Assembly: GCA_946965045.2 (NCBI GenBank)
Contig: OX337232.1
Span: 434,001 to 498,000, forward strand
Origin: Epithemia pelagica
Taxonomy: Eukaryota > Protista > Bacillariophyta
Length of the DNA: 64,000 bases
Direction: 5' to 3'
The first letter of the stretch is position 1, and each line of letters starts with the position of its first letter. Shown here piece after piece: positions 1 through 64,000 of the stretch. The notes beneath the pieces are model-generated. The model ran no database searches. It had not been told where the DNA came from and worked only from the letters and a program-made list of their open reading frames with translations. The position numbers were made by a program, and so were the translations under genes.

Positions 1-1141
1 AAATACGCCTTGGCGGTTGACGTTGTGGTGGACTCCGTATCCTTGTCGCTATTGTTGTCGTCCGTCGTATCCATGGGAGTAGGACTCTTGTCCTCCTTTT
101 CTTGTTGTTTGTTTTGTTCAATCAATGCTGCCAGTGCCGTCGATGGAACGACAGCCGTTCCGGCACTCCCATGAAAATCGGTCAAATAGCCTCGTCGACG
201 ATAGGCATCGGGCGTATATTCTGTGAGTATTATGTTCCAGTCCGTGCCATTGCCATACCACCAACAGCAACATTGACAACAAGAACAACAAAAGGAGGGC
301 AGGTTGAGAGCATACAATCCACGCAAAATGCAATCCAAAACACACACACACACATCAGAGCGACAATTGTGTAAGTGTCCGACACACACATGCACAATAC
401 AGGTTTGGTCTTCTCGAAGTCTCGCTCGGAAACAACACCGACCACCACCAAGATTTCTCTCGTGGAGAGAATTACACACACACAAACAAGACAACCAAGA
501 CTCTATTACGTACCCGACAAATGTGGATCATCACTGGGAACCAGGTAGACATCCATGTGGTGCGTTTGCAGTTGCGCTCGCAAGGCGGCCAATTTCTCCG
601 CCGCCGAGGAGGACGACATGATGCTGGGAGGGAATATGGTCGTTGTTGTTGTTGTTGTAGGATTCGTGGTGGTAGATGCTAGACGCGTTGTTGTAAGGCT
701 TGGAAGACAATTGGCTCCGGCACTACTACCTCCTCCTCGAAGCCGAGCAATGCGAGAATGCTGGAGTCGAACCAACGCGGTACGACTCCAAGAAGAGACA
801 GAAAGAGGACTGGAAGCCCAACACTGCACGGGACGAATGGCACACGAGGTCCAACACCAATACCACAAGGATACCGCGGATACCAGACTGGACCGTTTGA
901 TGCTGCCTCGACCACTCCGACGACGATGCACCACTGTGGAAGAAGACGAAGAATACGGTCGTTCTCGAGAAGAAGACGGACTCCTGGTGCTGTTGCTGCA
1001 AGTCTTGTTGTTCTTGTTGCGAACAATTGCGAAGGGAAACAGCCACTGCTGTGGAGTGGACACACCCAGAATCGAGAGTGGACAACGACAACGAGAAAGG
1101 TAGGAACACAACAAGGACGATCGTGCCGTCACCACCACCAT
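1..1141 (-). CDS. Xaa-Pro aminopeptidase (aminopeptidase P family), 5' part; continues beyond the left edge. Exon 514-(619 or 1141), intron 221-513, exon 1-220
   Basis: Splicing GTACGT(513)...CACAG(221) joins KLAALRAQLQTHHMDVYLVPSDDPHLS to EYTPDAYRRRGYLTDFHGSAGTAVV...AKAY, the N-terminal creatinase-like motif of APP enzymes. Start codon uncertain: ATG at 619, or in-frame ATG at 1141 giving a presequence-like extension. Confidence 0.85.
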
Positions 1142-1607
1142 GGCCCTTTCGAATTCGATATCACCACCACACAAAGCCTTGTTGTTGTTGCTTGTTGTAC
1201 ACTCTTTCAAACTTGAGCGCAGTCCACACACTCTTCAACCCTTTCTTGTTGTCGCAGTGAGAGACAAGACCGAGTTTTGTATTTCGGCGTTGCTAGTTGC
1301 TACGAAAAAAAGGTTCTGTGTTTGATATCGCCTACTCTGTTTTCTGTTTTGCCATCGGATTCTGATGTGTCATTATCATGGCCACGCACCTGTTTTGCAA
1401 TCTCTAGCCTTCTATATATGGCTGAAGTGTGATAGTTGTTCTGTTGTGAGTTATCAGCAACCGCTCCGTTTTTGTAAGAATGGACCTGAACGGGAACCAT
1501 TTACCCCAGCTATCATCAGTCTCTGTAGATCGAAAGAATGTCAGAGAGTAGGTACGGAGTAGGTAGTCTAGGAGTAGGAGGTTTTGGTGATCCTTCAAAT
1601 AGCAGGA

Positions 1608-1677
1608 CAACCAACCAACCAACCATCCAACCAACACACCAAACCCACCAACCAACCAACACACCAACCAGCAAACA
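1608..1677 (+). repeat. Degenerate (CCAA)n microsatellite; copies near 7383-7452 and 20489-20558
   Basis: CAACCAACCAACCAACCATCCAACC... run. Confidence 0.85.
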
Positions 1678-2653
1678 CGCCTCCTTGAATTCAACAGAAC
1701 TTGTTGACCGTTTCGATGTCATGGGACGGCGCAAGGTCTTTTGGAATGTTTGATTCACAATGCCCTTAACTTTTCCCTTGCCCAACCACTGTGGCTTCTC
1801 GCATTGATTTTTCCATAGTTGTGGCTGCATGGGCCATTACAGTTTCCAATTCTGCTTCATCATGTTGCCAAGCACAGCTCCTTTGTCGTGCGCTCAACAA
1901 GTATTGTTAATCGTTGCAAAGGACCAAAGGAGTCCCCACAATTTGGTGGACGACGACAACGGCGATCTCGATTCCGACGACATGAACAAGAAGAGCAACA
2001 TGGAAGCAAGACAATTCCATGGCAACGACCCACGAGATGTAAATATCCCTCTTGACGACACGGTGCTGTTGTCGTCACGAGATGCTTTTCTTTGTCATCG
2101 TCCACCATCATCCAGCAGTCATAGTAGTTGCTGCAAGAACGGAGGATCTTCATGGTGAAGTACCTGCCTTACGAAAGACGTGCAAATCGCATGGGAACAG
2201 ACACAAAACTTACGATGACCTACAATGACCGACACATTTGCTTCCGAATCGCAGATGCTCACGGTGAGCAAATCGCACTTGGTGAAGCTTGGTGAGCGCT
2301 CGAATTTGCCCCAGCACACGGTAAGAAGTTTTTTAGCTTCCGAATCGCGTTTTGGTGAGCATGAGCATCGCTTTTGTTTTGTGAGACCAAAGGAGGTGAG
2401 CCTAGGAGTAGAAAGTATTCAGGAACATAGAAGCATGGTAGAAGTTCCAGAGAAACTTGCCCAAGAAGGATGCGATATCTTATCCCAGCGAGAATCTGCG
2501 ACTGAAAATGAAAGGGAAGGAGGAAGGGAAAGCCCACGCACTTTTGCTCTCTTCTTCGGCATCACGGCTTCCTTGGGACTACGGACTACACAGAGACCGC
2601 CTCGAACCAATAACATTGCTATTGTTGTGTTAGAAGTAGACAATATCGTGACC

Positions 2654-2673
2654 TATTCCCGTGCACGGGAATA
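2654..2673. promoter_or_regulatory. Perfect 20-bp palindrome TATTCCCGTGCACGGGAATA; also at 8429-8448, 30956-30975 and 34215-34234
   Basis: Identical in all four copies, including the diverged 33.8-34.3 kb paralogous region. Regulatory role is inferred only. Confidence 0.4.
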
Positions 2674-2747
2674 CATGGGAGTCTATCTAACCTGGGAGTC
2701 GGTCAGCCGGACTTGCACTCCCACGGGGACAGAACAGTGTCTACCTA

Positions 2748-2989
2748 GTCTACCGCTGTCCTCATGGTGAGGACAAGTATACCCCAGTACATTTTCCTAC
2801 GCAACGGAAAATCACTCAATTTTCAAAGTGGTTTTCAAGGCTTGGGGTAAAAATTCTCTACAGGAAATCGAATATGAGGAATTTTTTGATATGTTCAGTG
2901 GTCGAATCGGCCAAACTTTTTAAAGAAAAATTTATGTTCCAGATTTGAATTTCTGGTAGGCTTTCTACGTAGGGTACCCGGAGGTAGAC
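2748..2989. mobile_element. ~242-bp MITE-like insertion (GTCTACC...GGTAGAC, flanked by TA/CTAG); second copy at 31054-31296
   Basis: Short inverted ends; present in units 1 and 3, absent in unit 2 (~8510) and in the older paralogue at ~34290. Confidence 0.65.
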
Positions 2990-3046
2990 TAGACACTAGA
3001 CACTTCACACGTTGAAATTAGCGATTTTCATGTGAACCTATTAGAC

Positions 3047-3458
3047 CATGGTGGCCGATTAGATTTTGGGCGCGTATCCTGCGTGATCCACCGTGGGACA
3101 CCCCCCCTTATCCTAGGATAAGGCTTAATAATCCGATGAAGGATAACGTTTCATTATTTTTTCCGTTCATGTAAGTGAATGCTGCCATGACAGTGGGAAA
3201 ATGCATCCTTTATCTCTTATTGTTGTTGTTGTTTTGGTGTCAGAGCCTCATTGAATGAGACCTTGCATTTTACCGTCATTCTTGTCATTGATGTTATTTT
3301 AGATCCTCTAGGGTTAAGGTTTTCACCTTTTTGGGATCCATTAGGGTTACGGGATAGCACTCTAAAATAGTTTTAGAGTTTGAAATCGAAGGTATAATAT
3401 AATTAGATACTTTAGAATGGCTCTTGAATGTCAAGTATAATTAGAGGTGGCCACCCTG
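3047..3458. mobile_element. hAT-like MITE, unit 1 copy (left part deleted, holds the Crypton remnant)
   Basis: Ends CATGGTGGCC / GGCCACCCTG; homologous to 31354-31780. Confidence 0.55.
3063..3158 (+). mobile_element. Right-end remnant (96 bp) of the Crypton element
   Basis: Matches 16231-16326, including the 18-bp palindrome CCTTATCCTAGGATAAGG and the TCATTATT terminal repeat. Confidence 0.9.
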
Positions 3459-3886
3459 ATTCCTGATTAGACCGGTTCCTGTCACGATTTTTATGGACGG
3501 GTTTGATTGGTTCATTTTATACTCCTATCATTTTGTTGCGGGGTTCGTAATTTTTACTATAGTCTGAGTTGTACAATTTTGATTCCTTGTCCGACGTGCT
3601 GTGGGTGGGTTTAAGTTGGGAGTGATTGGGAGTGAATCTTTCCTTCTCTTGTTCCCGCTTATACCACCTTCAACCTTTTACTTTGCGCGCTTCTTGGTCG
3701 CGCAAAAATACGAGAACACACTGACGTGGCGATTCCCACCGACAACCGACAATCCTCTGAGTCTGAGCCTCTCTTCTCTCTGATGTCGCCATTTCTTGAG
3801 ATTAACGTTTGTTGCCAAGAGGAGCCGTGCAAATTCCGAAAGAGTTTCTCATACATTGAATTGTTTGTGTTCCCCCTTTTAGAAAG

Positions 3887-4468
3887 ATGACAAGCACTCT
3901 GTTTTTTTCCCTGTTGGGAAGCTGGCTGTTGGCCGTCCTTCTATGTGCAAAGGCGACGGTGGCATTCCTGCCGACCCGTCCTTTCATGAGCCCGAATTTT
4001 CACACGACCTTGTGTCGTGCAAGCTCGAAAAACCCGACCGACATGACCAATAGAGAACTGCAAGTCGCTAATGTCGAGGCAGCAAAAGAGTCAAACAACA
4101 TTGCTGAAAAGTCTCTGGACAAAGCAGACGCAGCAAACGCCATTGCTGTCGTCGTGCCATTAGTGATTGCTTTTGTTGCTTCCGACAAGATGGACAAAAT
4201 GCAAGCGTCTAACGAAAGCTTGCAGGTCAGAAACGAAAGCTTACAGGAAAGCTTACAGGTCAGAAACGAAATCTTTCAGTTGGAGCTCAAGAAGCTCGAC
4301 ACAGACAACCAAAAGAAGAAGGCTGAAATTCAAGATTTAATTGATGCCAAGAAAGGCGCGACTGCGAGGAGTTTATCCCGCCCAAGTGAATTGAATGATG
4401 GGGCTGTCGCTTGGCTCAAGAAACAGACGGTGGCCGAACAGGGAAGCTCTTTGCCTTGGCTGACGTAA
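3887..4468 (+). CDS. Putative plastid-targeted single-pass coiled-coil protein, paralogue 1 (193 aa, one 11-aa repeat)
   Basis: Signal peptide ending ATVA-FLP, basic/hydroxylated transit-like segment, hydrophobic helix ANAIAVVVPLVIAFVA, VRNESLQESLQ repeat. Confidence 0.7.
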   Translation: MTSTLFFSLLGSWLLAVLLCAKATVAFLPTRPFMSPNFHTTLCRASSKNPTDMTNRELQVANVEAAKESNNIAEKSLDKADAANAIAVVVPLVIAFVASDKMDKMQASNESLQVRNESLQESLQVRNEIFQLELKKLDTDNQKKKAEIQDLIDAKKGATARSLSRPSELNDGAVAWLKKQTVAEQGSSLPWLT

Positions 4469-4799
4469 AAGTCCTACGTCGAGACCATGGCAAAACAAAT
4501 GGGTTTTTGGGACGATCCGACGGGAAATTATGGGAATAGACGCTTTGGCCTCCAACTGAATAAAATAGAAGAGATATAACGATTAGGGCAAAGAACTGAA
4601 GCACAGCACTTTGTTGGGTGGTATTACATTGCCTCATGAACATGGGTTTCCAGAATGTCGACACTTTGGTGCGCCCAACCAAACAGCAATGTAGAACAGG
4701 CTTCATTTGTGTGCAGCGTGGAGATACTCAAAAGGTCATTGCACAACATTCAAATTTATAACTGCAGTGAAAAGTAGTAGAGGTACCTTAACTCTATGG

Positions 4800-6400
4800 T
4801 AGTTACAAACTTGTCCTCAACCACAGCGGTGGTGTCGACGAGATGACCTCCTCGTGTCGCGTCTATTGGAATCGTCAAGCGGTCGTCGTCGTACAACCAC
4901 AAGAAGAAGCGAATGGCAATCTCTTCCCAGTATCGTGTGAATGGGACCTGACATCCACCTTGTTGCGGCAACAACAAGCACAACCAGCGGGGCAACAGCA
5001 CCATCATGAATTGATCACTGTGAGCAGGGTTGGCTGGTTCTAATTGTGGGATCGCTTGCTGATCGAACTGATTTGTCAACATCCACAGGCTGACCTGGTC
5101 CACTATTCCGATTCCAGGCCGAGGCCTATGGAAACTTGCAGGTACAAGTGCATTATCAAGAACTATCACCACCAGTCAAAACGGAACCAACCACGGACGA
5201 CGACCATCACGATACGGGCATGAATACGCCTGCGCACGCCCACGGAATACTATACAACGAGGACGCTTTTTCAAAGTGGCCTTGTACCAAGATTCCTACC
5301 ACGAACCAGCAAATTACAACGACGACCACAAGAACAACAAGAACAAGCGTGAAAACACGAATGCTTCTAGTACCACCACAAGTCAAACTGGGTGTCCTCC
5401 TCCTCCTTGTCCAATAAATGGCGGGCAGGATCCTGCCTGTGGCAGAAAACCATTTATTTGCCCCTGCATGTCCATTCGGCGAGTGCATCGACGCAACTCA
5501 ACGCGACGCGACCAGTACGACTCAACCTTGGACAGCCGAAACACAGCACTTGTATACCTTGGTCTTTTCTTTGCATCCTGCCATTCGAATCCGGCCATCA
5601 TCACCATTTGACACAAACAACAATGACGACAACGACGACTCGGGAATAGGAGGCTGGCCCCTGGACCCACCGTGCAAGCCGAATCCTGTCGTGTGGGATT
5701 TTGAACCATTTCCATCAACCACAAGGGTCAACTGTGCCTAAATCACCAACCCATTACCATTTGCGGTGTCCATTGGAACGACACGAAGAATACGGACAGT
5801 GTCGTTTCCATTCCATCCATGATTCGAGACCTCCGTTTGTGAAAACAATACAATTTCAATGCCGTCCGGATCACCCGTCAGGAGCCTTGTATGGTATCTG
5901 TGATGCCTATGGACTCCATGTCTGGAACGAAGTCAATCTCATTGGAGACACCAGATGTAATACCCGCCACAGGAATGGCAGGAATCCGATGTTTTCTCAG
6001 TGGTGGTGGCAAGTAGGTCGTCAATATCCTTTGGCCGGCGATCCAGCTACCACCTTGGAGTCTCGCATCTCGCTACTGGTCCAACGGAACCGTAATCATC
6101 CCTCTCTCATTGTCTGGTCGTTGGGGAACAACAATTCCAATGTCATCCATGACCTACCTTTTGGGTGGAACTATGTTTCCAAACCAAGCGTTATGAGCAA
6201 CCGTGACTCTATTTTCCATCAAGGCTGCCGTCTGATTGAACACAATTGGACACTTCTCGACCCATTTGTTCCAATGGTGATGGCATCACAACCACACCCA
6301 TTCGACGTGACATGAAGGAATGGACCGAACCTTCCGACTGCTCCGCTTGTGACCCGAGAAACGAATACTACGGAGACAGATCCTAGCACTGCCGTCGTCT
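4800..6400 (+). pseudogene. GH2 beta-galactosidase fragment, diverged copy of ~58570-60290
   Basis: SSCRVYWNRQ, CEWDLT, YQDSYHEP, ICDAYGLHVWNE and NHPSLIVWSLGN motifs lie in broken frames. Confidence 0.85.
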
Positions 6401-9113
6401 GACGACATGATGCTGGGAGGGGATATGGTCGTTGTTGTTGTTGTTGTAGGATTCGTGGTGGTATGTTGTAAGGCTTGGAAGACAATTGGCTCCGGCACTA
6501 CTACCTCCTCCTCGAAGCCGAGCAATGCGAGAATGCTGGAGTCGAACCAACGCGGTACGACTCCAAGAAGAGACAGAAAGAGGACTGGAAGCCCAACACT
6601 GCACGGGACGAATGGCACACGAGGTCCAACACCAATACCACAAGGATACCGCGGATACCAGACTGGACCGTTTGATGCTGCCTCGACCACTCCGACGACG
6701 ATGCACCACTGTGGAAGAAGACGAAGAATACGGTCGTTCTCGAGAAGAAGACGGACTCCTGGTGCTGTTGCTGCAAGTCTTGTTGTTCTTGTTGCGAACA
6801 ATTGCGAAGGGAAACAGCCACTGCTGTGGAGTGGACACACCCAGAATCGAGAGTGGACAACGACAACGAGAAAGGTAGGAACACAACAAGGACGATCGTG
6901 CCGTCACCACCACCATGGCCCTTTCGAATTCGATATCACCACCACACAAAGCCTTGTTGTTGTTGCTTGTTGCACACTCTTTCAAACTTGAGCGCAGTCC
7001 ACACACTCTTCAACCCTTTCTTGTTGTCGCAGTGAGAGACAAGACCGAGTTTTGTATTTCGGCGTTGCTAGTTGCTACGAAAAAAAGGTTCTGTGTTTGA
7101 TATCGCCTACTCTGTTTTCTGTTTTGCCATCGGATTCTGATGTGTCATTATCATGGCCACGCACCTGTTTTGCAATCTCTAGCCTTCTATATATGGCTGA
7201 AGTGTGATAGTTGTTCTGTTGTGAGTTATCAGCAACCGCTCCGTTTTTGTAAGAATGGACCTGAACGGGAACCATTTACCCCAGCTATCATCAGTCTCGG
7301 TAGATCGAAAGAATGTCAGAGAGTAGGTACGGAGTAGGTAGTCTAGGAGAAGGAGGTTTTGGTGATCCTTCAAATAGCAGGACAACCAACCAACCAACCA
7401 TCCAACCAACACACCAAACCCACCAACCAACCAACACACCAACCAGCAAACACACCTCCTTGAATTCAACAGAACTTGTTGACCGTTTCGATGTCATGGG
7501 ACGGCGCAAGGTCTTTTGGAATGTTTGATTCACAATGCCCTTAACTTTTCCCTTGCCCAACCACTGTGGCTTCTCGCATTGATTTTTCCATAGTTGTGGC
7601 TGCATGGGCCATTACAGTTTCCAATTCTGCTTCATCATGTTGCCAAGCACAGCTCCTTTGTCGTGCGCTCAACAAGTATTGTTAATCGTTGCAAAGGACC
7701 AAAGGAGTCCCCACAATTTGGTGGACGACGACAACGGCGATCTCGATTCCGACGACATGAACAAGAAGAGCAACATGGAAGCAAGACAATTCCATGGCAA
7801 CGACCCACGAGATGTAAATATCCCTCTTGACGACACGGTGCTGTTGTCGTCACGAGATGCTTTTCTTTGTCATCGTCCACCATCATCCAGCAGTCATAGT
7901 AGTTGCTGCAAGAACGGAGGATCTTCATGGTGAAGTACCTGCCTTACGAAAGACGTGCAAATCGCATGGGAACAGACACAAAACTTACGATGACCTACAA
8001 TGACCGACACATTTGCTTCCGAATCGCAGATGCTCACGGTGAGCAAATCGCACTTGGTGAAGCTTGGTGAGCGCTCGAATTTGCCCCAGCACACGGTAAG
8101 AAGTTTTTTAGCTTCCGAATCGCGTTTTGGTGAGCATGAGCATCGCTTTTGTTTTGTGAGACCAAAGGAGGTGAGCCTAGGAGTAGAAAGTATTCAGGAA
8201 CATAGAAGCATGGTAGAAGTTCCAGAGAAACTTGCCCAAGAAGGATGCGATATCTTATCCCAGCGAGAATCTGCGACTGAAAATGAAAGGGAAGGAGGAA
8301 GGGAAAGCCCACGCACTTTTGCTCTCTTCTTCGGCATCACGGCTTCCTTGGGACTACGGACTACACAGAGACCGCCTCGAACCAATAACATTGCTATTGT
8401 TGTGTTAGAAGTAGACAATATCGTGACCTATTCCCGTGCACGGGAATACATGGGAGTCTATCTAACCTGGGAGTCGGTCAGCCGGACTTGCACTCCCACG
8501 GGGACAGAACTACCTAGACACTTCACACGTTGAAATTAGCGATTTTCATGTGAACCTATTAGACTAGGGTGGCCGATTAGAGGGTCTAAGGGATTTTGCT
8601 TAGAAGTATAAGTATAATTATACTCTATTAGAGTATAATTATACCTATTAGCAAGTCTAAAGCCATGGTGTAAAACCTTGTCTCATTATTCGTACCCAGG
8701 ATAAAAATCTTGCCAAAGTTATCCCACATCTAGTCGCACATAATGCATTTTTATCCCAGGATCCCTTATCTCGTTACAAGATAAGCGACATTATGGCAAA
8801 ATAAGTAGTCTTATTTGTCACAGGATAAGATTTTCCCACTAATCCAATGCACTGTAACCACTTAGGGACCGACATACGCGCAACTTATACCACCTGCCGT
8901 CCTATTACACGCACACCCATCCTCACCAAGCTTGCTGACCCCGCGTTGGAAAAGGACAACATCTCAACACAAAATGCACCCATCCAATGACCAACAAAGT
9001 CATGACATACACGTACACCTTGACATTGAAAGATTGACATAGACGTAAATAGATTTCTTCTTTCTTGTATTATAAATGGATGGATTCAAATAGTTTTTTC
9101 TCCATCCACTACC

Positions 9114-12100
9114 ATGGCGCGTTCTCGTTCTCGTGCTTCTTCCCGTGCGTCCTCCACCACGGCCGGTTCCCAGAGCCACACAGACAATGGGGTAACTACA
9201 GAAACAACGAACACAAGCGCACCAACACCTATGGATGATCTGATCAATGCGATAAACAACGACCGTGTGACCACTAATAACCAACCCCCACCAACAAACA
9301 GCCGACCCAGACAAACAAACAGCCAACGAAATCGTCGTCGCGGTAACAACAACCGACAAAACCAACAAAGCATCCTTGATTCTCTTTCGATGCAAGATAT
9401 CGCTCTAAATGGTGGAGAACCTACGACAACTAACAATGAAACAGACGACCGCAATCTTCTGCCCGCTCCGATTGACAACATCGCGGAGTTACGGGCCTTG
9501 ACCAACCAATGTGCTGATTCCCTTATGCGAAAGAATACACGTGATGCATATAAATATCGCATTTTGGAATTTCGCTCCTTTTGCAAATTGGTTTATCCAC
9601 ACGAACCTGTGGAGAATCAATGTGCTGTTGACGGAAATAAACTATACCGGTTCCTTTTTTTCCAAGTTTTCCGCGACCAATCTCGTACAAAATCTCTGAA
9701 ACCCGGTGAATTCGACGTCAATTTGTACCATGAGCTTGATACAAAATACACCGCACTCCTCCGCCCTGTCAACGGAAAGAAGCTTACGGGTAAGGAAATT
9801 TTAGAGGCAATGGAACCTGACAACCCGCTGGGATATTCATCATTGATCACATACCGCGCAGCAGTACGAAAACTGTACGACTACCAACGTCAACGCTCTG
9901 ACGGTAGTATTGCCCCAGATCGCTGGGACTCTGATATTATGAATGCATCGATTAAGAAATTAATAAGTCTTGTACAGGTAAGTTCCAAACCGTGACCCAT
10001 GATCAGCTTATCCTATACTCACCTACATATATAAATATTTTCACCTCACATCACAGGGTCGCACCCCCCGCGTTGCAAAAAGAAAATACGTAGAAAAAGT
10101 GACTGAGTCTTCACCGTTCTCACACTCAGAATTAGTGGGGAAGATCGAAGAATCATTTTGGCTCCGCGGATGCCACAAGTCAGACAACCGTACGACATTT
10201 ACTTCTCTCCGCAACCGATTCTCTTTTTTAATGAACTACGCCTCAATTCTCCGATCAGAAAGTCTACATATTGCGGAATTATCCGACCTGCGAGTATTCC
10301 CCATTAAATGTCGTCAAGATCATGACGAAATGGAGATTGTCTTAATGCAAATGTTCACTGGGAAGACAGTGAAAATGGACTCCCCATCACAGTTTGCCCG
10401 AGCTACACGACACAGCGATGTGTTTTGTTGCCCCATTGGTGCCCTCTCGATGTATCTTGTGTTCCGATTTCAGTCAAACAATGAATTTCAACCAGGTGTC
10501 CGGTTCCCTAATTTTCTGAACAACAACGAATGGTTTGATGTCAAGGTATTAGTTGAGCTTGGTTCAGATCCAGAAGAAGGGATAGACCAGCAGTCCTTTC
10601 GCCGTGATCTTGGTAAAGTATTCAAAAAACTTGGGATCATTTCGAACCATGTAACTCACTGGTGCCGTCACACAGCTCCGACCCACTGTGAATTTAAGGA
10701 GCTTTCTCCAGAATTTGTCAAGCAACTGGGCAAGTATATATATATTTGATTGTTGCCTGTTTGATTCTTGTTCCTAACGTCATTGTTCTCTTCTTCAGGC
10801 AACTGGGATCGCGATACACAGGAATCAAGGTACTCAGCCAAAGTTCCCATATCAGCCATTCGATGCATGGCTGGATACGAAGTAGGAGAGGGCTACTGGC
10901 TTCCCCGCGGTAATGTAAAACTTCCTTCGGATCTTGAAGAAATGCTATGGCCATGGTTGGACGAGGCAGAAACCTATATACTTGGGTTCGCAAAGAGACC
11001 CACCGACAAGCCGACAGCTTTAGAATTCATTCGTTTTCTCAAGTTCATGAGAAAGGTTTTCTTCCAAGATATTGCTGCAATGTTATACTCCATCGAAACA
11101 GCATCAACACCCAATGCATCAGCGCGTTTGACTCACAACTTGCTTGCTAATTTCTCTATTTTATCTTCACCGAAGTTCACTTTATTCAAGCAATCAATGG
11201 CTGAAGCAATCACCAAAGCGTCCAAAATTGAGAACGACCCCAGTACGAAAGTTCTCGACCGCTGCCTCCCCGGAATCAACAAGCGCTTCGAGCTGATCAA
11301 CAATGACATTAAGCGACTATGTGTCGCTGCTGAAGAAACAACGACATCAATTGAAGACACGCATATGAAAACGTCGGAAAACCTAACAGCAATAGAGTAT
11401 CGACTGAACGAAATGGCCAAAAAACGTCAGTTGGCTATTGTGACTGCATTGTCGGATTTTTTTCGTCGGGGGATAACACAACAAGCTTCGGAACTCGGCA
11501 ACTATGCGAACAATGCCGTCACCACTCCACAAGCGAATGGCATAGTACCATTACCAGAACCAATGCAAACCACAGTTGACAAGTTTTTGGAAACTCCACC
11601 AAACGAAACAACAGCCGATGGTTGTCCAGTCACCAGAACACCGATTCTTTCTCCACAAGAACCAACAACAACGATGACTACTACAACTCCTGCAGATGCC
11701 CCCACAACGAATATCACCGATGTAGAATCTCCCGAAGGGGACAGTGATTCTGACAAAGACAATGAATTCGATCTCGTTTCAAACAAGATGCTTTCTTTCC
11801 GTGTTGCTGGGAACACGTCCACTCTGTCACTGGAAGATGTATATTGCGAATTCTTTGGACTAGAGGAGTGGACCGGAAAGCCAATGGACGAAGGTTTCTA
11901 CGGACTGGAGAAAAAATATAAGTCGAAATGGAGAGCCTCCTATTCAGCATCGGAGAAGAATTTTTTCTCCCGTACACAAGCCTTGCTTAAAGGTTTGTGT
12001 GACAAGTGTGGCTCTTCCTATGGAGATTGGAACGAATCTGTACGAGACCAATGCCAAGCATGGGACGCTATCTTAAAGAAAAAAGGTGTCTCTGGTGCCT

Positions 12101-12177
12101 TGCGATATCTTCAACGCACTGGGGATATCGGCAAAAAAGGACAACGCAAACGCAACAACGCCAACGTAGATTCATAG
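9114..12177 (+). CDS. Crypton tyrosine recombinase with C-terminal GCR1_C-like DNA-binding domain (~971 aa); exons 9114-9977, 10057-10729, 10799-12177
   Basis: Catalytic-type motifs ILRSES (R), HWCRH (HxxR), QLG|NW (W) and SRYS (Y). C-terminal LEDVYCEFFG...GLEKKYKSKWR...EKNFFSR resembles GCR1_C. A GT-AG and a GC-AG intron restore one reading frame. Confidence 0.9.
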
Positions 12178-12238
12178 ATCGGTAATGGAAAAAGAAAGTT
12201 GTCTATATGAATCCGTATGATCTCTTACTTCGTTAGTC

Positions 12239-12742
12239 CTACTTCGTATTCAATGGAATCGCAACTTGCCAAATCTGTAGGAACGCAAACTTTTCCGGAT
12301 GTTGATTTTTGAGGTCTTGTGGGGTCATTCCGCAAATATACTGACACTTGAATGATAGGAATTGTTCGTTGTCCGCCGCCATAACACCGTCATAGGTTAG
12401 GTGCTTCCCACCTGTAATGGATGTGCAATACTCAGCCCAGCGATCGTCAATGTGATAAACTTTCAACCTCTCCATACGGGTAAAACACCTCAAGTCATTG
12501 TCTGGATTATCCAGGAATACCGCCAGAGCGTACTCCTCAGTGTTGTATTTTTTGGGGGATATTTCTGGAATTTCCTGAGGTTTCTGGAATAATTTTCGTT
12601 TACTTCCATCATAATCAACAGACGAATCAGCAGACCAGTCTTCGCTAACTTCCTCTTCCTCGTCATTGCTATTCAACGACATTGCCAGGATCTTGTCAAA
12701 GGTATTTGGTGTGGTGGATTTCTCACTTTTTTCGTTACTCAT
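12239..12742 (-). CDS. Crypton accessory ORF2, unknown function; possible upstream exon at 12847-13140
   Basis: Open frame from MSNEK; acidic N-terminus followed by a globular-looking segment; convergent with the recombinase gene. Confidence 0.55.
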   Translation of the reverse strand: MSNEKSEKSTTPNTFDKILAMSLNSNDEEEEVSEDWSADSSVDYDGSKRKLFQKPQEIPEISPKKYNTEEYALAVFLDNPDNDLRCFTRMERLKVYHIDDRWAEYCTSITGGKHLTYDGVMAADNEQFLSFKCQYICGMTPQDLKNQHPEKFAFLQIWQVAIPLNTK

Positions 12743-13148
12743 GATACTATTTATGAGTTGGTTCTGCAGTCTCAACAGATTATGAGAAGGAGGAATTCGC
12801 CTTTCATGTGTAACATATATGTTAGAATATTAAGTATTCTTAAGCTCTATTCCATCTTCGATTTTTTTAACTCGCAAGTCGACATTTCGAGAGTACTATT
12901 ATCTCCAATGTTTTTCAAACCCTTTTCGGAACAATTGTCTACGTCCTCTGGTGCACGACCTTCACTGGTAAGGTCTGTTGAGTTCCGTTCTTCTTGATTA
13001 TTCGATTCTGATCTTGTCCCAGCGGCCAGCACCACATTTTCTGGAAGTGGGTTTGAGATGACTTCTTCGACCGAGGCAACTGTGTCTTGTGATTGGAGGA
13101 TTGATTTGTAGTATCGATTATTCTGTACAGATCTGACCAACTGGATGT

Positions 13149-13315
13149 GACATGGAAAGTTAGTGTTTTGGATAAGACATGGAAAGTGAGTGTTTTGCGG
13201 TGAATCCAGTGCCCCGACCTATTAGCTAGAAGAAGACAAACACTCACTACAAGTCTCGGTTACAAATTGTTAAGGTCGTAGTACTAAGAGTTGATAGGTG
13301 AAGAGTTGATAGGTG
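13149..13315. promoter_or_regulatory. Short direct repeats in the divergent ORF2/ORF3 intergenic region
   Basis: GACATGGAAAGT(T/G)AGTGTTTTG twice (13149, 13176) and AAGAGTTGATAGGTG in tandem (13286, 13301). Confidence 0.4.
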
Positions 13316-13443
13316 AACCAATTCCCAATTTGCGAATTGCGTTTTGAATAAACCTGTCCAACAAGAGATGCATCTGTTTAGGAACAAAACATCGTAGTCA
13401 CCTCTCAATCACGAAATCACCAAAGCACCATTGCATCCCTGTC

Positions 13444-15198
13444 ATGAGCAAGTCTACGAAGCAAACGTTGCTCATTGACCTCTGTGACTCGTCCGAAACA
13501 GAAGAGTTCAAAGTCGAAGTGAGAATGAACAAAAGCAACGACAAGAAGAAGAACAAGAAGGAAGAACAGAAGAAGAACGAGGACGATGTGATTTTGGAAG
13601 TCGATGAGGACAACACGAAAATGACAGAGAGTACAACGGAAAAAGAAGACGACACCGAAGCGCTAGATGGAAGGAAACGTAAAGCAAACGAAGTAACAAC
13701 CAACGAAACAACCAACGAAACTCGCCAGACATTTCAAGGGATGCAAGACGGGTCGTATTATCGTGATACAAAAAAACCACCACATTTCCGAGTGACGAAG
13801 AAAAATAAACAACCACCCCATCCAACAGACGACGACGACGACGAGGACAAGCCTGACCCATGGGCACAGGCTACTAAAGTCACCTATCCTGTCCCACTCG
13901 GAAACAAGGTTTACTACAGACAAAAAGCAACGGACAGAAATCCCCTGATTTTAATTTTTCGGTTTCATATGGAACGTCATCCTCCTCTCCAGGAACATTT
14001 GGAAGACATCGTGAAATCGTTTGTGAAAAACAAGTTCCCTCTTTTACAGACCGATCCAGACAGTATGCAGGCGAATGGGCCACACGAGCTACGGGAAACA
14101 ATGACGATAGACGGAAATATCAAGGACGGATCAGTTCTCGCCCGTGTTGATTTTTATTGCACTACTCACAAGGACTACGATGAAACAAATTACACACAAT
14201 TGTGCCTACAAACTGTGGAATCGCATGTAATCTACACAATGGGAAAAGGGTCCTTGCGCCTGATTGTTGCGTCTAACTGTCTCCATGTGTTCAAATATGA
14301 AGACAACGCCTGGCACTTTTCAACTACAAAAACACTGCAACCAGGAAACAAGGATGATCTCGTCTGTGTGAGACCATGTATGATCACCCAGTATCTGGAC
14401 GAACCAAATTTTGTCAGCAGCTATCCTGTATGTTGACGCAAAAGATACATCGTATCTATTCATACCTACTAGTATCTTAATAACTTCAATAACAGCAAGT
14501 ATCATATTCAGTTGTATATCTCATTTTTTGCTGAATGCCTCACTTCCCATATCCAAGATATGGACGTACCAACAATTATCGGAGATGGTTGTTTCCTTGA
14601 CCGGTACGACCGCGTGTACAGTTTTCACTGTCACACTCCGTTGGAAAGAAATGTGCGCATAAAGATTCTGAAGGACTCCCTGGAGTACATGGGTGATGAT
14701 AGCGCACAGAATAGACGGTTCACTAATCCAAGAGAGACAGAAATGACGACAGGGAGTGGAACAGTTTTTCGAATGAACGAAGAAGTTCGCTTCCATCGAT
14801 TCCCCCCAGACGGTATGCATATTCTGGGGGTTGATTTGTACGAGGCTCGTTTTTCGACGGCAAGTGTTCCTGTATTTCAGGTAATATGGAATTACATCCA
14901 GTTTATGTGTGGCTCCCCAGTGTTACACCACAAGGTTGTGCCGCCTATCCTTCACAAGTACAACGAGGACGGACAGCTGCAAGAGGTATATTCAACGAAT
15001 ATATCATTGTGTGGAACTGTGGGTATGTATATTTCGAATGTCGGTATGGGGATGACACCTCTTCACGACGTGTTGTATCACCCATTTCAGACTGGGTGGA
15101 CAGGCTCTCTATGTGGTCGTGTTATCCGTTGTGAACGAGGTCGTATCCGGCGCGGAGAACCTGAATACATACGCTTTGCATATCGGGGTGGAAGGTAA
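13444..15198 (+). CDS. Crypton accessory ORF3, unknown function (~556 aa); exons 13444-14427 and 14512-15198
   Basis: An 84-nt phase-0 intron GTATGT...TTCAG joins the 330-aa and 228-aa ORFs; charged disordered N-terminus with an RKRK NLS-like motif. Confidence 0.6.
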
Positions 15199-15399
15199 AT
15201 TAGATACTACATCAGTCACATAAGCGTTATTTTAGTGCCATTAAGAATAAGTAATCATTATCAGCAATCGAAATAACGGATCTTTATAACCGTCATGACT
15301 TGAATTGCTATGATATAAGGTACGCGCGCGCTGAACAGAAAGCCGGCTTAGTAAGGTGAAACAAGAACGAATTTGTGAAGAAAGAAGAAACAACCAACC

Positions 15400-15807
15400 A
15401 TGGCGAAGAAGAAGGACGACTCCCAATTTTTGACGAAGGAAGAAGAAGAGGACCTATGGTGTGGAATGTGCAACCGCCGAGGGGAGTGCGACGACTGCGA
15501 GCAGTTGTTCGTTGAAGCCTTTACACGTAAAGCCATGAACTTCTTCGGAAGCCCCGACGATGCCAAGCTGGTGAAACGATTGACAAGTGAGGAAAAGAAG
15601 ATTCAGACAGACAAGATGGACAAAGCTTGGGAGTATCTGTGTAGTTCGAAGAGAAAGCTCCTATTCGAACAGCAAACAGAGAAAGCGAAGAAAAAGACAA
15701 AGCAACAGACGATGGGAGCCTTCATTGTCAAAAGCAAAACCAACAAGAAAACAAAGGGAAAACAAAGGGATGAGACGAAGAGAGAGAGATGTAATCCAGT
15801 ACCATAG
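15400..15807 (+). CDS. Crypton accessory ORF4, small Lys-rich protein with a CxxC-x5-CxxC motif
   Basis: WCGMCNRRGECDDCE; the 3' end overlaps a ~170-bp imperfect tandem duplication (15708-15877 vs 15878-16021). Confidence 0.5.
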   Translation: MAKKKDDSQFLTKEEEEDLWCGMCNRRGECDDCEQLFVEAFTRKAMNFFGSPDDAKLVKRLTSEEKKIQTDKMDKAWEYLCSSKRKLLFEQQTEKAKKKTKQQTMGAFIVKSKTNKKTKGKQRDETKRERCNPVP

Positions 15808-17010
15808 GCAGTTTCTCTAATATTAGGAAAGTATTTTGTATACTGCTCTGTACAATGCAAAGAACCATTTTGACTGAGACGATGGGAGCCTTCATTGTCA
15901 TAAGCAATACCAACAAGAAAAAACACACGAAGAGAGGAGAGAGACCAGTGACCAGTACCGTAGGCAGTTTCTTTAATAGTAGTATACCGTTCGGTAAAAT
16001 GCAAAGTGCCATTTTGACTGTAAGAATAATGTGTAGATCAGTTTCGAAGAAGTACGAGAACCACGATAGAAAAAGACATACCGAAAATGTATAGGGAGAA
16101 TCAACTGTGTTCCTATATGTTCCGAAACGTATTGGGATTTTGGGTGGGTAGGCGTGAAAGGCAGGTGGAAAAACCGTTAACTGTGCGCAGGAGAGATAAT
16201 TTGGTCCAATTCGGTTTTCAGGATTGGGATATTTTGGGCGCGTATCCTGCGTGATCCACCGTGGGACACCCCCCCTTATCCTAGGATAAGGCTTAATAAT
16301 CCGATGAAGGATAACGTTTCATTATTTTTTCCGTTCATGTAAGTGAATGCTGCCATGACAGTGGGAAAATGCATCCTTTATCTCTTATTGTTGTTGTTGT
16401 TTTGGTGTCAGAGCCTCATTGAATGAGACCTTGCATTTTACCGTCATTCTTGTCATTGATGTTATTTTAGATCCTCTAGGGTTAAGGTTTTCACCTTTTT
16501 GGGATCCATTAGGGTTACGGGATAGCACTCTAAAATAGTTTTAGAGTTTGAAATCGAAGGTATAATATAATTAGATACTTTTAGAATGGCTCTAGAATGT
16601 CAAGTATAATTAGAGGCGGCCACCCTGATTAGACCGGTTCCTTTCACGATTTTTATGGACGGGTTTGATTGGTTCATTTTATACTCCTATCATTTTGTTG
16701 CGGGGTTCGTAATTTTTACTATAGTCTGAGTTGTACAATTTTGATTCCTTGTCCGACGTGCTGTGGGTGGGTTTAAGTTGGGAGTGATTGGGAGTGAATC
16801 TTTCCTTCTCTTGTTCCCGCTTATACCACCTTCAACCTTTTACTTTGCGCGCTTCTTGGTCGCGCAAAAATACGAGAGCACACTGACGTGGCGATTCCCA
16901 CCGACAACCGACAATCCTCTGAGTCTGAGCGTTTGTTGCCAAGAGGAGCCGTGCAAATTCCGAAAGAGTTTCTCATACATTGAATTGTTTGTGTTCCCCC
17001 TTTTAGAAAG

Positions 17011-17562
17011 ATGACAAGCACTCTGTTTTTTTCCCTGTTGGGAAGCTGGCTGTTGGCCGTCCTTCTATGTGCAAAGGTGACGGTGGCATTCCTGCCGACC
17101 CGTCCTTTCATGAGCCCGAATTTTCACACGACCTTGTGTCGTGCAAGCTCGAAAAACCCGACCGACATGACCAATAGAGAACTGCAAGTCGCCAGTGTCG
17201 AGGCAGCAAAAGAGTCAAACAACATTGCAATGGAAAAAGCAGACGCAGCAAACGCCATTGCTGTCGTCGTGCCATTAGTGATTGCTTTTGTTGCTTCCGA
17301 CAAGATGGACAAAATGCAAGCGTCTAACGAAAGCTTACAGGAAAGCTTACAGGTCAAAAACGAAATCTTTCAGTTGGAGATCAAGAAGCTCGACACAGAC
17401 AACCAAAAGAAGAAGGATGAAATTCAAGATTTAATTGATGCCAAGAAAGGCGCGACTGCGAGGAGTTTATCCCGCCCAAGTGAATTGAATGATGGGGCTG
17501 TCGCTTGGCTCAAGAAACAGACGGTGGCCGAACAGGGAAGCGCTTTGCCTTGGCTGACGTAA
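17011..17562 (+). CDS. Plastid-targeted coiled-coil protein, paralogue 2 (183 aa, no full 11-aa repeat)
   Basis: Near-identical to 3887-4468 with in-frame deletions. Confidence 0.7.
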   Translation: MTSTLFFSLLGSWLLAVLLCAKVTVAFLPTRPFMSPNFHTTLCRASSKNPTDMTNRELQVASVEAAKESNNIAMEKADAANAIAVVVPLVIAFVASDKMDKMQASNESLQESLQVKNEIFQLEIKKLDTDNQKKKDEIQDLIDAKKGATARSLSRPSELNDGAVAWLKKQTVAEQGSALPWLT

Positions 17563-17894
17563 AAGTCCTACGTCGAGACCATGGCAAAACAAATGGGTTT
17601 TTGGGACGATCCGACGGGAAATTATGGGAATAGACGCTTTGGCCTCCAACTGAATAAAATAGAAGAGATATAACGATTAGGGCAAAGAACTTAAGCACAG
17701 CACTTTGTTGGGTGGTATTACATTGCCTCATGAACATGGGTTTCCAGAATGTCGACACTTTGGTGCGCCCAACCAAACAGCAATGTAGAACAGGCTTCAT
17801 TTGTGTGCAGCGTGGAGATACTCAAAAGGTCATTGCACAACATTCAAATTTATAACTGCAGTGAAAAGTAGTAGAGGTACCTTAACTCTATGGT

Positions 17895-19492
17895 AGTTAC
17901 AAACTTGTCCTCAACCACAGCGGTGGTGTCGACGAGATGACCTCCTCGTGTCGCGTCTATTGGAATCGTCAAGCGGTCGTCGTCGTACAACCACAAGAAG
18001 AAGCGAATGGCAATCTCTTCCCAGTATCGTGTGAATGGGACCTGACATCCACCTTGTTGCGGCAACAACAAGCACAACCAGCGGGGCAACAGCACCATCA
18101 TGAATTGATCACTGTGAGCAGGGTTGGCTGGTTCTAATTGTGGGATCGCTTGCTGATCGAACTGATTTGTCAACATCCACAGGCTGACCTGGTCCACTAT
18201 TCCGATTCCAGGCCGAGGCCTATGGAAACTTGCAGGTACAAGTGCATTATCAAGAACTATCACCACCAGTCAAAACGGAACCAACCACGGACGACGACCA
18301 TCACGATACGGGCATGAATACGCCTACGCACGCCCACGGAATACTATACAACGAGGACGCTTTTTCAAAGTGGCCTTGTACCAAGATTCCTACCACGAAC
18401 CAGCAAATTACAACGACGACCACAAGAACAACAAGAACAAGCGTGAAAACACGAATGCTTCTAGTACCACCACAAGTCAAACTGGGTGTCCTCCTCCTCC
18501 TTGTCCAATAAATGGCGGGCAGGATCCTGCCTGTGGCAGAAAACCATTTATTTGCCCCTGCATGTCCATTCGGCGAGTGCATCGACGCAACTCAACGCGA
18601 CGCGACCAGTACGACTCAACCCTGGACAGCCGAAACACAGCACTTGTATACCTTGGTCTTTTCTTTGCATCCTGCCATTCGAATCCGGCCATCATCACCA
18701 TTTGACACAAACAACAATGACGACAACGACGACTCGGGAATAGGAGGCTGGCCCCTGGACCCACCGTGCAAGCCGAATCCTGTCGTGTGGGATTTTGAAC
18801 CATTTCCATCAACCACAAGGGTCAACTGTGCCTAAATCACCAACCCATTACCATTTGCGGTGTCCATTGGAACGACACGAAGAATACGGACAGTGTCGTT
18901 TCCATTCCATCCATGATTCGAGACCTCCGTTTGTGAAAACAATACAATTTCAATGCCGTCCGGATCACCCGTCAAACCTTGTATGGTATCTGTGATGCCT
19001 ATGGACTCCATGTCTGGAACGAAGTCAATCTCATTGGAGACACCAGATGTAATACCCGCCACAGGAATGGCAGGAATCCGATGTTTTCTCAGTGGTGGTG
19101 GCAAGTAGGTCGTCAATATCCTTTGGCCGGCGATCCAGGTACCACCTTGGAGTCTCGCATCTCGCTACTGGTCCAACGGGACCGTAATCATCCCTCTGTC
19201 ATTGTCTGGTCGTTGGGGAACAACAATTCCAATGTCATCCATGACCTACCTTTTGGGTGGAACTATGTTTCCAAACCAAGCGTTATGAGCAACCGTGACT
19301 CTATTTTCCATCAAGGCTGCCGTCTGATTGAACAAAATTGGACACTTCTCGACCCATTTGTTCCAATGGTGATGGCATCACAACCACACCCATTCGACGT
19401 GACATGAAGGAATGGACCGAACCTTCCGACTGCTCCGCTTGTGACCCGAGAAACGAATACTACGGAGACAGATCCTAGCACTGCCGTCGTCT
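17895..19492 (+). pseudogene. GH2 beta-galactosidase fragment, unit 2 copy
   Basis: Near-identical to 4800-6400. Confidence 0.85.
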
Positions 19493-20996
19493 GACGACAT
19501 GATGCTGGGAGGGGATATGGTCGTTGTTGTTGTTGTTGTAGGATTCGTGGTGGTAAATGCTAGACGCGTTGTTGTAAGGCTTGGAAGACAATTGGCTCCG
19601 GCACTACTACCTCCTCCTCGAAGCCGAGCAATGCGAGAATGCTGGAGTCGAACCAACGCGGTACGACTCCAAAAAGAGACAGAAAGAGGACTGGAAGCCC
19701 AACACTGCACGGGACGAATGGCACACGAGGTCCAACACCAATACCACAAGGATACCGCGGATACCAGACTGGACCGTTTGATGCTGCCTCGACCACTCCG
19801 ACGACGATGCACCACTGTGGAAAAAGACGAAGAATACGGTCGTTCTCGAGAAGAAGACGGACTCCTGGTGCTGTTGCTGCAAGTCTTGTTGTTCTTGTTG
19901 CGAACAATTGCGAAGGGAAACAGCCACTGCTGTGGAGTGGACACACCCAGAATCGAGAGTGGACAACGACAACGAGAAAGGTAGGAACACAACAAGGACG
20001 ATCGTGCCGTCACCACCACCATGGCCCTTTCGAATTCGATATCACCACCACACAAAGCCTTGTTGTTGTTGCTTGTTGCACACTCTTTCAAACTTGAGCG
20101 CAGTCCACACACTCTTCAACCCTTTCTTGTTGTCGCAGTGAGAGACAAGACCGAGTTTTGTATTTCGGCGTTGCTAGTTGCTACGAAAAAAAGGTTCTGT
20201 GTTTGATATCGCCTACTCTGTTTTCTGTTTTGCCGTCGGATTCTGATGTGTCATTATCATGGCCACGCACCTGTTTTGCAATCTCTAGCCTTCTATATAT
20301 GGCTGAAGTGTGATAGTTGTTCTGTTGTGAGTTTTCAGCAACCGCTCCGTTTTTGTAAGAATGGACCTGAACGGGAACCATTTACCCCAGCTATCATCAG
20401 TCTCGGTAGATCGAAAGAATGTCAGAGAGTAGGTACGGAGTAGGTAGTCTAGGAGAAGGAGGTTTTGGTGATCCTTCAAATAGCAGGACAACCAACCAAC
20501 CAACCATCCAACCAACACACCAAACCCACCAACCAACCAACACACCAACCAGCAAACACACCTCCTTGAATTCAACAGAACTTGTTGACCGTTTCGATGT
20601 CATGGGACGGCGCAAGGTCTTTTGGAATGTTTGATTCACAATGCCCTTAACTTTTCCCTTGCCCAACCACTGTGGCTTCTCGCATTGATTTTTCCATAGT
20701 TGTGGCTGCATGGGCCATTACAGTTTCCAATTCTGCTTCATCATGTTGCCAAGCACAGCTCCTTTGTCGTGCGCTCAACAAGTATTGTTAATCGTTGCAA
20801 AGGACCAAAGGAGTCCCCACAATTTGGTGGACGACGACAACGGCGATCTCGATTCCGACGACATGAACAAGAAGAGCAACATGGAAGCAAGACAATTCCA
20901 TGGCAACGACCCACGAGATATAAATATCCCTCTTGACGACACGGTGCTGTTGTCGTCACGAGATGCTTTTCTTTGTCATCGTCCACCATCATCCAG

Positions 20997-21165
20997 TGAA
21001 AAGGGGATGAATTGGGAAAATTATGATAGAAGGTTAACTAGTTCGTACGTTCCTAAAAGATATGCAAGTAGTGCGTCAGTCCAAGTGTGAGGCTGGTTGG
21101 GCAAGGTGACGTAGGACCTTGTGAGTCAGCTCTAGGCTAGTCTCCATTAGGTCGCACCCTTTTCA
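20997..21165 (-). repeat. 3' LTR; polypurine tract GAGAGGGAG at 21166-21174 (minus strand)
   Basis: Direct repeat of 27860-28028. Confidence 0.95.
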
Positions 21166-21235
21166 CTCCCTCTCAGCCGAACACGGATGAGATAATGGAC
21201 TTTAAAGGTGTAAATTGTGAGAATAGATTTGGTGG

Positions 21236-24200
21236 TCACCATCCACAGAGGAGCTTCCGAATGTGCTCAAACGTGGATTGGGTGAGACCTTTGGTCAGAA
21301 TGTCGGCGCGCTGTTGTGTCGTATCAACTTTGACGACTCGCAACCGATCGCTAATATGTTGTCGAAACCAGTGCATCTTCACTGCGTAGTATTTCGACCG
21401 AGGTGTGATCCGTCCAGGTTCTAGGTTGGCCAAAGTCAAGGCTCCCATGTTATCTTCCCAGACTGTCGTCTTAAATGTTGTTGTATATTCTTTGCTGAGC
21501 CCAACTCCTTCTGCAACGTGGGTCAACAGCTCTCGTAGTGGTAGGACCGACTTTAACGACTCACTCAATGCGTTGTATTCGGCCTCCATCGTGCTCAAGG
21601 CAATTGAACTTTGTAATTTGCTTGTCCAGACCATGGGACAATTGGCCAAACAGATAGCGAATCCCGTGCGACTTTTCACACAGGTTGAATCCAATTTTTC
21701 TTCATAGGGCCACAAACCAGCGAAATCGGCGTCGACGAAGCAGTCGATGTCCAGATTCGTGGAGGGCTTAAGGATCAGTCCTTGATCTTGCGTGTGTTTA
21801 AGGTACTGTCCAATCTTTTCAACGGCTTGCTCATGTGACCTCTTTGGGCTAAAGGCAAAGCGTGCACATTGACTCGCCGCATAGGTGATGTCGGGGCGAC
21901 TGTGCGCTCGTAAATACTGAAGCATCCCAATCACACTTGCGTAGTTGTATCTACCTTGTGGGGGATCTCCATTCTTGTCTTCTACAAGGGGCTTAGATAA
22001 AGCTGGGGTACAGCTTCGGTCCAAGTCACCAACTTGTAAGGCAGTTAGAATTCTCTTAATCAGACCTTGTTGGGTCAATTTGATTGTTCCTTGGGTCTCG
22101 TCACGTTCGATATGGACACCCAAAAATCCAGCCACGCTGTCTTCAACATCGAGCTCAGCGTTCTCTTGTTTCTTGAGTTTATCAAGTACTTCATCAATGT
22201 ACTCTCTTTTGGGACTGTAAAATAGCGTGTCGTCGACATAGGCTACCGCTATTACCTTGTCTGAAATAAATAGGCAGGGATCAACCGAGTCCTGGGCAAC
22301 AAAGCCGACTCGTTCCAACTGTCCTTTGAAATGTTGGAAGAAATTCCGTGGGGCTTGTTTCAGCCCGTACAGTGATCGTTGTAGTTTTAGTACCTTTCCG
22401 TCTTGTCCAAATCCTCTGGGCATCTCGACGTAGACACCGCTTCTTTCACGCTCTTGACGTGTCATTGAGTCCCATTTGGGATCACGATCAATTGGGGCGT
22501 GAAGGAATGCCGCGGTGTAGTCTACCTGCACTGTGGCAAGGTTTAGGATAATAGATAGGATGAGCATCAAGCGGACTGTGGTCCAGTTTACCACTGGGGC
22601 AAAGGTATCGAAGAAGTCCACTCCTTCCACTTGAAAGTCTCCTCGAGCGCAAAATCTTGCTTTCAGTTTCTTGACAGAGCCGTCAGGGAATCGCTTCCTT
22701 TTGAAGGCCCATGTAGATGGGATTACGTTCATCCAAGGTTGGCGATCGACGACTATCCAAGCCTTCATGAGGCGGAATAGCGTGTCTATTTCCTTTTTAC
22801 ATGCCTCCATGAAGCCAGCGGCATCTGGACCGCTCATGGCTTCGTTCCATCTGGGGTTATCCGCTGCATCGGCCTTGGTGATCAGTACCATTGGATGCAT
22901 AGCCTCGACAGTTCCTGTCTTAGGGTTGGTGTTCATGTCCATCATGCGACTCATCAGCGTTGACTGTGTGGATTTGAGGTCACGGATGGTTGAATTCCAG
23001 TCAAGTCCTGCCAGGAATGAATCGTTTAAGCAGTCACGCTTTACCTTTAGTCGCGCATAATCATCATGACCAAAGAGCGCGTGCTCCTTCCAACGTTCAC
23101 GCGAGTACGAGGCGTACTTAGGATTAGGTTTGCGTGCGCGCTTTCCACGACCAAAGTGCATCTCGTCCGGTTGTTCCAAATGTTGCGCACGTCTTGACTT
23201 CTCTTGTGCGCGAACTGGGTCTTCCTCATCCTGTTCCTCGTGCTCAAAGATTACAATTTCGTCTCCAGAGTCGATGGTGGAGTTGTTGGGACCGTCCCAC
23301 ATTCCATCCACCACCAAAGGTTGAATCAAGTCATCTGGAGGAGCGGCTGGTGGATTTGGCTCCACGTTATCCAAAGGAAAAAGGTGAGGGAAAATGGGGT
23401 CTCCATCCGGTTGAATCTCACTGTCGTCATCTCCCTCTGGAGCCAAGGGCACCAGAGCTCCCTCTGGAGCAGCAGCTCCCTCTGGAACAGGGATGGGAGG
23501 AGGAGGCAAAGGTAAGGGATTGATCCGAGCTGCGTCGTTTTGTTGATGGCGAAGAGCATCGGCTTCCTCAGGGGTCAGCCAGTCCTGGTGAAGGGGTGGT
23601 GGCTGAGGCTGTTCGTCGTCAAAATCGCCATCGTCAATCCGCTCCAGACCAGAGGCCACAAGATGGTCCCAAAAGGACCCTGTGAACATGTCTTGTTGTA
23701 GGACACCGCCAGTTTCGGCGTTAGGGACACTTGAAAAGAGGTCGTCGTAGACGACGTGATATTGCGGACTCACATAGCCGGTAGAAATATTGAGAATTAA
23801 GCCCACCGTGCTAGAATGGTCGGGAGAGACTCCGAGATATTGCCCTCGACGGGCACGAGGCGACCACTTGGGAAGTTTCTTCCCGTCTTGGATCTTCGGG
23901 TCCAAAACGTACACTGGACAACCCCAAACATGGCTCCTATGCAGATGGGCCAAGGTAGGGAAAACTGTTCCGGTAAATAATTCCAGCGGGGCAATAAAGG
24001 AACCTCGCTTGGGAAGATTATTCCACAACCAGATAGCATGATTGAGAGCGAAGGGCCATAGACTTAGGTCATGGGCGTGCTCCGGCCAATGCAATACTGC
24101 GTGCAACATCATAGTACGGGCCCAAGAGGTTACCGTACGGACGCCACGCTCGGCCACACCATTTTGGTGATGGGCCCCCACGCCAGAAAACGACAGGGAC

Positions 24201-26095
24201 TGACCAGCATGTTTCACTGCGTCCACAAACTTGGTATTGCCAAAAGGGGCATTATCCGCCAGATACGACTTGACTGTAACTCCATGGTCCTGTGCAAACC
24301 GTTCGAAGTGAAGTTTGGCTTCGATGGTTTCACCAGTGTTTAGGGAGACTTGATGTACACAATGCATTAATCCTGTAGCATGATCTATAAACAATGTACC
24401 GCCAGTGTACTGATCTTTCTTGGGTTCCTTTCCTCGGGTGTGAGGGAGACGGCCAGTTAGCGTCGAATCATACTGGTCAAGGCTAACGCAGTCACCTGGT
24501 CGAAGATTCTCTGACCGAGTGACCATGTGACGACCATCCTTCGTGTTCGTATGTTGAGTATTAGCACCACGACGCCTCTGTTTGCCCAATTGACAAGCTG
24601 CGCAGCGCAAACCATTGACAGGACAACTTGACACTTGTCGATGCTTCGTGTGGAGAATTCGACGTCGATCCGTTTTAGGATCGCGACACAAATCCTGGAT
24701 CCATTCAAAATTAGCGTGACCTAACTTCCAGTGCCAGGTCAATAGCTCTCTCTGCGCCTGGGTGACATTCTGATTTGTTTCATCCGCCACTGACATAAGA
24801 CCACGACAATCAAACTCTTTGGATAAGGCCATGACGTCTTCGAAGGCAAGGCCCATCTTGGTTTGTCGTCCAGAGAGCATCAAAGGGAGGTTACTGTTGG
24901 GATGAAAGGGGAACTCCAGTTCGCTCCCATCGTGAAGAGTCAATCGAGAACGAAAGGCATTTACCAACAATTCGCCTTTAGCTTGCTCTTGGAAGTAGGT
25001 TTGGGGGCTAAACAGGCGTATCTGCGCCTCTGGAACGTAGTAGGCCCGTGTTCGGATGGTTCGGACCACACCAAACACGTCCCTTAACGTCCAGGCAGCC
25101 ATTCCTACTCCAACCACGGCTGTTGTGCTGGATAATCCATTCAGCTCAGTGGTTTCACACTCTTTGAGTGGTCCATCAAAGTCTTCTAGTCGAGGAGTCA
25201 ACGATGTGGATGCCTCTGTATCGATCACCACGGGCAGGTCTGCATCGTCTGCTGCATTGAGATAGACAGACATGCGATGCTGCAATGCTGGTGGCAACAA
25301 GGACTCAGGATCAGTTCGAGGAGGCAAGTTTCCGGTTAACTTGGCAGCGGCAATCATTGCTTGCTGCATTCGTTGCTTGGGTGATCGAGATCTTGAGAAT
25401 GTGGAGCCACTCAATGCTCGAATGGCACGAAACTGGGCCAATGGATCCGTCCCCTTGCTCAGCCATGGCTTCCAAATTGCAGACTGAAGCTCCTCAGCTG
25501 ACCCAAACCAACGAGATAGTCGCTCTGATGTTGGATCTAGAGGCGGCTCGTCTTGTATTGTCCATGTTGTAGGGACATAGATGCCTTGGAAGTTGAAATC
25601 ATAGTTGTCATACGTAGTTTTCTTTGGTCTGGTAGTTTTCTTGTGTCGCCTTCGCGCTCGTTTCTTGTCTCGCCTCGCGCGTCTTCGGACAAAGGACACT
25701 CGGGCCTTAGTAAAAGGGGTCCGTTGACAGTCAATCGTACCAGCCCATGTAACCGTTGAATCCGTTGTGCAGTCAAAGGCCATTATATTAGTAGTAAACC
25801 GGCGTCGCACGTGATAAATTCGAGTCTTGTAACGCCGTCGTCGTCGTTGCATCTGGTTGGGACCAAAGGTGGCATAAGGGAACGAAGAATAGCCACCACG
25901 CGGACCTCCCTCTCGCAACCAGATTGCGACGAAAGATAAGGCCCAGGGCATCATTGAACAGAAATGCAAGGAGAAAAACACGCTCAAAAAAACACAAAAC
26001 AACAACCAAACTAAATCAACCCAGGTATCCCTCCTGGGAAATGAGGTTATCGGGAAAAAGAGGCCTACATCGACAGGACGTCGACGGCCACACCA
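21236..26095 (-). CDS. Copia pol (protease, integrase, reverse transcriptase, RNase H), in frame with gag after one TGA
   Basis: VVIDTEAS; WHWKLGH...CAAC; SLDQY/LADN/GVAER; YVDD; FVDAD...EAEY...WEDN...ADILTK. Codons from 26095 to 26003 were checked by hand and are open. Confidence 0.95.
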   Translation of the reverse strand, partial: WCGRRRPVDVGLFFPITSFPRRDTWVDLVWLLFCVFLSVFFSLHFCSMMPWALSFVAIWLREGGPRGGYSSFPYATFGPNQMQRRRRRYKTRIYHVRRRFTTNIMAFDCTTDSTVTWAGTIDCQRTPFTKARVSFVRRRARRDKKRARRRHKKTTRPKKTTYDNYDFNFQGIYVPTTWTIQDEPPLDPTSERLSRWFGSAEELQSAIWKPWLSKGTDPLAQFRAIRALSGSTFSRSRSPKQRMQQAMIAAAKLTGNLPPRTDPESLLPPALQHRMSVYLNAADDADLPVVIDTEASTSLTPRLEDFDGPLKECETTELNGLSSTTAVVGVGMAAWTLRDVFGVVRTIRTRAYYVPEAQIRLFSPQTYFQEQAKGELLVNAFRSRLTLHDGSELEFPFHPNSNLPLMLSGRQTKMGLAFEDVMALSKEFDCRGLMSVADETNQNVTQAQRELLTWHWKLGHANFEWIQDLCRDPKTDRRRILHTKHRQVSSCPVNGLRCAACQLGKQRRRGANTQHTNTKDGRHMVTRSENLRPGDCVSLDQYDSTLTGRLPHTRGKEPKKDQYTGGTLFIDHATGLMHCVHQVSLNTGETIEAKLHFERFAQDHGVTVKSYLADNAPFGNTKFVDAVKHAGQSLSFSGVGAHHQNGVAERGVRTVTSWARTMMLHAVLHWPEHAHDLSLWPFALNHAIWLWNNLPKRGSFIAPLELFTGTVFPTLAHLHRSHVWGCPVYVLDPKIQDGKKLPKWSPRARRGQYLGVSPDHSSTVGLILNISTGYVSPQYHVVYDDLFSSVPNAETGGVLQQDMFTGSFWDHLVASGLERIDDGDFDDEQPQPPPLHQDWLTPEEADALRHQQNDAARINPLPLPPPPIPVPEGAAAPEGALVPLAPEGDDDSEIQPDGDPIFPHLFPLDNVEPNPPAAPPDDLIQPLVVDGMWDGPNNSTIDSGDEIVIFEHEEQDEEDPVRAQEKSRRAQHLEQPDEMHFGRGKRARKPNPKYASYSRERWKEHALFGHDDYARLKVKRDCLNDSFLAGLDWNSTIRDLKSTQSTLMSRMMDMNTNPKTGTVEAMHPMVLITKADAADNPRWNEAMSGPDAAGFMEACKKEIDTLFRLMKAWIVVDRQPWMNVIPSTWAFKRKRFPDGSVKKLKARFCARGDFQVEGVDFFDTFAPVVNWTTVRLMLILSIILNLATVQVDYTAAFLHAPIDRDPKWDSMTRQERERSGVYVEMPRGFGQDGKVLKLQRSLYGLKQAPRNFFQHFKGQLERVGFVAQDSVDPCLFISDKVIAVAYVDDTLFYSPKREYIDEVLDKLKKQENAELDVEDSVAGFLGVHIERDETQGTIKLTQQGLIKRILTALQVGDLDRSCTPALSKPLVEDKNGDPPQGRYNYASVIGMLQYLRAHSRPDITYAASQCARFAFSPKRSHEQAVEKIGQYLKHTQDQGLILKPSTNLDIDCFVDADFAGLWPYEEKLDSTCVKSRTGFAICLANCPMVWTSKLQSSIALSTMEAEYNALSESLKSVLPLRELLTHVAEGVGLSKEYTTTFKTTVWEDNMGALTLANLEPGRITPRSKYYAVKMHWFRQHISDRLRVVKVDTTQQRADILTKGLTQSTFEHIRKLLCGW

Positions 26096-27664
26096 TCAAG
26101 AGAGGTTTTGCACCTGGGTCATCAAAGACTCCAGGGTGCGTTCAAGTACGCGACGAGATTGGGCATTCGTCGTTCCTGTGGTGCCAGTGGAGGCAACATT
26201 GGCAGTAGCGCCAGCAATTCGCAGTTGAGTGGTCTTATCGGTTGGAGTGGTGTCGTCATCAGTCGCGACATTCCCTTGAGTCTTGTTCCAACGCTTGGTA
26301 GAGGCATCCCAGTACATGGTCTTGCCATCAATGACTCGCTTGCCGTTCTCTTCAGACGAAGGGGGACGCCATTTGGTGGAGGTGCGAGAACGATCACCCG
26401 ATCCATTCTCGCGAGCTTTCTTCTTGGCATTGTACTTTTGGCGGTTGGCTTCGATCAAGGCTTCATTTTTGGGCTTGGGACAATCCTTGATTGTATGCTC
26501 GCCACCGCAATTCCAACAAACGGGCTTCAACTTGCGGCCACCAGGATCGGTCTTGGTACCACCAGCTGTGAAGGTCGAGGGACTTCCTCGTGTCTTGATG
26601 CCCGTCCAGTCGTTGGAACGGCACAAGGAGAGGTACTCTTGTTCGGCTAGATCCAACAAGGCCTCCACAGAAGGGATCTCGAATTGAGCTTGGGTAGAGG
26701 GTGTAGATCGTGACAGAGCACCGGCGATTCGTGCTTGACTCTCGATTAGTTCAAAGACTTTGTTGAACTGATCCACAGAACTAGTCTGGAGAACTTTTAG
26801 AACAGTTTTAGAGAAGTCGTCGGGGACATTCGCAATAGCTTCCAATCGCTCGTGTGCGCCAAGGATAAGGCTCACAATTTTCGAGACGTTCTCACCGCGA
26901 ACTTTAGAGATCTTAAGATTCTCAACAGTGTCTACTAGCGTCTTCGTAGCTTGTTCCGTGTGGGTAACAAGTAGTTTCATCATGATGACGAAAAGTAAAG
27001 GACCTCCTTGTTGCTCGGTCTTATACCGTTTATACCGTTCATAGACTTTCGTCCAAAGGGCATTTTTCATGCTTGCTTCAAGTTGCTTCGCCGTGAGCAT
27101 CAAATTTTCACGATACCAGGACTTTCTTGGCCAAGTTGAGTACCACTCATTACTGGCAGCAACGTCTTCTTCAGAAAGCTCTCCATAGTACGTATATAAG
27201 TCTTTCGGAGGAGCGTCTGTCTTGAGGTCTGGTCCTGTACCATCGGGCGTAACAATCGTGAACACGTCGTGCATGTCATAGATGATATGTTGACTCTTGA
27301 GACGGGAAACCATCAAATTAAGATTATAACACTCTTCCAGCTGTTTCACGTCTGTGATATTGGCTGAGAGCAGATCGAATTTGGCAGGGGTCGAAGCGGC
27401 AGCCTTCGAGAACAGTTCTTGGCGCTTCTCTGCGCCCATTCCTTCACGGTCTTCTTTCTTGAACAGGGCTGTTTCCACATCTTGGGACGGAGTGGCACTG
27501 GTATTCACTTCAACCTCTTCTCCGTTTATAACGACCTTAGTACTCATTGTTTCAATACTACTTAAGCTTGATTCGTCAGAGGACCAGCCTGGAATTCTTG
27601 AAGAGTCAGAGTCTTCTTTGTTAGCAGCTGCTCCGAGTCTGAGGAAGTCAGCTATCGTTTCCAT
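26096..27664 (-). CDS. Copia gag (522 aa) with CCHC zinc knuckle
   Basis: CWNCGGEHTIKDC. Confidence 0.92.
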   Translation of the reverse strand: METIADFLRLGAAANKEDSDSSRIPGWSSDESSLSSIETMSTKVVINGEEVEVNTSATPSQDVETALFKKEDREGMGAEKRQELFSKAAASTPAKFDLLSANITDVKQLEECYNLNLMVSRLKSQHIIYDMHDVFTIVTPDGTGPDLKTDAPPKDLYTYYGELSEEDVAASNEWYSTWPRKSWYRENLMLTAKQLEASMKNALWTKVYERYKRYKTEQQGGPLLFVIMMKLLVTHTEQATKTLVDTVENLKISKVRGENVSKIVSLILGAHERLEAIANVPDDFSKTVLKVLQTSSVDQFNKVFELIESQARIAGALSRSTPSTQAQFEIPSVEALLDLAEQEYLSLCRSNDWTGIKTRGSPSTFTAGGTKTDPGGRKLKPVCWNCGGEHTIKDCPKPKNEALIEANRQKYNAKKKARENGSGDRSRTSTKWRPPSSEENGKRVIDGKTMYWDASTKRWNKTQGNVATDDDTTPTDKTTQLRIAGATANVASTGTTGTTNAQSRRVLERTLESLMTQVQNLS

Positions 27665-27847
27665 TCACTGGAAAATCGCAACGAAACCACCTGGTTCTTG
27701 CTTCTTCGATGCAGCACTGGCTATCGAAAACTGGTAGGTCTTGGACTTCAACGGCCGTTCGGACGGATTTCCTCAACGTCGAACGCTTGAACTGGTCCAC
27801 CAAAATCGTTATGGTCTTATCGCAACAGGCTTTATTGCGTGATACTT

Positions 27848-27859
27848 GGGCTCATAACC
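27848..27859 (-). promoter_or_regulatory. Primer-binding site GGTTATGAGCCC (half-tRNA-iMet type)
   Basis: Immediately follows the 5' LTR; matches, from memory, the Ty5/Drosophila copia-type PBS complementary to the tRNA-iMet anticodon arm. Confidence 0.8.
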
Positions 27860-28028
27860 TGAAAAGGGGATGAATTGGGAAAATTATGATAGAAGGTTAA
27901 CTAGTTCGTACGTTCCTAAAAGATATGCAAGTAGTGCGTCAGTCCAAGTGTGAGGCTGGTTGGGCAAGGTGACGTAGGACCTTGTGAGTCAGCTCTAGGC
28001 TAGTCTCCATTAGGTCGCACCCTTTTCA
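27860..28028 (-). repeat. 5' LTR of the copia element
   Basis: Direct repeat of 20997-21165. Confidence 0.95.
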
Positions 28029-28230
28029 TCCAGCAGTCATAGTAGTTGCTGCAAGAACGGAGGATCTTCATGGTGAAGTACCTGCCTTACGAAAGACGTG
28101 CAAATCGCATGGGAACAGACACAAAACTTACGATGACCTACAATGACCGACACATTTGCTACCGAATCGCAGATGCTCACGGTGAGCAAATCGCACTTGG
28201 TGAAGCTTGGTGAGCGCTCAAATTTGCCAC

Positions 28231-29859
28231 AGGGACACCCGGAAAATCCTCACAGAGGACTGAAGGTTGACATTTTAGAGAATTGCATAGTACTGTACCA
28301 GTCATCTAAGTATTCATTTGTTATCACGCATGCCTTCTCTTGTCTTTAAGTAACCTAAAAAGATCAACCAGGACGGCGTTCGAATTTACCTAAAGGAAAC
28401 TTCATGTGAAATTTCACATCGTTCATGTGAAGAAAAAAGTGGCGATAGGAATATTCACACTTCATGTGAAAATTGACATGAATATGTGAAAATTCACATC
28501 AACGATGTGAAGGAGATGTGAAGAAGATGTGAAGGAGATGTGAAGACAATGTGAAAACAACAAAAAGGAGAGTATGAAAGAAAAATGGGAGAATAAAGGA
28601 CTATAGAAAGTAGTTACTAGTGTTGCTGTTTCTCCTGATCCTCCGGGACCAGGACCTCATTGATTCCTTGGAGCTGTTGTTGTTGTTGTGTTTCCAGCAG
28701 CCCCGACCAGATCCTTGTTGTAATTGTTGTTGTCATCTGGTTTTGTCTTGTTGTCCGTAGGCTGGGTATTCTTGTGAGAACAAAGCATGCCGTCTTGACC
28801 AAACCAGTGTCAATATCGTTCGTACCTGGGTGTACGAAAACAATTGTTGTTGGCATTCCACAACAACCAGGGATTAGATGGTTGTGTTGATCCTTCACAA
28901 GTGAGACTATGAGTGCCATGGGCATGTTGCTGCTCTTGCAGCGTTGGTTGTTGGGTCAGGGTCAGGACGAGGGACGAGGGACTCTTGATACTGTTGAATT
29001 GTTGGACCAACCGTTCCAATTGAAAGGCCAATTCCCGATGGACTTGACCAGGACAGTGCCACGGTGAATCAGTCGTAGATGTCGTCCTCGTTGTTGTTGT
29101 TGTGCTGGTGGAGGGTGTCGCACTCTAAAACTGGTGGTTGCGGTGGTTGTCACTGGTTGGTTGGTGGTTATCCTGGCTTGGGGTCGGGTAGAATGCCATT
29201 GTCGCTCAAAACAACATTGGCGTGGAGCAAGGGTGTTTTTGAATGAAGGCCACGACGTCCCAAATCCGTGCCATCTTGGCAATGGGATCCAATCAACTGG
29301 TCGTTTCCATCAAATCTTGCCGTCCCAAGGACAACAAAAACAACAACTGTAGTATTAGTGATTGGTAGGTGGTGTAGTGTGATTGGTAGGTGGTGTCGAT
29401 TCAAAATGCCTTGGACCAAACCTGATTCAGCCCGCAACCAATCTTGAGTCGAGAGCATCCAACATGATGATGAGATGATGACGACGACAAATTCTGTGGA
29501 TCCCGAGGTCGTTCGAACATGATGTGAAGACGATGTGAAGACGATGTGAAGACGATGTGAAGAAGATGTGAAGAAATTTTTTCTTCACATGAGATGTGAA
29601 AATTCACATGAGAGGTGCGAATCTTCACCTGAAGATTCGCACCTCTCATGTGAATTTTCACATCTGATGGGAAAATTCGCATATGATGTGAATTTTCCTA
29701 GTGCTATGCGTGCGTGCAAAATCCTTAAGTAGATTACTTTCCTGTCCATGCATGCGCGACCATAAGATTTTTTCAAGATTATTTAAGATCATTGTACTGT
29801 AATATGAGATTTCTACAATTTTGTTTGATTGGTCGCGTGTGAAGATTTTCCGGGTGTCC
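28231..29859. mobile_element. Non-autonomous PIF/Harbinger-like element (1.6 kb) with a captured gene-like interior
   Basis: 22-bp TIR GGACACCCGGAAAATC(C/T)TCACA, 3-bp TSD CAG, subterminal ATGTGAA arrays at ~28400-28560 and ~29520-29700; absent from units 1 and 2. Confidence 0.85.
29592..29665. repeat. Perfect inverted repeat, 36-bp arms with a 2-nt spacer
   Basis: AGATGTGAAAATTCACATGAGAGGTGCGAATCTTCA-CC-TGAAGATTCGCACCTCTCATGTGAATTTTCACATCT. Confidence 0.95.
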
Positions 29860-29984
29860 CAGCACACGGTCAGAAGTCTTTTAGCTTCCGAATCGCGTTT
29901 TGGTGAGCATCAAAATCGCGCTTTTGTTTTGTGAGACCAAAGGAGGTGAGCCTAGGAGTAGAAAGTATTCAGGAACATAGAAGC

Positions 29985-30727
29985 TACCCCCCAGCGGGGG
30001 TGGCTTTGAGGGTGTAATTTCGTGTAGCCACCCCCATCTCTAAGAGCAAATAATAACCTATTTCTTGACGGTAGGCATATCTCATTTCCTCCACCACGAT
30101 AACAACACGGGCCATGGTGTTGCACAGGTTGTTGTGCACCTATTTGGACTCTTGAAACCTGTCTTCCCAGTCATAGACCTCAAACCAATAGTGTAGAATG
30201 CATCTGCATCACCAAAATTTAAAGGTTAAGGCTATTATGCGTCAGACTCATAGGCGCCATGCCTCGTGGCACAGGCACGGAAGCGACGTCTCACAATTTC
30301 GAACGAAGCAACTCAAAGGGACAATATGGCTCTTATCTTGCATTGTTTGAGCACCTATTGATACACAATACACATAGCAGTAGTAGTTACGCACAGCATT
30401 GATAACAAAACATCAACTCTCATGTATTTTCATGCCATCATTGTCTCGTATTGTGCCCGTATTACGCGTCACTGTATTGGTCATTTCCTAGAGTGGCCCG
30501 TATCCACTGTGTCCCTCACAATGCACTGCCATGGTACCATTATGAAGCATATGATGGTCGGATCATGATGGGGTGGCCATTGGAGGTCACCAGCCACTAC
30601 AAAGTTTGATTGTCGTGTTGTTATCGTGGTGGAGGAAATGAGATATGCCTACCGGCAAGATCCAGCGAAAAGAGAAGGGGGTGTTTCAACGAAATTACTC
30701 CCTCAAAAACATTCCCGCTGGGGGGTA
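29985..30727. mobile_element. Non-autonomous Mutator-like element (743 bp)
   Basis: 9-bp TSD CATAGAAGC (29976-29984, 30728-30736); ~120-bp imperfect TIRs starting TACCCCCCAGCGGG. Confidence 0.9.
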
Positions 30728-31353
30728 CATAGAAGCATGGTAGAAGTTCCAGAGAAACTTGCCCAAGAAGGATGCGATATCTTATCCCAGCGAGAATCTG
30801 CGACTGAAAATGAAAGGGAAGGAGGAAGGGAAAGCCCACGCACTTTTGCTTTCTTCTTCGGCATCACGGCTTCCTTGGGACTACGGACTACACAGAGACC
30901 GCCTCGAACCAAAAACATTGCTATTGTTGTGTTAGAAGTAGACAATATCGTGACCTATTCCCGTGCACGGGAATACATGGGAGTCTATCTAACCTGGGAG
31001 TCGGTCAGCCGGACTTGCACTCCCACGGGGACAGAACGAAACTCTAATGTCTAGTCTACCGCTGTCCTCATGGTGAGGACAAGTGTACCCCAGTACATTT
31101 TCCTACGCAACGGAAAATCACTCAATTTTCAAAGTGGTTTTCAAGGCTTGGGGTAAAAATTCTCTACAGGAAATCAAATATGAGGAATTTTTTGATATGT
31201 TCAGTGGACGAATCGGCCAAACTTTTTATAGAAAAAATTTATGTTCCAGATTTGAATTTCTGGTAGGCTTTCTACGTAGGGTACCCGGAGGTAGACTAGA
31301 CACTAGACACTTCACACGTTGAAATTAGCGATTTTCATGTGAACCTATTAGAC

Positions 31354-31780
31354 CAGGGTGGCCGATTAGAGGGTCTTAGGGATTTTGCTTAGAAGTATAA
31401 GTAAAATTTTACTCTACTAGAGTATAATTCTACCTTTTAGCAAGTCTAAACCCATGGCGTAAAACCTTGTCTCATTATTTTTTCCGTTCATGTAAGTGAA
31501 TGCTGCCATGACAGTGGGAAAATGCATCCTTTATCTCTTATTGTTGTTGTTGTTTTGGTGTCAGAGCCTCATTGAATGAGACCCTGCATTTTACCGTCAT
31601 TCTTGTCATTGATGTTGTTTTAGATCCTCTAGGGTTAAGGTTTTCACCTTTTTGGGATTCATTAGGGTTACGGGATAGCACTCTAAAATAGTTTCAGAGT
31701 TTGAAATCGAAGGTATAATATAATTAGATACTTTTAGAATGGCTCTAGAATGTCAAGTATAATTAGAGGTGGCCACCCTG
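31354..31780. mobile_element. Intact hAT-like MITE (427 bp) containing the empty Crypton target site
   Basis: TIR CAGGGTGGCC / GGCCACCCTG with a 7-bp flanking repeat ATTAGAC. hAT TSDs are usually 8 bp, so the superfamily is uncertain. Confidence 0.6.
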
Positions 31781-32200
31781 ATTAGACCGGTTCCTTTCAC
31801 GATTTTTATGGACGGGTTTGATTGGTTCATTTTATACTCCTATCATTTTGTTGCGGGGTTCGTAATTTTTACTATAGTCTGAGTTGTACAATTTTGATTC
31901 CTTGTCCGACGTGCTGTGGGTGGGTTTAAGTTGGGAGTGATTGGGAGTGAATCTTTCCTTCTCTTGTTCCCGCTTATACCACCTTCAACCTTTTACTTTG
32001 CGCGCTTCTTGGTCGCGCAAAAATACGAGAACACACTGACGTGGCGATTCCCACCGACAACCGACAATCCTCTGAGTCTGAGCCTCTCTTCTCTCTGATG
32101 TCGCCATTTCTTGAGATTAACGTTTGTTGCCAAGAGGAGCCGTGCAAATTCCGAAAGAGTTTCTCATACATTGAATTGTTTGTGTCCCCCCTTAAGAAAG

Positions 32201-32806
32201 ATGACAAGCACTCTGTTTTTTTCCCTGTTGGGAAGCTGGCTGTTGGCCGTCCTTCTATGTGCAAAGGCGACGGTGGCATTCCTGCCGACCCGTCCTTTCA
32301 TGAGCCCGAATTTTCACACGACCTTGTGTCGTGCAAGTTCGAAAAACCCGTCCGACATGACCAATAGAGAACTGCAAGTCGCCAATGTCGAGGCAGCAAA
32401 AGAATCAAACAACATTGCAATGGAAAAAGCAGACGCAGCAAACGCCATTGCTGTCGTCGTGCCATAAGTGATTGCTTTTGTTGCTTCCGACAAGATGGAC
32501 AAAATGCAAGCGTCTAACGAAAGCTTGCAGGTCAGAAACGAAAGCTTACAGGAAAGCTTACAGGTAAGAAACGAAAGCTTACAGGAAAGCTTACAGGTAA
32601 GAAACGAAATCTTTCAGTTGGAGCTCAAGAAGCTCGACACAGACAACCAAAAGAAGAAGGATGAAATTCAAGATTTAATTGATGCCAAGAAAGGCGCGAC
32701 TGCGAGGAGTTTATCCCGCCCAAGTGAATTGAATGATGGGGCTGTCGCTAGGCTCAAGAAACAGACGGTGGCCGAACAGGGAAGCTCTTTGCCTTGGCTG
32801 ACGTAA
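32201..32806 (+). pseudogene. Plastid-targeted coiled-coil protein, paralogue 3 (two 11-aa repeats), premature stop
   Basis: TTA(Leu)>TAA at 32465-32467, inside the hydrophobic helix. Confidence 0.75.
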
Positions 32807-33137
32807 AAGTCCTACGTCGAGACCATGGCAAAACAAATGGGTTTTTGGGGCGATCCGACGGGAAATTATGGGAATAGACGCTTTGGCTTCCAACTGAATA
32901 AAATAGAAGAGATATAACGATTAGGGCAAAGAACTTAAGCACAGCACTTTGTTGGGTGGTATTACATTGCCTCATGGACATGGGTTTCCAGAATGTCGAC
33001 ACTTTGGTGCGCCCAACCAAACAGCAATGTAGAACAGGCTTCATTTGTGTGCAGCGTGGAGATACTCAAAAGGTCATTGCACAACATTCAAATTTATAAC
33101 TGCAGTGAAAAGTAGTAGAGGTACCTTAACTCTATGG

Positions 33138-33444
33138 TAGTTACAAACTTGTCCTCAACCACAGCGGTGGTGTCGACGAGATGACCTCCTCGTGTCGCGT
33201 CTATTGGAATCGTCAAGCGGTCGTCGTCGTACAACCACAAGAAGAAGCGAATGGCAATCTCTTCCCAGTATCGTGTGAATGGGACCTGACATCCACCTTG
33301 TTGCGGCAACAACAAGCACAACCAGCGGGGCAACAGCACCATCATGAATTGATCACTGTGAGCAGGGTTGGCTGGTTCTAATTGTGGGATTGCTTGCTGA
33401 TCGAACTGATTTGTCAACATCCACAGGCTGACCTGGTCCACTAT
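33138..33444 (+). pseudogene. Truncated beta-galactosidase fragment, unit 3
   Basis: Matches the start of the 4800-6400 relic; breaks at GGTCCACTATT. Confidence 0.8.
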
Positions 33445-33777
33445 TCAGATATTGCGGAATCCCTGGTATTCATCGGCAATGACATCTTGGACGTAATCCT
33501 TCCATGAATCTCCCGAATCCAACTTGTTGATACGGGCAAAGTACCGGGCCATGGAAATGTGCTGGTTCAAATGATGGCCATCCTCTGTATATGGATTCTC
33601 ACCAGACTCGACCAGTCGTTTCTTTTCGACACCCCATACGGAATCATTGTATTTGTACAAATCTTCTTGGTATGGAATGCTGTTAGAAGTACTCCTAGAC
33701 AAAAAGAAGCGTAGAGTTCCTCCCCGGCCACCAATATGACCCAAATCAAGGTATTTAAATGAAACAGATGATGGCAT
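33445..33777 (-). pseudogene. 5' fragment of a GST paralogue with internal deletions
   Basis: MPSSVSFKYLDLGHIGGRGGTLRFF...EYQGFRNI aligns to 40938-40590; the TVPVA segment and the whole C-terminal half are missing. Confidence 0.9.
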
Positions 33778-34449
33778 TGTGATGATGTACTTGGTAGTTG
33801 TTGTTCGCCGAACAGGTCGAAGTTCGATTGTTGTGATTTTAGTTTTGTGAGACCGAAGGAGGTGAGCCTAGAAAGTATTCAGATTCAGGAACATGGAAGA
33901 GCAAGATAGAGCAGGGTAGAACAACTAACGAATCTTGCCCATGATGGATGCGATATCTTTTCCCAGCGAATCATCGACTGAAGGAAAGCCCACGCATTTT
34001 TTCTTTCTTCTTGGGTATCACGGATCACGGCTTCCGGGAATGTGTGCGCTGCAGCGGGGTGTTCTGCATTGTCTGAAGACCACAATCTAAATCCCGCTTC
34101 TTCTCGCTGGGGGGTATTAGGAAGTGTGGAGTTGGTGCTAAAGACTACTCAGTACGCAGAGACCGCCTCCAGTCAATAAAAGTTTTGCTAGTGTTGTGTT
34201 AGAATATCGTGACCTATTCCCGTGCACGGGAATACATGGGAGTCAATCTAACCGTCAGATAGACTTACTCCCACGGGGACAGAACGAAACTAGACACTAC
34301 GATTAGATTTAGGACAACACCAAAAACATTGGTAAGAACATCATTTGGGGAAACAAACACAATTGTTGAGCCCAAGCTTATTCGAACCACCTGCGACTTA
34401 CGATTGCCTGCCCATCCCATTCAAATCGTTCATTCCTTTTGTTTTGGTC

Positions 34450-34932
34450 ATGTCTCTTTCTTTTATTACCAAGGTGCTTTCGCACGGACGTATAAACCAA
34501 CGGGCTGCTCTCCCAAAGTTGACGCCGCCGCCGGGGGGAGCGACGACGGTTGCTCGTTGTGTTGGCCAACGCCGGTGGAATTCCACAGCAAGCGGCAAAG
34601 AAGACGAATTGCAAAACGATGTACAAGAATTAAAAGACAAAATCGATCGCCTCCAGACTTTCATGGCGGAGAAAGTGACGGCCGAGATGGAGACAGTGGC
34701 TTTCAACTTGTTCATGAGGTTGTCTATCGGATTAGGGGGACTCATCTTCTCCCTATACGGCGCCACCTTCATTTGCATGCAGGCGCAGTCCAAGGGCGTT
34801 TCTTGCCGTTTCGATGCTGTAAATTCCCGTTTCGATGCTGTAAATTTACGTTTCGATGCGCAAAATTCCCGTCTCGATGCCCAAGATTATCGTCTCAATG
34901 CCCAAGATGACTTAATTGGAGCCCACAAATGA
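34450..34932 (+). CDS. Putative mitochondrial coiled-coil/TM protein with RFDAxNx heptad repeats (160 aa)
   Basis: Arg-rich presequence-like N-terminus (RRWNSTAS), coil, TM LSIGLGGLIFSLYGATF, then five 7-aa repeats. Confidence 0.6.
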   Translation: MSLSFITKVLSHGRINQRAALPKLTPPPGGATTVARCVGQRRWNSTASGKEDELQNDVQELKDKIDRLQTFMAEKVTAEMETVAFNLFMRLSIGLGGLIFSLYGATFICMQAQSKGVSCRFDAVNSRFDAVNLRFDAQNSRLDAQDYRLNAQDDLIGAHK

Positions 34933-35684
34933 GTTTACTCGAAACCCAAGACGAGCCGTTCGTAGTTTGTGCATGTTTGTGCTTCGTGTAATCGAGTCTA
35001 GAAAATCAACATTGCCTTTCTAGTAGTTTGCTTTGTGGACACGTCTCCGAGGGAGCGCGGCGATTTCTTTCGCATTCCTTAGTGTGGCTGGGAGATACGG
35101 CGGCTCTTGGGAGGGACAAGCGGGATCATCACATCAGAGCCTCGGTGCACACCTCCCTCCACATCCACAAAGCAGACGGATCCCTGCTTCCGGATGTGAT
35201 GAAGACGATGACAATGATGGCAGAGATCAACGAATATGATTGTTGTGTGGAGAAAGTGCAAAGGGTGGAGTGAGGTGTTGCACTCTCTGCCTCCGGATTA
35301 AAAACGGGAGTCTCTCCACCACAGATTTATCGATTGTAGAACGTATAACATGATGCAGTCGACAATGTGTCAAGAGTCTAAACATCACCTGTCTGTGTAT
35401 CAATGATGATCCTGCGCCAAAACCATCGCCAACCATTTGCTACATATCGTCCTTGTTAGTTAAGCAATCACCTGGAGCAGCATATATCTGGCTTGATCGC
35501 AGAACACGACAGATGCCCCGTCAAACTTGTTGTATCGATCTGATTCTCCAAACCTTTCTGAAAATGTGTATAACCACATATTGGGATCTTCTTTTCCCCT
35601 CGTCTCTGCGACCAAGAAGAACCTGAGGAGGAAACAATCCCTTGCGAGTCGCGACCATGCACCATTGGAAATCAGAAACCCTGG

Positions 35685-37049
35685 CTAGTATATTCTCGAC
35701 TTCTCATCTACCTTCTTGCGCGTAGTAGTTTGTATTCCAGAGACGACAGCACTGGAATGATCCCGCAACCATTGGAATTTGCGCGATCGTGCATCGTACA
35801 AGGTCAAGGTTTCCACCGTTTCCTGTTGGTACCCACCCACGACGACCAAGGTAGTAGTATGATTCGTGAGATGATGAGTGATGTGAGGATTGTCACGACT
35901 GCTTCTAGTGGGTGCTGGTGGGTGACCAACCTGAACCACGGCCGTCCATCGTCGAGGGTGCTGGAGGGCGACAATGGGGTACACGACCCGTCGTTGGGTA
36001 TCCACCACTTGGACTGTGGATAAGGAAGACGGCATGACAAATGTGTCGCTGGTGGTCGTCGCATCCGTCGTGAACAAGAGAGATGCGGCACTCCTCATCC
36101 TGATGGTTGGACCAGACGACGACGACGACGACGACACCATGTTCTTGTTCTGTTCCTCGTACTCCATCAACCGTTCCAAGGATGCAAATTCAATCGATTC
36201 GAGGGACTGGACATTTTGTACCACTGGAGCACATTGTCGTCCACCCACGACCCACAGAGTATGGCTATGACGGACGACGGCCGTTCCAAAGCACCGCCGT
36301 GGAATGGTCATGGAGGGACCGGGAACTACCACAATAAGTTGCGACGACGACACCCACGTATCGAGAATGTCCATGGACGACGTTGTGTTGCCACCCACCA
36401 GGATGAGAAATCGGTCGTGAAGGACGGCCGACGCGGCATCCCATCGTTGTTCCGTCAATCGACAATTCAAGAGCGTCCAGCCACCATCGTCATTGTGTTC
36501 CGGTGGATCTTGTGGAGGATAGTAGTCGGTCCGTGTCGTTGTCGTGCTCTCAGGAGGTGAATACGGCCATAATGAACGCAACAACAAGTCGGAAATGGCA
36601 ATGCGTTCCATGGTATAGGACCACAGACCAGCCATGGCATAGACGTATCCATGACACGTTTCAGCACACAAGAATCGTCTCTTTTTCTTCAAGGGAGGTC
36701 CAGTGTGCCATGTCTGGGTGGTGGGATGGTACACCAGGACCGAGTGTATCCCACAAGGCCGATTGGTTCCACCTCCCCCCACCACAACAATCGCTTCGTG
36801 TGGTGGTTGATTGTTGTTGGTGTCGTCGTCGGCCTGGACTGGCACCACCACGGCGGCATGACCCCATCGATCTCCATGAAGGAGTGGACTCCACAACGAA
36901 TTGGAGGCGTTCCATTGGGTGTGCGGCATTCCCAAACCAGACGCCTCAAGCTGTTGGTGCATGTCCTCATTCTTGACAGTGTCGTTGGGGTTCTTGTCGT
37001 CGTGTGCATTGTTGTTTGTCGTTGTGGATGTGGAATGGTGGTCCGCCAT
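35685..37049 (-). CDS. Kelch-repeat protein (~454 aa)
   Basis: Repeated GG...Y/W kelch units: RWGHAAVV..VVVGG..VYHPTTQTW; RWDAASAV..LVGG; RRCFGTAVV..WVVGG. Confidence 0.85.
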   Translation of the reverse strand: MADHHSTSTTTNNNAHDDKNPNDTVKNEDMHQQLEASGLGMPHTQWNASNSLWSPLLHGDRWGHAAVVVPVQADDDTNNNQPPHEAIVVVGGGGTNRPCGIHSVLVYHPTTQTWHTGPPLKKKRRFLCAETCHGYVYAMAGLWSYTMERIAISDLLLRSLWPYSPPESTTTTRTDYYPPQDPPEHNDDGGWTLLNCRLTEQRWDAASAVLHDRFLILVGGNTTSSMDILDTWVSSSQLIVVVPGPSMTIPRRCFGTAVVRHSHTLWVVGGRQCAPVVQNVQSLESIEFASLERLMEYEEQNKNMVSSSSSSSGPTIRMRSAASLLFTTDATTTSDTFVMPSSLSTVQVVDTQRRVVYPIVALQHPRRWTAVVQVGHPPAPTRSSRDNPHITHHLTNHTTTLVVVGGYQQETVETLTLYDARSRKFQWLRDHSSAVVSGIQTTTRKKVDEKSRIY

Positions 37050-38675
37050 GGTGATGATGATTGTGACCAGAGAAGCGAGAGTGTGCGTGTTTGGGGTGGA
37101 AGAACGACAACGACGACGACACTTTGCATACATACCCGGAAGCTGGAACAACTCGGAAGCAATCGCGGAGAGCGACCTCTCGTGGTATTCGATATTAGAG
37201 GAGGCAGGGAATATAGCGACTCTCATAGCAAACATGTGTAACTAAATCTCATGTTGCTCCTCGCTCTCACCACATGCTTGTTTGGAACACCAGCAGCAGC
37301 AACAACAACAAGGCCTGCGGTCGCAATGAGAGGGGAGTGTGTTTCGTAGGAAAAGTATCGTATCGACAGCTGCCATACCTCTACTAGCTTGTATGAACCC
37401 AGGACAAGAGAATCTGGTAACAAGGATTGTTGTCTCCCATCGTGGGATCGTGGCGGGGCGCTTGCGAGGAGCATGACAGGATTATTTCTCCTCTCCATCC
37501 ATTCTCGGTTCGACACATAGTCTTCGCATTCCTCCGAGAGAGTGTTCGAATTTTTCTCCGTGAATTGATTGTGGAGAGAGTCTTATTGACGTGTCACGAA
37601 AATGGATGAATATCTTAATATCGAGAGGATTGAATTCGCATCATGATGATGTTTCACTTTGGATATCCACAATCTTCTTCACCACTTCTCGTTTCCACAC
37701 ATCACTCTTCTCATTACATAGGGGGGAGAGGAGAGAGTTCTGGTTTTTCCCTCTTTGGGTTTGGAGACTGTGCTGTGGGGAGTTGCATCGTAGGTTGCGT
37801 AGCGATTTGTAGTAATGCCTAGAGTCCATCATTATACCATGACGGCGCAATTCTCATGGTGAGAACTATACCAACAGGAGATGCGATCCGAACAAGCTCC
37901 TCCTCCCTCGTTCGAACTCATCTTGCGACATTCGACGGATAGCATCCCTATCTCTCCCGAACTGTTCGTTCGAATCACGAGAACGAGGTGATGGATGCGA
38001 ATATCCGGGTTTACGTGTCTTTGGCGGGTTTGGAATTCGCAGGATGTGACGTTGTCGTTGGATTCCGAGCGGTCAACTTTTTTCGAGAAACGAGAGTTAT
38101 ATCTACAACTAGTTCTTACCGCTCGATAGTGAAACAGGTTCTAAAAGCCTTCCTACACAATAGAGCTATAGTGTATGTACGACAAAAAAGTACCCGAATC
38201 CGAATCAGAAGAGAAGAAGAATCGAATCCATCCTCCATCCCCAAAGGCTTCTGGTGCTGACACTTTCATGACACACCACATCAGACACACACACACCCAA
38301 AACCTCCCACCAAGAACCATCACCGCGGTGTCTTTTTCACTGGTCGGCGGCAATCTCCATTCGATTGTGTCTTTCGCAATAAGGCAAACGAGAGAGAAGA
38401 GAGAGCGCATTCTTCGTTCACTTCTGGGCTGTTGAAAGAGTTTGGACGTGTGTGTCGTCGACATTCCACACAAAAAAAAGAAAATCTCCACAAACCCACA
38501 CCAGCAACAAAAAACCAAAGCACCAAAGTTTTGGTGGTGACACAGCGTGCTACCACAACCATCCTTGCGCATCATCAGCATCAATCATCCTTGAACCACA
38601 AGACTTTATCTCCAAAAGTCGGAGCACCCTCAACGTTTCGACTCAGTCTTTCACCAAGTTATTATCATTATCAGT

Positions 38676-39401
38676 ATGCCTCGCACATTGACCCGTTCCT
38701 ATCATCGGATTGCCGCTCACTCCAAGGCTCCCGCAACGACGACCACAACGACTGGTTCCTCGACGGTCTCGACCGAGTCGAGTCATGGTTCGGGTTTGTC
38801 ACCCAGCAGCCATCATTCCTCCTCCATGATGAACATGTGGTGGTCCTCCTCGCACAGCCATCGAATCAAGGAGCACATTCCAGAAGCAGAACAAGAAGAA
38901 GAGGATCCATCCACCACCACTACCACTTCCTCCTCGTCCTTTCATCATCCCTTGCCGCTGCGTTTGTTGGCGGGACGAGCCACTCCCTCCACCAAGAGTC
39001 GTCGTCGGGTCCTCTTTGTGGATCGCAGCAGCAGCCGTCACAAGGCCTGTAAAGAAGAAGTAGAAGAAAGGGAGGAGGACCACGTTCCACCCCATTTGGT
39101 CAAGGCATCTCTACGATCGTCCTCCCATTCCTTGACGGATACGACCACGACCACCTTGTGGAGTTGTGACGATCCCCTTGGTTCGGCAGTTCCAGAAGAT
39201 GCTGCTTCACCAAGCAATCATCACAACCACCACCATCCTCCAAATACCAATGACGACGACTTGTCCTTGTATTACAAACAACAAGTGGAACAAGATTTGA
39301 AACAAGCCACGTTGGAATATTATTTGCGTCATCCCAAGACGACAACAACAAATATGCTTCAAGACGAACGGTTGCACGCCTTGGCACCCACTTTGCATTA
39401 G
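38676..39401 (+). CDS. Hypothetical low-complexity protein (241 aa) with an RRVLF (RVxF-like) motif
   Basis: ATG-started ORF with the Ser/Thr/His-rich composition typical of this genome. Confidence 0.5.
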   Translation: MPRTLTRSYHRIAAHSKAPATTTTTTGSSTVSTESSHGSGLSPSSHHSSSMMNMWWSSSHSHRIKEHIPEAEQEEEDPSTTTTTSSSSFHHPLPLRLLAGRATPSTKSRRRVLFVDRSSSRHKACKEEVEEREEDHVPPHLVKASLRSSSHSLTDTTTTTLWSCDDPLGSAVPEDAASPSNHHNHHHPPNTNDDDLSLYYKQQVEQDLKQATLEYYLRHPKTTTTNMLQDERLHALAPTLH

Positions 39402-39729
39402 TAGTAGAATGGTTATATACTTTCAATGATACCGCTAGAATCATTTATTATTATTATTCGAACCGACCCTCCATCTCTGCGTTAGATCGTTTGGAAAAAT
39501 CTATCACTGTCTATTCTTGTCCTCTAGAAGAATGAGTGGCATGCCAATTACACTAGATGGCGACATTTGTTTGCCTATCATTGCTGGGACAACCACCACC
39601 AAAAGCAGAACGGAACCATTGTGTTTTGCAGTGGACCAGGGAAAAAAGTCTCTTCTCAATCAATATTGTCTCACCACGATGATTGTATAGAGATGAACAA
39701 ATAATAGGATTGTTGGGCTAGCATTTGAG

Positions 39730-39890
39730 GAAAGGGTGGAATGAACTGCTGCACTCTCACCCTCCGCGTTGACAACACGAATGTCTGCACCACAGATTGT
39801 AGAACATACAACAAGACGCACCCGACCATGTCAAGAGTCTAAACAGCATTACCTGTCGTTGTACCCAACATGATCCTGCGCCAACCATGA
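39730..39890 (+). repeat. Diverged duplicate of ~35255-35430
   Basis: Shared blocks AAAGGGTGGA, GCACTCTC, GTCAAGAGTCTAAACA, ATGATCCTGCGCCAA. Confidence 0.7.
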
Positions 39891-40260
39891 AATACCTATC
39901 CCACCGTGGGCACAGCATCCATTCGAATCACCAGGCAAATGAAGCTTCACTATAAATTGTCCAATTCTTTCTAGAAATGTAGAATCATTCGTCATTTCCC
40001 ATCGTATCTGTGAGAATGAACTTTCAGAGGGGAAATGACCCCTTGCGAACACGCATCACGATGTTCCTTCACTTGCAGCCCCCTATCATCACGTGACCAG
40101 ATTGTATTCAACCTCACGGGTTTTCTATCGAATGCCCCTATGGTTCCAATCCAATACCTAGTCTACTCCGTCCTAATCCCAATGTCATCCTAATCCCAAC
40201 GTAGTATAAGTTGTTTGTCGCTAGGATGATTCATTATTTATCCTCTATCAACATTTCATC

Positions 40261-40938
40261 TTAGTTTGAGGATGGCTTCTTGCGTTCGATCCATTCTGCG
40301 ACCGCTGGAATAGTGATGAATGTTTTGTACAAGGCGGATAAGTGCGGGTACGAGGTTGTTAATGTTTCTTCTGTAAAGTGACCCAATTGGATGTGATCGT
40401 ACAAAATGCTGAACATGGCTGTATCTCCCCACAAGGGAGAGCCTGATGGACTGGTGCTCAAATATGCTTGATCATTGTCCGTTGTCTTGTACTTTTTGTA
40501 CAGGGCCTCAAACTTGGTTAATAGCTCGGGTACAGTCTTGGATACGTATTCCGCCTTTTGCTCTTCGGTGCTTGCAAAAGACTTTTCGACCCAGATATTG
40601 CGGAATCCCTGGTATTCATCGGCAATGACATCTTGGACGTAATCCTTCCATGCATCTCCCGAATCCAACTTGTTGATACGGGCAAAGTACCGGGCCATGG
40701 AAATGTGTTGGCTCAAATGATGATGGCCATCCTCTGTATAGGCAACTGGAACTGTCCCACATGGATTCTCACCAGACTCGACCAGGCGTTTCTTTTCGAC
40801 ACCCCATACGGAATCATTGTATTGGTACAACTCTTCCTGGAACGGAATGTCGTTTGCGAGCAGAAAGAAGCGTAGAGTTCCTCCCCGGCCACCAATGTGA
40901 CCCAAATCAAGGTACTTGAATGATACAGATGATGACAT
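40261..40938 (-). CDS. Glutathione S-transferase (225 aa)
   Basis: GST N-domain pattern Y...GRG..LRFFL..F.E, GTVPV, SQHISMARYFA; helical C-domain with LWGDTAMF. Confidence 0.88.
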   Translation of the reverse strand: MSSSVSFKYLDLGHIGGRGGTLRFFLLANDIPFQEELYQYNDSVWGVEKKRLVESGENPCGTVPVAYTEDGHHHLSQHISMARYFARINKLDSGDAWKDYVQDVIADEYQGFRNIWVEKSFASTEEQKAEYVSKTVPELLTKFEALYKKYKTTDNDQAYLSTSPSGSPLWGDTAMFSILYDHIQLGHFTEETLTTSYPHLSALYKTFITIPAVAEWIERKKPSSN

Positions 40939-41317
40939 TGTGATGATGTACTTGGTAGTAGCTGTTCGCCCGAACAGTTCGAAGATCGATTGTCGTGATT
41001 TTGGTTTTGTGAGACCAAAGGATCTCTCCAACGGGTAACCTATTCAGGAACATGATGGAAGAGCACGATAGAGCATGGTAGAACATGTGTACCGAATCTT
41101 GCCCATGAAGGATGCGATCTTTTCCCAGCGAGAATCAGCGACTGAAAACTGAAGGCGCCGACGCCCGACGCACACCACATCACAATTTCGTGGCAGACGA
41201 AATTGAAAGCGCCCTAGTTTCTGCCCCTTTAAAGATACTTTCTGCTGTCTCGTAGCTTTTGTACTGAGCCTTACGCACCAGAAAGTGTGTGGGGGCCGTA
41301 TCGGAACGCCGACGACC

Positions 41318-43453
41318 ATGGCCGATCCTCCTCCTGCTGCTGCCGCTTCCACAAGAGCCAATGATGCTACTATGTCGGATAACAACTCTAGTGTTCAGTT
41401 TCGCAACACCGATACGACAAACAGGAATGACAATCGCGCTTCTAATACAGAGAAACAACACAGCGCCACCGACGACGATGATGCAAGTGCAGCAACGGCA
41501 ACGACAACACACCAACCGATTGTGTATGAGGGTGATGAAGAAGAATATACCATTAAATTTGTGTTTCGTCCACAAGACGACCAAGCTAACAATCAAGTCG
41601 CCAAGCATCATTATGCCATCTTACAGATCATCGCAAAGGTGTATCCTGAAGTAAAGATTTACGATAACCGTGGAGCACACCTGAAGGCGAAAAGGATCGA
41701 GTCATTGAAAACTTACTCTGCGTATCTACGTCACTTCGATTTGCATTATTCTAAAGGCAACAAGAGCAAGAATCGATCTGCGATCTATGTGGTGATACAT
41801 CGATTTTTATCGCGAATCCCAATTAGTGAGGTCAGAAAACATTTCTCGGTGCAAGAAAAACTGAAATCTGGTGCCGCGAAAATGACAAGGCATATGTGGA
41901 GAGAAGACGAAACGAGAATCTCAAACCTTGGATTCTTTGTTGGGTACGACCCAAGCAACATTTTACCAGAAGACACGCATGACATAGTCGAGAACAAGAT
42001 CATTATCCAAACAGGCACTCCCAAGAAAAGGATTCCTAAATTCCGTTGCAATTACTCTTCCCCAATTCTGTACGACAAGGATACAGACGATAAATATGTG
42101 ACGAAAGCGTTCGATCTCCAGTGCCGGCAAAGCGACGCCAAAGCACTTTTGGATATTCTTCACGCAACCTATGTTGCAGATCCAGATTTTGTTTTCCATC
42201 GATCAAGACACACTCACAAGCAATTATACATCAACGCCATGAAGGAACAGAATGCCTATCTACGTGACTGTCGAATCATTCCCATTGCAGGTATACATCC
42301 CACCATTATGTGGACCTTGGGCGACAAACTATGCGAATTTGAAGGCGTGATACGTGTCACAAAACATAAAGACAGCGACTTGAAAGGACGGTTCAATGTG
42401 CATACAAGTGAACCACATTTCAATGCTCTGAAAGGACGGTTTAGGAGAGAACTAGCATCACTTGTCCAATTTGAGAAGAACAACCAGAATTTGAATCCCC
42501 AGCCATATGAAGATGGAGGACCGAGACTAGCTTTCAAGATCAATAATCAAGGCGAAGAAGAAGACGAAGAGTCAGGAAACACATCACACGCAGGCTCTTA
42601 TGCGACCTACATGACTGCTATGAATGAAAGATACGCCAGAGCAGCAGAAGAATCAGATGAAGGCTCGCTAACAAGCCCACCGGTGTCAACAGGACCAGTT
42701 ACTCAGGCATGGACAAGTAGCGTACCGATCCAAACTGTTGTTACATCTAAGACCGATTATTCAATCAAAAGCCAAGTGAGTCAAGAAGAATATGATCGCA
42801 TGAAGACTGATCTCACCTCCAAAGTCGAAGAAGTAGAAGACAAATTTCGCGCGTTTGTGGAAGAACAACGAATTAAGCAAGATCAAGAACGTGATGCTTT
42901 AGTACAGTCCATTATGGCAGCAGTTCAACAACAAGTTGCGGCATCAATTCAACAACAGATGCAGATGCACCCAACATCGGTCCCTTTCTATCCACAACAA
43001 CATCCACCACAACAAGTACATCATCAGCAACAACTATCAAACGCTCCAGGTCACCACCATCCGGGCATTTACCAAACTCCTCAAAATCAAATGATGCCAC
43101 CACCACCGATACCACCACAACAACAGTACAATCCTCACCAAATGACACCACAATATCAGATACAAAACCAACCAAGCTCGCCAATACAGCCTCATCAGCT
43201 CCACCCAATGGATCATGAACCTGCAACCGGACTTTACAATCAGGACCAACAACAACAACATACTGCAAACTACCAACAACAAATCAACCCTTCGAATAGG
43301 AGCAACAACGAAATGGGTCAACAGCCAGCGAGCGACCCCCAGCAGCAGGCCACGCCAAATCTCGACGTGAGCATGGTCCAACCAAACTCGCCCTTGCAAG
43401 CGGACGGGTCGTTGGCCGACAGAAGCATGTGTAGTCATGAGTCGAAATCTTAA
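41318..43453 (+). CDS. LINE ORF1 (711 aa) with a coiled coil and a Gln/Pro-rich C-terminus
   Basis: ATG at 41318; overlaps the ORF2 start by 17 nt. Confidence 0.85.
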   Translation: MADPPPAAAASTRANDATMSDNNSSVQFRNTDTTNRNDNRASNTEKQHSATDDDDASAATATTTHQPIVYEGDEEEYTIKFVFRPQDDQANNQVAKHHYAILQIIAKVYPEVKIYDNRGAHLKAKRIESLKTYSAYLRHFDLHYSKGNKSKNRSAIYVVIHRFLSRIPISEVRKHFSVQEKLKSGAAKMTRHMWREDETRISNLGFFVGYDPSNILPEDTHDIVENKIIIQTGTPKKRIPKFRCNYSSPILYDKDTDDKYVTKAFDLQCRQSDAKALLDILHATYVADPDFVFHRSRHTHKQLYINAMKEQNAYLRDCRIIPIAGIHPTIMWTLGDKLCEFEGVIRVTKHKDSDLKGRFNVHTSEPHFNALKGRFRRELASLVQFEKNNQNLNPQPYEDGGPRLAFKINNQGEEEDEESGNTSHAGSYATYMTAMNERYARAAEESDEGSLTSPPVSTGPVTQAWTSSVPIQTVVTSKTDYSIKSQVSQEEYDRMKTDLTSKVEEVEDKFRAFVEEQRIKQDQERDALVQSIMAAVQQQVAASIQQQMQMHPTSVPFYPQQHPPQQVHHQQQLSNAPGHHHPGIYQTPQNQMMPPPPIPPQQQYNPHQMTPQYQIQNQPSSPIQPHQLHPMDHEPATGLYNQDQQQQHTANYQQQINPSNRSNNEMGQQPASDPQQQATPNLDVSMVQPNSPLQADGSLADRSMCSHESKS

Positions 43454-46400
43454 CATACCGGAGATTAACAACTACATAAACCACAATCATCACCATTTCG
43501 CAACTATGCCAGAACCTACACAACAGGAAGATTTTCCTGATCAATTATTTCATGACACACTCCACCACAATTCAAGCACACAAGAAACATTCAAATTCGA
43601 CGCACCAATTGGAATACCATCACAAGAAAAAGACGATAACACTTTTCGTGTATTTGGGAGCAATCCCAATGGACTAACTCTGGGGCATGATGGAGGAGAC
43701 TTCGCAGAGCTATGTTTGGAAATGAGTAACTCGCAAGTTGACACATGGTGCATCTATGAAACAAATCTAGATACAACACAGCACAACGTGAGAAACAAGT
43801 TACACAATACAATACGGAAACATACAGAACACTCGCGCATTGTCTACGGGAGTAGCTCGATTTCAACAGTAAGAGGACGAGCTTATAAACCAGGAGGGAT
43901 ACTACAAGTCACACAAGGTCAGACTACTGGACGAGTAGTGAAACAGGGACAAGATTCTATGGGAAGATGGGCATATCAAGTGTTTTCGTGCAGAGGTCAT
44001 AAAACTTTGACGGTGATTACTGCTTATCAAGTTTGCCATCAGACGTTAATCGATGAAACAACGCAGAGGAGGCGCTCCTTTACCGCCTCGGCACAACAGG
44101 TTTCAATGCTTCGACAAATGAATCGCACGTGCACTCCTAGAGAGGCATTTATCCAAGATCTAGGAGCTTTCATCCAAGAAAGAACCGCTTGTAACTCCGG
44201 TATTCTATTAATCGGTGACTTCAACGAAGCACTCTCAGACTCCTACTCAGGCATGTCAAAACTATGTTCCGACAATAACTTACAAGATCTCATGTGGCAA
44301 ATACTCGGGACTACTGACTTTGGAACCCACGCAAAAGGCCGAGAGAGAATCGACTACGTCTTGTGCAGTGATTGGGTGGCTGCAGCTGTCAAGAATGGAT
44401 ATTACGAAGCATTCGGATACCGCCCAAAGGGAGATCACCGCAACATCATGATAGATTTTGATATTGAAAAACTCTTTGGAAATCGCACTCAACCACTGGG
44501 ACCAATCTCCAGTCGGAATTTCACGAGTCAAGACAAATCTTCCAACAGGAAGTATATTGAAGCGAAGCATCGATACTGTCGTGATCACAATTTCAGACAA
44601 AGACTCGCAGCCTTACAAGAAGAATGGAACCCTGATGAAGCTGAAAAACTGGACAAAGATTGGCAACGAGCTGGCGAGTACGCTGCGAAACAATGTTCCA
44701 AAAAGCCCAGGAGTGTTCCTTATGTTGCTGAACTGGCTGAATTGCGACAGCGTAAGAACTTATTGCTGAAACTGATCTCCGCTGCCAAGCTGAACAAGTC
44801 CTTCGACGCTGGCATCGCACATCTGACAACAAATGGTTACCAAGGCGGATTCCCTTCAACAATGACAGAATGTCAAACAGAATGTCGAGTCACACAGCAG
44901 AAGATTAAAGCTATGACAAAGACAGCTATATACAGAAGGCAAAACGAACTCAAGATAGCCTTACAAGAAGCGATTGATTGTGGAGACAAACAACAATCAA
45001 AAGCTCTCAAGCACAGGATTTCAGCTGAAAGAACAAAAGCGATGTACGCAAAATTGCGGCAATGTCGTGAGAATCCAAAGGCCGGAATAACAAGATTGGA
45101 CGTTCCAGCAGACAGTACGAACACTGATTACAACAATTGCTCTAGTTGGATCACCATCGACACTCCATCGGAGATCGAAGAACGTCTACTTCAGCGTAAT
45201 CGCAAACACTTTGGACAAGCTGATGGCACTTTTCCAACCACGCCTCCGTTTTCGGAGTGGTGTGACTGGGGAGCGTCGACGCATACGGCCGAACTGATTC
45301 TTGAAGGCGACTGGCAATCTGAGGAGTTGACTGACTTGCAACAATGCCTGATCAACCATATGAAAGCGCGAGTTGCACTGGACACAATCTCGAGTACAAT
45401 AAGCACAGAAGAATGGGTGGGAAAAATTCGCTCGTGGCCCGAATCTACAACAACTTCTCCATCTGGCTTCCACCTTGGACATAGTAAGGCACTCATCTCT
45501 GGACACGATCTTGATCCCAAATCACACGAAAGCGAATTACTCGAGCAACAAAGATCTGAGTTAATCGAATGGCAAGTCGCTCTACTGAATTGCGCCTTAT
45601 CCAACCAATATTCCTTCACAAGATGGCAGCACATAGTGAATGTCATGATTCTAAAAGAGCCAGGCGACTTGAGAATTCACCGCTTACGTGTAATCCATCT
45701 CTATGAACAAGATTACAACCTTGTTCTGGCTATCAAGTGGCGAAAAATGATTCAGCTATGCACCAATCAACAAGCGTTGCATCCTACACAATTTGGAGGT
45801 GTTCCTGGACGTGATGCTATAATCCCGACTCTTTGCGAAGAGTTTCAGTATGAAATATCAAGAGCAAGCAAACGACCGCTCGTCCATCTAGATTACGACG
45901 CCACTGCGTGTTACGATCGGATCATTCTTTCGTTTGGCAGTTTAGCCTCAAGAAGCTTCGGACAGAACAGGTCAATTGTGTTCATCAACGCGCGAACACT
46001 CGAACAAGCGAAGTATTATTTGAAGACACAATTAGGGGTGTCAGAACGCTTTTATAAGCACTGTACCTTATACCCTATCTACGGCTCAGGACAAGGCGCA
46101 GGGAATTCTCCGGCGATTTGGTGTGTGGTGTCCAGTATTCTCTTTGAAACGTACGAGAAAGGTGCCCATGGAGCTTCTTTTGAATCACCAGATGGTTCTG
46201 TTAAAACAAAGGTGTATATGATTGGATTCGTCGACGATACGAGTGGAAGTGCCAATGACTTTCGCCGCCCATCTCGTGCTCCTCTCACCCATTATATTTC
46301 CAAGGCTCAAGATGACGCCCAACGGTGGAATGATGTACTTGCCTTGTCTGGTGGTGCACTGAACCCCCAGAAATGCTCATACCATTTCATGTACTATGAC

Positions 46401-47666
46401 TTTAGTATCGACGGTCTTCCTTTGCTTCAAGCCGGTACATTTGGCCCAACTATCACAATCACTTTTAATGATGGCGCTCAAGGTTCACAACTGACCCAGT
46501 TGTCGGCGTACAAAAGTCACAAGACGCTCGGAGTTCAGAAATCGCCTCACGCTACCAACAAAGGTTTATATTTCGCTTTGGCTAAACGCAACAACAGTCA
46601 CACAAGGACCATGGCTCGCAGTCCCTTCAACAGGACTGATGCGTGGGCATACTACCACGCTATCTACTTGCCCAGTATGTGCTACCCATTTCCTTCCTCA
46701 ACTATCTCGGATGCATTTTGCACAGCACTTCAACGCCAATTCAAGAAAGCTTTCTTACCCAAATATGGCTTCAACAGAAACATGCCAAACGCTGTGGTTT
46801 ATGGACCGTCTGAACTTGGCGGGATTGGTCTTCGTACTTTATCTGTCGAACGTGGCATAGCTCAAGTCTACCACTTTCTGGCTTGTATCCGCTCCGAAGG
46901 AGTTCAACATCAACTTGCAAAAATCATGGTCTCTTGGGGCCAATTTCTCGCTGGCACTGGAATTCCTGTTTTAGAAGACGTGCACACGATTCTACCGCAT
47001 ATGGAGCCAATGCAATGGCTACCTCAGATGCGCACCTTCCTATCTACAGTTGATTGTCGGATCGAACTAGAGCAGACATTTGTCCCAGATCTTCAACGGG
47101 AACAAGATTCTTTTTTGATGGATTTGGCTCTTACCTTTACCACGTCTCCAACAGACTTGAAATTGATTAACGCTTGTCGTCTCTACCTTGGAGTGACTTT
47201 TGTCAGTGACATTTCTAGCCCTGAGGGGTCAATCATCACTCGTTCTGCATATGACGGTCGTCTGGACATTCTCACGCAGCATCGCGGCCTTATCCCATAC
47301 CAACGAAGACCTGGTCCAAAATCCTGGACAAAGTGGCGTAATTTCCTAAACAGCCTTCTCAGCTCTACTCACGATCGACGCTTGAACCAACCACTCGGCA
47401 AATGGTACTTTGGTGGATCGTCTACCTTTCGGAATTGGTTATCTTATCTCGATCGTCCGTCCTCCCGTCTTTTTGTCGCTGCCCCAAACGGTCAATGGTT
47501 AGAATATCCCTACTATGGCATGGCTTTTTGGCCAACTACAACGTTGCATCACTCCGTCCCACCTACTGCTTGCCCAGCTCAGACTCTTTCGACTGGTCCA
47601 GCGAAGATTCTGTCCTCAAGTCACTACGTGTTAGCGCGCCCCATTACACCACGCCAAGCTCTCTGA
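43437..47666 (+). CDS. LINE ORF2: AP endonuclease and reverse transcriptase
   Basis: SNPNG, YETN, IGDFNE, RIDY, DHR (APE); RIHRLRVIHL, QFG, DATACYDRI, GSGQG..NSP, FVDD (RT). Confidence 0.95.
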   Translation: MSRNLNIPEINNYINHNHHHFATMPEPTQQEDFPDQLFHDTLHHNSSTQETFKFDAPIGIPSQEKDDNTFRVFGSNPNGLTLGHDGGDFAELCLEMSNSQVDTWCIYETNLDTTQHNVRNKLHNTIRKHTEHSRIVYGSSSISTVRGRAYKPGGILQVTQGQTTGRVVKQGQDSMGRWAYQVFSCRGHKTLTVITAYQVCHQTLIDETTQRRRSFTASAQQVSMLRQMNRTCTPREAFIQDLGAFIQERTACNSGILLIGDFNEALSDSYSGMSKLCSDNNLQDLMWQILGTTDFGTHAKGRERIDYVLCSDWVAAAVKNGYYEAFGYRPKGDHRNIMIDFDIEKLFGNRTQPLGPISSRNFTSQDKSSNRKYIEAKHRYCRDHNFRQRLAALQEEWNPDEAEKLDKDWQRAGEYAAKQCSKKPRSVPYVAELAELRQRKNLLLKLISAAKLNKSFDAGIAHLTTNGYQGGFPSTMTECQTECRVTQQKIKAMTKTAIYRRQNELKIALQEAIDCGDKQQSKALKHRISAERTKAMYAKLRQCRENPKAGITRLDVPADSTNTDYNNCSSWITIDTPSEIEERLLQRNRKHFGQADGTFPTTPPFSEWCDWGASTHTAELILEGDWQSEELTDLQQCLINHMKARVALDTISSTISTEEWVGKIRSWPESTTTSPSGFHLGHSKALISGHDLDPKSHESELLEQQRSELIEWQVALLNCALSNQYSFTRWQHIVNVMILKEPGDLRIHRLRVIHLYEQDYNLVLAIKWRKMIQLCTNQQALHPTQFGGVPGRDAIIPTLCEEFQYEISRASKRPLVHLDYDATACYDRIILSFGSLASRSFGQNRSIVFINARTLEQAKYYLKTQLGVSERFYKHCTLYPIYGSGQGAGNSPAIWCVVSSILFETYEKGAHGASFESPDGSVKTKVYMIGFVDDTSGSANDFRRPSRAPLTHYISKAQDDAQRWNDVLALSGGALNPQKCSYHFMYYDFSIDGLPLLQAGTFGPTITITFNDGAQGSQLTQLSAYKSHKTLGVQKSPHATNKGLYFALAKRNNSHTRTMARSPFNRTDAWAYYHAIYLPSMCYPFPSSTISDAFCTALQRQFKKAFLPKYGFNRNMPNAVVYGPSELGGIGLRTLSVERGIAQVYHFLACIRSEGVQHQLAKIMVSWGQFLAGTGIPVLEDVHTILPHMEPMQWLPQMRTFLSTVDCRIELEQTFVPDLQREQDSFLMDLALTFTTSPTDLKLINACRLYLGVTFVSDISSPEGSIITRSAYDGRLDILTQHRGLIPYQRRPGPKSWTKWRNFLNSLLSSTHDRRLNQPLGKWYFGGSSTFRNWLSYLDRPSSRLFVAAPNGQWLEYPYYGMAFWPTTTLHHSVPPTACPAQTLSTGPAKILSSSHYVLARPITPRQAL

Positions 47667-49198
47667 GCGAACATATGGCTCAACTATCTTCTTGGGAACG
47701 GTCCCTCTGTACACAGTGCACTGCTCTGTGCTCAACTGATGATCTCGCTGCATTTCTACAATCGAGTTCGCCACTGTTGGTTAGCAGTGATGGTTCTGCT
47801 GGTTCCTTTGTTGGCACATTTGGCTGTGTTTGTTCCACTGACACTGGACAGCGACTATTTCGACTTCATGGTCCTGCGCCTGGTTATAAAACGTCTTCAT
47901 TCCGTGCGGAAAGCTACGCTTTCTTAGCCATCCTACGGTATCTGATACAATCGTGCGAATTTCTAAGCTGTGTTCTCCCTATCTCTCTTCAGATGTTTAC
48001 AGATTCTGAAAGCTTGGTCAAGACGATTCAGAAACGGATGGAATGGTTCGTTGAGTTTCCATATTCCACAATGACAGCAGATTGGGACTTACAACAAGCA
48101 ATTTCTCGGTCGCTCCGACAGTTTGTAAACTTTCCTCATATCTGTCATATCAAGGGCCATCAAGATCAAGAACAAGCATACTCAACTTTACCGCTGCCAG
48201 CTCAACTCAATGTCGACGCGGATCATGCAGCTTCCGATTATTCTTATCCTTCACGTGTTTCTCCGCGCCTTGCACCTATCACAGCTGGAAGTCACGCGTT
48301 GCTTCACAGTGCGGACGGATCTATTAACTCAAATTACCGTGCTATTCTGCGCAGATTGGCTACCTCCAAGACACTCCGCGAATACCATTGCATCAAATAT
48401 GACTGGTCCGATGCCGTGTTTGATTCTGTTGATTGGACTGCTCATGGTCGAGCATTGAATTCAAACTTTTCTCGTCGCATCTTTTTGGTAAAATTTCTCC
48501 ATGACTGGCTCCCTTTGGGCTACCTGAAATCGCGATACGCCGATTATTACGACGATACCTGTCCCCTTTGTTCTAATACTCTCGAGACTCGGTCTCATTT
48601 CCTTCAGTGTCCCAACCGGGACTGGTTCGACTCTCTTGCAGACGATCTCCGGTCGAAATGGCATGACCTTGAGTTCGATCCCTTTCTTCGGACTTTGCTT
48701 CTGGAATTTCTCCGTTCGTTTCTCCTCAATACTACCCCTTCTTTTCCCCCTTTACCTCATGCATACCAACGTGCTATTCTCTCACAGCTCACAATCGGGC
48801 AGGAGCAACTGTTTCTTGGTCGTTTCCCTTCACAATGGGCACATCTCCAAGACGCCTACTTACAACGCGCTTCTCTCTCTTCTCCGTTCTTCTCTGGCAC
48901 TCGTATCATCACCGCTACCATCAATATCATATGGCTTCATGTGTACAATCTCTGGCTCCGCCGTAATCAAGATCTTCATGGTGATTCCCCCGAAACTATT
49001 GAGACTGCCGATTATGCTCAAGCTAAGCGCGAAGTCCTCGCCCTCTACGCTCTCAAAGATAAAGTTCACGCTTCCGATGTTATCCTTTTCTATGACACTC
49101 CGGAACTCCATTTCTCCATCGACACTACCTCACTCGCTCTTCGCCACTGGCTCAATACATGGCGACCTGTTATACTTCGGTCTGCTTCTCCCCCGTGA
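47640..49198 (+). CDS. LINE ORF2 C-terminal part (RNase H and CCHC), separated from the RT frame by a -1 shift near 47636-47642
   Basis: SSDGS, SFRAES, FTDSES, HIKGHQD, NVDAD (RNase H); CPLC..ETRSHFLQC. Confidence 0.85.
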
Positions 49199-49307
49199 TT
49201 TCTTACATCCCAAAGTACTGTTAGTCCTCGCCTAGTTTTCTAGGCCGGGCGCGTCGGTCGACGGTACCCTAGCGGGTCCGCGCGGCAGCGTTAAAATAGA
49301 CAGTACC

Positions 49308-49339
<32 letters not shown>

Positions 49340-51472
49340 CGACGCACACCACATCAACCGTGGTTTTAGGATAGAGTGAAGCCAAAAGTCATAGTCATCC
49401 ACTCATTCCATTGTCGCTCTCGTAATGTCGATTCAAAGACACAAATTTATCGCCCTTTCGACAAAGTTCAGCAACCTTTCCAAAAAGGACGACGACGACA
49501 CCGACGATTTGAGAACGGTTCGATCGAGTACCACCAGCAGTGTTGGCCCCGTCAATGCTTGACAGTCCTTGTTTTTCTTTTATTACAAGAAAAATGTTTT
49601 TCTTGTATTACAAGAAAAACAATGACTGTCTAGCTTTGACGGAACCAACGCTGCTCATGCTCATGCTGACAGCACGCCTCATCAGACCAACAGGTCAAAT
49701 GCTGTCCGAGGAAAAGGAACCGCAATCCCAGTTTGTGGTGCTGCTGAAGCTGAAGCTGCAAACAACCCAGATGGACCCAAGAATGTCAAAGAAGGGAAAG
49801 CCGCCAAGGACGAAATACAAGAGAGACGGGTTCATCCGTCCAGCGGGAACAGGAGCAAAATGCCCGTGTCGCATTTTGTTCAGAAGAAAAATGAAGAACG
49901 ATCGCAAAAACAAACAAACAAGAAGCAGCTTCGTCGTTAAAAAAAACGAGGAGAATCCCGAGCACTATTAACAAGGATCTATGTGGGACGAGAATAGCAT
50001 AAGAAAAGAAAGAATAGGGATGAAAGTACAACGTGATCGAGTACTGGGATTTAACAGTAAGGAGAGCGCATCTTTGGGTATCGTGACATGTGGTGTAGCA
50101 GTGAGCGTAATATTTCTTGTATCCTTGACAATGAAAGCAAGAATCATGTCTTCCTGTTGAAACGGCTCCTGGAACGGAACGAGCCACAGCCCTGGCGCTC
50201 GTGAGTTTGGTTTGGGGAACCCATACGAGGACACGACGATCTGCGAGAGTGAACGTCCACCAGCCTCTTTCTGCTCCCATTTCTGTCATCCGCAAGCCAG
50301 CCATTGGGAAAGGATACGCACCAAACCAATGCTGGAGCGCTTCCAGTCATGCTCAGGCTCGGACTTTTGATTGTGGTGAGGGAAACCACTTGATGATATG
50401 CGAGAGGACACGTCTCCAATCGGCCAGTGACCTTGAAGTTCTTACCATTCTCCTCGCGGCAACGAACCATGGAGTTCTTGGAATCATATTATGCACCTCC
50501 TTTTCCTGATCTCGTTCCGTGCACACGACCAAGTGCCGCGCGAACGATTGTGCATCTCTTGAAAACCTCAAACGAGGAGAATCGTGCACCGTGGAAAAGA
50601 GATGCGTTGTTGGCGTAGGAATGGCGTCTCGGATCGAGCACAACACTCTTGGTTTGTAGAATGCACGTTCCAGAATCCTTTCCGTGCGTGGCGTTCCTCC
50701 AAAGGAACATGCAAATACCCGACTGCGATGAATGTGGTTCTCTTCCAGAGAGAAGAAGAAACCAAACACTCTGGATCGACAAATATCGGCACAGCGTCAC
50801 TTAGTTTTGGCACATCTCGTCAAAACCTCAAACGATCGTGCGTGGAAATTTCTCAATGACATGCAACGCTTACCACGGACATACCGGCAGACTACGCGAT
50901 CGAAACGTCATATTGGGAAAGTTTCGTAGGGAAATCGAGTCCTCTCAATCAAGAGTTTGGAAACCAGAAGAAACGAAACGGATTGGAATAACCACAAGGA
51001 CACATTAATACATTTGCTCACTTCGAACATGGATTGGCAGGAACAAGTGCGGTTGTCAGGCCTAGTGTCTGACATTTGCGCGACAATAGAGAAAGGAGAA
51101 CGATGACAACACCGACGACAACTCGAATAATAATATCCAAAGAGAATGCCTCTCATATTCTGCAGGAATCCATTCTATTTTAGACTGTTTTGGGACAATG
51201 ATTCTTCCGCTCACACCCACTCACAAGCTACTTTAGCTCGGAATCAACAACCACAGCAAACGGTCCAAAAGGAGGAGATATTCTCCAGGACACAATTCTC
51301 GTCATCATCATCATGATTATCCTCCTCATACGTCTCTTGGGAGGGGAGCCTGGACGGAATCGGTTTGAATTCCAGAATCCAGACAGGTTTTTTTTCCTTC
51401 TTGGGAACAATGTGTGTGTGTGTGTTTTGGATTTTCTTGGGAGACAATGTGTGTTGTTCGAACGTGGCTTGC

Positions 51473-53761
51473 TCAGTTGGGGGTGTCATTGTCTGTTTGT
51501 TGGCTTGGTTGCGACTCTTGTTGTTCTTGTGGCGGTGGTTTCCTTTCGTGTTCTTCTTCTTGTTGTTCTTGTTCTTGTCGTTGCTTTTTTGCTAGCTTTT
51601 TGGCGTGTTGTTTGTGAAATTCCGTCAAGGTCTTGTCGAGTCGCTGAATAAATTCTTGCAATTCGGCGGCCGTGACACCGAGGGCACAGGCGGCCGTCAG
51701 GTAGGAATGGGGATATTGGTCATGGGAACTGCCAAAGCCGTGAAACACGACGCCATTCATGGTCTTTTTCACCCCCTGGGGAATGACGCGGGTCCCACTG
51801 ACACAGCGTCGAAACAACATGGACCCCAAGCCGGACAAGGCCTGCGGATCGGACGGAACAGTTGGGTCGTCGTCCTGGTTGTTGCTGGTGGTGTTGGTGT
51901 CCTGGTTGTTGTCATTTTGGTTTGTTGTTTCGTGTGTCTCTGGAGGGTCTGTGGTCGTTGGTTGGCTGTTGTTGTTCGTGTCCTTCTTGTCATCCTTGTC
52001 ATTATTGTCGTTGTCCTTCATGTCGTTGGCTGGCAATGGCGATCCGGGCGTGCGATTCAAGGTTACGGCCAAGGAAATGGTATTGCCGGGACACTGCAGG
52101 AGACGTTCGCCATGACGCGTCGCCACGCGGTGCAATTCCCGTTGCAACCAGGGCAGCAACGTGGTGCGTCGCTGCTGCATGTACTCGCGGTAAGTGTGTC
52201 GTCCCATCGCGAGCAAGGTAACACAGACATCGACCATGGGACTAATCGAGGCCCGTCCGGCGTAGGCTTGTCCGATGGCTTGAATTCGATCGGCCGACGG
52301 CGATAACACCACTGCACCACCAACGGGCACTAGAAAATTCTTGTCGAGACTGCACACCACGGCATCGACTTGACCAATCGTACATGCCCGTTCCAACAAG
52401 CGATTCGTCTCGCGACATTGCAATCCGTAGGCATGATTAATCACATGGGCCATGGTGGTATCCAGGGGAGTGGCATTGTCTGGGTGGTTGTTGTTGTATT
52501 GTTGATCATGAATTCGTTGTTGCGTATTGTATTCCTGGATCAATTTCGCGACGGCATCGACGGCATCGGGAATGCGGGGGGCAAAGCACGAGGTGGTGGT
52601 CACAACGGCGACAATGCGACCGCGATATTGCTCCAGGGCCTCTTGCAGTGCTGCCAAGTCGGTTCCCACGGCATCGGTTCCCGCCACGCGTTGCGTGGGT
52701 AGCACGACACAGGTATAGCCCGCGGCGGCAATGGCCTTGAAACACGACTTTTGATCAATGCGACTCCACAAGACAATATCCTTTTGGTGGTTGGTATTAG
52801 GAAGAGGTGGCACAGAGGACGAGGACATGGAAAAGGCCACGGCCGCACACGATTGCAGTGGTCGCAAACTGGACAAGACGAGCGACAGCGTCATGCCAGT
52901 ACACATTGGAACCAGTACGACGTGCCGCGCCGTTTGCTTCAAGCCACAGTCGTCTTGCACCAAATGTTGGACCAGTTGCGTGGCGAGTTGGACCAAGACA
53001 CTGGATCCCACCGCCTTGGGTTGGGGTTGGACCAAATCGCCCGATCGGCCCATGCCATGACTCAATCCCGCATGTCGCTGCAAGACCCAGGGCGAATACA
53101 CGCGACCTTCTCGTTCGCCCACACCACACCATCGCGGCGGAGCAGTAGTAGAAGTAGGGAACGTGTGGTTGTCGTCGGCCGAGATCCAGTGGAATGATGG
53201 TGGTTGTTGTTGGAGGGCTTGCGGATGATTGGTATCCAGTGTGGAGAGGGTATACAACAAGTGTTGAATCTGGACATCGGGCCAGCCCTGGTCCGGTACC
53301 TTGCCATGCAATAACAAGGTTCGATAATCCTTGTGCAGGGCCATCCAATTGGACAAGCCGACCGTGACATGGGATTCCGGAATGCGACTGCTTTTGGAGG
53401 ATGGCGACACGCGTTGCAACCAGGACAACCAATCCGAGGCACTGGCCAAGGTGGACGATGTCGATGACGCTGTGGTAGACTTGGTCGGTTGGTTGGTGGT
53501 CTTTTGTTTGGCTTGGTTGTTTGTGGCTGGTTTGGTTGATGGTTGGTTCGAATTATTGTCTGTCTTGTTTGGTGATTGTTGTTTTTGTTGATGGTTTTTG
53601 ACTGTAGTGGCCGTTTTGTCGTTGTTGTCATCGTCGTCGTTGTTTGCCTGTGGCATGGCTGTCGTATTTGAGGTTGTGCTTTCAGGGGTGGTCGAGATTC
53701 CACCTTGCTCCTCCTCCTGCTTCACTGATGACTGTGGTGCTGCATCCTTGGAATCCGCCAT
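51473..53761 (-). CDS. SEPSECS: O-phosphoseryl-tRNA(Sec) selenium transferase (~762 aa, with low-complexity insertions)
   Basis: GVGEREGR, HGMGRSGD, QPKAVGSS, WSRIDQKSCFKAI, TSCFAPR, HAYG, DKNFLVPVGG (PLP lysine), YAGRAS, SGTRV. Confidence 0.95.
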   Translation of the reverse strand: MADSKDAAPQSSVKQEEEQGGISTTPESTTSNTTAMPQANNDDDDNNDKTATTVKNHQQKQQSPNKTDNNSNQPSTKPATNNQAKQKTTNQPTKSTTASSTSSTLASASDWLSWLQRVSPSSKSSRIPESHVTVGLSNWMALHKDYRTLLLHGKVPDQGWPDVQIQHLLYTLSTLDTNHPQALQQQPPSFHWISADDNHTFPTSTTAPPRWCGVGEREGRVYSPWVLQRHAGLSHGMGRSGDLVQPQPKAVGSSVLVQLATQLVQHLVQDDCGLKQTARHVVLVPMCTGMTLSLVLSSLRPLQSCAAVAFSMSSSSVPPLPNTNHQKDIVLWSRIDQKSCFKAIAAAGYTCVVLPTQRVAGTDAVGTDLAALQEALEQYRGRIVAVVTTTSCFAPRIPDAVDAVAKLIQEYNTQQRIHDQQYNNNHPDNATPLDTTMAHVINHAYGLQCRETNRLLERACTIGQVDAVVCSLDKNFLVPVGGAVVLSPSADRIQAIGQAYAGRASISPMVDVCVTLLAMGRHTYREYMQQRRTTLLPWLQRELHRVATRHGERLLQCPGNTISLAVTLNRTPGSPLPANDMKDNDNNDKDDKKDTNNNSQPTTTDPPETHETTNQNDNNQDTNTTSNNQDDDPTVPSDPQALSGLGSMLFRRCVSGTRVIPQGVKKTMNGVVFHGFGSSHDQYPHSYLTAACALGVTAAELQEFIQRLDKTLTEFHKQHAKKLAKKQRQEQEQQEEEHERKPPPQEQQESQPSQQTDNDTPN

Positions 53762-53918
53762 GATGAAGAAAACACCAAAGGTTTGAAACTGAAATTTGGT
53801 CCAAGCCACAACCGGTAGGAATAGTATTCGTAGAAAAGGTAACTTTGTTGGGGGTTTGGTCCACACTCGCCCTCCCAATAGACTCGATTCGCTTCCAGCT
53901 TCAATCTCTGCTAATGTG

Positions 53919-53941
53919 GTCTCTCTCTCTCTCTCTCTCTC
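53919..53941. repeat. (CT)n microsatellite upstream of SEPSECS
   Basis: CTCTCTCT... run. Confidence 0.85.
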
Positions 53942-54853
53942 GTTGCGTCGCTCGTTTGCCTTCTCTTTCGTGGAATGGATCGTCCCACTGGAGAGCAAAT
54001 GGCAGAGAGAGATTGTAAGGAGACTGATGCACAACAACCCGACACAAAACCGACAGCAGCACGAAGGAACCAAAAAAATGAGGGGATCTTTTGGGTGGGT
54101 GCGAGGATCGTTTCGTCCCCCGCAGATCGGTCGCGTTTGTATAACGCGACCTAAAAGCGCTTGGAGTTTTGTCTTTTTTCAAGTTTTCATGCAAAACGCT
54201 CTCATCCTCTCGACCGAGAATGTCCAACGCCGGATCATGACGAACTGGACCTTGCGACCAAGCTGGACCGTGGTGCGTCGTCCTCAAGAAGTATTATGTT
54301 GAGTGCCGAGGAATGCCAGAAGTGACAGTGCTAGTACGAAACGCTGCCGCTGCTGTGGCGTCGCCGTCCTCCTCGTCCGTTGGTTCCGTGATTGTGAGCC
54401 GTCATGGTTCCCTGGAACAACCCGTCTGTTCGTTGCCGGACATGACCATCGACGACGCTCACCAAGCGACCCTCCACTGTGGAGAAGGTTTTGGGAAACG
54501 TCCATCGTTTCCAACCGTCCGTGCACACACGAGAGATATCCTACCTCCCCGAACACCTGAAGCTGAGGTGCGGGGACTTCCGACTTTGGAGATTGTCTAC
54601 CATCTCCAATCTCCAACCAAGATTGGAAGTGCGGGCCTTAGCTCGATTCGTTCTTGGTCGCGCAAAAATACGAGTTGTTCCCCTCGAACACACTGACGTG
54701 GCGACAATCCTCTGAGCCTCTCTTGCTTTTGCCCAACCCACCTTTCGTGGTCGCCATTTCTTGAGATGTACGTTTGTTGCCAAGAATAGCCGTGCAAATT
54801 CCGGAAGAGTTTCTGATAACGTGAATTGTTTGTGTCCCCTCTTTAACAATAAG

Positions 54854-55591
54854 ATGACAAGCACTCTGTTTTTTTTCCTGCTGGGAAGCTGGCTGTTGGC
54901 GCTGTTTCTTTCTACGAAGGCGACGCTGGCATTCCTGCCGACCAGTCCTTCAAGGAACCAGCATTTTCACACGACCTTGTGTCGTGCAAGTTCGAAACAG
55001 CCGTCCGACATGAACATAAAAGAACTCCAAGTCGCCAAGGTCGAGGCAGCCCAAAAGTCAAACGCCATTGCTGAAAAGTCTCTGGACAATGCTAACACTA
55101 TTGCTGCGATTTCTGCTGCGATTTCTGCTGCGATTTCTGCGCTTGTACCTTTGGTCATTGCATTTATGGCAAACAACAAGATCGACCAAATGCAGGATAG
55201 AAACGAAAGCTTACAGGTAAGAAACGAAAGCTTACAGGAAAGCTTACAGGTAAGAAACGAAAGCTTACAGGAAAGCTTACAGGTAAGAAACGAAAGCTTA
55301 CAGGAAAGCTTACAGGTTAGAAATGAAAGCTTACAGGATAGCTTACAGGTTAGAAATGAAAGCTTACAGGATAGCTTACAGGTTAGAAACGAAATCTTTC
55401 AGTTGGAGCTCAAGAAGATCGACACAAACAACCAAAAGAAGAAGGCTGAAATTCAAGGTTTAATTGATGCCAAGAAAGGCGCGACTGCGAGGAGTTTATC
55501 CCGCCGTAATGGTTTGAACGATGGGGCTGTCGCTTGGCTCAAGAAGCAGACGGCGGCCGAACAGGGAAGCTCTTTGCCTTGGCTGACGTAA
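54854..55591 (+). CDS. Plastid-targeted coiled-coil protein, paralogue outside the array (245 aa, five 11-aa repeats, three AAIS repeats)
   Basis: Signal ending ATLA-FLP; VRNESLQESLQ x3 plus VRNESLQDSLQ x2; same C-terminus as the array copies (AWLKKQT.AEQGSSLPWLT). Confidence 0.75.
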   Translation: MTSTLFFFLLGSWLLALFLSTKATLAFLPTSPSRNQHFHTTLCRASSKQPSDMNIKELQVAKVEAAQKSNAIAEKSLDNANTIAAISAAISAAISALVPLVIAFMANNKIDQMQDRNESLQVRNESLQESLQVRNESLQESLQVRNESLQESLQVRNESLQDSLQVRNESLQDSLQVRNEIFQLELKKIDTNNQKKKAEIQGLIDAKKGATARSLSRRNGLNDGAVAWLKKQTAAEQGSSLPWLT

Positions 55592-56098
55592 AAAAGTCCT
55601 ACGTGGGAGAACAAATGGGCTTGACTCAAAAAGAAGAGGACGGCGGCAACGGCGACTTTTGATCCGATACATTGCTTCTCTGGACAATTGTAGCGGGTGC
55701 TTGTGGAACCGTTATCAAATTGTCCGTGTCGTCGTCAACGAGTCCACACCACACCACGCATTCGATAGAGAGACAGAGCACAAGAATCGCAACCAACGAA
55801 TACGACGACTGTTTGAATGAAAAAAAGCACGACGGCTGGCTTTCTCATTATAAACTACGCGCTAGTACTATTGAAACGACCTTGGTATTCCGCAATAGAG
55901 AACCTGGGCTTCCCACAACTTGAGAGGGTTCACGACCTAGCTAGTTGTTGTGGTTGAGGTGTGAGCATGGTGTCTGTGATCCAACGACAAACCCAATGGC
56001 GTTTGCCGCTGCCTCTCCTCGAACCTATTCTGGTGAAACTATAGACGACCAATCTTCCCTGTTTTCTTGTTTCCAAAACTCTCATAAAAGTACTTTCA

Positions 56099-57001
56099 TT
56101 ATTCGGACGGTTTCCCCTGCTGGTCCGCGGCGGCCAGTCGCAACAAGGCCTCATCCTGCTCTTCGGGTTGGAGCACTGGTTTTTGTTTTTGAAACAGGCT
56201 GAACGACGACGACGACGATGATTTGGGTACCGTCGCCTTGGTCGTCTTCGTCACAGTGGCGGCGTGTTGCAATTCCTGTCGAATCCGAGCTTGCAATCGT
56301 GTTGTGGTTGTCCCGACTTGGTGGGGATTGTTCGTTTCGGCTGCCAACCGTTGCGCCACTCGTTCCACAAATCCATCCTGATTGCTTGGGGTGGAGGATG
56401 ACAAGGACACTGCATCGTTCGGGTGGTCCTTGTCATTTGGTTCTGTGGATTTCGGCATGACAATGGATTGGACGAGCTCATTGCGTTGAAAAAAGGTTTG
56501 CAAGGCCGTTTCCTGTTGTCGCATCAAACTGGTTTGGTGGGTGGACGACTTGTACACATTGACCGAGGTCAAAAAGACGACCAAGGCCACGGCCGATTGC
56601 GACCATCCCCGAAACCATTGCTGACGGGCCACTTGGTGCACCGCCACCGATGCTTGATCGGTCGTTTCTTGCTGCAACGCAATGGATTGCAGTTTGGCTT
56701 GTGCCGCCGTGCGACCCTCTACTTGTTGTTGACGATACTGCGATACCATGGAACTCGTGGAAGGAGGAGACGAACGAGAAGAAGACGACAACGATGACGA
56801 CAACCATCGTGCGTTGTTCCATCCAACTTGTGGTCGTTGCGGGTTCATCGTCGTCGTTCCCCCCGCAAAGGGTCCTCCTCCACCTCCTCCTCTTCTTCTT
56901 GCTTGTTGGTGGAACTGTCGTCGCCACAACCAGAGTGGCTGGGTCATTCGTAGCGTCGTTGACGTTGTCGTCGTCGTTGTCATGGTCGTTGTCCCTCTCA
57001 T
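56099..57001 (-). CDS. Hypothetical single-pass protein with a mitochondrial presequence-like N-terminus (~300 aa)
   Basis: LWLWRRQFHQQARRR...RWLSSS, coil, hydrophobic WSQSAVALVVFLTSVNVY. Confidence 0.5.
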   Translation of the reverse strand: MRGTTTMTTTTTTSTTLRMTQPLWLWRRQFHQQARRRGGGGGGPFAGGTTTMNPQRPQVGWNNARWLSSSLSSSSRSSPPSTSSMVSQYRQQQVEGRTAAQAKLQSIALQQETTDQASVAVHQVARQQWFRGWSQSAVALVVFLTSVNVYKSSTHQTSLMRQQETALQTFFQRNELVQSIVMPKSTEPNDKDHPNDAVSLSSSTPSNQDGFVERVAQRLAAETNNPHQVGTTTTRLQARIRQELQHAATVTKTTKATVPKSSSSSSFSLFQKQKPVLQPEEQDEALLRLAAADQQGKPSE

Positions 57002-57636
57002 GTCTCGGAGGGTCTCTCGTCGCGACGTGGAAAAAAGATCGCTCACTAGCAATGCGACCGATCTGCGGAAGCGACCAGCGACGAGTGGAGTCGCATAGAT
57101 GTCTCTACGACATGTCTCATGACATGTCACAGCTCTTATATCCGTTGGCTTCCGAATTCCGAATCGATGGTGTGTGTGGGTTCGAACAGTGCTTGATGCC
57201 CTCGTCGTGTTGGATCTTTTTGTTATATGTGTGGTGCGGTTGTATTCCCAAACCAAAAAGAAAGATGTATAGGGTCGGATCTAAGATGTTCAATGTATAT
57301 ATCGAATCACACACCTGCTGGTGCTGGTATAATATGTAGGTCCCCTGTGAATGCTCCTCGGTTCTTCATTCTGGTCACACCGCGAAAGCAGCATCATCCA
57401 AACAACAACTGGAAGACACATCATATCCTCAGACTGTGCCACCACACGGAGGCATTGTCCACCAACCACATCTTCACTCTCCATAAAGGGTGTGATACCA
57501 AGGAAGAAGAAAACAACGATCCAACCACGACGCCAAACCCCGAATGTCCCAACAGGACTGTAGTATTACGACGGTCCAACCACCACCACGACCCTCGCAA
57601 CGGCAACGCTTTGTTCCAGGGCACAAGGACACGGAC

Positions 57637-60600
57637 ATGAACCACAAGGAACAAACAACGACGACGACAACAACAACAACAACAACCTGCCGTTCCTCGC
57701 CTGTCAATAAGGGCTGGATGGGAATGATTGTGTGGCTGTCCATTGTCGTCGTCGTCGTCGTCTGCCGGGTGGCGGCGTTGACTCTGTACCACTACAAGGA
57801 CCACGACAGGAACTATGCAGGGCTGCTATTCTACACCTCGTCCTCCTCCTCCTCCTCTGTCATGTTTCTTCTTCTTGGGTGGGTCTTGTTGGTCGTGTTG
57901 CTGCTGCAACTAGGAGTGTTGTGGGTATGGCATGGTTGGGGACTGCATGTTGTTGGGGTGGCAATGCTTCGGAGTAGTTTTATTCAAGGACCCTGGAAGA
58001 ATCGCACGACAACAACGACATCGACCCGACACACGGTCATGGTCGTCCAGGACGACAACAGTACCAAGAACAACCACAAAATCCCATGTCATCCAAGACG
58101 ACAACAAAGACAAGGACGGTCGTCCAAGAATCGAATCGACTCCCACCCATGCCTGTTGTCCCATCATCATCTACATTGTTGGGTTGGTATGCGAGTCGTC
58201 GACAAGCACGACAAGCAGCTATTCAATGGGACACACCTTTTCCTCGTTCATGTCGTTCGACTAGCAATGTCTGGCGATTGATGGATCGAGACGACGACAA
58301 CAACAACGAATGGACGTATTGTGCCTTTGACTCTCTCCAGCAAGCCGTGGAGATTGTCGATACTAGTACTACTACGAATAAGAAGAGCCAGGACCAGAAC
58401 CATCCTCGTCACCACCAATATCATCATCCTTCCTTGTGGCACCCCTTGTCGTCGTTGTCGTCGTTCCACCGCCCATACATCCACAGCAGCCGCAACAACA
58501 CTCCCACCATTGTCTATCGACGACGATTGCCATGGCCATCCACGTGGGTCCCGGAGGATGGATCTCGCTACAAATTGGTCCTCCACCATCACAGGGGTAA
58601 TGGTGTGGACGACGACGTGCTGGCCTCCTCGTGTCGTGTCTATTGGAATCGACAGCCAGTTGTCGCTGTCGTACAACCACAACCACAAGAACAAGAGAAT
58701 GGCCGTCGTCGCCTCCCTTCATCCTGTGAATGGGACCTGACACCCAACTTGTAAGCACAACAAGACGGAGGACAGCGTCATCATCATGAATTGATGATAA
58801 TGAGCATGCGTGGCTCGTTGTTGTTGAATCAATTGGTGGTTGAACTGATTCGTCAACCTCCACAGGCCGACCTGATCCACTACCAGGTCCAGGCAGAAGC
58901 CAATGGACACTTGCAGGTGCAAGTGGATTGTCAACCACCATCACAATCACCACCATTCAATACGGAACCAACGATGACGACTACTACGACGACGACACCC
59001 AAGGACGACGACCACCACGAAACGAACAAGAATACGCCTACGCACACCAACGCGAGACTACAACACAGTGGACGCTTTTTGAAATTGGCCTTGTACCAAG
59101 ATTCCTACCACGAACCAACCGATTATGACGACGAGCACAACAACAACAAGAGCCATCACGAAGCTACTAGTAGGAGGGACCCGCATCCTCAGTCGCCTCA
59201 TTGTAGTACCACTGCAAGGCGCACTGGGTGTCCTCCTCGTGCTCCCCTCAATCAATGGCGAGCAGGACCCTGTCTGTGGCAGAAGACCATTTATTTGCCC
59301 CCGCAGGTCCATTCGGCGAGTGTCTCGACGCAACTGGACACGACCCATGCGATTCAACCCTGGACGGCCGAAACACCGCACTTGTATACCTTGGTCCTTT
59401 CCTTGCATTCTGCCATTCGAATGCCGCAGTCATCACCTTTGGGCACAAATGACAACGGCAACCAAGACGACAATGACAACGACTCGGGGAGCAACAGGCT
59501 TGTCCCTGGACCCACTGTGCAAGCCGAATCCTGTCGTGTGGGATTCCGAACCATTTCCATCCACCACCACGACGGCGGTAAACTGTGCCTCAATCACAAA
59601 CCCATTACCCTTTGCGGAGTCCATTGGAACGACACGAATACTACGGACAAGGTTTGTTCCATGATTCGAGACATCCGGTTGTTGAAACAATACAATTTCA
59701 ATGCCGTCCGGATCACCCGTCAGGATGACTTTCCCAGCAATAACGCATCCGCCGCCTTTTATCGCATCTGTGATGCCTACGGACTCTATGTCTGGAATGA
59801 ACTCACGTTAGATGTAGACCCAAAAACTACTACCCACAGGCATGGTAGGAATTCGATTTGGCCCCAGTGGTGGTGGCAACAAGCAGGTCGTCAATATGAT
59901 TTGGCCGACGCCACGACCATGGTGTCTCGCAGCATATCGCGACTTGTACAAAAGGATTATAACCATCCTTCTGTCATTGTCTGGTCGTTGGGGAACAACA
60001 AGCACCATATCACCCATGACCTGGATGCATCACCACTTTCTTGGTGGAACTTTGTTTCCCAACCAAGTTTTATGAGCACCCGTGAACGCAATTTCCGTCA
60101 AGCCCGCCGAGTGATTGAACAATTGGACAATTCTCGACCCATTTGTTACAATGGTAAATGTCCTCACAACCACACCCATTCGACGTGACATGAAGGAATG
60201 GACCGAACGTTCCGACTTGGTGTGTACGGCTCCGTCTGTACTCCAAACAATTATCAGGGAAACAGAGGATACTAGCACTGCGGCCATCTTGACCGATTCG
60301 CCGCTGGACCACCGACTAGGTACGTGCCGCGGCACTGGCTTTGAAATAGGATTGTTGCTGGATTGTTTGTTTCTGTTTCTCCTTTGATTCTCATTTTCTG
60401 TCTTGTTCTGTTGCCTCTCTCCAATATGTACAACTATAGTCATTTTGTCGGAATACTCCCGTGTCGTGGGAAATTCCAATGGTAATCTTGACCGCTATTG
60501 GAAAGCCTTTTGGGACCCAAACCAACCTCGCCTCCAAGGGGGATTTGTTGGAGACATGGTAGACCAAGATGTCCGCGTCATTGTACGTCCATCCAAATAC

Positions 60601-62874
60601 AACGACCACAACAAGTCACACTCCTACGGTGACCCCATGATGGGAGATGCCATTGACGATCCACGCCATGTCCATGTAAGTCCGTCTGTAGATTGTTTCT
60701 TCTTGCCAACACGTATGCGATTTTTATTCCTCATTCCGTTTCTTGAATCGTGGTGGGTATTGCTTCAGGGTATCTTCACTCCTGACCGTGAACCTCATCC
60801 AGCAGCGCTGGAGCTAAAGTTTTTGCAGCAACCCGTGATATTCGTTCCGGATGGTGGTCCGGAACATGAGGAGAAGGATGAAACATATGCTCCCACGCTG
60901 ATACGTGTCAAAGTGTGCAAGAACCATCAGGCAAGTATCCCAATTCTTTGGGGTTTCTCTAATCCGTATTCTGCAGAGATTTGTTTGGATGTGGTAAATC
61001 GATAACCCTTTTGCGATCTGTCACGCATATCCTGGTCGTGGCAACTGGTATCCAATCGAAGTATCAAGCCTATTCGCAAAGAAGCATTTCATGTTACCGT
61101 TCGGGCCACGAATAGGACAACTGATGCTACAGACGACAGGGGCGAAGAGGCTTCGGTGGAGCACATGGCTACAGTTTCGCTCGACAATGTCATTTCACGT
61201 GTGCTGCAGCTGGAAAAGACACGACCACCGGGAACAGGCAATTCCTTTTTTCTCAATCTTCGGGGCCATTTAAACCGCCGCATTCCATGGGCCAATATCG
61301 GTCACGTCCTCATCACACAACAATTCCCCATTGTGTTTGACTTTCCTCCTGAAATCATGGCAATGGAGGCCGTGCCCACGATTCCTAAGCTTCCAGTATC
61401 GCGTAGTTCTTCAATGACCACCATGTCGGTGGAAACGACAGACAAGCTGGTCACAATCTACACGACCCAGAACAGCGGTCCAACAACACGCCCCATTCCT
61501 CTCGCATCGATTGACAAGACAACGGGAGCCTTGCAGTCGTATTATTCTGTCATGGACGGCCGCAATTGGTTGGCCCATCCCTTGACTCCCAACTTTACAC
61601 GAGCGGCTACGGAAAATGACAAGCGTGGTCGAGGCCAACCTCATGATTCTCCCATGTTTCCACTCCTCGCCGATCTGGTGGAATGGACTCAATTAAAGCT
61701 GGGAAGTAGCGGATTGTCTCATGCCCATCATTGGTCCTCAGTCGGACTTTCGCAGGACTGTCCACCAAAACTAAAGTGTTTCAACCTCACGGTGCAAAAG
61801 GAAGGGGACAAGGATGATAACCACAAGGACAGGAATGACCACTGCGGTATAGGAGGACCACATGTGGTGGTTCACGCCCAGTGTCAGGTCTGTCACAATT
61901 TTCGTCCCGTGGTCTTGTTCACTGTGGATATCACATACACCGTCTATGGGACGAGTGGTCAAGTGCACCTGTCGCAACGGGTCCGACCGCAAGATCCCGC
62001 ATTGGAACGATTGGTCTCCATGCCACGCATTGGCTTGTATACGGAATTGCGTCCCGCCATCGCAGACTGCTCCTCCTCCTCCTCATCATCATGGAGTAAT
62101 AATAGGTTGTGGTATTATGGTCGAGGTCCGCATGAAAATTATCCCGACCGTCAAGCATCGACGGAATGGGGTGTGTTCGAAACCACACCATTCGACATGG
62201 GTCATGACCAGTACATTGTGCCGGGAGAAAATGGATGTCGCTCGGACTGCGAATGGATTGCCTTTGGTGTTCCACCATCAGGGTCATCCAACGAGACAAC
62301 ACATTGTGACGATGCCCGCAACAACAACAAAACCAACAACAAGGTGGATGGCTTGTTGATTGTTTCCACTTCGTCAAGTCGTTCCTCGTTGCAACCAGGC
62401 AATGCTCCATGCAATAAGCCATCCGTCTTTCATTGCAGTGCATTGGTGCATTCCGCAGTGGATTTGGAAACCGCACATACCCATGCCGATTTGCAAACCT
62501 TGACGGCCACATCCTTGAAGAATACTGCCACCGACCCTCCAACCACCACCACGACAGGATCGTCCGTGGTGTGTCTGTTGTTGGACGATCAACTCATGGG
62601 TGTGGGGCAAGCCATCCGTGTGGGCAACGGTTCATCCGAGTATTGTTCGTATGTGGATCCCGACTGTCGCGTTTCTTTTTCGAGTGCTGCGGCTGCGGTG
62701 TACGAGTATTCCATTGCCCTCTGTCCCCTGGTCGCCCCGTCCTCCCATCCGGACGACCGGTGGCTGGATCCATTCACTGTATCGTACGTGGCCCGAGCCG
62801 TGGCAACGCACCACCATTGTCCGAAACTACTACAACAACGGCGATTGGGTACCAACCGCAGGAGCGGCAGCTGA
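57637..62874 (+). pseudogene. Degenerate LacZ-type GH2 beta-galactosidase with an N-terminal TM region
   Basis: RVGFRTI, LLKQYNFNAVR, CDAYGLYVWNE, YNHPSVIVWSLGN, ILSEYS..GNSNGNL, GIFTPDREPHP, YGRGPHENYPDR. In-frame TAA at 58752-58754, frame changes near 58100 and 60150, likely introns at ~60321-60437 and ~60676-60767. Confidence 0.85.
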
Positions 62875-63676
62875 GAACCGTGTGTGTACCATCCACTGGG
62901 AACAGACTCCCAAAAAAGAGGGGGACGACGACAACAACAACGACAGTTGGAAACCACACAAAAAAGCACCACATCCAAACACTGCGCGCAAGGTCCCAAC
63001 ACGAAACAACAACAAAAACCGCGGCGACAACAGGACGATTCCCTCTCACATTCCGTTGTGGGGTTTTGTGGGTGTGGTGTCGTTCGGATGGATGACACCT
63101 CCACAGAATGCCGAGCCAGTGTTTCCCACACTCCATACAATAGACCACCCTGTGTGGGAAATGAATGTGGTTCGGCAACTGTGGACCAAAAGGAGGACAC
63201 CAAGACGCGCATCCTCAAAATAAGTCACCATCACACTCTCTCTATAATACGACAGAGAAATCCATTCCACGGTCCTGTTATCGAATGCTAATACTTACTA
63301 CCAGTGATTCTCCGTGGAGGATCCTATCATGGATCTAACCAAAATAGACAAAACATAATTGGTACCATAGACCGAGGAACTGTGCGTATATAGAAATCCT
63401 TGTTCCAACATGTGTGATATTTTGTGGATCCATATATGAGGAAGAAGAGGTGTGTGTGTCATTCCGGATCACACGGTGGAGCGGTCCCAACACAACGAAC
63501 CGTCGACGCAGTCCACGCGTGCTGTGGAAACAACCTACCTAGGTGGACCCAATAGTGTCCAAAAAGAGGAATCTGCCAATGGTGAGGAATCAACCGAGGC
63601 GGGTTCGCCGAAACTCGCCTCTTGTAATTCCTCGCCATTGGCAGCTTCCCCTTGTTGGACAATATAGTGGGTCCAT

Positions 63677-64000
63677 CTAGGATATGTTTCCAGCTTTGTC
63701 TAGTGCAGCAGCACGATGATTCACGGCTGCAGGTACGGGTCCTTTTGTTCGGACAACGTTGGACCCGTTGGTCTGCTGAGACGTGCTGGCAGCATCAGTG
63801 TTGTTCCCGTCAATGCTTGACAGGCCCTGTTCTTGTTGGTCTTGACGTTTGACCTCTCCCACCGGAGGCGGTGGAGGCTGCCGTGCACGGAGTGCTTGAT
63901 CCAGTGCGGCGGATACCTCTGCTTGATCCGGCGGGTTTTCCGCAAGACTTGGCACATACGCCTGAATTGTGACAATAACCGAGGACCGCACAGCATCCAC
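63677..64000 (-). CDS. Possible 3' part of a gene entering from the right edge
   Basis: Open frame to the window edge with coding-like composition; no recognisable motif. Confidence 0.3.
   Translation of the reverse strand: MDAVRSSVIVTIQAYVPSLAENPPDQAEVSAALDQALRARQPPPPPVGEVKRQDQQEQGLSSIDGNNTDAASTSQQTNGSNVVRTKGPVPAAVNHRAAALDKAGNIS

Follow-up and report, generated by a model that had tools for sequence, protein, structure and literature searches.

Genes and features of the element

The window analyzed here, a stretch of 64,000 nucleotides from contig OX337232.1 of Epithemia pelagica, contains a Crypton insertion with a tyrosine recombinase gene and three further genes, together with a solo remnant and a paralogous empty site. 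Positions refer to the window, and splice sites are predicted.

3063-3158, plus strand: solo remnant in the adjacent tandem unit, where the final 96 bp of the element abut the flank at the position equivalent to 8581
8683-8690, plus strand: left core TCATTATT, the target-side copy
8691-16326: Crypton insertion, with the core TCATTATT at either end
8691-8840, plus strand: left subterminal region, beginning with CGTACCCAGGATAA and containing four GGATAA/TTATCC motifs (8699, 8719, 8751, 8823)
9114-9977, plus strand: recombinase exon 1, 288 codons, with a conserved part after a low-complexity N-terminus, GT donor at 9978
9978-10056, plus strand: intron 1, 79 bp, GT-AG, phase 0
10057-10729, plus strand: recombinase exon 2 with catalytic R, K, and HxxR
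10730-10798, plus strand: intron 2, 69 bp, GC-AG, phase 1
10799-12177, plus strand: recombinase exon 3 with catalytic W and Y (NWDRDTQESRY), a variable linker, a GCR1_C-like tail, and a basic C-terminus
about 11818-12069, plus strand: the GCR1_C-like tail within exon 3
12239-12742, minus strand: ORF2, 167 aa from its ATG, divergent to ORF3
13142-13195, plus strand: 27-bp tandem repeat between ORF2 and ORF3, two units here and three in copy 2
13444-14427, plus strand: ORF3/4 exon 1, charged low-complexity N-terminus and a first domain of about 190 aa
14428-14511, plus strand: predicted ORF3/4 intron, 84 bp, GT-AG, phase 0, linking two same-frame ORFs
14512-15198, plus strand: ORF3/4 exon 2, a second, paralogous domain of about 190 aa
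15400-15807, plus strand: ORF5, 135 aa, with an invariant LWCGxC..C..C, a YL..KRKL.F motif, and a basic tail with a PIP-like QQTMGAFI
16231-16318, plus strand: right subterminal region, containing the palindrome TTATCC-TA-GGATAA at 16276-16289, with GGATAACGTT abutting the core
16319-16326, plus strand: right core TCATTATT, the element-side copy
31472-31479, plus strand: paralogous empty site, a single TCATTATT within an unbroken copy of the host repeat

Ends of the element and empty sites

The region 31296-31880 tracks the left flank of the element through TCATTATT and then directly enters the right flank, and because this alignment runs through both flanks, the insertion can be sized as exactly 7636 bp plus one shared 8-mer (about 7.6 kb). 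The initial annotation had proposed exact ends from this empty site, and they are borne out by the alignment at 31472, by the second copy of the element, and by an uninterrupted allelic empty site of the sister lineage B in the same genome (G000:C1:3997634). The core occurs seven times in the window (2.2 expected), five of these copies being tied to the element, including both ends, the remnant (3151), and the empty site, while no further copy lies inside the element. TCATTATT at the ends is no chance repeat.

The termini of the family can be written as YATTATT / CGTACCC...AACGTT. In the genome, every one of the six left ends has ATTATT|CGTACCCAGGATAA, and each of four diverged relatives starts with YATTATT|CGTACCCAGGATAA. 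The left start is conserved across lineages A to D; the right end is kept as CCCTTATCCYAGGATAA in all lineages. GGATAA is found 44 times in the window, compared with 21.7 expected, and seven of these occurrences fall in roughly 200 bp of end sequence of the element. We found no terminal inverted repeats or long direct repeats in the element, no tRNA or Rfam match within it, and no rod-like palindrome spanning the joined ends (z -1.5).

The 8-bp flanking repeat also resembles a target-site duplication, against which speak only its constant sequence from one independent insertion to the next and the absence of a DDE enzyme. We rejected a DDE-type duplication, as the same 7-8-mer is found at independent insertions and the element has neither a DDE domain nor terminal inverted repeats (TIRs).

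Tyrosine recombinase gene

In the predicted splice model, the recombinase gene consists of three exons. The position of intron 1 is conserved in lineage B (L025), and exon 1 has a dN/dS of 0.11 against that lineage, with exon 2 at 0.03. A Pfam search run exon by exon matched NDC10_II (PF16787, cut-off of 26.3 bits) in both exon 2 (58 bits, E 9.8e-16) and exon 3 (38 bits, E 1.5e-9), and the sole PDB sequence match of the recombinase was a weak one to CBF3 subunit A (E 0.36). The catalytic residues R66, K103, H201, and R204 of exon 2 are invariant in 10 sequences, including that of Seminavis robusta, and W2 and Y11 of exon 3 are likewise invariant. The intact R-HxxR-W-Y set read from the sequence at the outset is thus present, together with the catalytic K.

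A GCR1_C-like tail had also been claimed. The direct Pfam score of the tail is 15.1 bits, under the curated cut-off of 23, so the HMM search that the initial annotation had called for gave significant results for NDC10_II on two exons and a direct result below cut-off for GCR1_C. The relative P0023, however, has a Pfam GCR1_C match of 35.8 bits at residues 695-776, and the profile of the tail (A4) aligns to residues 696-776 of this protein with an hhalign probability of 97.2% (E 4.6e-11). Homology of the tail to GCR1_C is therefore transitive, through the profile comparison with P0023 and not by the curated cut-off. No reverse transcriptase (RT), RNase H, or DDE domain was detected in the scanned element ORFs of at least 80 aa, and the lack of RT and RNase H rules out a DIRS/Ngaro-type retroelement.

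Accessory genes

The initial annotation had described four genes in all with three extra ORFs. The extra ORFs number four and make three genes (ORF2, ORF3/4, and ORF5), and the total of four genes holds because 13444-14427 and 14512-15198 are predicted exons of one gene; in L024, ORF3 and ORF4 are both matched by a single open frame. A model with ORF3, ORF4, and ORF5 as one gene was discarded, as an in-frame GT-AG intron joins only ORF3 to ORF4 and none joins ORF4 to ORF5.

ORF2 has no Pfam match, and a Tudor/SH3-like barrel was not accepted for it on hints that stay below threshold (SH3_5, E 0.03; SH3-C_UBE2O, E 0.14). Its homolog in lineage B is 76% identical (pN 0.13, pS saturated), and the positional equivalent in the D lineage lies on the opposite strand with 20 to 22% identity. 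The DNA between ORF2 and ORF3 cannot be aligned to lineage B.

The two ORF3/4 exons have dN/dS values of 0.16 and 0.17. The AF2 model of the ORF4 domain has a core pLDDT of about 80 and the same topology as that of the ORF3 domain. Pfam, a PDB sequence profile, a word-based search, exhaustive HMMER, and ESM Atlas features gave nothing conclusive on the fold of this domain, nor did comparison of the two models with the PDB (Foldseek, VIA), the Atlas, and viral structures. The resemblance to an NTF2/SnoaL-like fold is weak (Z 3.7-4.9, TM below 0.5), and we did not accept it.

ORF5, with a dN/dS of 0.07, contains a zinc-knuckle-like CxxC-CxxC motif, and its PIP-like motif is absent from the D lineage. 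Across the element, dN/dS is between 0.03 and 0.17 for every coding piece except ORF2, in which synonymous sites are saturated.

Other copies, lineages, and age

The lineage of this element (A) comprises only two full copies, one of them broken, plus one remnant. Copy 2 (G000:C5:1150921-1159954) lies 700 kb away in unrelated flanks, is 99% identical (0.87% diverged), and carries a 10-bp deletion at 9280 in recombinase exon 1. Comparison of the core repeats of other copies, which had been suggested as a check, found the same 8-mer TCATTATT at both ends of copy 2. The copy in the window was already in place before a tandem duplication whose units differ by about 1%, and it is thus not very young.

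At its left junction lineage B has CCATTATT, a core that retains the first base of the target, and at its right junction TCATTATT. As each junction keeps its own first base, the exchange can be placed inside CATTATT. Gene order is identical in lineages A, B, and D.

Classification and relation to known elements

The element combines intact catalytic residues with the lack of a reverse transcriptase, of TIRs, and of LTRs, and it has short terminal direct repeats and single-copy empty sites (one paralogous, one allelic), as is typical of Cryptons. CryptonF elements combine a tyrosine recombinase with GCR1_C, whereas the CryptonS elements of oomycetes and a diatom lack GCR1_C and have a specific conserved C-terminus and mostly TATGG termini (PMC3212892). 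The diatom Cryptons in that group-defining paper are CryptonS only (PMC3212892). Here we found an NDC10_II domain, a tail related to GCR1_C by transitive homology, and YATTATT rather than TATGG termini. Since the tail is homologous to GCR1_C by way of P0023, we classify the recombinase as CryptonF-type, not CryptonS, on the basis of domain content and the published group descriptions. The initial annotation took a GCR1_C tail as the mark of fungal and oomycete CryptonF and CryptonS as the type described from diatoms, in agreement with PMC3212892, with Chlamydomonas hosts to be added (PMC9977147). CryptonF has been seen jumping in Chlamydomonas, with clean excision at a short core, so its host range already extended beyond fungi and oomycetes (PMC9977147).

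The nearest system is CryptonF (Crypton-Cn1 and relatives; Goodwin et al. 2003; Kojima and Jurka 2011, PMC3212892), to which the active CryptonF-1_cRei of Chlamydomonas belongs (PMC9977147). Both share an Ndc10/Cbf2-related tyrosine recombinase with a C-terminal GCR1_C, the lack of TIRs and LTRs, short terminal direct repeats that are the crossover site, a near-identical short target, and clean empty sites. The differences concern the host, which is a diatom here (with at least 11 full-length silicon-transporter genes in its genome) and fungi, oomycetes, and Chlamydomonas in published CryptonF, and the core, with 7 to 8 bp (YATTATT) compared with 4 to 6 bp. Unlike CryptonF, this element also has three extra conserved genes in a total of 7.6 kb, and near its ends lie GGATAA arrays that are conserved, along with a palindrome of 14 bp. 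CryptonS (oomycetes and Phaeodactylum tricornutum; PMC3212892) shares the stramenopile host, and some of its members carry a second gene coding for a C48 peptidase, a domain that our scan did not find in the element. Starships, giant elements of fungi (PMC10104507, PMC11162782), are likewise Crypton-related tyrosine recombinase elements that move extra genes as a unit, but they reach tens to hundreds of kilobases and have a DUF3435 "captain" and variable host-type cargo, whereas this element has an NDC10_II match and a small, fixed gene set.

Nature of the extra genes

We consider it highly probable that the element is an autonomous CryptonF-type DNA transposon of a diatom, which is excised as a circle, inserts at the core, and has three conserved accessory genes of its own. 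The extra ORFs could instead be captured host genes, passenger cargo as in Starships with no role in transposition, which would make the element a small cargo carrier. The accessory ORFs have no recognizable transposition-related domains, and no accessory genes were found beside the recombinase relatives of Seminavis robusta or of metagenomes, both of which would agree with cargo. Still, recombinases that share 45 to 79% amino acid identity have these genes beside them in unchanged order, and an ORF3 homolog (E 4e-25) even adjoins the distant recombinase of the E lineage (L029; 58% identical in exon 2). With the ORF3/4 domain as query, exhaustive HMMER searching of 1.84 billion representatives gave 11 matches, only in assemblies of this organism; the three least similar all come from its assembly ERZ21939226, where one lies in a Crypton and the other two at loci with no NDC10_II gene called. 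We saw no free-standing host paralog with a known role, and dN/dS of the accessory genes is 0.07 to 0.17 where computable, all of which makes capture of host genes very unlikely. Because diverged lineages keep the same order and dN/dS is low, we regard the extra genes as conserved, selected genes of the element family and not as cargo. The cargo-carrying lineage of the initial annotation consequently stands as to the presence of extra genes, but these appear to be kept under selection and are not passengers.

We give even less credence to an integrated episome or virus-like element, whose accessory proteins would replicate or package the circle and for which the recombinase would merely be the integrase. 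Its set of four conserved genes and its probably circular form would fit such an element, the PIP-like QQTMGAFI of ORF5, followed by basic residues, would suit coupling to the replication clamp, and Chlamydomonas Cryptons gained copies although they excise (PMC9977147). However, we detected no signature of a capsid, replicase, polymerase, or helicase. Against the viral structure library the ORF3/4 models gave no match (best E 0.02, TM 0.12), their resemblance to NTF2-like cones in the PDB is weak, and the D lineage does without the PIP-like motif. Neither a circle junction nor a head-to-tail copy was found in the genome assembly, the left-end 20-mer of the element was not found in metagenome contigs, and no free circular contig or joint appeared in the genome or metagenome scan.

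Proposed mechanism and implications

By analogy with other tyrosine recombinase elements, the transposon would be excised as a circle with the predicted joint ...GGATAACGTT-TCATTATT-CGTACCCAGGATAA... (also written GGATAACGTT-TCATTATT-CGTACCCAGG). It would then insert by conservative strand exchange within a matching target core of 7 to 8 bp (YATTATT), an exchange that would neither gain nor lose bases, so that the core is found at either side of a filled site but only once in an empty one. The GGATAA/TTATCC repeats in the outermost 150 bp or so at either end are likely protein-binding sites, and the GCR1_C-like tail is predicted to be the DNA-binding part of the recombinase. As they are kept under purifying selection, ORF2, ORF3/4, and ORF5 most likely serve the cycle of the element itself, with assembling or directing recombination, nuclear or replication coupling, and regulation as candidate roles.

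More tentatively, and with odds that we would put well below even, the accessory trio may be a transposition module absent from simple Cryptons, with ORF5 as a directionality or replication-coupling factor and ORF3/4 as a scaffold on the GGATAA arrays. If so, this would be the first eukaryotic tyrosine recombinase transposon with helpers that resemble the Int/Xis/accessory systems known from phages and integrative elements, and these helpers would be built from folds without known relatives.

Few eukaryotic transposons are as poorly understood as Cryptons; to our knowledge, their movement has been observed only in Chlamydomonas and no Crypton biochemistry exists. The element described here offers a well-defined substrate, with base-exact ends, conserved candidate binding motifs, an intact recombinase gene, and a 7-bp crossover region mapped via a mismatch retained with its own flank. 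CryptonF-type elements now extend to diatoms, and a Crypton lineage can evidently retain three extra genes as a constant, selected set, a feature not reported for published Cryptons. These genes may be new helpers for tyrosine recombinase transposition or a new selfish gene set.

Indirect support for current mobility comes from the intact ORFs, the 0.87% divergence of copy 2, and the presence/absence polymorphism in lineage B. The GC donor of intron 2, which is GT at the same position in every other lineage, could lower expression of the recombinase.

Element ends and empty sites

The element in the window is a complete diatom CryptonF-type transposon whose ends are exact to the base; its three helper genes are conserved and of unnamed fold. 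It offers a precisely defined system for testing the Crypton mechanism and the roles of the helper genes. It is bounded by two copies of the core repeat:

8683-8690: left copy of the core, TCATTATT
16319-16326: right copy of the core, TCATTATT

We aligned both junctions against the sequence around 31472, where 31296-31479 matches the left flank through the 8-mer and 31472-31880 matches the right flank from the 8-mer onward. As 31296-31880 runs through the left flank, a single 8-mer and the right flank, the insertion comprises 7636 bp and one shared core, and zero bases were gained or lost. This site is 98.9-99.0% identical to the flanks of the filled unit over most of its length and 94.9% identical over the 177 bp adjoining the left junction. 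The window holds a tandem array of host units of about 5.8 kb (starting at 612, 6401 and 19493, with a partial unit at 28026-33450), so this empty site is paralogous, not allelic.

The core repeats of other copies agree with these boundaries. We searched the genome assembly (G000, 60.5 Mb in 23 contigs, in which the window is C5:434001-498000), where a second copy at C5:1150921-1159954 is 99% identical to the window copy, lies in unrelated flanks and has TCATTATT on both sides. Four diverged relatives (L021-L024), with 45-86% amino acid identity to exons 2 and 3 of the window recombinase, all start with [C/T]ATTATT followed directly by CGTACCCAGGATAA, a left end that occurs exactly six times in the genome, and three of the four end in ...CCCTTATCCYAGGATAA...ATAAC(N3-4) followed by YATTAT(T).

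A sister element, L025 (lineage B, 74-85% DNA identity), was found in ENA ERZ21939226, a separate assembly whose source is either this organism or a very close one. In G000 its flanks meet without interruption at C1:3997634-3997643, which gives an allelic empty site:

Empty allele: ...GATTC-CCATTATT-CGTGATT...
Filled allele, left junction: ...GATTC-CCATTATT-CGTACC...
Filled allele, right junction: ...AACGTT-TCATTATT-CGTGATT...

The 8-mer begins with C in the target and with T in the element, and each base is retained beside its own flank, which places the strand exchange inside CATTATT. The junction pattern is that of conservative site-specific recombination with an overlap region of 6-8 bp. 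A target-site duplication was rejected, as the mismatch is kept per flank and the core is constant in independent insertions. We consider this allelic site the best evidence for the ends; together with the alignment at 31472 and the second copy, it upholds the exact ends and single-core empty site of the initial annotation.

Close to its ends, the element has four GGATAA/TTATCC motifs within the first 146 bp and three within the last 51 bp, where the window background rate would give about 0.1; they include a perfect palindrome, TTATCC-TA-GGATAA, at 16276-16289 that is kept in every lineage. These motifs are candidate binding sites. A long rod-like fold across the joined element ends was absent (z -1.5). 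The more distant E lineage (L029-L031) differs in both its core, CTTTATTT, and its left end, CGTGCCAGGCCAAAG; a change of recombinase appears to go with a change of core and of subterminal motifs.

Recombinase gene

The recombinase ORFs are exons of one gene, with the following predicted structure:

9114-9995, 10099-10749 and 10768-12177: recombinase ORFs
9114-9977: exon 1
Intron 1: 79 bp, GT-AG
10057-10729: exon 2
10730-10798: intron 2, 69 bp
10799-12177: exon 3

Both intron positions are conserved in L025 and that of intron 2 in all six other lineages compared, whose donor is GT versus GC (GCAAGT) in lineage A, that of the window copy. Searching this model one exon at a time, we obtained matches to Pfam NDC10_II, a domain of a yeast centromere protein derived from CryptonF recombinases (PMC3212892), of 58 bits on exon 2 (E 9.8e-16) and 38 bits on exon 3, with a cutoff of 26.3. 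The proposed R-HxxR-W-Y residues are intact: 10 sequences, including one Seminavis robusta gene and one metagenomic sequence, were aligned, and all share the ILRSE Arg, the GKT Lys, and the HWCR His and Arg. The W and Y of NWDRDTQESRY, in exon 3, are likewise invariant.

The last ~110 residues are conserved family-wide. Directly, this tail reaches only 15 bits on Pfam GCR1_C (cutoff, 23), but its profile aligned to residues 696-776 of the relative P0023 (probability 97.2%, E 4.6e-11), where Pfam GCR1_C covers residues 695-776 with 35.8 bits. We accept the predicted homology of the tail to GCR1_C, already suspected in the initial annotation, by this transitive evidence.

Among named sequences, the one most closely related to the recombinase is P0029, listed as "unknown protein" in the diatom Seminavis robusta. 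In that species, a locus (L037; GCA_903772945.1, CAICTM010000063.1:71667-94294) codes for an intronless NDC10_II-type recombinase of 875 aa annotated only as unknown protein; the locus likely represents a second diatom's CryptonF-like element, one that lacks the accessory genes. Our genome assembly contains about 11 NDC10_II-type recombinase loci. Its full-length silicon-transporter genes, which number at least 11 and score as high as 756 bits on PF03842, identify the host as a diatom.

Accessory genes

The stretch from the recombinase to the right end holds four further ORFs:

12239-12742, minus strand: ORF2
13444-14436: ORF3
14512-15198: ORF4
15400-15807: ORF5

Three extra ORFs had been annotated initially; the count is four, while the total of four genes stands. 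ORF3 and ORF4 are in the same frame and joined by a predicted 84-bp GT-AG intron of phase 0, and a search for an in-frame splice from ORF4 to ORF5 found none, so the element would comprise the recombinase, ORF2, ORF3/4 and ORF5. The gene set has identical order and orientation in lineage B (L025) and the D lineage (L022-L024), and an ORF3-type gene (34% identical, E 4e-25) adjoins the E-lineage recombinase on the opposite strand.

Table. dN/dS between the window copy and L025.
Recombinase exons: 0.03-0.11
ORF3: 0.16
ORF4: 0.17
ORF5: 0.07

For ORF2, whose synonymous sites are saturated, pN is 0.13; in the same comparison, the stretch between ORF2 and ORF3 is unalignable. These values mark the accessory genes as real, selected genes of the element and not recent passengers.

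A single open frame in L024 matches both ORF3 and ORF4, and alignment shows that the two share a domain of ~190 residues (motifs FHG, PDGxHLxRxDFY, QV..T..Y..G.P.LRI and a terminal P), so ORF3/4 consists of two paralogous domains in tandem after a charged low-complexity N terminus. This domain gave no Pfam match and no PDB sequence match, and HMMER, run exhaustively over 1.84 billion representatives, returned 11 proteins; the three least similar were traced, all to ERZ21939226, the assembly of Epithemia pelagica or a very close organism. The AlphaFold models of the ORF3 domain (pLDDT 69, pTM 0.71) and the ORF4 domain (core pLDDT ~80, pTM 0.65) share a predicted topology of a strand, a helix and a curved antiparallel sheet of 7-8 strands. 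Their top structural matches are NTF2/SnoaL-like cones (Z 3.7-4.9, TM <0.5), too weak for a fold name, and a viral structure library gave no match. In ORF5, LWCGxC-x5/6-CxxC is invariant, and a basic tail comes after a YL..KRKL.F motif; a PIP-like QQTMGAFI with basic residues after it is found only in lineages A and B. ORF2 gave only SH3-like hints, all subthreshold.

Comparison with known Cryptons

CryptonF elements combine a YR with GCR1_C, have 6-bp terminal repeats and occur in fungi and oomycetes (Kojima and Jurka, PMC3212892), whereas CryptonS elements, from oomycetes and the diatom Phaeodactylum, are without GCR1_C and have ends that are mostly TATGG (PMC3212892). The window element has each CryptonF feature checked and lacks those of CryptonS, in line with its initial classification. 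CryptonF-1_cRei of Chlamydomonas is active, with target CAYCG and clean excision, and its copy number is nonetheless rising (Lopez-Cortegano et al., PMC9977147). Our literature search, limited in reach and without Repbase, found neither CryptonF in diatoms nor Cryptons with the present gene set. As to the suggested undescribed, cargo-carrying lineage, the extra genes are conserved members of the element under selection, not passenger cargo.

Copies, age and activity

Every reading frame of the window copy is open. Copy 2 differs from it by 0.87% substitutions, a 10-bp deletion that breaks the frame in exon 1, one more 27-bp repeat unit, and, at 16224/16231, the insertion of a 1.38-kb nonautonomous element that has 91-bp TIRs. 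This TIR element (L007:122-1500, G000:C5:1158480-1159858; 1379 bp, TIRs CCCTCGGTATCAGTG...) has at least 40 genome copies of 95-100% identity; half of six copies inspected are flanked by a repeat of at most 2 bp.

At 3063-3158, the neighboring tandem unit retains a remnant of the Crypton: its final 96 bp, fused to the flank at the counterpart of position 8581, a loss of 7540 bp of element and 109 bp of host flank. The break falls at the exact base where copy 2 bears the TIR element, and the ancestral TGGGAT, retained in copy 1 and lineage B, is absent from both remnant and copy 2; the remnant may descend from a copy-2-like copy. The presence of the remnant in a neighboring unit shows that the Crypton insertion is older than the duplication of the host units, now ~1-1.7% diverged. 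The allelic presence/absence in lineage B points to family movement recent enough to stay polymorphic. No circle joint or tandem element copy was present in the genome assembly.

Host locus and other elements

The host units (612-20996 and 28026-33450) are 97-99% identical, and unit 2 is without ~260 bp (equivalent to 2736-2995) present in units 1 and 4. The Crypton insertion point is inside a ~500-bp host repeat (8514-8690 and 16319-16700; empty version, 31296-31830) whose ends have partly inverted GGCCACCCTG / CAGGGTGGCC motifs and which may be a MITE. The E-lineage loci (L029:1066, L030:1052 and L031:8837, in G000 C9, C10 and C2), where recombinase exon 2 is 55-58% identical, have GGCCAA-type repeats in place of GGATAA at the left end. 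Last, the lineage B Crypton harbors, nested in its 5' region, a 2.65-kb piggyBac-like element (DDE_Tnp_1_7, 726-aa ORF; L025:5575-8211, ERZ21939226 ctg1354l); as copies at G000:C13:583845-586504 and C7:683948-686600 are 99% identical, this family looks recently active.

Follow-up and report, generated by a model that had tools for sequence, protein, structure and literature searches.

The window analysed here, a 64-kb stretch of Epithemia pelagica DNA, carries a full-length non-LTR retrotransposon on its + strand. The element and its parts, together with the target site duplications (TSDs) that bound it, are the following:

41166..41182, + strand: 5′ copy of the TSD, 17 bp, an exact repeat of 49340-49356
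41183..49339, + strand: full-length non-LTR retrotransposon, 8,157 bp, TSD-bounded, with Pfam matches to APE endonuclease and reverse transcriptase (RT)
41184..41204, + strand: 5′-terminal hairpin, AATTTCGT / loop GGCAG / ACGAAATT, by direct read
41318..43453, + strand: ORF1, about 710 aa from the first ATG (start in the ORF list: GTG at 41285)
43437..47666, + strand: N-terminal part of ORF2, 1,409 aa, APE endonuclease and RT, by Pfam
47640..47666 (near 47650-47660), + strand: frameshift splitting ORF2, from the alignment to the relative P0002
47654..49198, + strand: C-terminal part of ORF2 (the "ORF3" listed as 47402-49198), with RNase H-like motifs and a Cys/His zinc-binding segment
49222..49289, + strand: structured part of the 3′ UTR, four helices in nested hairpins, predicted with RNAalifold
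49290..49300, + strand: conserved single-stranded box GTTAAAATAGA, in which ATAGA is invariant in alignment A3
49308..49339, + strand: 3′ tail, TTTCTC followed by T26, by direct read; the homologous position in 39 other copies is T4-T23
49340..49356, + strand: 3′ copy of the TSD, 17 bp, an exact repeat of 41166-41182

The 5′ end of the element, CAATTTCGTGG, is common to four other full-length copies (L039, L044, L037 and L045), and the terminal inverted repeat at 41184-41204 likewise opens the other full-length copies. ORF1 gave no Pfam match, and relatives have an ORF1 of 550-800 aa at the same position. The start of ORF2 (43437) overlaps the end of ORF1 (43453). In the window copy the Exo_endo_phos match is weak, as is the RVT_1 match (E 5e-5, below the cut-off); the corresponding matches lie above the cut-off in the relatives P0062 (29.8 bits vs 24.5) and P0034, respectively. 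The first-pass annotation had placed all ORFs on the + strand, which holds for the strand but not for the count of three, as alignment to P0002 (1,920 aa) shows ORF1 plus a broken ORF2: residues 1-1405 of the N-terminal part align to P0002 residues 1-1405 with 87% identity, and residues 85-596 of "ORF3" align, in another frame, to P0002 residues 1407-1918. Relatives generally have a single ORF2 of 1,900-2,100 aa, and the window copy is accordingly not fully intact, "ORF2" and "ORF3" being one frameshifted ORF2. From the motifs SSDGS, AESYA, TDSES, GHQD and DADHAA, a weak zf-RVT match in P0062 and the name RNase H given to the relative P0091 by one source, we infer RNase H-like and zinc-binding parts in the C-terminal region, for which the Pfam RNase H search gave no match. 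Searches with ORF2 gave 658 homologues (E ≤ 1e-5), the majority of them from diatoms and aquatic metagenomes; sequence and profile searches of the PDB returned no significant match, so that solved structures provide no clade placement.

At its 3′ end, the + strand of 49290-49356 reads GTTAAAATAGA CAGTACC TTT CTC T26, followed by CGACGCACACCACATCA, the bases directly before TTT CTC T26 being GTTAAAATAGACAGTACC. The T26 run proper spans 49314-49339 and is the sole homopolymer of at least 10 bases in the window, while the T-rich tail effectively begins at 49308 (TTTCTC plus T26, 32 nt). The window holds exactly two occurrences of the 17-mer that follows it, where chance would give 0.02. Direct reading and the exact repeat thus confirm the initial claim that the run lies between the 3′ UTR and a 17-bp TSD. 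It had also been proposed that the run came from the element, the target not being T-rich, and this was borne out: neither the TSD nor the 5′ flank of its first copy (GAAGGCGCCGACGCC) is T-rich, and the two TSD copies are identical, both without a T run. Lying between the element body and the second copy of the TSD, in a target that is not rich in T, the run arrived with the element. The predicted empty site had no match in the assembly, and the argument for an origin in the element therefore rests on the TSD. T26 is the element's own 3′ tail, although part of its length may be secondary, through later microsatellite growth.

Variable T tails in the family and its relatives

The family was probed across the 60.5-Mb Epithemia pelagica assembly with the 27 nt immediately ahead of the tail, GGCAGCGTTAAAATAGAYTGTWCCTTT, allowing up to 3 mismatches; this yielded 95 occurrences, versus none in the reversed control. 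Tails, TSDs and lengths were read in 40 distinct copies from the 95 motif sites. All 40 copies end in a T run that, counted from CC, ranges from 4 to 32 T around a median of 9, with the window copy at the upper limit, and none of them has a sense-strand poly(A) tail. Runs of at least 15 T occur in just 3 exact-motif copies genome-wide, T26 of the window copy being the longest in the genome. TSDs of 11-20 bp, beginning directly after the T run, were found in 15 copies, and the TSD-bounded lengths are 93, 98, 167, 2,260, 2,509, 3,814, 4,336, 5,419, 6,144, 7,721 and 8,134-8,410 bp, with TSD-defined 5′ ends that match the homology ends. The first-pass annotation had proposed looking for T tails of variable length next to TSDs in other copies, and had stated that copies ending in A would speak against its reading; the former were found (T4-T32 in 40 copies, 15 of them with TSDs), and no copy among the 40 ends in A.

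Of the 40 copies, half measure less than 1 kb. Truncated copies down to 93 bp keep the 3′ UTR and the tail, which places the run at the end where reverse transcription starts. [quoted passage not shown] Besides these features, the element has an RT domain with the APE N-terminal to it and variable TSDs, and lacks terminal repeats, as expected of a LINE. The short copies (58-190 bp) have scattered starts and look like 5′ truncations; a common start, GTCCTCGC, is found among them in L028, L042 and perhaps L043 only. Two apparent TSDs were discarded, namely a 12-bp one at L036, a divergent copy with a nested insertion, and a 25-bp match 5.4 kb away at L042, which belongs to a repeated flank, the true TSD being a local 16-mer around the 93-bp copy.

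In 10 of 15 insertions in this genome, a T directly precedes the TSD (9 of 14 without L042; p = 0.003 against 26% T), so the DNA primer usually ends in A, which is able to pair with U. Variants of the tail start recur across copies (CCTCT twice, CCCTT twice), which argues that the tail start is inherited from the template. No shared 3′ flanks, as would mark 3′ transduction, were seen among the 40 copies. In two copies, the full-length L003 and L016, the T run is followed by G15 and G12, respectively; they are the sole such cases in the genome, and no TSD was found for either.

The 3′ ends of relatives with 40-63% RT identity were read from genome and metagenome contigs. Most of them have a common layout, a GC-rich folded 3′ UTR followed by a box close to TTAAAATAGA, a spacer of 7-12 nt and the tail, and this layout is shared across Epithemia, Nitzschia and the metagenome relatives. 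Their tails are as follows:

Pure T: Epithemia clementina, T8-9, with a 12-bp TSD
Pure T: L053, T13
Pure T: L055, T9 CG TTG T7-8, with a 14-bp TSD
Pure T: L105, T9; L107, T8
Pure T: L110/L111, two sites of one element, T7 and T9
(TTTTG)n: L063, L071, L086, L090
(TTTTTG)n: L080, L081, L084
(TTTG)n: L099
(ATTGT)n: L083
(TTC)n: L076
(TTA)n: Nitzschia inconspicua, with a 19-bp TSD
(GTTA)3 and (GTTA)4: L064 and L065, two sites of one element
C2 to C6: six sites of a TARA element
No repeat: one lineage, L067/L069

The wider clade is therefore not uniformly T-tailed; its tails are lineage-specific and mostly T-rich repeats. Repeat number differs between sites of identical elements (T7 vs T9, (GTTA)3 vs (GTTA)4, and C2-C6), and the first base of the TSD is T in all three relatives with TSDs. 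A maximum-likelihood tree built on the RT domain divides the pure-T tails among three groups, all well supported, namely the elements of this genome with Epithemia (100/100), L053 with L055 (95/91), and L105/L107/L110 (100/100). These groups are interleaved with other tail types, which indicates that the tail unit is labile within a T-rich theme, the homopolymer being one of its states.

3′ UTR architecture and known retrotransposons

The structure of the 3′ UTR was evaluated with RNAalifold on an alignment of 10 sequences, from this genome and five relatives. The predicted fold has 20 pairs, 12 of them with compensatory changes; 94.4% of the alignment cells are paired, versus 79% in column shuffles and 34-51% with slid partners, and none of 500 shuffles reached the observed covariation. 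No structure is predicted for the box, the spacer or the tail. In most relatives read, the box itself or a near variant lies 7-12 nt ahead of the tail. Pairing between the purine-rich (A-rich) box and the U tail was considered and rejected, as the folding energies were no better than those of shuffles. No Rfam family matched 41100-49400 at E ≤ 1. An HDV-like ribozyme in the 3′ UTR was likewise set aside: a UCCUCGC motif is present, but there is no Rfam match and the nested hairpin model explains the covariation. Logan contigs end inside the 3′ UTR and are uninformative on the tail.

Stringent LINEs carry (TAA)n and (TGTAA)n tails (PMC3747384), and UnaL2 has a 3′ UTR stem-loop with terminal (UGUAA)n, where reverse transcription starts and slippage has been shown (PMC1636434). 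The diatom element, in which the 3′ UTR structure covaries and the number of terminal repeats varies between insertions, resembles UnaL2 and ZfL2, the stringent LINEs of the L2 clade in fish, where a 3′ UTR structure is also followed by a repeat of variable copy number. It differs from them in its unit, which is a single T here, with other T-rich units in sister lineages, instead of TGTAA, and in the conserved unpaired TTAAAATAGA box between structure and tail. Moreover, no family-level relationship of the proteins was detected, PDB and Pfam giving no link beyond generic APE and RT. The I factor and (TAA)n-type LINEs share with it an ORF2 of the APE, RT and RNase H type and a 3′ end of short repeats (PMC3747384), but the diatom tail is a pure pyrimidine homopolymer on the sense strand.

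The diatom element shares with human L1 its TPRT, its variable TSDs and its 5′ truncation, as well as a homopolymer tail whose length varies and a possible complementarity of 1-2 nt between primer and tail. Nevertheless, its tail is T and not A, so that polyadenylation cannot be the source; its primer tends to end in A, while that of L1 ends in T; and its conserved, structured 3′ UTR suggests specific and not relaxed recognition. Plant T-tailed SINEs also end in poly T on the sense strand, poly T being named among SINE tails (PMC8825457), but these are short Pol III transcripts in which the T run is the terminator, whereas the diatom element is 8 kb long, protein-coding and contains internal T4-T6 runs. 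Among non-LTR elements, Repbase lists "Ambal" and "RTETP" as protist-only clades (PMC4438587, PMC4455052); the first-pass annotation likened this family to Ambal. In the papers searched, no LINE with a sense-strand T tail was found, the matches being mentions of target sites or of SINEs. Altogether, the diatom LINE appears to behave as a stringent LINE ending in a simple repeat, and not as a poly(A)-type LINE or a Pol III retroposon.

Origin of the T tail

We consider it probable, with a fair share of doubt, that the T tail goes back to a U tract encoded in the element, on which the RT slips as TPRT begins, and that it is a one-nucleotide version of the repeat tails of stringent LINEs. The element RNA would comprise, in this order, the folded 3′ UTR, the unpaired box (UUAAAAUAGA), the 7-12-nt spacer and, also encoded, a short U tract. 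The ORF2 protein would bind the folded 3′ UTR and nick the target, preferably leaving a primer that ends in A; cDNA synthesis would then begin within the encoded U tract, where slippage would give each new copy a T run of different length (4-32 here). Templating is favoured because sister lineages with the same 3′ architecture carry variable multi-base repeats, which only a template can make, and it is these T-rich repeats that shift the mechanistic reading toward templated slippage. An encoded U tract is further supported by the frequent T at position -1, that is, a primer-end A able to pair with U, and by insertions that stop precisely at the run without transduced flank. The predicted arrangement of a covarying 3′ UTR structure ahead of an unstructured box, spacer and tail would likewise support this explanation. 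Some observations speak against it. Runs of T26-T32 from typical T8-T12 parents would need much slippage or later microsatellite growth; the G15 and G12 runs of L003 and L016 are unexplained by slippage and hint at untemplated addition, which could also have produced the oligo(C) lineage. In addition, 3′ transduction, as read-through transcripts would leave it, was seen in none of the 40 copies, and T at position -1 could reflect a preference of the endonuclease and not base pairing.

Retroelement enzymes themselves offer another route. RTs of non-LTR elements and group II introns have terminal-transferase activity, and the element's RT might add untemplated dA, rarely dC, to the target 3′-OH after the nick; the oligo(dA) would pair with the terminal UUU of the RNA and prime the cDNA, the T run on the sense strand being its complement. 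The wide variation in tail length among close copies would agree with this, as would the related lineage with variable oligo(C) tails and the G12-G15 stretches beyond the T run in two copies, which would represent dC added before dA on the cDNA strand. Both of those copies are without a TSD and look atypical, however, and untemplated addition could not give rise to the (TTTTG)n, (GTTA)n and (TTA)n tails found in sister lineages with a common 3′ architecture; moreover, an excess of A at the primer end suggests pairing with an existing U tract and not the building of one. On balance, we regard untemplated addition as unlikely. The multi-base repeats, being templated, also weigh against terminal uridylation by the host, which is unable to make such units. 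According to this explanation, a cellular TUTase adds oligo(U) to an RNA ending near ...GUACCUUU, and priming takes place on this U tail, which mirrors the poly(A) of L1. A homopolymer of variable length and the enrichment of A at the primer terminus would be as expected, and human L1 mRNA is indeed uridylated, by TUT4/7 (PMC6191937). Yet in this single studied case uridylation restricts retrotransposition, U tails being inhibitory to L1 (PMC6191937), and does not support it. The C interruptions in the tail of the window copy and of L010 are unexpected of a pure uridylyl transferase, and no source of a precise RNA 3′ end was seen, Rfam giving no ribozyme or family at E ≤ 1. Host uridylation thus appears quite improbable. 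Considered as one proposal, an oligo(U) tail that a host uridylyl transferase attaches post-transcriptionally, or that the element's own enzyme supplies as untemplated dA, and that acts as a priming platform for an A-ending primer has a low probability, if not a negligible one. If it were true, uridylation, which restricts L1 in humans, would be a step on which a diatom LINE depends.

Transcription by Pol III, which would end the RNA in oligo(U) at a T-run terminator, like that of the T-tailed plant SINEs, is hardly credible for this element. A T run is a Pol III terminator and SINE tails can be poly T (PMC8825457), but the 8.1-kb sense strand holds 21 T4, 4 T5 and 1 T6 runs, not fewer than A runs, and with these 26 internal runs Pol III would stop early; besides, two long ORFs require translation. 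We find it very improbable, too, that the run was not made at insertion, being instead a pre-existing part of the target, an assembly artefact or the product of microsatellite growth after insertion only. Long homopolymers are prone to assembly errors and can grow by replication slippage, and the T26 of the window is the longest in the genome, so that part of its length could be secondary. Nevertheless, both TSD copies are without T runs, and the tail occupies the same position in 40 independent copies and in relatives in other genomes; for the existence of the tail such an origin is refuted by these TSDs, copies and relatives, and could concern its exact length only.

Copying of an encoded U tract with slippage also bears on what had been concluded from the run at first. 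That the run implies an RNA U-tailed after transcription is not supported: among the three routes named (terminal uridylation, an encoded U tract, RT slippage on TTTCTCT), the repeats of the sister lineages favour the encoded tract, copied with slippage, and terminal uridylation is not a necessity. Moreover, the contrast drawn earlier between the T tail and the short tandem repeats of LINEs does not stand, since the sister-lineage repeats make the T tail a special case of them. The tail is most likely a one-letter version of the known short-repeat tails of LINEs, unusual in itself but explained by an established mechanism, and on present evidence it reveals no new RNA-tailing pathway.

LINE 3′ tails show how a reverse transcriptase finds its RNA and starts on it. 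With one 3′ UTR architecture and tails of T, of C and of T-rich multi-base units, this diatom-associated clade forms a natural series on what sets the repeat unit, and it is also suited to asking how homopolymer slippage works and whether A-U pairing between primer and tail matters. For genome annotation, searches for poly(A) or for known microsatellite tails will misplace the 3′ ends of such diatom LINEs, and T runs adjoining genes in diatoms may be LINE tails.

Structure of the window copy and its full-length relatives

The LINE in the window opens with a perfect 8-bp hairpin, with which the other full-length copies in the Epithemia pelagica genome (L037, L039, L044 and L045) also open, sometimes preceded there by 1-2 additional bases. 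The window copy is well preserved apart from a frameshift dividing ORF2, a reading frame that is unbroken in relatives, where it encodes 1,900-2,100 aa.

Window 41184-41204: 5'-terminal hairpin, AATTTCGT / GGCAG / ACGAAATT
Window 47640-47666: ORF2 frameshift, separating the RT from the RNase H-like/zinc-finger part

Tails containing G or C

Across the whole genome, a G run directly abutting the T run was found in two LINE copies only, L003 and L016, which belong to different subfamilies (G000 denotes the E. pelagica assembly).

L003:1938-1985 (G000:C10:2188115-2188162): T9 followed by G15
L016:1877-1917 (G000:C16:2863967-2864007): T5 followed by G12

A target site duplication copy of the downstream flank was sought for both and not found, the L003 copy being full length nonetheless. 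The G runs beyond the T tail may represent untemplated addition, or else an atypical insertion route. Furthermore, a related LINE with an RT identity of 45%, present on TARA and other marine metagenome contigs (L056-L062), has an oligo(C) tail: at six separate insertion sites, its terminal ...GACATTTAA leads into a C run that varies from C2 to C6.

Truncated, interrupted and adjoining copies

Three very short copies of the same genome (L028, L042 and L043; about 90-100 bp) begin at or adjoining one nucleotide (GTCCTCGC), which marks the base of the first hairpin in the 3' UTR, where the motif UCCUCGC is found. This common start could result from chance, from a preferred stop of the reverse transcriptase, or from a processed RNA end; an Rfam search of window positions 41100-49400 (E ≤ 1) returned no ribozyme match for the LINE carrying this motif. 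The copy L029 stops at the equivalent of window 48922 and is therefore without 3' UTR or tail; compared to the window copy, it is 99% identical at the 5' end, starting 7 nt in, and about 93% further 3'.

L029 (G000:C9:372845-375924), and G000:C9:366692: LINE copy lacking the 3' UTR and tail
L034:9512-9670 (G000:C1:~3979000-3979170): two LINE 3' ends together

In L034, 3' ends of two subfamilies, each with a T9 tail, are arranged tail to tail, one lying 58 nt upstream of the other; this looks like the insertion of one copy into the other's 3' UTR region. Three other copies (L041, L036 and L031) are broken by unrelated DNA at differing positions, 127, 570 and 658 nt from their respective 3' ends. 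At the junction, the inserted DNA ends in ...GAAAGAATTGTAA(CA) in L036 and L031, and in ...AAGAGAATTGTAATA in L041, which suggests that another mobile element has landed in these LINEs.

About 220 bp downstream of the LINE insertion in the window, a long imperfect inverted repeat was also observed, which contains a near-duplicate of TTATTACAAGAAAAA. It lies outside the LINE and is no part of the element.

Window 49563-49630: long imperfect inverted repeat, CAGTCCTTGTTTTTCTT ... AAGAAAAACAATGACTG
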